Origin: a virus
Lineage: Duplodnaviria > Caudoviricetes
Direction: 5' to 3' (one strand)
Virus record (IMG/VR): IMGVR_UViG_3300011339_000552
Coordinates: 1 to 35,780 of that record
Length of the DNA: 35,780 nt
Positions 1 to 35,780 of the stretch are shown in pieces; the stretch's first letter is position 1, and each line of letters starts with the position of its first letter. The notes below the pieces were generated by a model. That model had not been told where the DNA came from. It worked only from the letters and a program-made list of their open reading frames with translations, and did not search any database. The translations under genes were made by a program, and so were the position numbers.

Positions 1-127
1 TTCTACTTAATGCAGTATTAATATAAACTGCTCCGGTTGCTCCGGTTGCTCCTAAGTGTAAATTATCGCCAAATACACCATCTGTATAAGATGCGTATGT
101 TCCACTTCTACCACCTATAAATACATC
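1..127. repeat. 127-bp exact direct repeat of the window end (circular assembly overlap), copy 1
   Basis: 1-127 is identical to 35654-35780. It lies inside an ORF that reads in frame across the join. Confidence 0.97.
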
Positions 128-3097
128 ACCAATTCTACTTAATACACCTGCACTTAAAGCACCCATTGTAAGACCAGCATTTGCTACTAAAGAAGCATCC
201 GTAAGCCTAAAAGAGCCATCGGTAAGTAACTGCAAAGTATTTCTTAAAGTTCCACCACGATAAAATCCTATAAACGGAGCATCTGTACTAACGTTTTTAA
301 CTTGTATTGAAGGAATAGCCGAACCAACATCAGCAGATACACCACCACTAAACGTAGCACTCGTTCCACTCAATGCACCAGTAAGTGTACCACCAGTTAA
401 AGGTAGGTAAGTAGCAGATGCGCTGCTTGTTGTTAAGTATGTGCTATTGTCATAGCTTATAGTAGTACCACTGATCTTGACAAATCCGGTGCCGTTAAGC
501 GCCGCTTGCTTGCCGTTAAATGTATTCCAATCTGTGCTAGTTAAAGCACCAGTTGTACTTGTACTTGCAGCCGCTAAACTTAAAGCTTGCGTGCTTAAGC
601 TTAGACCATTTGCCGTGCCTATTGTAACTGCTGCGTGTCTTGCTGCCGTGTTAGCCGCTACGTTTGCATTGGCATTTACTCTAGCCTCTGTATAATAAAG
701 ATTTGTACCCTCTGTTAAATTTGTTGTACTCTTGCCGCTAAACGCAGTATCAAATCTTGCTTGAGTATAATAAAGATTTGTACCCTCTGTTAAATTTGTT
801 GTACTCTTAGCACTAAATGCAGTGTCAAATCTGCCTTGTGTGTAATAAAGATTTGTACCCTCTGTCACTTGTGTTGTAGTATAATCACCACTTGCAGCAA
901 CTACTGCACCAGTGCGTCCAAAGACTGAACTTACACCGGTAACCAATCCACTCACATTGCCGTTTAATTTTTGAATAGCTTGCAAGATCGTATCAGTTGC
1001 AGCTACTACACCAGCACCGCTTGTGTAACCAGTAAGTGTTGATCCTATGCCTCTAGCATTTGTAAAGTATAAATTTGATCCCTCTGTGATATTGCTAGTT
1101 GTTAAACTAACTGCACCAACCTCACCATTGACACTTGTCACTGCATCGGTAGTATCTACCTTTTGCCATTTAACTCCGTCAAATATTGCCCAATCACCTA
1201 CATGCCACTCAGCTACTCCGTCAAGATTTGTAGTACCAGATACATCTGTGATGTAATAAAATCCTTTTGATCCTACACCGCTAGTTAAAGTTGGAGTATT
1301 TGTAGCTGCATTCCAAGTGCCTTTGTATATTGATCCACCTATTAAGCCATTAACTTGATTTTGTAATTTACCAAAAGCAGTCAAGATGCTATCTGTGTCT
1401 GCAATTGATCCGCCAGTAATATTTACACCACTCAAAATCTTACCAGTCACCGCGCTATTAACAAGACTAGGATTTGCATAAGTACCACTCAACTCACCGC
1501 CAGCAGCAATGCCGCTTATAGTTGTTAAGTAAGTATTATTGTCATAGCTTATAGTAGTGCCGCTTATTTTAACAAAGCCAGTGCCATTTAAAGCATCTTG
1601 CTTGTTGTTAAATGTATTCCAATCTGTGCTGCTTAAATATCCGTTTGCAGCACCGCCAGCTTGGCTTATGCTTACCACGCCACTGCTTACACTGATCGGA
1701 GCCGTGCCAGTAATAGCCGCTCTTGCTCTTGCATCTGTATAATAAAGATTTGTACCCTCTGCAACCGCCGTTGTATTTAAAGTCTGGAATGTTTTATCAC
1801 CTCTGTAATATTGCGCAGTTGTACCAGCAGCGATCAATGGCTGCTTGCCATTAAATGTACTCCAATCTGTGCTGCTTAAATAACCATCTGTGCTTGCGCT
1901 AGATTGTGTGATCGCAAAAGTCCTATTTGCACTAAGATCACCGCCACCAGTTAAAGGCGCAGTTGTGCTTATTGTCCTAGCACTTGTCACTGGAGTATAT
2001 CCAAGCAAAGTGCCTATCGTTGCAGATTTCCATAAGTTAGTAGCCGTGTCTCTATAAAGCACACCCTTGTCAATATATGGTGTAGCTGCCACATCGTGCA
2101 ACTCTTCTAATTCATAGCCATTTTGAATCTTAGCATAAATCTTGCCATGTTGAGAGTGTGCATATTCTACATAACCAACTGCAACCATGTGTTGCGGAGC
2201 CGTTGGCTTTACATTTGTAATTCTACCAGCAGTTGTTGGACTTAAATAAAGCACATCACCATCTGCCCAAGTCTCACCTTGTAGTGATCCAGTAGTATTT
2301 ATTTCTTTAACTTGTCCTAATATTGTGATAAATCCTTCTTGATTATTTTGTATTGTCTCAGTCACAATACCAATAGTGTCTGTGCTATTTGCGTCATTAT
2401 TTGCTTGCGCTAATTGCACCGCCACTCTTTGACCTTGTGCTGAACTAATACGCACCACTTGATAGTTGGCCTCTAATAAATCAGCGCCAGTCTTATTTAC
2501 AACTCTAGCAACTACCTCTTGCCCTATCTGCAAAGTTACGTTGCCGCCTTTTAAGCCTAGGTCTAGTGTGCCGTCTGTATTATTCCATCTAAGCACACCA
2601 ACACCAGCAGTGCCGGTAGGTGTTTGATCAAATGTAACTTGTCCAGCACTTAATTGATACTCACCTAAACTCACATTTCCAGTTGCACCAGTGTAAGGTA
2701 CTTTTGCATCAAGCATAGCTTGTGTTGGGATAAGATAGCCATTTGCAAGACTAAAGATACCACTTGCGCTTGAGTACTCAAGTCCAGTGATATTCTCACT
2801 GATCGCCGCTCTTGATCTAGCATTTGTGTAATAAAGATTTGTACCTTCTGTTAAATCAGTTGTTGTCTTATTACCAAAAGCAGTATTGAATCTTGCTTGA
2901 GTATAATAAAGATTTGTACCTTCACCCACTATGCTAGTTGTGTAGTCACCAGCTTGTCCTACTACGTTGCCCACTCTGCCAAACACACTAAATACATTGC
3001 TTGGCAATGGGTATGCGCCATTCTGCGTTACTACATTAACAACCGCCTCAGTGACATTTATTTCTATGATCTCGTCCGTTACATTTATTATTTCCAT
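1..3097 (-). CDS. Long tail fibre / receptor-binding protein, N-terminal part (continues across the circular join to 34782; 1322 aa in total)
   Basis: ATG at 3097 reads MEIINVTDEIIEINVTEAVVNVVTQNGAYPLPSNVFSVFGRVGNVVGQAGDYTTS. The product is Gly/Thr/Ser-rich with seven EG(T/S)NLY(Y/F)T repeats. 3097+872 nt = 3969 nt = 1323 codons, in frame with 34782..35564. Not in the ORF track because it runs off the window edge. Confidence 0.9.
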   Translation of the reverse strand, partial: MEIINVTDEIIEINVTEAVVNVVTQNGAYPLPSNVFSVFGRVGNVVGQAGDYTTSIVGEGTNLYYTQARFNTAFGNKTTTDLTEGTNLYYTNARSRAAISENITGLEYSSASGIFSLANGYLIPTQAMLDAKVPYTGATGNVSLGEYQLSAGQVTFDQTPTGTAGVGVLRWNNTDGTLDLGLKGGNVTLQIGQEVVARVVNKTGADLLEANYQVVRISSAQGQRVAVQLAQANNDANSTDTIGIVTETIQNNQEGFITILGQVKEINTTGSLQGETWADGDVLYLSPTTAGRITNVKPTAPQHMVAVGYVEYAHSQHGKIYAKIQNGYELEELHDVAATPYIDKGVLYRDTATNLWKSATIGTLLGYTPVTSARTISTTAPLTGGGDLSANRTFAITQSSASTDGYLSSTDWSTFNGKQPLIAAGTTAQYYRGDKTFQTLNTTAVAEGTNLYYTDARARAAITGTAPISVSSGVVSISQAGGAANGYLSSTDWNTFNNKQDALNGTGFVKISGTTISYDNNTYLTTISGIAAGGELSGTYANPSLVNSAVTGKILSGVNITGGSIADTDSILTAFGKLQNQVNGLIGGSIYKGTWNAATNTPTLTSGVGSKGFYYITDVSGTTNLDGVAEWHVGDWAIFDGVKWQKVDTTDAVTSVNGEVGAVSLTTSNITEGSNLYFTNARGIGSTLTGYTSGAGVVAATDTILQAIQKLNGNVSGLVTGVSSVFGRTGAVVAASGDYTTTQVTEGTNLYYTQGRFDTAFSAKSTTNLTEGTNLYYTQARFDTAFSGKSTTNLTEGTNLYYTEARVNANANVAANTAARHAAVTIGTANGLSLSTQALSLAAASTSTTGALTSTDWNTFNGKQAALNGTGFVKISGTTISYDNSTYLTTSSASATYLPLTGGTLTGALSGTSATFSGGVSADVGSAIPSIQVKNVSTDAPFIGFYRGGTLRNTLQLLTDGSFRLTDASLVANAGLTMGALSAGVLSRIGDVFIGGRSGTYASYTDGVFGDNLHLGATGATGAVYINTALSR
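690..2925 (-). repeat. Seven dispersed EG(T/S)NLY(Y/F)T coding repeats in the tail fibre
   Basis: taataaagatttgtacc(c/t)tc near 693, 768, 843, 1740, 2829 and 2904, with a variant near 1066. STDW(N/S)TFN(G/N)KQ also recurs three times and GTGFVKISGTTISYDN twice. Confidence 0.85.
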
Positions 3098-3100
3098 TTT

Positions 3101-3469
3101 TTATACTTTAGATATGTCCTCAGTTACAATAAAATTACCCCAAAGATATGTCTTGACCTCGCCGCTAGGGAATGTCACATTCATATCATAGACATAAGTG
3201 CCAGCAGCTACATCTACAATTTTGTTTAAAGTAATTTGATTACGATTTATACCTCCAATGCTTATGCTACTATTGCTAGTAGATAAAGTCAAAGCCACCA
3301 CGCTACTTGCTGGTGTCGGTCTTACTTGTATTAAAATAGTGCAACCGCTCAAGTCAATAGGCGTAGTGTCTGCTAATAAAGCAAAGGTCTGCGCCCAGCT
3401 ATCATTGCGCCAAATCTTTACATTGTATTGCGCCGGTCTTAAATCAGCGCTTGTAGAATTACAACTCAT
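3101..3469 (-). CDS. Virion structural protein, possible fibre-attachment/baseplate (BppU-like) domain
   Basis: 122 aa beta-rich protein (PIDLSGCTILIQVR...GTYVYDMNVTFPSGEVKTYLWG) directly upstream of the tail fibre. Confidence 0.55.
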   Translation of the reverse strand: MSCNSTSADLRPAQYNVKIWRNDSWAQTFALLADTTPIDLSGCTILIQVRPTPASSVVALTLSTSNSSISIGGINRNQITLNKIVDVAAGTYVYDMNVTFPSGEVKTYLWGNFIVTEDISKV

Positions 3470-3474
3470 TTTTA

Positions 3475-3912
3475 TTATGGGTTTAATGGTATATCACAAG
3501 CATCATAATCGGAATAAGTAGTCATGTTAAAGCTTACCTCAACACCACTTAAATAGTCCTCAAACTTATCTAGTATTAAATTATATGTTATATTGTCATC
3601 AATCTGCCAATCGTTTGCGCCATTCCTTAGCTTGCTTATGATGTCAGCGCATATTTGCAACTGATCACTAGTTACATCTTGCTCAAACTCACCCTCAACT
3701 CCGGCCTTATCCAAAAACCATAAAGTGATATTATACACTTGCTCACGGCCTACGTTAAGTGATCCATTGTTAATTGCCAAGCAAGCAATAGGAAATACTG
3801 GCTGGCTATCTGCGAAGAGCCACTCTCTTGGCGTTGCATTCTTGATGCTTTTTATCATCGCATGCGTTGCCAGTATTGCTTTTAGTTCCTTTATTACTTG
3901 ATTGTATGTCAT
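3475..3912 (-). CDS. Putative tail terminator / tail completion protein
   Basis: 145 aa acidic protein following the adaptor; size and position fit. Confidence 0.55.
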   Translation of the reverse strand: MTYNQVIKELKAILATHAMIKSIKNATPREWLFADSQPVFPIACLAINNGSLNVGREQVYNITLWFLDKAGVEGEFEQDVTSDQLQICADIISKLRNGANDWQIDDNITYNLILDKFEDYLSGVEVSFNMTTYSDYDACDIPLNP

Positions 3913-3947
3913 TAAATTTCATTTTTACTCGCTCAACAAACTCGCGT

Positions 3948-4538
3948 TTATAACTGCGTATCTTCATAAGGATTGTTAAAATTATATGGCAAATCTAAAT
4001 TGCTAACTTTGCGTCTGCTACCTCTTCTGCCTAAAAATATAGGCGATGTGTAAGCTTGTATCTGTGGTGCAATAGCATCAAAGCCGTCACCATATTGTAA
4101 GTATTGCTCAAACATGGTGCTATTCTCTCTTAAATAGTCAATTAATCTTTGCTTGTAAAATTCGCCATTGCTCATGTACTTGCGCTCTAATAACTCAAGC
4201 TGGCCCTTAGATGGGTTGTTGCTCTCTTCTGCACCTTTCTGCAACACGCCTTTGCTAAAGAATTGAAAGCTGGTGCTTACCACCATCTCGCCAATTGTAA
4301 ACCAAAGCAAAGTATCTGTGATGTAATTATCAAGCAAGTTTTTTTCGTCTTGGCTTAAGTTGCCTATGTCGATGCCTTCTTGCAATCTTTTATAAAGGCC
4401 AGATCCTAAAGCCGGCAATATAAATTTATCTTGAGCAAGCTTGATCACTGGCAAGATTTGCTTGCCATCAATCGCGTCACTTATAGCGGTGCGACTTTTG
4501 ACAAGTGATTCTGTTATAAAAAGTATGTTTAAACTCAT
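3948..4538 (-). CDS. Putative head-tail adaptor / connector
   Basis: 196 aa helical protein immediately downstream of the portal. Confidence 0.55.
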   Translation of the reverse strand: MSLNILFITESLVKSRTAISDAIDGKQILPVIKLAQDKFILPALGSGLYKRLQEGIDIGNLSQDEKNLLDNYITDTLLWFTIGEMVVSTSFQFFSKGVLQKGAEESNNPSKGQLELLERKYMSNGEFYKQRLIDYLRENSTMFEQYLQYGDGFDAIAPQIQAYTSPIFLGRRGSRRKVSNLDLPYNFNNPYEDTQL

Positions 4539-4541
4539 TTT

Positions 4542-6515
4542 TTATTTTTTTCTAGTTACTATTTTAACTTGCCATCTATGTCTGCAATATGGTCTGTGGT
4601 TGCCATTTGGCTCCGTAAACCATCCGCCTCTGCGATCCCAAACTGAATAACCTAAACGCTCACTAATATTCTCTATGTCTGCACGGCTCCAAAGTTTAGT
4701 TTTAGCCAGTTGCAACATTCTTGCACAAAATGGTCTATTCTTACTATCCTCTGGCCCAGAGTAAGTATATCTAAGCAACACCTCGGTCTTAGTTGCTTTG
4801 TCACCGCCCGGAATCTTTTTAAGTGGCTCTGTTAATTTTCTTACAACCGGTGTATAATTAGGGGCTAAAATACTTACCTCCAAACCGGTTTGGACTAAGT
4901 ACCCCTCAAGCTTTAGCGCCTCAAGCGCATTATCTATTTGCTCAACACTTTTATTTAAAACCTTGGCCATGACCTCTGGTGTCACACGCTTATCTTTACT
5001 GATCAAATCAAGGACATTTGCTTTAAGCACATTGATCTCTTCATCTGCAAAAGCCTCGTAATTCTTAGCGTCATGTGTCTCTATAACCTCAAAATCTTCT
5101 ACACTATCACCACATGCTGCAAACTCATTCAATAGCAAATCATCTTGCATAGATGCAAAAGCTTGCTCTGTTGCTGGATCATCGTCCACACCTAAAAACG
5201 TGTCAACATCTGCGTCTGTGAATCCAAATCCACTCTTTAACATTAACGCTGCTTGTGCTTTGTTAATCTTACCAGATCCGAATTGACGCACAATGCGCAT
5301 CACGTTTTGGTGTTGGCGACCGCTTAAGTTAGTCAAAGTTGCGTTTGCTTGTACTGGTTGTGTTGTCACACCACTAGCGTCAACTGCCGCTACTTGCAAG
5401 CCTAATTTCTCACGGATTTCATCTCTTGTCATGTTAGCTGACATCACTGCCTCGCTAAATTCAAAGCTTAACGGCTCAACTGGTACGATTTTAAACTCAC
5501 CCTCAATACCAGATAAGTTCATTAATTTAGTGAATGTTTGCTCATGCTCTTGCTGGCGCTCATTCACATAAGTATTTTGGAATATTTGGTATGCATCGCG
5601 AATCTCACTTCTACCACCTAATTGGCCCTCTGTCTTGATACCAAATAGCATCGGACTTGTAACTTGATGACAAGAGAAAATCTCTTGCATGATCAAATTA
5701 TTGACATTGGTAAAATCTTCTTTTGTTAAGCTTGTCTCACCTAAGTTCACAATGTCAACTGCATTCTCTTTAGATGGGTTAAATGCAATCACTACGCGAT
5801 CGCCGTCATGGTTTGCAAACTTACGTTTTAAGTCTGTCTCAACCTCTTCTTGCTCCTCTTCTTGAGGTAGGCCGTTATTAAAGTTGATCAATTTAGTAGC
5901 TACAAAGTTGTGCTTTGCATTGCCTAAAATGTGTCTGCTTACTTGAATGTCACTCTCAATATAGTTCAAGCCTTGGAAATAACTAGGCAAAGGATATACA
6001 TCGCTTTTAGGGTTGTATTGCTTTACAAAGAATATTTGTGGGCCACTAGGATCGTTTGGATTGAATGCTGGGTACTCTCTAGCTTTCTCTTTAAAGTCGC
6101 TAGCAGTCCAGTCATTCTTAACATAGAATGTTTTTAAGTCTTTGCTTACTCTTACTTTTTGAAACTCAATATGAAATACATCTTTGATCTTACCCAAAGC
6201 ATTATAAATGATTTGTAAGTAGTAGCCACCTTGCAACTCATCATCTAAGATTGAGCGCTTCATGATTTGATTCCAAGTCTCGCCTTGTGAATTGGCTTTT
6301 TGTTCTACACCTTCAAAGCCTTTGCCAAAAATGTAGTTTACTTTGCCTTTAACAATTGCTCCGTGTTTAGGTGACTCACCATACAACTCAATTAAGTAGT
6401 TTGGGTAATTGTTTTTAGCACCAAACTCAACATAATTTTTGCCTTTTTTCTCTTCAAATCTAGGCTGCTGCGCTTGATCAAACTGAATGTTTATTAATTG
6501 ATATTTATTGCTCAC
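4542..6515 (-). CDS. Portal protein with C-terminal extension (HTH-like segment and MuF-like Cys motif)
   Basis: Portal-like motifs FGAKNNYPNYLIELYGESPKHGAIVKGK, YPLPSY and HQVTSPMLFGIKTEGQLG. The likely start is GTG at 6515, overlapping the upstream stop (the track starts at 6581). C-terminus RPFCARML...RPYCRHRW. Confidence 0.85.
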   Translation of the reverse strand: MSNKYQLINIQFDQAQQPRFEEKKGKNYVEFGAKNNYPNYLIELYGESPKHGAIVKGKVNYIFGKGFEGVEQKANSQGETWNQIMKRSILDDELQGGYYLQIIYNALGKIKDVFHIEFQKVRVSKDLKTFYVKNDWTASDFKEKAREYPAFNPNDPSGPQIFFVKQYNPKSDVYPLPSYFQGLNYIESDIQVSRHILGNAKHNFVATKLINFNNGLPQEEEQEEVETDLKRKFANHDGDRVVIAFNPSKENAVDIVNLGETSLTKEDFTNVNNLIMQEIFSCHQVTSPMLFGIKTEGQLGGRSEIRDAYQIFQNTYVNERQQEHEQTFTKLMNLSGIEGEFKIVPVEPLSFEFSEAVMSANMTRDEIREKLGLQVAAVDASGVTTQPVQANATLTNLSGRQHQNVMRIVRQFGSGKINKAQAALMLKSGFGFTDADVDTFLGVDDDPATEQAFASMQDDLLLNEFAACGDSVEDFEVIETHDAKNYEAFADEEINVLKANVLDLISKDKRVTPEVMAKVLNKSVEQIDNALEALKLEGYLVQTGLEVSILAPNYTPVVRKLTEPLKKIPGGDKATKTEVLLRYTYSGPEDSKNRPFCARMLQLAKTKLWSRADIENISERLGYSVWDRRGGWFTEPNGNHRPYCRHRWQVKIVTRKK

Positions 6516-6879
6516 TTGTATAAGTTTTAAATTCGTTATCTTGCTCGTTGTACTCTGGTTGAGGACAATCGGTTTCATCATGTAAATACATAAATCCCTC
6601 TTCTACTATCGCACCGCTCAAACTCTCTTTAGTGTTAGTAGCGCTTGCTTGCTCTCTTATCTTATATCTCCAAGTGCCACTCTCTTTGCAATCAAAAACA
6701 GACTTTGAAACAAGTACCTTTTGATATCTTGCATCTGTGCTTATGTTAGTCCCTACAAAAGTAACACAATTTTCTGTTGCACTTGTGAAAATAAACAAGT
6801 ATTTCGGGTTGGAAATTGTTGCCAATTCTAAGCCGGTAAATATTAAATTATTGTCAATGCCTTTGTATATGTGTAACAT
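6505..6879 (-). CDS. Hypothetical virion protein
   Basis: Start moved to ATG 6879 (MLHIYKG) because the longer track ORF begins inside a terminator hairpin. Lies between the major tail and portal genes. Confidence 0.7.
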   Translation of the reverse strand: MLHIYKGIDNNLIFTGLELATISNPKYLFIFTSATENCVTFVGTNISTDARYQKVLVSKSVFDCKESGTWRYKIREQASATNTKESLSGAIVEEGFMYLHDETDCPQPEYNEQDNEFKTYTSEQ

Positions 6880-6883
6880 GTTA

Positions 6884-6925
6884 TAAAAATTAAATGCCCT
6901 ACCCACACAAAGTAGGTAGGGCATT
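6884..6925 (-). terminator. Probable intrinsic terminator after the major tail gene
   Basis: 11-bp perfect stem aatgccctacc (6893-6903) / ggtagggcatt (6915-6925), followed on the minus strand by TAATTTTT. Confidence 0.7.
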
Positions 6926-6948
6926 ATTAAATACTACTAATGGTAAAA

Positions 6949-7467
6949 TTACCCAGCAGTCTCAAGAGCCGCTCCTACTGATGCAGACACTTGTAAAAAA
7001 TCATCTTTCTCAACACCAGTCAATGTGATGTTGTACCCGTTACGATCGCCGGCAGCAGTACCAGATCCACTTTCAGTAGATGCTAAGTAAAGGCCATTTC
7101 CTTCGCCATACATGCGATAGTTACCATCCATATCTAAAGTAACTGCAACTAGCTTATTTTTAGCTAATGTTCTCACGATGTTTGCAGTTGTAGAATCTCT
7201 TTTATTTAGAGGGAATACTACTTGATGGGTATAAAATACTGATCCATTCTCTTCGGATGCAGTTGCATTTGAACTTGTATTTGCGGTTGCTCTTGGCACC
7301 TCAAATTTATAGAATCTTTTGCCGGTTGCTTTTGTGATACCAGTAACCAATCCGCTAACTTCTGCAACGGATGTGATATTACCGAACTCGGCTAAAAAAA
7401 CGGCTTGTAAGCCTCCGATATTTTCGCGGCAATCAATAGAATATCCGCTTGTTATTGCACATGGCAT
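6949..7467 (-). CDS. Major tail (tube) protein
   Basis: 172 aa; MPCAITSGYSIDC..IGGL, ENGSVFYTHQV and SGTAAGDRNGYNITLTG resemble Bacteroidota-phage tail tube proteins. Follows the capsid gene and precedes a terminator. Confidence 0.75.
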   Translation of the reverse strand: MPCAITSGYSIDCRENIGGLQAVFLAEFGNITSVAEVSGLVTGITKATGKRFYKFEVPRATANTSSNATASEENGSVFYTHQVVFPLNKRDSTTANIVRTLAKNKLVAVTLDMDGNYRMYGEGNGLYLASTESGSGTAAGDRNGYNITLTGVEKDDFLQVSASVGAALETAG

Positions 7468-7480
7468 AATAAAAAAGTTT

Positions 7481-7512
7481 AAAAAAAAGGCGGCGTTTAT
7501 TGCACCGCCTTT
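7481..7512 (-). terminator. Intrinsic terminator after the major capsid gene
   Basis: Minus strand reads AAAGGCGGTGCA-ATAAA-CGCCGCC-TTTTTTTT: a GC stem plus U8. Confidence 0.85.
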
Positions 7513-7530
7513 CTTTGGTTATTTATAAAA

Positions 7531-8490
7531 TTAGATTGCTGACTTGAACTTAACACATAATGTTGTGTAAGCTACGTTCACACCTAATTTGAAAGCTACT
7601 CTATATCTTACTTCATTGTTGTCTTTAGAGTACCAGATCATATAGTTTTCTTCTTCTGCTTCTAAGTCAAACGCCATAGCGATGTTAGACAAAGTTGTTG
7701 CGTAGATGTCACCAGTACCATTTAAACCATTAACCGCTACTAATTCAACATTTGTACCCGGGATCACAAAAGTTTGATTTGCATCACCATCTACTTTGTA
7801 GTTGTAAAGATTTAATGCTTGATAAGCTAAAACTGCTAATCTGTAAACATCATTTCCTACCATTACTTTCAAGTCATCTGCATCAATGATTTCAACTGGG
7901 ATAGCTTTGTAAACCGCATTCAATACGCTTACTACGTTTGCAGCAGTAATTGTAGCGATAGGGCCACCAGATACATAACCAGATACGTTTGCGTCTACTG
8001 GAGATCCAGCATCAATCAACTTAATTAAACCATCAAAGCTTAATAAATTCGGGTTGGTGCTTTGGGTATTTCCTTGCCAGATCGCAACTTCTAATTGCTT
8101 AGCGATCATCTTATTCTTTTGCTCTGTGAACTTAGTTTGAAACTCTGCCCATCCAAAATCTTCGTAAGTAGATCCAGCTTTTAAAGCTTCTTGAGAGAAA
8201 TAAGCTTCAAAATCTTTAGGACAGATTGTCTCTTCGATTTTGATCTTACCAACTACTACCTCTGCTTGAGACAAAGTAGTTGTACCACTTGGATTCCATC
8301 CACAAGAATCTGCTTGGAAATTTGCGTTTGTAGCCAATTTAGGCACTTTAACGCTTGATTTTGTTTTAGGTAATAAGATACCACCAGCCTTGATGTAAGA
8401 CTGAGTCTTTGCAGAGAAAACTGCTTCTGTTAACAATGGAGCAATCTCTTGTTTAGTATATGCTGCAATGTTTGAAAATGCTAATGCCAT
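7531..8490 (-). CDS. Major capsid protein (HK97 fold presumed)
   Basis: 319 aa; follows protease and scaffold and precedes a strong terminator. IAKQLEVAIWQG...FDGLIKL motif is typical of capsid proteins. Confidence 0.88.
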   Translation of the reverse strand: MALAFSNIAAYTKQEIAPLLTEAVFSAKTQSYIKAGGILLPKTKSSVKVPKLATNANFQADSCGWNPSGTTTLSQAEVVVGKIKIEETICPKDFEAYFSQEALKAGSTYEDFGWAEFQTKFTEQKNKMIAKQLEVAIWQGNTQSTNPNLLSFDGLIKLIDAGSPVDANVSGYVSGGPIATITAANVVSVLNAVYKAIPVEIIDADDLKVMVGNDVYRLAVLAYQALNLYNYKVDGDANQTFVIPGTNVELVAVNGLNGTGDIYATTLSNIAMAFDLEAEEENYMIWYSKDNNEVRYRVAFKLGVNVAYTTLCVKFKSAI

Positions 8491-8506
8491 TTTATTTAAT
8501 TTTTAG

Positions 8507-9091
8507 TTATGAACAAATTGATTTTGAAAATTTATCAAACTCTGCTCTAGCGTCTGTTTTAGCTTCTGCAAAGTTGTTGCTTGTTTTAACACCAGCATCC
8601 GGTGCAGATTGAGGCGCTTCAACCAACATCTTGCTGATCTGCATTAAGCCTTCAATCACTTTGTTTGCTTGGCCTAATTTAGCCTCATATTGTGCAAACT
8701 TGTTTTCGTATGCGCTGAATTTTTCGTTTGTTGCAGATTCAAAAGCAGCAAATTTTGCGCTCATATCTTCAACTGCTGGTACTTCAACTTCTACTGATAC
8801 CTCATCTTCTTTTTTTGGCTTGATTTCCATGATCGCTCCATTATCGCCTAAGACAATAACTTCACCGCTTTCAAGTTCATGCTCACCTACTGGTGCTGGT
8901 ACTCCAGCAATTGTTACAATACCACCAACTGCTAACTCAGTAACTTCAACAATAGTGCCGTCTTTTAATTTGGCTTCCATCATTTTAACTTCTGCTTTAG
9001 GCTCGCCGCTTGGCATTGGCATATCTTCATTGTTCACTAATTCAGCGAAAAACAAAGATACTTTCTCTAGAATGTTTTGTGCGTCTTTCAT
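8507..9091 (-). CDS. Putative capsid scaffolding protein
   Basis: 194 aa acidic protein with PAPVGEHELESG motif and C-terminal coiled coil, between protease and capsid genes. Confidence 0.7.
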   Translation of the reverse strand: MKDAQNILEKVSLFFAELVNNEDMPMPSGEPKAEVKMMEAKLKDGTIVEVTELAVGGIVTIAGVPAPVGEHELESGEVIVLGDNGAIMEIKPKKEDEVSVEVEVPAVEDMSAKFAAFESATNEKFSAYENKFAQYEAKLGQANKVIEGLMQISKMLVEAPQSAPDAGVKTSNNFAEAKTDARAEFDKFSKSICS

Positions 9092-9126
9092 ACTTTATAT
9101 ATATTATTTAATTGATAAAGGTACTT
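9092..9126 (-). promoter_or_regulatory. Candidate late promoter, copy 1
   Basis: AAGTACC-N16-TATATATAAAGT-ATG upstream of the scaffold gene. Confidence 0.6.
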
Positions 9127-10150
9127 TTAATAACTCCGCCAACTCTGCAAGCTTTTGTTCTGCATACGTTGGCTCCTTTTTTTCTATTGGATATTCAAAA
9201 AATCCCTCAACAGAAAATCCTTTTACTTTGCCCTCTTTTATAAGCTGCCATGCTTGCTCATTCTCAACATAAAAGCTACCAAACCAGCTACCATCTTTTG
9301 CATCTTCAAATCCTTTCATTGGTTGTATGCCACGCTCTTTGTCAACTATAAATGACTCAAACATTATTAAACCATCCAAAGTCATAGACTTGTCATGCAT
9401 TAAATTCACCTTGTCTTGATATCCTTTCTTGCTAAATTTGATTGCAATATCTTTAATTGTATCTGCTGGGAATGTTACAAAATGCTCGCCAAACTTTTTA
9501 TTGTTGCGATAGATAGGCTTATCTGCTAACATGATCGGCCCAGATATAATGTGCTTATCTTCATCTTGAATTGCAAACTCCATGCTTGCTGCTTTAAAAT
9601 CTTCATTATTCATTTTAGACTCGCACCAGTTTAACATAGGATCACCACCCCAAAGCAAATAACTAATTGTGCCACAAGCCTCGCTATCGCTTGGATTGTA
9701 GTATTCCTTAGCACGGCTTAAGTAAGAATATGTGCGCTTAATTGTTTCTTTGCTTAGATTCTCGCCTTGCATAATTTGCTGCGCTCTTACCTTGCCTACT
9801 TGTGTTGCACATTTATTGCCAAGTTTCTCATTTAATTTTATGCCTCTCTCTGCGTTATTTTTTGCTGATTCTGGATAATCATTGTATGACTCTTCTGCAA
9901 AGTGTTGTTCCCAGATTGAATTGCAAATCGCAACCGCTTGCTCGCTTTCTTTGCCTTCATTAATTACATAACTTATGCATCTAGGTAAAAAAGCATCTTT
10001 GCCTTCACCTTTGCTTGGCTCAATAAAATCTTGACTAAAAGCTACAAAGTCACGCTGGATCGCTGGCTTATCTACAAGTGCAATAAATGACACCTCAGCA
10101 TCATCTTGCAAATCTTCTTGTATTCTTAATTCATAAATAGGTAAATTCAT
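9104..10150 (-). CDS. Prohead serine protease (XkdF-like) with inserted domains
   Basis: ALVDKPAI at the N-terminus, then IISGPIMLADKPIYR, NLMH and GKVKGFSVEG, interrupted by a ~140-aa insert. Confidence 0.8.
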   Translation of the reverse strand: MNLPIYELRIQEDLQDDAEVSFIALVDKPAIQRDFVAFSQDFIEPSKGEGKDAFLPRCISYVINEGKESEQAVAICNSIWEQHFAEESYNDYPESAKNNAERGIKLNEKLGNKCATQVGKVRAQQIMQGENLSKETIKRTYSYLSRAKEYYNPSDSEACGTISYLLWGGDPMLNWCESKMNNEDFKAASMEFAIQDEDKHIISGPIMLADKPIYRNNKKFGEHFVTFPADTIKDIAIKFSKKGYQDKVNLMHDKSMTLDGLIMFESFIVDKERGIQPMKGFEDAKDGSWFGSFYVENEQAWQLIKEGKVKGFSVEGFFEYPIEKKEPTYAEQKLAELAELLKVPLSIK

Positions 10151-10185
10151 ACTTAATAAATATTTTTAATGCCGTTTAGGTACTT
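10151..10185 (-). promoter_or_regulatory. Candidate late promoter, copy 2
   Basis: AAGTACC-N16-TATTTATTAAGT-ATG upstream of the protease gene. Confidence 0.6.
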
Positions 10186-11772
10186 TTAGCTGATCCTTGC
10201 GGCTCTGTTTAATCTTACGATCCTTTCTTGATTGCCACTCACATCACTTTCTACAACGTATGCTCTAGCTGCCACATTACCTATTTGGTTAACTTGCGCT
10301 TGATTTAAAGTAGTAGTTTGTAAAGATGGCGAAAGTGGAGCAATTGTGCTTACACTAGGAATTGATGGCGCACCAAAGCTAGGCATTGAAATTCCGCTTC
10401 CGCCTTTTACTTGAGTCATTACGCTCTTTGCTCTACTAGCTGCTGCAAGTACTGCTGCAATTTGAGTGGCATAAAAAATAGGAAATGCAAAAGGTGCTGC
10501 TGGGCCAGTTGCTTTTGCACCTTTTTGTGCAATGTCTAAGCCTTGAATAAATCCAACGCCAGTGCCTATTGCTATCTCTGCAAGACCAGCAATCTTTGCG
10601 GCAGTAGTACCTTTCTCAAATAATGCAGATAAGCCGCCAGCAATATTACCGATAGCATTTGCAAGACCTAATTTTGCTTGCAACTCTGCATCCGCAAGTG
10701 CAATTTTTTTAGCAGTTGCATCCTCTTCTACTTTTAAAAGATCTTGTTGTAATTTAGTATCAAAATCATTATAAGCTTTAGCTTCTGCTGCTGCTTTCTC
10801 TAGCCTTTCAGTTTCTTTAGCATCTTGCTCATCTTCAATTTCAATAAGTCTTTGTTGTAATTCAGTGTCAAACTCTTCATAAGCTTTAGCATCTGCTGCT
10901 GCTTTCTCTAGTCTTGCTTTCTCTTCTGCGTCTTTTTTTTCTTGCGCTGCTTTCCTTTCTGCCGCTTGCTTTTCATTAAATGCTTTTTGATCAGCTAATC
11001 TTTTTTCTTGCTCTGCTCTTTCTGTATCAGTTAACTCTTTAGATCCAGCAATAAATCTTTTATTTGCAGCTTCATATCTAGTGCCGAACTCAGTGACAGA
11101 CTTTTTAGCATCATCCCACGCACCACTAAAGTCACCACTTATAAACTTTTTAACTGCTGATCCCACAAGGCCAAGACCTTGCAAGAATGAACTCATAGCA
11201 GAATAAGCCACTTTAAAGCCATCTGTGACATAAGGCAATGCCTTAGTAGCAAGATCAATAAAGGCATCTATTAAAGGCTCCATTGCTCCTAAAATGCCAT
11301 TTAAGATCCTACCAAATTGAGTCATGATCGGCTCAAGTTTTTTCATTGCACCTTCATTCTTTGCAAATGCAGCCGCTAGTCCAGCAACTAAACTAACTAG
11401 CAATCCAATACCAGTTGCTTTAAGTGCAGCACTAAATGATGTTGTTGCAACCTTTGCTCTGTTAAGCGCGGCTCCTACCATTCCTAGTGGCCCACCAGCA
11501 CTCTCTAAGGTATCAATCCAATCGCTAGATGCTTTTTTAGATCCTTTAATTTTATCCTCTAAATCATCAATTTGACTAAAAAGCTTATCAAATTCCTCGG
11601 AGCCAGCAGCCGTATTTTTTAACTGCTTTTTTAATTCTTTAAGCTGGGCAATACTACCTTCTGTGGCATTGCCAACACCTTGTATGTCATCTTTTAAACC
11701 TTTAACTTCTTTTTCTGCACCGCCGGTGTCAACTTTAATCTCGGCGGCAATTGTTGTCTTTTTAGTTGCCAT
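10186..11772 (-). CDS. Tape measure protein
   Basis: 528 aa, Ala/Lys/Glu-rich helical protein with coiled coils and hydrophobic segments (ATGIGLLVSLVAGL); C-terminal AYVVESDV motif. Confidence 0.8.
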   Translation of the reverse strand: MATKKTTIAAEIKVDTGGAEKEVKGLKDDIQGVGNATEGSIAQLKELKKQLKNTAAGSEEFDKLFSQIDDLEDKIKGSKKASSDWIDTLESAGGPLGMVGAALNRAKVATTSFSAALKATGIGLLVSLVAGLAAAFAKNEGAMKKLEPIMTQFGRILNGILGAMEPLIDAFIDLATKALPYVTDGFKVAYSAMSSFLQGLGLVGSAVKKFISGDFSGAWDDAKKSVTEFGTRYEAANKRFIAGSKELTDTERAEQEKRLADQKAFNEKQAAERKAAQEKKDAEEKARLEKAAADAKAYEEFDTELQQRLIEIEDEQDAKETERLEKAAAEAKAYNDFDTKLQQDLLKVEEDATAKKIALADAELQAKLGLANAIGNIAGGLSALFEKGTTAAKIAGLAEIAIGTGVGFIQGLDIAQKGAKATGPAAPFAFPIFYATQIAAVLAAASRAKSVMTQVKGGSGISMPSFGAPSIPSVSTIAPLSPSLQTTTLNQAQVNQIGNVAARAYVVESDVSGNQERIVRLNRAARIS

Positions 11773-11778
11773 GCTTTA

Positions 11779-12744
11779 TTATTTTAAACAAGTGTTTTGT
11801 GCAACTTGTCTTATTAGGTTAGTATAATTATATGATCCAAAGGTCTCATTGTACTCAGTATTCATCACATCTTGATAAGGCAATTTATCTGTATAAGCGC
11901 CTTTGTAGAATATATTATGATTTTTACCAATGTCATAAGTCACCCCAGAATTGTGAAAAATATCACACTTGCTCCATTTGTCAATTGGATCTGTACCCCA
12001 GCAAAAATCTAGTCTTGGCGTTATTTTTACATCAAGATCATGGTACCAGCAATTCCAAAGCATACCCCACATGCCGGCAGTAAACTGCTGGATGCCGTAA
12101 TAGCTTGGATTTTTTTGCACTCTTAATGGCTCGCTCTTTTGAAAATAATCATATAAAGCAACGCTATCGCTCTCAACCTTTTGCCAGAATTTATAATCAG
12201 TATTTTTAAAAATGTATTGAGATCCGCCACTATGCAATCTGTGCTTTATTGGCACGCTATAATCTAAGCCTACAATGTCGCACATATCTTCATAAAGGTC
12301 TTGACCTTTCTCTAGAATATAATCGCTCCAGATAAAGCTTTTTGAGTCGCTTACATAGCAGCTATCATCTTGCTCAAGATCACTAAAATCTACTGGCTTT
12401 GTGAAGATCATATCGCAGTCATGCAAAAAGACATTTTCCATTTGCAAATAAGGATAAGCTTGATAATGCTGCTTGACTGCATTCATGATCACACTAGGTA
12501 TGTAAGTAGGCATGACGCGAGTATCTTTGTATTCAAAGAAAGCTATTGTGTTAAATTTCTCTTTTAACCTTTCATACATAGCAGTAGTCTCTGGCCAGTT
12601 AGTCTTATCATTTTGATCTTTACTAACAGATAGCAAGACATGAATCTTGTCATCTGGTATGCCCACCGACTTAAAGTTGGTGAGCATAACTTCTAAATGC
12701 CATGCATAATAAACTATCTTAGGTTGTGTGCAAATATATATCAT
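11779..12744 (-). CDS. Glycosyltransferase (GT-A fold, DxD), resembling peptidyl-Ser/Hyp O-glycosyltransferases (GT96/GT95-like)
   Basis: VFLHDCDMIFTKPV carries the DxD. N-terminal YYAWHLEVMLTNF..G.P...IHVLLS, GGSQY, FTAGMWG and IFHNSG motifs. Confidence 0.7.
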   Translation of the reverse strand: MIYICTQPKIVYYAWHLEVMLTNFKSVGIPDDKIHVLLSVSKDQNDKTNWPETTAMYERLKEKFNTIAFFEYKDTRVMPTYIPSVIMNAVKQHYQAYPYLQMENVFLHDCDMIFTKPVDFSDLEQDDSCYVSDSKSFIWSDYILEKGQDLYEDMCDIVGLDYSVPIKHRLHSGGSQYIFKNTDYKFWQKVESDSVALYDYFQKSEPLRVQKNPSYYGIQQFTAGMWGMLWNCWYHDLDVKITPRLDFCWGTDPIDKWSKCDIFHNSGVTYDIGKNHNIFYKGAYTDKLPYQDVMNTEYNETFGSYNYTNLIRQVAQNTCLK

Positions 12745-12753
12745 ATTATTTTT

Positions 12754-15700
12754 TTATGGACATGATCCGTCAAACATTGAGATTGTTATTGTGCCACCAT
12801 CTGCTACAACTTGACCGGCAAATGTTCTACTTGTTGATGTTGCACTTATACAACTAAGATTTGATGATGTATCTATAACCTCAACAGAGTCGCCACTTAC
12901 ATTTGTGTAAGATACAACTATTGTTCTAGATGCACCAGTTTGTGTAGTTGTAGCGCTTGCACCAGCACCAGCAACTATTGGGAATGTTGCACCACTAACT
13001 TGCACTCCATTAATAGTTATATTTGTTATTGAGGTACCAGCCGTGTCATTAGCAATATCAACAAAAGCATAACCTATCGTTGTAGTAGTTGTTGTTGTGC
13101 TGGTAGTTGTTGTTGTAGGCGGAGGAGTTGTAGTAGTTGTTGTTGTACTAGTAGTTGTTGTTGTAGTTGTAACACAATTTACAACCGCTCCAGAACTTAC
13201 ACCTTTATTGCCAAGATCATCCATGATTGCTACATAGTATGTTGCATTTGCAAGCATAGTATATGTATATTCAGTAGCACCTCCTAAAAAGTCTCTAGTA
13301 GCTGAATTGTCTAATCTACTAAGTGCATCACTGCTTGATGTTGAACTTATAGAAATATATTCAAAACTTTCACTACCTCCGCTAAAACCATTAGCAGTAA
13401 TAGTTCCAGTTCCAGCACCGCCAGTACATCCCGGAGTCGCATTTAATGTAATTGCAGCATAAGTAGTAGTAGTAGTAGTAGTACTTGTAGTAGTAGTTGT
13501 TGCCTCCGTTGTAGTAGTTGTTGTTGTGCTAGTAGTTGTTGTAGGCGGAGGCGTTGTAGTAGTTGTTGTTGTACTAGTAGTAGTAGTTGTAGGCGGAGCC
13601 GTTGTAGTAGTTGTTGTTGTACTTGTTGTAGTTGTAGTAGTAGTTGGTGCTGGACATGTTTGACATGTTGACTCCGTCCATACTGCTACAAATTGACCAC
13701 CTTCAATGATAATAGTAAATCCTCTGCTAGTTCCGCTACATTCACTTAACCAGAAATTGCCAGTGATTGTGCCATTGGCAATTAAAGTACTAGTTAATTT
13801 AGTTGCAGTGCAAAGCGTATTGCCACCAGCTAAAATAGTAAATGTCTCTACTGGTCTAGATGGATTTGGACATACTACGTTACACACATCATAAGCACTT
13901 GTCATGCTATAAGACGCGACAAAAGTAGCTAGCGTTGTTGTTGTAGTTGTAGTGCTTGTTGTAGTTGTAGTTGTAGTAGTTGATGGTGTAAAGTCAGTAC
14001 CAACTGCATCAATCACTCTAAGTAGATCGACCTTTGTTGTGTCATTAGTCTCTGGACTATAATCATACACTTTTATAAGTCTATAAAGTCCGCCATCAAT
14101 AAAATAATACTTTGCAAAATCTATGTTAAATATGTCTAATTCCGTTAAATCAAAAAAGCCGGTTAGTAAACGGCTATCTTTATCTGTGATCTCTGCCATA
14201 TAAGGCGAGTAGTAAACATTAAATAAGTTGTAGCTTAAGTCACCACTTGTCAAGTTAAAAAACAATTGTTGTGGTGCGCCAAAGTTTATGTCAATGTTTG
14301 GTGTTGTTGGATTGTTTAAATGCCCACAAAATAAATAGGCAGTATTTGATCCTAAGTTAGTGGCTCCGTTTAAAATGCTCCAGTTTGCAACACCACTTAT
14401 TTTGTTAATCTGCATAATACGCATGATGTGATCCATAGGATCCTCTTTAGTATTATTGTCCGATTTTTTATAAATAGCTGGGAATACTTTGTCAGTTGTA
14501 CTTGTACCAAACAAAGGTGACGATGCAAATATTACATCAACGCTTTCAGTATCCTTTGCAAATTCAAGACCATTATCGTACACCCTATCACCATATCCCT
14601 CATTAAATTTCTTACGATAGTCCTCATTATAAAAATCATTATCTTGTTTATATTTAAAATTATAATATCTAGCATTGATCTCACTCATTGGCTTGATCTT
14701 AATCGCTTTGCTATGATCTAGCTTGTTACTCCAATCAACAATTGTACCAGTATAAAAGTCAACATAAGGCTTGATCACTAGATGATTTGTCTTGTATTTA
14801 TCTTCAATGATCATCAAATTATACATCTTCATGATCGATGTCACAAAGTCTTTTTGAAATATACCTTTTGGTATTGTATTATTGATCACCATTGTATCAC
14901 CTAATTCAATAGGTGCAGTTGTTGCAACATCGTTTATGACATTTATTGTACTTTCGCTCACATTAACCTCATCACCAATATCAAGTATGCAGCTTGTCCT
15001 TACTCTTAAAGTATCATTTGTTGCTAGTGTAACAGATAAAGATTTATTATAATAAAGCAAATCAGTGCCATTATAAGTTTGACTTGATCCAGATATTGCA
15101 ACTCCATTTTTTAAGACTGCTATTGTTAATGGCCTATTAGCTAAAATGTAATCTCCAAAAAGTTCTATTGTTAAATTACTAGTTAAAGTAGGAGTGCCAG
15201 TATAAGTGAATGTAGTATCGCCAGCACTTGCAGTAAATAAAGAGCCTACCTTAGTCTCATAACTTACAAAGTCTTGCGATCCACCAGTATTCATTGATTG
15301 CGCTATTGCCTTTGATAAAGCAAGCACATTGCTAGTTTGTTTAGTTAATTGCTTTGAATTGTTAGGTACTATTAACTTTCTAAAATCGCTAGTATTAAAC
15401 AAGTCGCATTCATAAGTGTAGCCACTGCCAGTGAAAATCTTATCTAGATACTCACGCACAAATAATGCCGGCTTGAATGTCTTATATTGAAAATTTACTT
15501 TGTCAGTACTTACATTGCCATAGTCAATCAAAGGATAGCAATAGCTAGTGCTGCCGCTTGTATTCCAGCTTGCCACAATATTAGCATAAGAGTATGTGTG
15601 ATCATAAGCGCTAAAGTCTAAGTCCTCAAGTCTTTTATTGCCAAGTGCATTTATAAATCCGCCTAATTCACCAAACAATGCGCACTCGTATTCAACCGCT

Positions 15701-16026
15701 CCGTCAACATGTACGATCTCAAGTAAGCGCAAAACACCTTTCATGATCTGCAATCCGTCAATCTCTATGCGTGCCGATGCGTTACGCGCTGCGTTAAAAT
15801 TAGCCAGAACATTTGGATCTAGAGGATTGTCAAAGTTAGCATTGTTAAAATCAAAGATATTGCCTAGCAATTTGTTATTGTTAGCAGTTCCGGGCAATAC
15901 TATTGTCTTTGTAAAACTAGTACTTTTGCTATCTAGGTTTTGTAGATCATCAATGGCATAAGTTATTTGATTGCTTAAGCCTTGCGTCAAATCAAGTTCA
16001 TATCCTTCAATAAATATTCTAGTCAT
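12754..16026 (-). CDS. Large tail (tip/hub-like) protein with C-terminal mucin-like Thr tracts and adhesin-like domains
   Basis: The N-terminal ~680 aa is tail-protein-like (SFTKTIVLPGTANNNKLLG, YCYPLIDYG, IMKMYNL, YRLIKVYDY). The C-terminal ~410 aa has three poly-Thr tracts separated by Cys-containing domains. Confidence 0.85.
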   Translation of the reverse strand: MTRIFIEGYELDLTQGLSNQITYAIDDLQNLDSKSTSFTKTIVLPGTANNNKLLGNIFDFNNANFDNPLDPNVLANFNAARNASARIEIDGLQIMKGVLRLLEIVHVDGAVEYECALFGELGGFINALGNKRLEDLDFSAYDHTYSYANIVASWNTSGSTSYCYPLIDYGNVSTDKVNFQYKTFKPALFVREYLDKIFTGSGYTYECDLFNTSDFRKLIVPNNSKQLTKQTSNVLALSKAIAQSMNTGGSQDFVSYETKVGSLFTASAGDTTFTYTGTPTLTSNLTIELFGDYILANRPLTIAVLKNGVAISGSSQTYNGTDLLYYNKSLSVTLATNDTLRVRTSCILDIGDEVNVSESTINVINDVATTAPIELGDTMVINNTIPKGIFQKDFVTSIMKMYNLMIIEDKYKTNHLVIKPYVDFYTGTIVDWSNKLDHSKAIKIKPMSEINARYYNFKYKQDNDFYNEDYRKKFNEGYGDRVYDNGLEFAKDTESVDVIFASSPLFGTSTTDKVFPAIYKKSDNNTKEDPMDHIMRIMQINKISGVANWSILNGATNLGSNTAYLFCGHLNNPTTPNIDINFGAPQQLFFNLTSGDLSYNLFNVYYSPYMAEITDKDSRLLTGFFDLTELDIFNIDFAKYYFIDGGLYRLIKVYDYSPETNDTTKVDLLRVIDAVGTDFTPSTTTTTTTTSTTTTTTTLATFVASYSMTSAYDVCNVVCPNPSRPVETFTILAGGNTLCTATKLTSTLIANGTITGNFWLSECSGTSRGFTIIIEGGQFVAVWTESTCQTCPAPTTTTTTTSTTTTTTTAPPTTTTTSTTTTTTTPPPTTTTSTTTTTTTEATTTTTSTTTTTTTYAAITLNATPGCTGGAGTGTITANGFSGGSESFEYISISSTSSSDALSRLDNSATRDFLGGATEYTYTMLANATYYVAIMDDLGNKGVSSGAVVNCVTTTTTTTSTTTTTTTPPPTTTTTSTTTTTTTIGYAFVDIANDTAGTSITNITINGVQVSGATFPIVAGAGASATTTQTGASRTIVVSYTNVSGDSVEVIDTSSNLSCISATSTSRTFAGQVVADGGTITISMFDGSCP
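13078..13983 (-). repeat. Three Thr-rich coding tracts (13078-13170, 13462-13644, 13933-13983) made of seven T(4-8)-S-T7 units
   Basis: Read from the DNA: T8ST7; T7ST7-APP-T5ST7-PPP-T4ST7-EA-T5ST7; T7ST7-PPP-T5ST7. That is 90 Thr with mixed ACA/ACT/ACG/ACC codons. Confidence 0.95.
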
Positions 16027-16027
16027 A

Positions 16028-17158
16028 TTATCTTAATTGGCTAAAGCGTGTTTGATTAATGTCAATTTCTACCTCAAAAACTCTTAATCTATTGTTGACA
16101 TATTTGCTATATTCAAAATTAGTATTTCTAATGCTTACTGGATAAAAATAACCATCTAACTCAAAGTAAACTTGCGGTGAGTCAATTAACTCTGCAAGCC
16201 ACTCATATTGACTATCTGTTGGCGCATTCATTGTAAGCTTATATGCATGATCCTTTTTATTTAGATAGTTCACCTTGCTATCAACATACTTTTTATTGGC
16301 ATCATAGTAAGTAACAGATGACGCGCCTAAAGTGTAGTCTCTTTTTTCAAAAGACTTTTTTTGCACCTCCATTGTTAGCCTAGATGCTAGATCAAACTTG
16401 GCAGTGTCAAACATGCCCAAATGATTCATAAAATGTAGGTTGTAGCTTGTATATTTAGGATTGCACTCCATGTTAACTCTATATGTGCTAGTGCCTATTG
16501 TGATTGTGTAGTATTTAACAGATGATGTGATCACGGCAGTAGGGTTGTTTAATGCCGGCGATCCTACATTAAGCTGCGCAAATGCCTTTGTGCCACCTAG
16601 GCTATAAATAGTGTCTGCAATCTTTACATTGCTAAAATTATAAGTTGACACAACAAGTCCGCTCACATCCTTTGCGCCTATGTAGATATTGTCACCTAGT
16701 GCTGCGTTTATTTCGTTTGGCCTATTGCTTAATGCCTTGCCATTGTATGCCGTTAAGTCTGCCACCTTTCTCTCAAATGTCGGAGCCACAAAATTGTAAG
16801 CAGTTACGTTGCCACTTGCTAGGTTTAAATAAGTCACGCCGCTATATTCCTCGCCGATCCTATATTGATAAGTTTGACCTATTTGTCCGCTTACATTTGG
16901 CTCGCACATTAATACGTTTGTGTTAGGTGTTAGCCACTGGTAAGTCATTGTGTTGCGCACAATAGGGCCAGCGTCAAAATACCCGATGCCGGTCACTGGC
17001 TCTGGGTAAAGCTTAACTCTTACTTGCTGCACACCGCCAACGTAAAGATCAACAACATATTTCAAGTCTATGCTTGTTATGTTTGAGTCAAAGATATGCC
17101 AAAGCGTGTCTTGCACCGATGGTGATCCGCTCGGATATGCTAAATTAGTTATTGCCAT
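16028..17158 (-). CDS. Tail structural protein
   Basis: 376 aa beta-rich; FMNHLGMFDT and WLAELIDSPQVY motifs; directly upstream of the large tail protein. Confidence 0.7.
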   Translation of the reverse strand: MAITNLAYPSGSPSVQDTLWHIFDSNITSIDLKYVVDLYVGGVQQVRVKLYPEPVTGIGYFDAGPIVRNTMTYQWLTPNTNVLMCEPNVSGQIGQTYQYRIGEEYSGVTYLNLASGNVTAYNFVAPTFERKVADLTAYNGKALSNRPNEINAALGDNIYIGAKDVSGLVVSTYNFSNVKIADTIYSLGGTKAFAQLNVGSPALNNPTAVITSSVKYYTITIGTSTYRVNMECNPKYTSYNLHFMNHLGMFDTAKFDLASRLTMEVQKKSFEKRDYTLGASSVTYYDANKKYVDSKVNYLNKKDHAYKLTMNAPTDSQYEWLAELIDSPQVYFELDGYFYPVSIRNTNFEYSKYVNNRLRVFEVEIDINQTRFSQLR

Positions 17159-17814
17159 TATTTATTACTTTTATTCAAATTAATTCTCTCAAATGTGATC
17201 ACAATGTCCGATCCAACCGCCTCTGCCATCTTAACCTCAAAATTCTCAAAGGTCTTATTAAAAGCATCCGTGAAATAGTTTGTTGTCTTTATACCAAATC
17301 TCTTAATCAAATAAGCCAGTGTGTCAACTTGCCTATCAATTAAAGATCCTTTTTTACTAAAGCTTACGCCTATTTTTTCGCCGCCTTTACCTAATGCCTT
17401 GTCATTCATCACGCTTGTGATCTTAGCCTTCCCACTCTGTATGTATCTTTTTAGAGATGCTCGGCCGCTCTCTGGCATGCCATAGTTCTTGTATTTATAT
17501 GGTGAATTTGGTGCATTGCTTGAACTATTAACACCTCTTACCCCTTCATTTGGATAGTCATAATAATCAAGCATTCTAAGTCTAAAGATACTTGCACCAG
17601 TTTCATCAATGATTTCTGGGATCATATTACTAAGCAATTCACCACTACCGACTACACCTTTATTGTTACCAAAGTAACTAATATTTTTTAGCAACTCTTC
17701 GCCATATTGCTCAAGCACACCATTGACTACACCAAACTCTACGATGTCGGTGCCGCCAAGATCGCCACCTTCTTTAAGAAAGTCTGCTTGTGCTTTGTTT
17801 ATATTGATACTCAT
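17158..17814 (-). CDS. Putative neck / tail completion protein
   Basis: 218 aa; SGELLSNM, YYDYPNEGV and IKRFGIKTTNYFTDAF resemble HK97 gp10-like proteins. Confidence 0.5.
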   Translation of the reverse strand: MSININKAQADFLKEGGDLGGTDIVEFGVVNGVLEQYGEELLKNISYFGNNKGVVGSGELLSNMIPEIIDETGASIFRLRMLDYYDYPNEGVRGVNSSSNAPNSPYKYKNYGMPESGRASLKRYIQSGKAKITSVMNDKALGKGGEKIGVSFSKKGSLIDRQVDTLAYLIKRFGIKTTNYFTDAFNKTFENFEVKMAEAVGSDIVITFERINLNKSNK

Positions 17815-18064
17815 CTAGTTGCTTTTTGCTTTTTAAATAGGACAAATCGTTTAAAAATTGTATAACCGGTAGATCATAAACCTTATCTAAAGATATTGAT
17901 TCAAAATCAGCTACCTCTTTTGCATTGTAGATCCATCCCCAATTACTTGCAAAATTCTCTTCAATTGTTGCACTCTTCTTTTGTTCACCTTCCTCAAATT
18001 CATCTCGCTGATCAAACAATCCATCGTATTGCTCGTTGAATGTTTTAAGACTTGATAAAAAAAA
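17774..18064 (-). CDS. Frameshift extension (gpT-like) of the tail assembly chaperone
   Basis: The -1 frame is open from the T9 run at 18057-18065 to the stop at 17774: FLSSLKTFNEQYDGLFDQRDEF...NWGWIY...FLNDLSYLK. Confidence 0.7.
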   Translation of the reverse strand, partial: FFLSSLKTFNEQYDGLFDQRDEFEEGEQKKSATIEENFASNWGWIYNAKEVADFESISLDKVYDLPVIQFLNDLSYLKSKKQLDEYQYKQSTSRLS

Positions 18065-18549
18065 ACCATTGCGAAATATCCGTGCTTAAACTCTGCTTGT
18101 TTCATATCGTTTGCATATTCCTCATGCTTTAGCGCATCATAGTCTTGCTTGACAAAGTTTAGCTTTTTCCAACTCCATTTCATAGGCGTACAAATACTAG
18201 CTAAGATATTATGCATATTCATAATAGGATCATCTTTGCTAAAGGTCAAGACCTCAATATATCTGCCAGTGTTAAATGGCATCTTGACATCAAAGTTTAA
18301 ATGATAAGCTTTGCCGTTTGCTTGTATCAAAGACCTAGGCATTGACATTGTTGCTTGATCAATCTTTAGATCAAATTCATCCTTTAGTCTCATGCATAAA
18401 TTTGCAAACTTTTTAGGAGGCAATGACTCAACATAGTCCTCAGTCTTGTCAAGTAACACTTGAACTAACTTGCTGGCTCTTAGTATTTCATCTGTCTCAA
18501 GAGTGGCTATGCTTTGCAGCTTTTGGAATTTGTCAATAGTTAACTTCAT
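17911..18549 (-). CDS. Putative tail assembly chaperone (gpG-like)
   Basis: 212 aa; contains GTT TTT TTT TAT slippery site and an overlapping -1 ORF. Confidence 0.65.
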   Translation of the reverse strand: MKLTIDKFQKLQSIATLETDEILRASKLVQVLLDKTEDYVESLPPKKFANLCMRLKDEFDLKIDQATMSMPRSLIQANGKAYHLNFDVKMPFNTGRYIEVLTFSKDDPIMNMHNILASICTPMKWSWKKLNFVKQDYDALKHEEYANDMKQAEFKHGYFAMVFFYQVLKHSTSNTMDCLISEMNLRKVNKRRVQQLKRILQVIGDGSTMQKR

Positions 18550-18586
18550 ACGTTATTAGATATATTTATTAGATGACATGGTACTT
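18550..18586 (-). promoter_or_regulatory. Candidate late promoter, copy 3
   Basis: AAGTACC-N17-TATCTAATAACGT-ATG upstream of the chaperone gene. Confidence 0.55.
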
Positions 18587-19735
18587 GCCCACTTGTTTAT
18601 GATCAATACGGCATTTGTTTGCCAAGGCCAAAGCAATCACGCAGTCATCATGAAAGCCTTGCGGCGCAGAGTACCGCACACCAGTTGGCGTGAATGTGTA
18701 CTCAAATACCTCTAACTCTTGTTTGATCGGCCCATCTGGATAGCTTATTGATTTGGTTTGGATGGCGCTGCTTAGGCTCTCAAGCAATTGCTGCTTGCTG
18801 GTAGCAGTGAACTTAAAGCCGTGCATCTGTGTGAATTTCTTTTGCAACTCTTCTACTATGGCATCACCCACACCAGTGCTATCAATTACGATCGGCAGAT
18901 TCTTTGGCAATCTTAAGATCGTCTCTTTAGTTTGCATCCAGTCTTTTTGAAAGCGCTCAAAGTGTACCACATTGCCTTGCTTGTCCATGCCTATGATCAC
19001 TGACCAGTCAACAGACTTAGCTAGATCAATTCCATAATAAGATGCTACACCTTTAGTTTCTTTTGTGCATGCATAGATGAAATCGCTACCAAAAGGGTTG
19101 GCTGCATTTTCCATCGGATCGGCCATGTACTCTTGCTTGAATACCACTGCTGGTAGTTGCGCTGCTGCTGCGTCAATTTCGGTAGGATCAATGTGAGGGT
19201 TGTCATAAGTTGTAAATTTAAACGATTCCCAGTTAGGCTCACCGCCACGCATAAACATGCTATAAAAGTAATTCTTGCCTCTTGGCGTGCTTAAAAATAT
19301 AGCCTTGCCTTTGTAGTCAGTAAGCGTTGGCCTTATTGAATTATTCCAGCCATCCTCTAGATTTGGAATATAGGATGCCTCGTCTATGATCACCAGATGA
19401 TATTTAGTACCACGCATTGCATCCAATCTCTCACCAGTATAAAAGCGAACAGATCCGCCAGTGACAAAGTCAATAAGCAAATCTGTCTCATTCTTTTTAT
19501 AAACCTTGTCTGGTAATATCTTGCAAATCTCTTTAAAAAACATTTTGCCAAGCTGATACGTTGGCGTGATGTATGCAACATGTTGTCTCTTCAATCCGGT
19601 CTCAATAGATATGTTTTGACTGATCAGTGACTTGCCAAACCTTCGACCACACATCATCACCCTAAAACGAGCCTCCGAGTCAAGCACTTGCTTTTGTGCT
19701 GGGTGTGGCTTAGGTAGTTTTATATCAAGATTCAT
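18569..19735 (-). CDS. terL: Terminase large subunit
   Basis: PHPAQ, Walker A GRRFGKS, Walker B LVIIDEA, motif III STP, nuclease GIDLA and HDDCVIALALA. Confidence 0.96.
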   Translation of the reverse strand: MNLDIKLPKPHPAQKQVLDSEARFRVMMCGRRFGKSLISQNISIETGLKRQHVAYITPTYQLGKMFFKEICKILPDKVYKKNETDLLIDFVTGGSVRFYTGERLDAMRGTKYHLVIIDEASYIPNLEDGWNNSIRPTLTDYKGKAIFLSTPRGKNYFYSMFMRGGEPNWESFKFTTYDNPHIDPTEIDAAAAQLPAVVFKQEYMADPMENAANPFGSDFIYACTKETKGVASYYGIDLAKSVDWSVIIGMDKQGNVVHFERFQKDWMQTKETILRLPKNLPIVIDSTGVGDAIVEELQKKFTQMHGFKFTATSKQQLLESLSSAIQTKSISYPDGPIKQELEVFEYTFTPTGVRYSAPQGFHDDCVIALALANKCRIDHKQVGKYHVI

Positions 19736-20153
19736 AATTGATCGTAATTGTATCTATGTTTGTATTTTCAGTTGTTGCGCGATCAGTCCTTCCTAGTGCT
19801 TTCTTTGCGTAGAATATTGCTTTGCCTTCATTTGCTACTATGTCAATAGCTAATGACTTAAACATGGTCACAATCCTATTAGCAACCTCATGATAAGGAT
19901 GTGTAGGATCTTGCCTTACTTTCCAAAGGCCCATCTTTGTGTAAAATTCAAAGTCATGCTTTCTTAACCAATGATCCAAGAAATAATCAATCGTTGGCAC
20001 AAAGCGATCTCTAATCTCAACAATCTTGCCCGATCCAGTTGCCACTTGCTTTTGGCCCTCCATGCAATTGTCACAATATGCAAACGCTAAGTCCATTAAT
20101 TTCTCTTCATCTACATCCTTAAACTTTCTAGTCACATGCTCTCTTATTTCCAT
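19725..20153 (-). CDS. terS: Terminase small subunit (putative)
   Basis: 142 aa, overlaps the terL start; AIFYAKKALGRTD resembles P22 gp3-like small terminases. Confidence 0.7.
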   Translation of the reverse strand: MEIREHVTRKFKDVDEEKLMDLAFAYCDNCMEGQKQVATGSGKIVEIRDRFVPTIDYFLDHWLRKHDFEFYTKMGLWKVRQDPTHPYHEVANRIVTMFKSLAIDIVANEGKAIFYAKKALGRTDRATTENTNIDTITINYES

Positions 20154-20743
20154 AATTTTATATTTTTAGTGCCATCACGATAGCCTCTTATATCAGCTTC
20201 ATGCTGCGCCCAATTCTTTTGTAATAGTTCGGTTTTGTTATAACCATATTCGTCACCGCTTGCGTGTGAGCCTACATGCTCTGCCAAGCAGTCCATCACA
20301 TAGTAGGTATTAAATCCAGCTATGTTGGCCCTCTCACAATAGTCCAGATCAATAGGCCCATAAGGAAACATTGACTCATTAAAGATGCCGATCTTGTCAA
20401 CTACCTTCATGCTTAAAAGCCAATTGCTTATGATATGCTGGCTCTTAATGCCACGCCTTTCTCTGTCCAAGCTACTTGCCACAATGCCGGCATCTGGGTA
20501 AGTCTGCAATGCCTCAACCTTTTTAGCAAGCCAATTGTCTGGCTCAATAATGTCATTTGCTAGATAAGCAATTGCATCATAGCCATCAACTCCAGCTATG
20601 TCGATAGCTTCATTCATAGCATTGGCTATGCCTTCAACATCAATAAAAACAATCTCAGCATGATAGCCAGTGTTGGTGCAATTCTCAACAATGATTGATC
20701 TTGGCCTCTTGCCATATACTAAGCCGGCAATAAGTACTTTCAT
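20144..20743 (-). CDS. Glycosyltransferase, family 2-like
   Basis: GIANAMNEAI, YLANDIIEPDNWL, IGIFNESM and YGPIDLDYCERANIAG match the GT2 pattern. Confidence 0.85.
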   Translation of the reverse strand: MKVLIAGLVYGKRPRSIIVENCTNTGYHAEIVFIDVEGIANAMNEAIDIAGVDGYDAIAYLANDIIEPDNWLAKKVEALQTYPDAGIVASSLDRERRGIKSQHIISNWLLSMKVVDKIGIFNESMFPYGPIDLDYCERANIAGFNTYYVMDCLAEHVGSHASGDEYGYNKTELLQKNWAQHEADIRGYRDGTKNIKLWK

Positions 20744-21229
20744 TTAAAATATGTTTTTGCCTATTTCTTTTGCTGGGTTGCCAGCATACTTTGTTGAATG
20801 TGTTGTATGTAGCCTTCTTGTAACTACTGCACCCATCCCGATCATGCATCCTTTAGCTATGATCTGCTTTTGATGGATCACTGCATTAAGTCCGATGTTG
20901 CAGCCATCACCTACTATCGTATGCCCACCGATCTTTGCACCGCAACTGATCGTCACGTTATTACCGATCACGCAGTCATGGCCCACATGGCTATGCTTAA
21001 GCATCCACACTCCAGCGCCTATGATTGTCTTATCAGTAGTGCCGGCATCAATTGTCACATGCCCAGTGATCACGCAGTCATCACCGATCACAACTTCACC
21101 GATCGGTGCATTCCAGAATAGCTTATGCTCGGCTGGCTCACCGATCACGCAATATGGCCCGATATAAACATTGTCACCTAGTGTGACATTTGGCCCTACG
21201 ATGGCCGTCTTATGGATGAATGTACTCAT
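20744..21229 (-). CDS. Left-handed beta-helix (hexapeptide) acyl/acetyltransferase, LpxA-like
   Basis: IHKTAIV, hexapeptide repeats, TIDAGT, HSHVGHDCVIG and terminal YAGNPAK. Confidence 0.9.
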   Translation of the reverse strand: MSTFIHKTAIVGPNVTLGDNVYIGPYCVIGEPAEHKLFWNAPIGEVVIGDDCVITGHVTIDAGTTDKTIIGAGVWMLKHSHVGHDCVIGNNVTISCGAKIGGHTIVGDGCNIGLNAVIHQKQIIAKGCMIGMGAVVTRRLHTTHSTKYAGNPAKEIGKNIF

Positions 21230-21440
21230 TAAATGTTTTATATACGTTAACTAAAAATGATCCCACGCATGCACCACATCTACTATTGTATGTGTAGTAA
21301 GGATCTTTTGTGCGCATGACTTCTGCCAATTCGTTTTGGATCTCATGTGTAAATCCAACCAGTTCACCAGTTGTCTTAAACAGATCATAGAAATGCTTAT
21401 GCTTTAACAAGGTCTGCAAATGCTGATCGTCTAGCTTCAT
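21210..21440 (-). CDS. Hypothetical protein with CxxC
   Basis: Likely start at ATG 21440 or 21452; RCGACV motif; fills the gap within the glycosylation cluster. Confidence 0.65.
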   Translation of the reverse strand: MKLDDQHLQTLLKHKHFYDLFKTTGELVGFTHEIQNELAEVMRTKDPYYTYNSRCGACVGSFLVNVYKTFNEYIHP

Positions 21441-22401
21441 TAATTCGCTCATGATTATATTTGTTTTTTGCCCACTCAAAAAGATCGTTACCCATTTTGA
21501 TCCTTTCATCTGGGTTGTTTACTAAGTATGATAAATGCTTAAACCAGTCTGCTTGATTCTTTACCCATAGCACTGGTGCATCTTTGTCTAGATTGTATGG
21601 CTCAACATCACTCACTACCACTGCCACTCTTTTAGCTGCTGCCTCAAGTAGCTTTAAATTACTTTTGCTTGCATGCCATGGTGACTCTTGCAAAGGCACA
21701 ACCATAATATCTGCATGCTTAAAATGCTCCATGTAATTGCTTGGCAATTCGCTTGCAAGTTTTCTATTAGGTAACTTGCCACCATTCGTAAACATAGAAT
21801 GTATCTTATCCCAGTATGATTTGCTCACTGGATCTGTGTCAGTATATCCGCCAAGCACCATCTCAATATTATTCAAAGCACTTAACCTCTTAAAAGGATT
21901 TGTAAGTAACTTGATGTCCTCAAGATGTGTTGATCCGCCGGCCCAGAAGATACGCGTCTTGTCGCTTTCGTATTTGCTATCATCATATTGATGCTCACCA
22001 TAAGGCAAGCAGTTAGGCAGTATCAATACTTTCTTATTGTACTTGCTTACCTTGTCAGCGATCCTTTCATTTGTGCATGTCACAAGATCAGCATTAAAAA
22101 TGTTGTTGATGATTCGCTTTTTGTGCGCCTCATATCCATAATACAAAGGATGGTTGTAGGGTAATTCCCAGTCATCATCAAGATCCATCACAACTTTAAA
22201 GTGTTGCTTTGTCTCATCCCAATCATTATCAAATTGACTGAATCTATTATATAACAAAATGTCAAACTGCCTCTCTTCAAGTATTTCTTTTGTAGGCACA
22301 TTGCACACATGGTTATAAGAATCCGGCAAGAATGCTAAAGGCAGCATGACTCTATGCCATCCACAACCGCTCATCTTTTGTGTGATGCCCAGCACTTGTA
22401 T
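21397..22401 (-). CDS. Glycosyltransferase, GT-B fold (GT4-like)
   Basis: SGCGWHRVMLP, VVMDLDD, IFWAGGSTH, KSNLKLLEAAA and VVVSDVEPY. The start is uncertain (ATA 22401, GTG 22395 or TTG 22491). Confidence 0.88.
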   Translation of the reverse strand: MQVLGITQKMSGCGWHRVMLPLAFLPDSYNHVCNVPTKEILEERQFDILLYNRFSQFDNDWDETKQHFKVVMDLDDDWELPYNHPLYYGYEAHKKRIINNIFNADLVTCTNERIADKVSKYNKKVLILPNCLPYGEHQYDDSKYESDKTRIFWAGGSTHLEDIKLLTNPFKRLSALNNIEMVLGGYTDTDPVSKSYWDKIHSMFTNGGKLPNRKLASELPSNYMEHFKHADIMVVPLQESPWHASKSNLKLLEAAAKRVAVVVSDVEPYNLDKDAPVLWVKNQADWFKHLSYLVNNPDERIKMGNDLFEWAKNKYNHERINEARRSAFADLVKA

Positions 22402-22405
22402 GATC

Positions 22406-22528
22406 TTAGCGTCCTTGTCCACGATATTTCTTGGGTTTTGGTGAGTGCTTGTTATAGCTTTTTTTTTCTGATCCAATCTTACGTTTTCCAAATGTCACCT
22501 TGCGTGCATCACTTGTTGATTTTGCCAT
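22406..22528 (-). CDS. Small basic protein ending KKYRGQGR (40 aa, not in ORF track)
   Basis: MAKSTSDARKVTFGKRKIGSEKKSYNKHSPKPKKYRGQGR. Its ATG overlaps the upstream stop (TAATG). Confidence 0.8.
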   Translation of the reverse strand: MAKSTSDARKVTFGKRKIGSEKKSYNKHSPKPKKYRGQGR

Positions 22529-22761
22529 TATATAAATAAATTTTTAAATTGATCAAAAGGTAAGTTCACAACATAAGCCTCTTCATTCACTACTATTTCA
22601 GTTAAGTGCATGCCATCTCTTACATTACCACACGCAAAGTCTATGTGAAAAAACATAAACTCAACCTCTTCTAAATCTTTATAGTTGTAATTAATTCCCA
22701 GTTCACTAAATAAAATTGTATCACTATTGTGACAAAGGATCGGCAATGTTACTGGTTGCAT
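22528..22761 (-). CDS. Hypothetical acidic protein (77 aa)
   Basis: ATG 22761 (MQPVTLPILCHN) follows the upstream stop at 22763. Confidence 0.7.
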   Translation of the reverse strand: MQPVTLPILCHNSDTILFSELGINYNYKDLEEVEFMFFHIDFACGNVRDGMHLTEIVVNEEAYVVNLPFDQFKNLFI

Positions 22762-22762
22762 C

Positions 22763-23002
22763 TTATTTAATTTTTTGTCCAATAAATCCAGCACCAAATA
22801 TAACACAAATAAATTGTGAAATCTCAAAAGGCATGAAATATAAAAGCACTGCCGTCCACACACTTAAGCATGTCACGCAGTCAAAAGGCTTCATCCTTTT
22901 TTCAAATGGAATCTCCCATACCTTTTTAATAAAGTAAATTATTTTGGCCACATTTACGAAATAATACGCAAAGAAAAAAGCCGCTAAAATGATTGTAAGC
23001 AT
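22763..23002 (-). CDS. Small membrane protein with CxxC-x3-W (DUF1360-like)
   Basis: Hydrophobic segments flank KPFDCVTCLSVW. Confidence 0.7.
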   Translation of the reverse strand: MLTIILAAFFFAYYFVNVAKIIYFIKKVWEIPFEKRMKPFDCVTCLSVWTAVLLYFMPFEISQFICVIFGAGFIGQKIK

Positions 23003-23505
23003 AATGTTTTAAGTTCAAGTTTGGTTTTACGAATAATATCTTTGACATGTTTTTCTGGTATGTTATAAAACTCGGCTACCTTTTTACATGATCTGTACTC
23101 AACATATTTATTGAATAGTATTGCCTCGTGTGCTTGCATCTCATCTTCGCCATACTTGTCAATCAATCTTTGATTTGCTATCTTAGCAAAGGTAGGATTT
23201 AATTCTGGTAATTTTAACTGGCTCTTTAGGTACATGATCGCTTTCTCATATTCATTTTTCCTAAACTTCTTATAAAACTGACTTGTGCTGCTAAAGGCCA
23301 TGTTTGTGATAATCTTAATAGAAAATCCTAAAAGGCCATTAGAGGCCCAAATTTCGTTTATTTTATCACAATCGATGCCGAGCAAGGCTAAAGCCATTTC
23401 TTGCCTTAAATCGTCTTGCAATGACTCTGGACGCACACTTTTGATCAGTTGATTAATCTGTGGTGATCGGTAGATGCTTTCAATATGTTTATGGCAATCT
23501 CTCAT
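22984..23505 (-). CDS. ECF sigma-70-like transcription factor
   Basis: Region-2-like QDDLRQEMALALL and region-4 HTH SCKKVAEFYNIPEKHVKDIIRKTK; sits at the head of the late genes. Confidence 0.7.
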   Translation of the reverse strand: MRDCHKHIESIYRSPQINQLIKSVRPESLQDDLRQEMALALLGIDCDKINEIWASNGLLGFSIKIITNMAFSSTSQFYKKFRKNEYEKAIMYLKSQLKLPELNPTFAKIANQRLIDKYGEDEMQAHEAILFNKYVEYRSCKKVAEFYNIPEKHVKDIIRKTKLELKTLCLQSF

Positions 23506-23510
23506 TATTT

Positions 23511-23725
23511 ACACAAATGTACTCAATGTACTCGGTTTTTGCGTGTTTTTTTATTCCTATACTCTTTTTTTTTATTTTATACCCCCCCCCCTAAAAGTTA
23601 AAAAAATAGAGTACATCGAGTACAAATATTATATTCTATTGTAAATCAATGATTTAAGTAGTTTCAAAATTGTGCGAAAATTGTGCAACATGCACATTTT
23701 TGATCGTTTTTGCACAATTTTGACG
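23511..23725. other. Putative replication origin (inverted repeats, iteron-like pentamers, IHF-like site, A/T and C tracts)
   Basis: 16-bp inverted repeat at 23518-23533 / 23609-23624 (15/16 match); C10 at 23582-23591; palindrome taaatca-a-tgattta at 23642-23656; aaaattgtgc twice plus inverted gcacaatttt. Directly downstream of the primase-helicase. Confidence 0.55.
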
Positions 23726-23836
23726 CTTTTCTACCTTTACTTTTTGCCCATCCCACTCAAAAATGCCACCCATAGGGTTAAGCTTTAGCCATTTTTCAAA
23801 GGCTTGAATCGGACTTAGATAAGATTTTAAACTCAT
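23654..23836 (-). CDS. Possible small hypothetical protein (MSLKSYLSPIQAFEKWLKLNP...)
   Basis: Overlaps the primase end and runs into the repeat region; may be spurious. Confidence 0.3.
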   Translation of the reverse strand: MSLKSYLSPIQAFEKWLKLNPMGGIFEWDGQKVKVEKRQNCAKTIKNVHVAQFSHNFETT

Positions 23837-26291
23837 GCTTGTTATTATTTTGTCGGTTTCGTCTTGTTTCAATAGTATATCCAAACAGATCACTAGCAAC
23901 TTGTATGCCTTTTTTAAATCTTATTTGAGTGTAGTCTTTTTTATCAAGATCGTTTGTGTTTAAAAATGAGATGTACTCGATACCAAACTCCATCCATTTG
24001 TCACCTTCTAAGCTATCATAGTAGTCTAAGAAATCCTCGCCAAAGTTAAGCTTGACATTCTTACGGATGATGGTGTCACTATTATCCAGTGCTGGGATAC
24101 CGGCCTCAAGATATATCTGGACACACTCGATCATGTAATTATAAAAGCGATTCCACTCATCATTATCCCAATCATTAAATAAAGCTTTGCCACCAAAGAA
24201 ATCAAGCGGTGTATTCTTATGGTTAAAAAAACTGCTAAACTCAATTACCTTCACTCTTCTTTTGCCATGGCCTCCAGAGTAGTTGATGGTGTAGTTGGTA
24301 GTGAATCCAAACTTTGGTGAGTCCTCGTAGGATATATAAACCTCGTCTTTATTCTTTTTCTCTATTGTCACACCTTCTGTGATCTTACTATAAAAACCTT
24401 CAAAGTCCACATTCTTACGGCAATCCTCAATGACGATCAGTTGTGTCGATAGTTCAACTCTTTGGAATGCAAATGACTTGTCAAGCTTAAAGTTTTTGCC
24501 ATCAATAGATACCAGATTGATCAGCTTACCTATTGCTTTAAAAAATAAACCTTTACCAGCGCCACCGCCTTCGGTTTCATCTTCTGTCTCTTCTGCTAGG
24601 ATCACTGCATAAGATTTGGTAGGATCTTTATAAGTGTGCAATAAATAACCGATCAAACTAATTGCATAAGCCTCGCGCTCTTTGTCGCTACCACTGATCT
24701 TGTTAATGAATTTAGTGTACTGCACATTCTCATAGTCAATGTCATGATCAATGTCAATCTTATACTGGATCACTTGATCGCGCCAGACATGCATGTTTAT
24801 CGCGCCATATTTTAGCAATTCCTTTTTATCTTTTGTGACATGCACCACGCCATTAAGGAATGGATAGTAGGCAGAGTCTTTGGTATGCTTAAGAAATTTT
24901 AACTCAATGTTAGGCATAAACTCAAAGAGTGCTTTGTTAAAATAAGCATCGGCTCCTTTGTAGATCACTTCGCGCAGACGCATCTTGTTAATGCCGTCAA
25001 AGTTATCATAAGGGATTGCGTCAATGTAATTGATCAAATACTTTTTAATTTGTTCTATGTTAGTCTCACTTACAAAGTTGTCAACTACACGCACCAGTTG
25101 ATAGTTAAGCTTTTTATCATAGTAGTAAAGATAAAAGCCACCTTCACTAGATAAAAGACTGATCAGTTTATAGCGATCAATTGTGATCTGTCCTTTTGTA
25201 ACAGACCAGAATGTCAAAAGCTGCGTGTCATTATCCGAGTCCATGTCTTGCACTAGCTTCTTTGCTTGCTTGATGTCCAGCTTATGCTTTTGTGAAAGGT
25301 AGGCTGCTATATTTTCATTGTCAACACCTTCATCTTTTTTATTGACAAAGTCTTTTTTAATATTGCCTCCGATCCTATTGCGTTGCTCACCATAGCCATC
25401 TTTGACCAGTTGCTTGGCGGCTTCGCTAAAGTTACCATTATGCTCTAGTGTTGCATAGATCGCAAAAGGCTTGTAACCTTTGCCAGTGTCAAACTCTGTT
25501 GATGTGCTAAACACTTTAAATAGTCCGAGGCCGCGATGATAGTCTGCGCTTATATGCGAGTCAGTCTTGCCGGGCCTTTTAAGAAAGTCACGCTCACCTC
25601 TTGACTCGATGTAAGTCCATCCATGCGCCTCTAGTAATGCAACAACATCACACTTGCTATTGTAGTCATCCCACGGCGTTGTCTGGTAAGTATCGGAGTC
25701 TGCAACAACTTGTGTGCGCACTTCTTTGATCACTTCATTAAATGATCGGCAGATGGATAAGATTGAATCTCTTTGCTCAAGTGTGATCACATTGACCTTA
25801 AATTCTTTTTCTTTTGTGTAGCCTTCGGATGGCGGCGCTAATACATAGCCACCCTCACCGCGTGTCTCAATCAGTACGATCTCTTTTGCATGTGGCGTTT
25901 CTTTTAATTCATCTTTTGTTGCGTTACGCATAGCAAGCTTTTGGTTACCTTGTACCTCTTCGCATCGGTAGTAAAAATGATACCCACCAGACTTTGTGCG
26001 CACAACGTAAAGCAGTGGCATAAGATCAGCCAGTGCATCTTGTAAGCGCTGCCAAAGGTTGCCGCTCACATCGTACTTAAGATCGACATCTATGATCTCA
26101 AGACCGCCGGACACGCCACCTCCTATGATCGCAATGTTTTTGCAACGATCATTTGTGAACTGGTGATTAATTGTTGCATCATCCATGATGCGTGACTGGA
26201 ACTCCGTCCAAGGAAAAACGGCGCGTTTGTTTTCTCCGATTGGTATAACAGAGAATCCTTGCTTTGTGTAATAGTTGGCTGCTTTAATCAT
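23796..26291 (-). CDS. Bifunctional primase-polymerase (Prim-Pol) fused to SF3 helicase
   Basis: GFSVIPI, IIDVDLK, TKSGGYHFYY and ETRGEGGYVLAPPS in the N-terminus. Walker A GGAGKG, Walker B IVIED and motif C FTTN in the C-terminus. Confidence 0.92.
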   Translation of the reverse strand: MIKAANYYTKQGFSVIPIGENKRAVFPWTEFQSRIMDDATINHQFTNDRCKNIAIIGGGVSGGLEIIDVDLKYDVSGNLWQRLQDALADLMPLLYVVRTKSGGYHFYYRCEEVQGNQKLAMRNATKDELKETPHAKEIVLIETRGEGGYVLAPPSEGYTKEKEFKVNVITLEQRDSILSICRSFNEVIKEVRTQVVADSDTYQTTPWDDYNSKCDVVALLEAHGWTYIESRGERDFLKRPGKTDSHISADYHRGLGLFKVFSTSTEFDTGKGYKPFAIYATLEHNGNFSEAAKQLVKDGYGEQRNRIGGNIKKDFVNKKDEGVDNENIAAYLSQKHKLDIKQAKKLVQDMDSDNDTQLLTFWSVTKGQITIDRYKLISLLSSEGGFYLYYYDKKLNYQLVRVVDNFVSETNIEQIKKYLINYIDAIPYDNFDGINKMRLREVIYKGADAYFNKALFEFMPNIELKFLKHTKDSAYYPFLNGVVHVTKDKKELLKYGAINMHVWRDQVIQYKIDIDHDIDYENVQYTKFINKISGSDKEREAYAISLIGYLLHTYKDPTKSYAVILAEETEDETEGGGAGKGLFFKAIGKLINLVSIDGKNFKLDKSFAFQRVELSTQLIVIEDCRKNVDFEGFYSKITEGVTIEKKNKDEVYISYEDSPKFGFTTNYTINYSGGHGKRRVKVIEFSSFFNHKNTPLDFFGGKALFNDWDNDEWNRFYNYMIECVQIYLEAGIPALDNSDTIIRKNVKLNFGEDFLDYYDSLEGDKWMEFGIEYISFLNTNDLDKKDYTQIRFKKGIQVASDLFGYTIETRRNRQNNNKHEFKILSKSDSSL

Positions 26292-26294
26292 TGG

Positions 26295-26579
26295 TTATGG
26301 GTTAAATCTTTTATCAAATTCTTTTAAATCATTATCTGCAATAATGGCACTCATATCACGATCGTGTTTCGATTTATTAATAATAAATGAATCGCACCAA
26401 AACTTCATACGATAATTATTTATATTACGCATAGTTCCTTTATCTTTTATAGTTTCTTTAGGTACTAAGTTTTCCATAATTAAATCGTGAGTCCTACTAA
26501 ACTCTTCGTCTATTGCGTTTTGCAGCCTATCAGCAAATTTTTTTCTTTGCAGATCATACCATTTTTCATCTTGTAACAT
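26295..26579 (-). CDS. Hypothetical protein
   Basis: 94-aa ORF tightly packed between neighbours. Confidence 0.65.
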   Translation of the reverse strand: MLQDEKWYDLQRKKFADRLQNAIDEEFSRTHDLIMENLVPKETIKDKGTMRNINNYRMKFWCDSFIINKSKHDRDMSAIIADNDLKEFDKRFNP

Positions 26580-26581
26580 AG

Positions 26582-26830
26582 TTAAATTTTTTCTAATTTA
26601 TAAATTGTTCTCACTTCAAATCCTAATTCTTGCAATTGCTCATGGCGATACTTTTGCAATTCGGATAGTCTGCCTTTCTCTGCTTTGCATTCTATAAAGA
26701 AAGTCTTGCCATCTTTAAGTAACATAAGATCGGGCATACCATTCTTGTTGCATTGTATAATCTTTACAACATACCATCCAAGCAATTCAAAATGTCGGAT
26801 GACTTTACTTTGCAGAATACTCTCTCTCAA
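26582..26830 (-). CDS. VRR-NUC nuclease (putative Holliday junction resolvase)
   Basis: ESILQ...GMPDL...FFIECKAEKGRLSELQ PD-(D/E)xK pattern; TTG start. Confidence 0.9.
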   Translation of the reverse strand: MRESILQSKVIRHFELLGWYVVKIIQCNKNGMPDLMLLKDGKTFFIECKAEKGRLSELQKYRHEQLQELGFEVRTIYKLEKI

Positions 26831-26945
26831 TTTCTTTAAGTTTTGGTTTGACTTCTTTAATAAATTTAGACTGCACCATGATGTAAACTGGTTTCTTTTT
26901 TTCTCTCTCTGGTAAGGCCTTGCGACCTCTGGTTTCTTTTTTCAT
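26805..26945 (-). CDS. Small basic putative DNA-binding protein (46 aa, not in ORF track)
   Basis: MKKETRGRKALPEREKKKPVYIMVQSKFIKEVKPKLKEIEREYSAK: an RGRK arm, a beta-strand-like segment, then a helix. Confidence 0.7.
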   Translation of the reverse strand: MKKETRGRKALPEREKKKPVYIMVQSKFIKEVKPKLKEIEREYSAK

Positions 26946-27033
26946 GTGTTTGTTTTGTTTTATAATTATATTTCTATTTTTTGTTAATAAATACTTTTTA
27001 TTGTATGTTTTTTTTATAATTAGAATTATATTT

Positions 27034-27222
27034 CTAATTATTTTGTTTATAGTTTTTTAATGTAAAACTTGCAAATTCTCCTGGATCATCCCATTCACTA
27101 TGCATTTCATCATCCCAATCTCTAATTTTTTCTAGTGCGTTTATTAGAATTGTAATTTGATTATGTTGATTTATAAGCAATTTATTAACTTCTTTAATTG
27201 TTTCTATAAGATGTTTTTCCAT
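27034..27222 (-). CDS. Hypothetical protein
   Basis: 62-aa AT-rich ORF (ALEKIRDWDDE...WDDPG). Confidence 0.65.
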   Translation of the reverse strand: MEKHLIETIKEVNKLLINQHNQITILINALEKIRDWDDEMHSEWDDPGEFASFTLKNYKQNN

Positions 27223-27225
27223 AAT

Positions 27226-27546
27226 TTATTTGTTTTGGTTTATAAGATTACAAGTTTCCATTGCACAAAACTCAAGTAATACTGAAACTACTTTAAGTTT
27301 TTCCTCTTGAGGTAATCTATTAAAACAATCTTTTATGTTTATTACATCTGTTAATACTCCATCAGTAGTAGTAGCAAAAATGCTAGTATTTGGTAAAAAA
27401 TCGTGAGCATTAATTTTAATTGTCTCATTTAAATAAGTAGGCATAAATGTTTGACTTAAAGTACCTGTTCCTGATTCATTTAAATAATTAGCTAAATTAG
27501 TAGGTATGTACGATGCGTACGTGGGTTTTGTTGTTGTTTTTTTCAT
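27226..27546 (-). CDS. Hypothetical protein
   Basis: Likely ATG at 27546 (MKKTTTKPTY), just downstream of a TAnnTTTG element. Confidence 0.65.
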   Translation of the reverse strand: MKKTTTKPTYASYIPTNLANYLNESGTGTLSQTFMPTYLNETIKINAHDFLPNTSIFATTTDGVLTDVINIKDCFNRLPQEEKLKVVSVLLEFCAMETCNLINQNK

Positions 27547-27567
27547 GTTAAATTTTTTGATTTGCTG

Positions 27568-27575
27568 CAAACATA
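27568..27575 (-). promoter_or_regulatory. Bacteroidota-type -7 promoter element (leftward early promoter)
   Basis: TATGTTTG fits TAnnTTTG; 21 nt upstream of ATG 27546. Confidence 0.65.
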
Positions 27576-27622
27576 CTAAAAAAAAATTAATAAAAAAACT
27601 TTTTTATTTAAAATAAATAGTT

Positions 27623-27630
27623 TAGCTTTG
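27623..27630 (+). promoter_or_regulatory. Bacteroidota-type -7 promoter element (rightward early promoter)
   Basis: TAGCTTTG in the AT-rich divergent intergenic region upstream of the SSB gene. Confidence 0.7.
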
Positions 27631-27662
27631 TCCTATCGTTATAAAACAAACGATGTAAAATT

Positions 27663-28253
27663 ATGGCATTATCACAATTAGGAGGTGTTAACACAACTTA
27701 CCTCAGTGTTGCGGATGGCAACTTAGTACGCCAACACAAGCAAGCAAACGAGCGCACAACGGAGCGCTTAACAAAAACCGGCAAGCTAGTATTTGAAGAG
27801 AGATTTAAGGATCTCACTGCAAAGCTAGAGAACATCACCACGCGCACCAATGACTATGGCACGCAGTGGCAGTTGCATTTTAAGGATGGCGATGCTAGCT
27901 ATGTAGTCAGTTTGCCTTATTCCAGCCGCTATGCATCAAGCTTTTTAAAAGCATTGCCAAATGTAGATACATCTAAAGATGTACGCTTTATGCCATGGGC
28001 AATGAAGGACAAGCTTGACGCTACAAAGATCATCACTGGTGTAACTTTGTATCAAGACGGCGAGAAAATTGCACCAGCCTACACCAGAGAGGATCCAAAC
28101 GGATTGCCGCAAATGGTGAAGATTAAGGTCAAAGGCAAAGAGCAGTGGGATGATTCCGACATGATGCAATTCTTAGAGCAAATGGCATTTAAACTTTTTG
28201 CAGATGCAAATGACAATAATGTTGTTTTAGATGAAGATGAAACGCCTTTTTAG
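27663..28253 (+). CDS. Putative single-stranded DNA-binding protein
   Basis: 196 aa with acidic C-terminal tail LDEDETPF; first gene of the DNA-metabolism operon. Confidence 0.7.
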   Translation: MALSQLGGVNTTYLSVADGNLVRQHKQANERTTERLTKTGKLVFEERFKDLTAKLENITTRTNDYGTQWQLHFKDGDASYVVSLPYSSRYASSFLKALPNVDTSKDVRFMPWAMKDKLDATKIITGVTLYQDGEKIAPAYTREDPNGLPQMVKIKVKGKEQWDDSDMMQFLEQMAFKLFADANDNNVVLDEDETPF

Positions 28254-28276
28254 TTGGTGATTATTGGTTAGCGGTT

Positions 28277-28308
28277 TGTGGCTTCCGTACAAAAAGCCAC
28301 ACTTTTTT
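28277..28308 (+). terminator. Intrinsic terminator after SSB
   Basis: tgtggctt-ccgtacaaa-aagccaca followed by ctttttt. Confidence 0.75.
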
Positions 28309-28328
28309 AAACCAATAAATAAAATTTT

Positions 28329-28520
28329 ATGCCAGTTATAAAAATCACAAAAGAAACTGATTTGATCTTCAATGAAGATAGGTACTTTATAAGAGTAGAT
28401 GGAAAATTTATAAAAGGCTTTGCCACCTTAGAGCAAGCCGAAGAGATTGCAAGCCAGCTAGCTAAGAATGGCGGCAGAGAAAAAACAGATGAAATAACCA
28501 TTAAAGAAATTATATGCTAA
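28329..28520 (+). CDS. Hypothetical protein
   Basis: 63-aa ORF overlapping the next start. Confidence 0.7.
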   Translation: MPVIKITKETDLIFNEDRYFIRVDGKFIKGFATLEQAEEIASQLAKNGGREKTDEITIKEIIC

Positions 28521-29263
28521 TCAAAAACCAAACATCAAACCAGCTAACATTTAAAGACGGCCGATTCTACACAGATGAGAACGGCAACTATTTCCCAAGT
28601 GCCACAACTTTGCTTGAGGCATATCCAAAGCCAGCACAACTTATCATGTGGATGAAGGAGGTTGGATCTAAAGCGGACGAAATCCGTGATGCTGCCGGCA
28701 AGCGCGGATCAAGTGTGCATCAATTAACAGAGGACTATGACAATGGCATTGAGTGTACTTTGCTTGACGAATATGGCAAGCCTAAGTACTCGCTTGAGGA
28801 ATGGTCAATGTTTGAGCGTTATGTAGAATTTAGTGTCACACATAAGCCAGAGCATCATTTAATTGAGCAAACATTTATCAATAGTCAGCTAGGCTTTGCT
28901 GGCACTATTGATCGCATTTGTACTATTGATGGCAAGACTTATGTGCTAGACATCAAGACCAGTAACGGCATTTACAATTCGTACTGGTTGCAGTTGGCTG
29001 CCTATCGCCAGTTGTATGATCATGGCACAATGCATGGATCTGGGATGCCAGACATTGACGGAGTGGCTATCTTATGGCTAAATGCTAAGACTAGGACAAA
29101 CGGCAAAAAAGGCGATGTGCAAGGCAAAGGATGGCAGATGGTCAGCGAGATGGACACATCAAAGCAGTGGTCATTATTCCAAGCCGTCCAGCAATTATGG
29201 CACGCAGAGCATGAGGATGATAAGCCAAAAGAATTTAGTTATCAACTTTCTCATAAAAAGTAA
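28514..29263 (+). CDS. PD-(D/E)xK exonuclease (RecB/Cas4-like phage recombination nuclease)
   Basis: PSATTLL, RGSSVH, FAGTIDRI, VLDIKTS and LQLAAY. Confidence 0.9.
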   Translation: MLIKNQTSNQLTFKDGRFYTDENGNYFPSATTLLEAYPKPAQLIMWMKEVGSKADEIRDAAGKRGSSVHQLTEDYDNGIECTLLDEYGKPKYSLEEWSMFERYVEFSVTHKPEHHLIEQTFINSQLGFAGTIDRICTIDGKTYVLDIKTSNGIYNSYWLQLAAYRQLYDHGTMHGSGMPDIDGVAILWLNAKTRTNGKKGDVQGKGWQMVSEMDTSKQWSLFQAVQQLWHAEHEDDKPKEFSYQLSHKK

Positions 29264-29276
29264 TTAACTTTACGCC

Positions 29277-30008
29277 ATGACTACCAAAAGAAAACGATTA
29301 TACTTTGACATTGAGACCAGTGCAAACATCGGTTTCTTTTGGCAGAGTGGCTTTAAGCTTAATATCGGCCCACAAAATATTATCAAAGAGCGTGCAATTA
29401 TTTGCATTTGCTATAAGTGGGAAGATGAAAAAGAGACACACTCTTTGACATGGGATAGCAAGCAGAATGATAAAAAGATGCTAAATGATTTTATCAAAGT
29501 GCTTAACACGGCAGATGAGATCATTGGACATAATGGTGACAAGTTTGATTTGGCATGGGTGCGCACTAGATGTTTGTTTCACGGCATTGACATGTTTCCA
29601 AGATACACAACGATTGATACTTTAAAAGTGGCGCGCTCAAAATTTAAGTTTAATTCAAACAAGCTAAACTACATAGCGCAATATTTAGGGATCGGACAAA
29701 AGATTAAAACTGAATTTGATCTATGGAAAGACATCGCGTTAAAAAATGACAAGGTCGCACTGGCTAAGATGGTAAGGTATTGCAAGATGGATGTTGTGTT
29801 GCTTGAGAAAGTACATAAGCTTTTAAATAATCACATAGATGCCAAGACGCACTTTGGTGTTGTGTTTGGCCAGTATAAAGGCACATGTCCAGAGTGCGGA
29901 TCGGATGACATTCAAAAACATAGCAGACAAATTTTAGCAAGCGGCACAATTAAAATAATTTACAAATGCAAGACATGTGGGAAATTTCACCGCAAGACGG
30001 ACAAGTAG
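29277..30008 (+). CDS. RNase H-like 3'-5' exonuclease (YprB/DnaQ-like) with C-terminal zinc ribbon
   Basis: FDIET, GHNGDKFD, YCKMDV and CPECG...CKTCG. Confidence 0.88.
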   Translation: MTTKRKRLYFDIETSANIGFFWQSGFKLNIGPQNIIKERAIICICYKWEDEKETHSLTWDSKQNDKKMLNDFIKVLNTADEIIGHNGDKFDLAWVRTRCLFHGIDMFPRYTTIDTLKVARSKFKFNSNKLNYIAQYLGIGQKIKTEFDLWKDIALKNDKVALAKMVRYCKMDVVLLEKVHKLLNNHIDAKTHFGVVFGQYKGTCPECGSDDIQKHSRQILASGTIKIIYKCKTCGKFHRKTDK

Positions 30009-30205
30009 GCGGATCGCATTACAAGGATTGTAAGATCCAGCCAACAGAATTTATCTTTGCTAACAACATACCTTTTATTGAAGGCAACATTATCAAGTAT
30101 GTGATAAGGCATAGGAATAAAAACGGCATTGAAGATTTAAAAAAGGCAAAGCATTATATTGATCTATTAATTCAATTTGAATATGAGACTACCAAAGTTA
30201 TTTAA
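29966..30205 (+). CDS. DUF3310 (T7 gp1.7-like nucleotide kinase family) protein
   Basis: QVGGSHYK, GNIIKYVIRH and KNGIEDLKKAKHYI. Confidence 0.85.
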   Translation: MQDMWEISPQDGQVGGSHYKDCKIQPTEFIFANNIPFIEGNIIKYVIRHRNKNGIEDLKKAKHYIDLLIQFEYETTKVI

Positions 30206-30380
30206 TAAAATGAAACTATCCGAGCAAGAGACATGGCTTACTAATAAGCTGGCAGAGGTGCATGGTATTGAGCAAGAAATAAGACGCTATCTTGCAAAGG
30301 TACGCGGAGGGCAAATCATTTTCACACCTAGCGATCAAATAGATCGCTTGGATGAAATAGAATTAAAAAAAGATGCTTAA
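30177..30380 (+). CDS. Hypothetical protein
   Basis: 67-aa ORF overlapping both neighbours. Confidence 0.65.
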   Translation: MNMRLPKLFNKMKLSEQETWLTNKLAEVHGIEQEIRRYLAKVRGGQIIFTPSDQIDRLDEIELKKDA

Positions 30381-30645
30381 GATTAAAATCATATATCGCA
30401 AGCTGGGCAGAGAGCAAGCGCATGGACTTGCCAGCAGTGATGGCATAATTGAAATAGACGAGCGCTTAAAAGGCAAAAAGCACCTAGAAATATTAATTCA
30501 TGAGGTATTGCATTTACTTTATCCTCGTAATTCCGAGGCTACAATAGTGAAAAATTCCGTTATGCTTACACGCATTCTCTGGAAAGAGGGTTATAGACGA
30601 GTGGATCAAAAAGAAGATGAGCCGCTACAAGACGGCTTAATATAA
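30373..30645 (+). CDS. Small HExxH zinc metallopeptidase-like protein
   Basis: HGLA...IEID...ILIHEVLH...E pattern. Confidence 0.75.
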   Translation: MLKIKIIYRKLGREQAHGLASSDGIIEIDERLKGKKHLEILIHEVLHLLYPRNSEATIVKNSVMLTRILWKEGYRRVDQKEDEPLQDGLI

Positions 30646-30684
30646 CATTGGATTGCCTTTGACCAATTAAATATGATGAGGCAA

Positions 30685-30735
30685 AAGGCCGGCAAAAGAT
30701 TTTTAGTAATTGGGGATTGCCGGCCTTATCTTTTA
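30685..30735 (+). terminator. Stem-loop, possible terminator or structured RNA
   Basis: aaggccggca (30685-30694) / tgccggcctt (30718-30727), followed by atctttt. Confidence 0.5.
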
Positions 30736-30864
30736 GTCCAATAATATGTTGTTAACATACATTTTATCGTATCAATTTGCGTATAAATACGGATAAGTAA
30801 AGCTACAACTTGACATATATCATAAAAAAGTAAGTCAATAACTTGACTTTTTGAATCATATACC

Positions 30865-32091
30865 ATGCAATTAAGAGACTATCAAGTGGACATCGCTGAT
30901 CAAGCAATTGACATCTTAAAAGAATTTAAGCTTGTCTATTTGGCGATGCAAGTGCGCACTGGTAAGACGATCACCAGCTTGCACATTGCTAGCTTATATG
31001 GTGCAAAGAAAGTATTATTTGTAACTAAAAAGAAAGCGATCTCAAGCATAGAGGATGACTTTAAGCAGTCCAATTGTTTATATGATTTACTTGTAATAAA
31101 TTACGAAAGCGTACATAAATGCGTATACAATTATGATTTTATCATCATAGACGAGGCACATGCACTGGGCCAATACCCAATACCATCGGAGCGCACAAAA
31201 GCTTTAAAAGTAATATGTGAAGGTAAGCCGATCATATATTTAAGCGGCACACCTAGTCCAGAGACTTATGCTCAGTTTTATCATCAATTCTGGGTAAGTA
31301 GTTTTAGTCCATTTAAAGACTTTAAAAACTTTTATGCATGGCATAAAGAGTTTGGCATACCAGCTAAAAAATATGTTTATAATAGAGAGTTGGCAGATTA
31401 TAGCAAAGTCAAGCAAGAGCGCATCCAGTCGGACATCCAGCATTTGATCTTGACATATACGCAAGAAGAGGCTGGCTTTGAGTCACTGGTGCAAGAGACG
31501 ATCCTATATGTGTCAATGAGTGACAAGGTTAAGTGGGCAGTTGACAAGATTAAAAAAGATAAATTGTTCAAGACTAAAGATGGACAAGTAGTGCTTGCAG
31601 ACACGGCGGTCAAAGAGATGCAAAAGATCCATCAAATTTGCAGCGGATCAGTAAAGACTGAGGATGGCAATGCAATCATATTTGATGACACAAAAGCTAC
31701 ATTTATAAAAGAGCGCTTTAAAGGCCAAAAGATAGCCATATTTTACAAATACATTGCAGAGGGTATGCAGTTAAGATACACCTTTGCTGGCCGGATCATA
31801 GAGGATCCAATGGCCTTTAACGAGGCAGATGGTGATGCAGTGTTTATTTCACAGATCCAGTCGGGCCGTGAAGGCATAAATTTAAGCACGGCAGATGCAC
31901 TGGTCATGTATAACATTGACTTTAGCGCCGTAAGTTATTGGCAATCAAGAGCCAGAATGCAAACAAAAGACCGCAAAACCGCTTCGCATGTGTACTGGAT
32001 ATTCACCAGTGGCGGCATTGAGGATCGTATTTTTGGCATGGTGCAGAACAAAAAAGACTTCACTTTAAGTCATTTTAAAAAAATTTATTAA
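30865..32091 (+). CDS. Superfamily 2 (SNF2-like) helicase
   Basis: LRDYQ Q-motif, RTGKT, IIIDEAH, LSGTP, GREGINL and QSRAR. Confidence 0.92.
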   Translation: MQLRDYQVDIADQAIDILKEFKLVYLAMQVRTGKTITSLHIASLYGAKKVLFVTKKKAISSIEDDFKQSNCLYDLLVINYESVHKCVYNYDFIIIDEAHALGQYPIPSERTKALKVICEGKPIIYLSGTPSPETYAQFYHQFWVSSFSPFKDFKNFYAWHKEFGIPAKKYVYNRELADYSKVKQERIQSDIQHLILTYTQEEAGFESLVQETILYVSMSDKVKWAVDKIKKDKLFKTKDGQVVLADTAVKEMQKIHQICSGSVKTEDGNAIIFDDTKATFIKERFKGQKIAIFYKYIAEGMQLRYTFAGRIIEDPMAFNEADGDAVFISQIQSGREGINLSTADALVMYNIDFSAVSYWQSRARMQTKDRKTASHVYWIFTSGGIEDRIFGMVQNKKDFTLSHFKKIY

Positions 32092-32120
32092 AAATATTTT
32101 TTTATTCCAATTGTTTGTTT

Positions 32121-32128
32121 TAGCTTTG
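32121..32128 (+). promoter_or_regulatory. Bacteroidota-type -7 promoter element
   Basis: TAGCTTTG, with the same upstream tttttttatt context as the 27623 promoter. Confidence 0.7.
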
Positions 32129-32151
32129 ATTTCATAATCAAAACATCAAAC

Positions 32152-32280
32152 ATGAATCGTTTAAAAACACCACAACAAAAAGCCAACGAGCGCTACGCTC
32201 AAGAGTCAATCAAGCCAATGTATGCATTTATCATTGTATGCGTTGCGTTTTTAATCACCGCTATAATGCAAAATTTATGA
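32152..32280 (+). CDS. Small membrane protein (42 aa, not in ORF track)
   Basis: MNRLKTPQQKANERYAQESIKPMYAFIIVCVAFLITAIMQNL; one C-terminal transmembrane segment. Confidence 0.7.
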   Translation: MNRLKTPQQKANERYAQESIKPMYAFIIVCVAFLITAIMQNL

Positions 32281-32393
32281 GACCTTATTTGATCTTCATT
32301 TATGAATTGACATTTTTTATAGTAGTGTCAGTTCCGCTAGCAATCACCTTGTACTTAAGTGCAAGTTTATTATCTAAAATTAAAAACTTTTAA
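32277..32393 (+). CDS. Small membrane protein (38 aa, not in ORF track)
   Basis: MRPYLIFIYELTFFIVVSVPLAITLYLSASLLSKIKNF; ATGA overlap with the upstream gene. Confidence 0.65.
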   Translation: MRPYLIFIYELTFFIVVSVPLAITLYLSASLLSKIKNF

Positions 32394-32395
32394 TC

Positions 32396-32578
32396 ATGGC
32401 TTATTCTATTTGTTGCGGCGCTTATAGCCGTATGCCCGAAATTGATATTTGTCCAGAGTGCCGCGATCATTGCGACTGGGAGGATGAAGAGGACGAGGCG
32501 AATGATGAAAAAATATTAAATAACCATAAGACCGAAGGCGGAATAAGCAGCAACGCTCCAGCTTGGCAAGGTCGATAA
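32396..32578 (+). CDS. Small Cys-rich zinc-finger-like protein
   Basis: SICCGA...ICPECRDHC followed by an acidic run. Confidence 0.75.
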   Translation: MAYSICCGAYSRMPEIDICPECRDHCDWEDEEDEANDEKILNNHKTEGGISSNAPAWQGR

Positions 32579-32589
32579 AATCAAATCAC

Positions 32590-32781
32590 ATGACTAAAAT
32601 CAGTTACCAAATTTATGATGAGAAAATGAATTGCACTCATCTAGAACATCCTACCGACATTGCGCCAATTGTAGGTGACATTATGGATTTCTCAACTCCA
32701 GAAAATACTTTATTTCTTAAAGTAACAAGACGGCAATTCACTTCATATAATCATTTAATCATCATCTTAGAAAATATTTAA
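32590..32781 (+). CDS. Hypothetical protein
   Basis: ATG 32590 (MTKISYQIY); PIVGD motif. Confidence 0.65.
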   Translation: MTKISYQIYDEKMNCTHLEHPTDIAPIVGDIMDFSTPENTLFLKVTRRQFTSYNHLIIILENI

Positions 32782-32783
32782 CC

Positions 32784-32975
32784 ATGGCAAATCACCAACA
32801 ATGGCAAGACCTTACGATCATAGAGAAAATTGATCTGGTAGGCAAGCTGACACATTTATTGCAAAACGATGTAGATAGTTTTAACGCTTTCAAAAGCTGG
32901 GTAGGAGCAAGCGAATTGCTTGGATTGTTTAACGAGGTAAAAATCAATGATGAAGGAAATACTGAAATACATTAA
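32784..32975 (+). CDS. Hypothetical protein
   Basis: 63-aa ORF within the operon. Confidence 0.7.
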   Translation: MANHQQWQDLTIIEKIDLVGKLTHLLQNDVDSFNAFKSWVGASELLGLFNEVKINDEGNTEIH

Positions 32976-33312
32976 GCTTTACACTGGATGCAATGATCAT
33001 GCATTAAAAAGAATAGAGGCAATGCTTGAGCCTAGATTGCAACCAGTAGTAGTAGAAAAAATAGTCAAAGTAGAAAAAATTGTGCATCGTAAACTAAAGC
33101 CAAAAATAGTCATTGAAAAATGGGCAGAGGCTTATTTTGTAGAAAATGGCATCACTTATAAGCAAATGGCAGACAGATCACGCAAGCAAGATATTGTTGA
33201 TCTAAGGTATCAATTTATAAAAGATGCGTATTTTAACGGCTACACTTGCACTGGCATTGCTAAGTATTTAAAGCGCGATCACTCAACTATTATTTATGCG
33301 ATAAATAGCTAG
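32947..33312 (+). CDS. DnaA domain IV-like helix-turn-helix protein
   Basis: SRKQDIVDLR...IAKYLKRDHSTIIYA matches the DnaA C-terminal RDHTTV signature. Confidence 0.8.
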   Translation: MMKEILKYIKLYTGCNDHALKRIEAMLEPRLQPVVVEKIVKVEKIVHRKLKPKIVIEKWAEAYFVENGITYKQMADRSRKQDIVDLRYQFIKDAYFNGYTCTGIAKYLKRDHSTIIYAINS

Positions 33313-33748
33313 TTCCCCCACTAGCATTCTTAACGGCCCTAAGGACTTGATGTCTTTGTGGGCCGTTTTTTTTGTAGCTAACATGCACCCACGCATAGTC
33401 AAACTCATTGATCACTTGATCAAATGGCAACTTGGCCACAATAAAATCAAAGATGTCTTTATTTGTAACGGAGTGTGAGTGACCATCCATGTCTAGATCA
33501 AGCGCCTCACCTTTGCAATGTTGAGATGTACTACTGCCTTTCACCAGCTTATTGAGATCCTTGGATCTGTAAGCACTAGAGATGTAAATTGGCACTCTAA
33601 ATTCGGCTCTAATAGGCTCAAAGATATGCTCGCAGATAGCCTTTAGATTCTCGATATGCTCTGGCGTTGGCATGTTGGATATGCCGTGCCTTTTAGCAGA
33701 CTCGGATCGGATCAGTTCGCCTAATGTAACATGCTGAGATATGACCAT
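33290..33748 (-). CDS. Endolysin, peptidase M15 family
   Basis: ISSAYRS, SQHCKGEALD and WVHVSY zinc-peptidase motifs; likely ATG at 33748. Confidence 0.9.
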   Translation of the reverse strand: MVISQHVTLGELIRSESAKRHGISNMPTPEHIENLKAICEHIFEPIRAEFRVPIYISSAYRSKDLNKLVKGSSTSQHCKGEALDLDMDGHSHSVTNKDIFDFIVAKLPFDQVINEFDYAWVHVSYKKNGPQRHQVLRAVKNASGGTSYLSHK

Positions 33749-34221
33749 AAAAAACGCTTTAAAATAAAGAATGCCATTAAAAGGCCAATTAAGGCCCAAA
33801 ATTTAAACTTAAGCTTTTTGTGAGCATCTTTACTACTTTCAAAAGATTGCTTGTAGAATCGCACGCTATCAAGCGCTAGGCCTAGTCTGCGTGTATCTAC
33901 TATGTAGCCGGTCTTAATCTCGACTATGCGCTTAGTTTTATAGATTGTTTTGCCTTGTAAGGTCTTAGTGATCACATTGTCTATTGTGTCAGTCTTGTAG
34001 TCTGTGATTGTGTCTGTTGTCACCAATGTATCTAAAAGTGTAACAAAAGCCGTATCATTTGCGCATGGTCTGGTTTTCTCAAGTTCACGAAAAACACGCT
34101 CACTGGAGGCCACATCATTAAGCACACGGCGCTCTGCCTTAAGGATCGGATTGCATCCACATAATATTAAAATCGCTAATATTGTTATGTACAATATTAG
34201 CAGCTTACTTTTTGGTGCCAT
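33721..34221 (-). CDS. Putative unimolecular spanin
   Basis: N-terminal lipoprotein signal (ILAILILCGC) plus C-terminal transmembrane segment (FWALIGLLMAFFIL); in the lysis cassette. Confidence 0.7.
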   Translation of the reverse strand: MAPKSKLLILYITILAILILCGCNPILKAERRVLNDVASSERVFRELEKTRPCANDTAFVTLLDTLVTTDTITDYKTDTIDNVITKTLQGKTIYKTKRIVEIKTGYIVDTRRLGLALDSVRFYKQSFESSKDAHKKLKFKFWALIGLLMAFFILKRFLWSYLSMLH

Positions 34222-34399
34222 AGCGCGGATCGTGTGGATTTAACCAGTTAACAATAATAGGCAAAATAGAGATCACGGCAGCGCTTATGCACTCTTCTAA
34301 AGTTACCTCGTAGATATTGCCTTTAGTTATGATCATGGTAAGGATGGCCGTCAAGACAATCTTAAGCCATGATCCGTAAATGCTATTAAGAAATTTCAT
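34205..34399 (-). CDS. Putative holin
   Basis: Two transmembrane segments and C-terminal NWLNPHDPRYG; likely ATG at 34399. Confidence 0.7.
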   Translation of the reverse strand: MKFLNSIYGSWLKIVLTAILTMIITKGNIYEVTLEECISAAVISILPIIVNWLNPHDPRYGTKK

Positions 34400-34574
34400 C
34401 TTTGTTGATCTTTTTTGTGGCATTGTAGTAATACCTTATGGCCATAAAACCAGAGATAATAGCAACCAAACCGGCCACTAAGGTCACAAAAGGTTGTGCT
34501 TGGGTTACTGACAATGTCGCGGCGGTCATTGAGACGCCAGTATTGATTAAGGCTTGGCTGCTATCTTGTGTCAT
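34386..34574 (-). CDS. Small membrane protein (holin/antiholin-like)
   Basis: Hydrophobic VTLVAGLVAIISGFMAI followed by a basic tail; in the lysis cassette. Confidence 0.65.
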   Translation of the reverse strand: MTQDSSQALINTGVSMTAATLSVTQAQPFVTLVAGLVAIISGFMAIRYYYNATKKINKDEIS

Positions 34575-34721
34575 TTAATCTTCTGTTTTAATCTCTTCTG
34601 CTGGCTTTTGCTCTTGCTCAAGCTGGCCAAAGAAAGTTAATAAAGGCAATCCGAACTCAGTTGGGATCTTGTTAATGAAGGCCTTTAAGTCGGCCATGTG
34701 TTGCTCGTTTAATGTTAACAT
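34575..34721 (-). CDS. Hypothetical protein (48 aa, not in ORF track)
   Basis: MLTLNEQHMADLKAFINKIPTEFGLPLLTFFGQLEQEQKPAEEIKTED; its stop abuts the next ATG. Confidence 0.75.
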   Translation of the reverse strand: MLTLNEQHMADLKAFINKIPTEFGLPLLTFFGQLEQEQKPAEEIKTED

Positions 34722-34736
34722 AATTTTTAATTTTTA

Positions 34737-34744
34737 CAAAGATA
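34737..34744 (-). promoter_or_regulatory. Possible Bacteroidota-type -7 element upstream of the lysis cassette
   Basis: TATCTTTG, 15 nt before ATG 34721. Confidence 0.45.
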
Positions 34745-34781
34745 CTATTTTTCCATTTGATTAATGTACCAGTATTTCATA

Positions 34782-35653
34782 TTATTTATTTATTAATGCT
34801 TTTAATTCTTCTATTTCTGCTTTAAGTTCTTGTATTGCTTTTACCAAATGTACATTGATTCCAGATGTTAAACCACCAGTCAAACCTTTTCTTGTTTCTT
34901 CCCCTTCATTAGACATATTTTCTACTACATATTCTGGGAATATTTCTTCTACTTCTTGTGCAATAAAACCAGCTTTTGTATGTTCTTTTGTTTTTATCCA
35001 ATCAAACTCAACTGGATTAAGAGCAAGTATTTTTTCTAAAGAACCATTTATTGGTACTATGTTTTCTTTTTCTCTTACATCCGAAATTGCTGCAAATTGA
35101 ACATTTGATACACCATTACCTACAATGCCACCCATAGCAGTAGTTCCACCGCCTCCATAAAATTGTATAAATCTTGCATCACTATTTGTTGTAGCACTTC
35201 CTTTAAAACAAGCTAAAGCTGGTGCACCATCTGCAGTAGTACTTGAATTTGAAATCTCAAGTGTAGGCTGACCTCCATCATTTGAAACACCATCAATACG
35301 ATTTCTTGAACTTCCAAAAATAGTACCTTGACATTGTGCTAAAAATTTACCTCCACTATCTACTCTTACTCTTTCAAATCCACCAGTATAAATTCTAAAA
35401 AGACCATCCGACCATGCGTTTAAATCTCCAATATTACCACAACCAAAACCCATATTTACGTCACCTCTTAAAAGATAAAGTTTTAATTTATTACCGGCTT
35501 GAGTAGCACTTGCTGCGTAGCTATTATCAAGCGTTACAAAAGTTGGAGTAGTAACTTGAGACAAAGAAGTATATTGACCAACTTGTAGCCTTGCGCCGTT
35601 GTCGCTTGTATTGCCTATTAATACATTCCCGCCGGCTGGGTTTATAATTAAGT
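34782..35653 (-). CDS. Tail fibre C-terminal part with intramolecular chaperone (peptidase S74-like) domain
   Basis: Reads NLIINPAGGNVLIGNTSDNGARLQVGQYTSLSQVTTP across the join. The C-terminus has SDVREKENI..., GFIAQEVEEIFPEYV and LVKAIQELKAEIEELK, the motifs of S74 autocleaving chaperones. Confidence 0.9.
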
Positions 35654-35780
35654 TTCTACTTAATGCAGTATTAATATAAACTGCTCCGGTTGCTCCGGTT
35701 GCTCCTAAGTGTAAATTATCGCCAAATACACCATCTGTATAAGATGCGTATGTTCCACTTCTACCACCTATAAATACATC
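35654..35780. repeat. 127-bp exact direct repeat of the window start, copy 2
   Basis: Identical to 1-127 (ttctacttaatgcag...taaatacatc). Confidence 0.97.

Follow-up and report, generated by a model that had tools for sequence, protein, structure and literature searches.

In the papers covered, glycosylation of virions has been reported for a few mycobacteriophages, among them Che8 (gp108-110), Corndog and Myrna (PMC12619734, PMC11256854, PMC12363180, PMC13445384). According to one of these papers, the glycan acceptors are C-termini of capsid and tail-tube proteins (PMC12619734). Among plant enzymes, HPAT (CAZy GT95) and the serine alpha-galactosyltransferase SGT1 (GT96) are assigned to Pfam PF23452 (PMC8012813).

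The locus described here lies in a 35,780-nt stretch of a Caudoviricetes virus (IMG/VR record IMGVR_UViG_3300011339_000552), referred to below as the window. It combines a gene for a 321-aa protein of family phrog_4417 with a gene for a 1090-aa protein carrying Thr-rich tracts. Judged from sequence and structural models, the former is probably a priming protein O-glycosyltransferase, whose acceptor would be a portable poly-Thr tag.

Like Che8-type systems, the locus would rely on a glycosyltransferase (GT) encoded by the phage itself, and in Firmicutes phages Thr tags are borne by the same capsid and tail-tube C-termini. The two systems differ in other respects. Che8 enzymes are recognized by the GT2 and GT25 models of Pfam, whereas the 321-aa enzyme has no Pfam match, and they reach only E 0.08 or worse against a profile of phrog_4417-type enzymes. 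Che8 GT genes are located far from structural genes, while the enzyme gene is found here within the virion operon. Finally, capsid and tail-tube proteins of Che8 have Gly-Ser at their ends and do not exceed 3 Thr per 10 residues, in contrast to the multi-site poly-Thr tag predicted here. No mycobacteriophage appears among the listed matches or in the organism tally of 78 tblastn records obtained with the enzyme.

Hydroxyl-rich repeat proteins with glycosyltransferases of their own are also represented by streptococcal serine-rich repeat adhesins, modified by dedicated GtfA/B and Gly enzymes, and by animal mucins, modified by GalNAc-T. There the priming enzymes belong to GT4 (GT-B) and GT27 and the acceptors are secreted cell-surface proteins, whereas the phage acceptor is a predicted virion part. 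HPAT and SGT1 are priming O-glycosyltransferases for repetitive structural proteins, as predicted for the phage enzyme; they are, however, membrane proteins of the Golgi with Hyp or Ser as target residues, whereas the phage enzyme is soluble and paired with Thr runs.

The enzyme, its fold and its family

The enzyme gene and its downstream neighbour are organized as follows.

11779..12744, minus strand: GT-A-fold protein, 321 aa, phrog_4417, predicted priming protein O-glycosyltransferase
12412..12420, minus strand: DxD motif D109-C-D111, predicted from conservation to bind metal and nucleotide sugar together with H264
10186..11772, minus strand: probable tape measure protein, 528 aa, as context (weak family match, E 4e-4)

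The ATG of the enzyme gene follows the stop of the 1090-aa ORF by 9 nt, and its end precedes the 528-aa ORF by 6 nt. This agrees with the first-pass annotation, which had placed an ORF with a DxD motif at this spacing between tail and tape measure genes.

A full-length match to the phrog_4417 profile was obtained (E 5.5e-54, residues 1-315), a group listed by PHROG as of unknown function, and tblastn matches carry the annotation "prophage pi2 protein 34". The protein was named in none of the Pfam, NCBIfam and PDB sequence searches. Its AlphaFold model (pLDDT 97.8) retrieved UGGT, glycogenin and LgtC as best Foldseek matches (E about 1e-6, TM 0.4-0.5). Structure comparison gave Z 14.8 for LgtC (rmsd 3.2, 229 aligned), 14.5 for glycogenin and 14.2 for both Gat1 and UGGT. 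Judged from this confident model, the enzyme is a GT-A fold, with a Rossmann-like core, conserved DxD and C-terminal His. The earlier designation as glycosyltransferase is supported by the fold; sequence libraries lend it no support.

The closest solved folds are GT8/GT24 enzymes (LgtC, glycogenin, Gat1, UGGT and GlyE; Z 12.9-14.8), which share the DxD and C-terminal His. Since identity to them is only 9-13% and TM 0.4-0.5, the phage enzyme belongs to the same fold clan but to a separate family, and their specificity is not transferable. Among language-model neighbours of the enzyme, 10% of members bear PF23452, with 21/30 named hits, and an atlas comparison with a PF23452-bearing cluster gave a score of 0.96 (208/256 features shared). 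Among 62 family members a single PF23452 match was recorded, at noise level (11.2 bits against a cut-off of 23.9; E 0.23). Direct HPAT/PF23452 profile and genome searches returned no match, controls of the genome searches being likewise without match, and fold searches with the enzyme model returned no HPAT or SGT1 structure. Taken together, these are weak hints of membership in the HPAT/SGT1 group.

D109, D111 and H264 are invariant in 30 homologues. In a family alignment of 140 rows (about 30-85% identity), D111 is invariant, D109 and H264 are conserved in at least 90%, and a GGxQ loop is also conserved. The residue preceding a conserved Met-Trp, a position that we take to resemble the GT-A xED motif, is Asp or Glu in 79/80 enzyme sequences from genomes, Gly in 46/76 other IMG/VR sequences and Gly in all 37 members of the window's clade, where catalysis may be altered or weaker. 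The family occurs in about 1100 viral stretches of IMG/VR (2.9 million contigs) and in 967 protein clusters, as well as in 77 records of a phage collection, dairy and enterococcal phages among them. Among longer homologues, 14/50 contain an additional GT domain (GT2, 6, 7C, 25, 29 or 32), the family usually forming the N-terminal domain of such multi-GT fusions. This is what would be expected of a priming enzyme joined to elongators.

Several top fold matches (LgtC, Gat1, UGGT, GlyE) are themselves elongating enzymes, and phosphotransferases also occur among GT-A folds (GNPTAB, Z 10.1; CpsY, Z 10.0). The enzyme might extend a first sugar attached by a host enzyme, or attach a sugar-1-phosphate or polyol-phosphate to Thr runs; absence from the window's clade of the acidic residue of most members would suit such a reading. 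True glycosyltransferases nevertheless score higher (Z 14-15), and the N-terminal place in multi-GT fusions argues against both variants. Moreover, pairing with Thr runs spans Bacteroidota-type and many Firmicutes phages (see below), for which a common cytoplasmic host priming enzyme is hardly to be expected. We consider this alternative unlikely.

The predicted acceptor

The 1090-aa protein comprises a conserved N-terminal body (672 aa) and a swappable C-terminal arm, in which three small Cys-containing domains are linked by poly-Thr tracts.

12754..16026, minus strand: likely tail-tip/baseplate protein, 1090 aa, predicted acceptor (from ORF and gene position)
14920..15345, minus strand: TNF/C1q/BclA-CTD-like beta-sandwich, residues 228-369; no other part was modelled with confidence
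13933..13989, minus strand: Thr tract 1 (residues 680-698, 16 T)
13462..13653, minus strand: Thr tract 2 (residues 792-855, 49 T; T5-7/S/T7 units with AP or PP interruptions)
13078..13170, minus strand: Thr tract 3 (residues 953-983, 26 T)

The tracts consist of Thr, Ser and Pro and are 19, 64 and 31 residues long, which are the long Thr/Ser/Pro-rich stretches typical of mucin-like (PTS) proteins. The three tracts had been recognized in the first-pass annotation; its total of 90 Thr is to be corrected to 91. Elsewhere in the window, no ORF attains a density of 6 Thr per 10 residues. In 18 related loci Thr codons of the tracts are mixed (ACA 905, ACT 712, ACG 123, ACC 17). Ile, which a single transition would create from Thr, occurs once in about 2150 tract residues. 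On these grounds an origin of the tracts as DNA microsatellite or slippage artefact was ruled out.

The protein has no PHROG match in profile search. Its model has a mean pLDDT of 44, with values of 63-92 across residues ~231-370 and mostly low confidence elsewhere. Residues 228-369 match BclA-CTD (Z 13.5, rmsd 3.3, 127 aligned), cyanophage A4 (Z 13.3) and the A-1(L) fibre CBD (Z 12.5), a similarity to carbohydrate-binding domains in cyanophage tail fibres. In related loci the slot ahead of the tape measure gene is conserved for the tail gene. Gene position and the modelled TNF/C1q/BclA-like domain suggest that the protein is likely a tail-tip or baseplate component.

Co-occurrence of enzyme and Thr runs

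Homologues of the tail gene were surveyed in 57 loci, 3 of them cut off. The enzyme gene follows directly in all 20 tract-bearing loci and in none of the 34 tractless ones, in which the tape measure gene comes directly after the tail gene. Neither was the enzyme found anywhere in 19 tractless records (11 of them at least 90% complete; controls 2/2 positive), and no ORF out of 663 in tractless relatives contains a Thr run of at least 7 per 10 residues. On a FastTree phylogeny of the tail N-terminal domain (52 rows, excluding those below 600 aa or lacking a complete end), enzyme and tracts each require 4 changes. All three independent pairs are concordant (p 0.25); about five are available when two cultured groups are added.

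Genes for GT2, GT4 and acetyltransferase on the terminase side of the window are kept in tractless kin. They were therefore rejected as a linked part of the module, and the link with tracts is specific to the 321-aa enzyme; their products could serve in glycan extension.

Viewed from the enzyme side, a Thr-run ORF is adjacent or within 3.5 kb in 91/102 IMG/VR loci (directly upstream in 73), in 24/24 Bacillota loci and in 12/15 cultured phages (14/15 at a looser cut), against a background of 0/663 control ORFs. The 99 adjacent partners belong to 25 sequence families that are unrelated to one another. Exceptions are phage SAC12B and seven IMG/VR loci that are not truncated, in which the enzyme has no nearby tract; at the strict cut, a tract ORF is also lacking for 35/37 long homologues encoded on Bacteroidota chromosomes. 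The association suggested by the first-pass annotation thus holds whether one starts from the tail gene or from the enzyme, and it recurs in several lineages independently.

Viral records were also scanned for in-frame runs of at least eight Thr. The enzyme is present in 11/55 of these as compared with 0/36 records containing the same DNA pattern in another frame (p 0.003). The remaining 44/55 (7/9 among near-complete records) are without enzyme, and tracts therefore do not require it.

Cultured Lactococcus and Lacticaseibacillus phages allow comparison of close kin. CHPC836, iLp84 and R9.1 contain the enzyme and have Thr tails on capsid and tail-tube proteins alike. Genome-wide, the enzyme is absent from 8 close relatives, which lack the tails in spite of 84-98% capsid identity; CHPC148 and 4268 retain a short Thr-rich capsid end despite having no enzyme. 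Since the tail-tube gene is about 1.5 kb and four genes away from the enzyme gene, a single inserted cassette cannot explain the pairing. For bIL285, phiFL1A and 4995_1, only near-identical records were found as close relatives, the next matches having at most 60% identity. In Firmicutes phages, C-terminal Thr tags of 8-25 residues are found on capsid, tail-tube and also decoration proteins.

These distributions bear on the possibility that the tracts serve as simple linkers without modification and that the enzyme, hitchhiking in the same cassette, targets DNA, host LPS or cell wall. Phage GTs acting on DNA and host surfaces are known (PMC12619734), and the many poly-Thr records without enzyme would be in line with it. 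It is hard to reconcile with the unrelatedness of the partners, with tags on non-adjacent genes being gained or lost together with the enzyme, or with the location of the enzyme gene inside the virion operon in 13/15 cultured regions and next to a small Thr-rich gene in Semele and LP65. This explanation appears quite improbable.

Proposed function and its implications

The idea of an enzyme-substrate gene pair is supported, as a predicted activity, by genomic co-occurrence and by the GT-A fold. The same co-occurrence would be expected of a chaperone or assembly factor of little or no catalytic activity that keeps Thr runs from aggregating, and Gly in place of Asp/Glu in the window's clade would fit it, but conservation of DxD, His and GGxQ loop over the 140 diverse rows and fusion to other GTs make such a role very improbable.

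As a priming O-glycosyltransferase, the enzyme would add sugars to the Thr runs of the neighbouring 1090-aa protein, presumably in the infected cytoplasm, from a host nucleotide sugar and with a divalent metal. GT8/GT24 enzymes act with retaining stereochemistry, and the mechanism is probably the same here. The Thr run would be read as a portable tag regardless of the carrier protein. In the window's phage, three glycosylated extended linkers would space the small outer domains from the tail tip and shield them from proteases, and in Firmicutes phages capsid and tail tube would acquire a glycan coat through their C-terminal tags. Among candidate roles of the glycan we rank surface masking or protection first and a stiff spacer second. 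Because the family also pairs with C-terminal tails on capsid, tail-tube and decoration proteins, a bottle-brush stalk stiffening adhesins is one candidate use and not the defining function.

A broader proposal seems to us about evenly balanced. It holds that the enzymes form a family which is both new and widespread, consists of soluble O-glycosyltransferases with a priming role, is distantly related to plant GT95/GT96 and reads poly-Thr as a portable tag. Bacteroidota and Firmicutes phages would add the tag to any virion protein and so build true mucin-like brushes and coats. In soil Bacteroidota the enzyme, as a fusion with elongating GTs, would be reused on RiPP precursors that contain Thr runs.

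We found no description of the enzyme family or of poly-Thr virion tags in a literature search that covered subscription papers thinly, so that they may be mentioned in older phage genome papers or in Freeman et al. 2023 (PMID 37329881), reportedly a study on mycobacteriophage virion glycosylation.

Isogenic-like phage pairs are at hand in food-grade hosts (CHPC836 versus 4268 or BK5-T; iLp84 versus CL1 or iLp1308), and the natural role of phage glycans is therefore directly testable. If the prediction is true, bacterial O-glycosylation would gain a useful tool, consisting of one soluble enzyme and a short peptide tag. A long-unnamed gene, phrog_4417, gains a predicted function, and its pairing with Thr tags points to a route of virion glycosylation that would be independent of, and broader than, that of mycobacteriophages.

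The likely tail protein and its genome

The first-pass annotation had proposed, from sequence alone, a mucin-like tail protein paired with an adjacent glycosyltransferase. Its coordinates and lengths for both ORFs and the 9-nt gap between them proved correct; the three Thr tracts of the 1090-aa ORF (91 Thr by our count) and the D109-C-D111 motif of the 321-aa ORF, hereafter the enzyme, are likewise present.

11779-12744, minus strand: 321-aa ORF, predicted protein O-glycosyltransferase
12754-16026, minus strand: 1090-aa ORF, likely tail protein and predicted acceptor
20144-22491, minus strand: GT4-like gene (364 aa), hexapeptide acetyltransferase (161 aa) and GT2-like gene (199 aa), just upstream of terminase
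2-3097, minus strand: open ORF of 1032 aa that continues past the window start
34782-35564, minus strand: ORF with S74 chaperone domain, at the opposite window end

The window is a complete virus record of 35,780 bases with direct terminal repeats. Besides the 1090-aa and 321-aa ORFs, its minus strand encodes terminase, protease, capsid and portal and, probably, a tape measure protein. The two ORFs at the window ends are probably a single tail fibre gene spanning the origin of the circular record. Among cultured phages, the tail N-domain matches only an Elizabethkingia phage (E 2e-6), and the enzyme matches Chryseobacterium phage MA9V-3 best (39%); these similarities hint at a likely host in Bacteroidota.

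Three domains, 93, 97 and 107 residues long and containing 6, 2 and 2 Cys, respectively, are set apart by the tracts. Across 18 relatives the number of tracts ranges from 2 to 4 and Thr content from 82 to 143, while tract codons are mixed and residues are nearly all Thr, Ala, Ser and Pro, a pattern better explained by protein-level selection than by slippage of the DNA. Conservation of the first 672 residues extends to at least 3559 proteins. The best 120 of these homologues comprise 74 long forms with tracts, 20 long forms without tracts, whose arms carry Cys-rich repeats, cadherin/Ig or PF03382, and 26 short forms. This variation marks the C-terminal arm as a swappable module. Alternative tractless arms on the same N-domain are seen in homologues P0062, P0078 and P0121 and at loci L112, L115, L121-L124 and L144. 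In the predicted model, residues 228-369 alone are resolved; they form a TNF/C1q/BclA-like domain of a kind found in cyanophage tail fibres too, which would be consistent with a tail-tip protein.

Fold and relatives of the enzyme

Searches of Pfam and NCBIfam with the 321-aa protein gave no match; in PHROGs it matches phrog_4417 (no function assigned; E 5.5e-54). The family comprises 967 clusters at 50% identity and an estimated 1100 or so stretches in IMG/VR. Foldseek ranked UGGT, glycogenin and LgtC highest for the structure model (pLDDT 97.8; alignment of 140 rows), and VIA structure comparison gave Z scores of 14.8 for LgtC, 14.5 for glycogenin and 14.2 each for Gat1 and UGGT. The predicted fold thus backs the original glycosyltransferase call. 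Residues D109, D111, H264, G174, Q176 and M225 show little or no variation; the position just before M225 holds Gly throughout the window's clade and Asp or Glu in most other members. A second GT domain (E 0.01 or better) occurs in 14 of 50 longer homologues. In P0162 the enzyme is fused to a radical SAM/SPASM domain, and ORFs about as long (some 660 aa) occur at L064, L098 and L100.

Plant HPAT/SGT1 were considered as possible kin of the enzyme. PF23452 is found on 10% of members among its Atlas neighbours; the best PF23452 score within the family was E 0.23, in one of 62 members, and direct HPAT/SGT1 searches gave no match. Plant GT95/GT96 are priming enzymes according to an excerpt of PMC8012813, and the phage system would work alike; membership in GT95/GT96 is possible, with soft support.

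In 35 of 37 long Bacteroidota forms fused to GT2/GT7C, a tract ORF is absent at the strict cut (7 Thr in 10 residues). Six of the 37 (L167, L173, L177, L178, L207, L210) have short ORFs with Thr runs 0.4-5.7 kb upstream of the homologue. We take these to resemble RiPP precursors, possibly of glycosylated lanthipeptides or similar; the remaining short ORFs flagged look like noise. The chromosomal Bacteroidota homologue at L179 also lies near a short Thr-run peptide of this look.

Co-occurrence of Thr runs and the enzyme

Among 57 loci collected with the tail-protein alignment, the enzyme lies directly behind the tail gene in 20/20 tract-bearing and 0/34 tractless cases (three loci are cut off), in line with the proposed pairing. 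Whole-record search found it nowhere in 19 tractless records, 11 of them near complete, and recovered it in both tract-bearing positive controls. On a FastTree phylogeny of 52 N-domains, tract presence and enzyme presence require four changes each, and L112 and L115/L116, which have neither tracts nor enzyme, fall within tract-bearing kin. All three independent pairs are concordant (p 0.25, alone not significant). Tractless kin retain the three sugar-related genes close to terminase (GT4, GT2 and hexapeptide acetyltransferase); these would therefore constitute a second, core sugar-modifying module, and of the window's sugar-related genes solely the 321-aa enzyme tracks the tracts.

Approached from the enzyme, the association was upheld. 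At the same cut-off, 91 of 102 IMG/VR enzyme loci (about one quarter from the window's own family) have a Thr-run ORF, directly upstream in 73 and within 3.5 kb in 18 more; four loci are truncated and seven have none nearby (L028, L029, L052, L074, L091, L092, L100). No control ORF reached the cut (0/663). Positives include 19/23 phage clusters, 12/15 cultured phages and 24/24 Bacillota genome loci. Phage SAC12B (L246) has the enzyme and no Thr-run ORF within 5 kb; in it and the tract-free loci, acceptors may be Ser-rich or lie elsewhere in the genome. In phiFL1C and phiFL2A the enzyme match is split in two, possibly by frameshift or sequencing error.

The 99 adjacent partners with usable pre-tract part fall into 25 families. 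In cultured phages (including iLp84, phiFL1A, phiCTP1, VPE25, bIL285, 1706, CHPC836, 4995_1 and PMBT8) the Thr runs take the form of short tails at the C-termini of capsid, tail-tube or decoration proteins. Thr runs occur on the prohead proteases of VPE25 and TPWB06 as well (L237:1382-2560; L243:2-1039), so the tags are not confined to outer-surface proteins.

Scanning 1 of 64 parts of IMG/VR for a Thr-codon pattern yielded 125 loci, 67 with an in-frame Thr8+ run and 58 with the pattern in another frame. From these, 66 and 50 were chosen and 55 and 36 records searched, respectively. The enzyme was found in 11/55 in-frame versus 0/36 other-frame records (Fisher p 0.003), some of the 11 overlapping contigs of the enzyme-anchored set. 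Most searched poly-Thr records, including 7/9 near-complete ones, lack it; tracts therefore have other uses or other modifiers.

Natural knockouts and proposed mechanism

In CHPC836 the enzyme gene follows that of the capsid, and the capsid and tail-tube proteins both bear Thr tails. Its relatives CHPC148, 4268, BK5-T and CHPC1175 (capsid identity 84-91%) have no enzyme genome-wide and no Thr tails, except that the capsid protein of two of them ends in a short Thr-rich stretch. iLp84 and R9.1 also combine the enzyme with tails on both proteins; in CL1, iLp1308, JNU_P10 and R24.2, with capsids about 98% identical to this group, neither enzyme nor tails were found (the JNU_P10 tail-tube gene lies outside the stretch examined). 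Since the tail-tube gene is four genes from that of the enzyme, enzyme and tails change together at two separate sites. Within each of 1706, iLp84, R9.1 and CHPC836, capsid and tail-tube tags share their last two or three residues (L241:1468-3528 and 4238-4975; L234; L381; L245), as if a single tag had been copied between genes.

The enzyme joins its fold and conserved predicted metal-binding residues with co-gain and co-loss alongside Thr runs on unrelated virion proteins, and it likely glycosylates these runs. It would transfer an O-linked sugar to Thr in a priming role, with a donor drawn from the host pool. Excerpts of PMC12619734, PMC11256854, PMC12363180 and PMC13445384 report virion glycosylation in mycobacteriophages Che8, Corndog and Myrna, and our system would work alike. 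Che8 enzymes match GT2 and GT25 models. They show no match to the enzyme family, and Thr runs are absent from the capsid and tail-tube proteins of Che8; the system is not a member of the Che8 type.

No description of such a pair turned up in the literature searched; the pair of enzyme and Thr tract is a real feature. Dense glycosylation makes stretches of mucins extended and protease-resistant. Glycosylated in this manner, tracts of 19-64 residues would become extended, protease-resistant linkers, and the short capsid and tube tags would form a coat.
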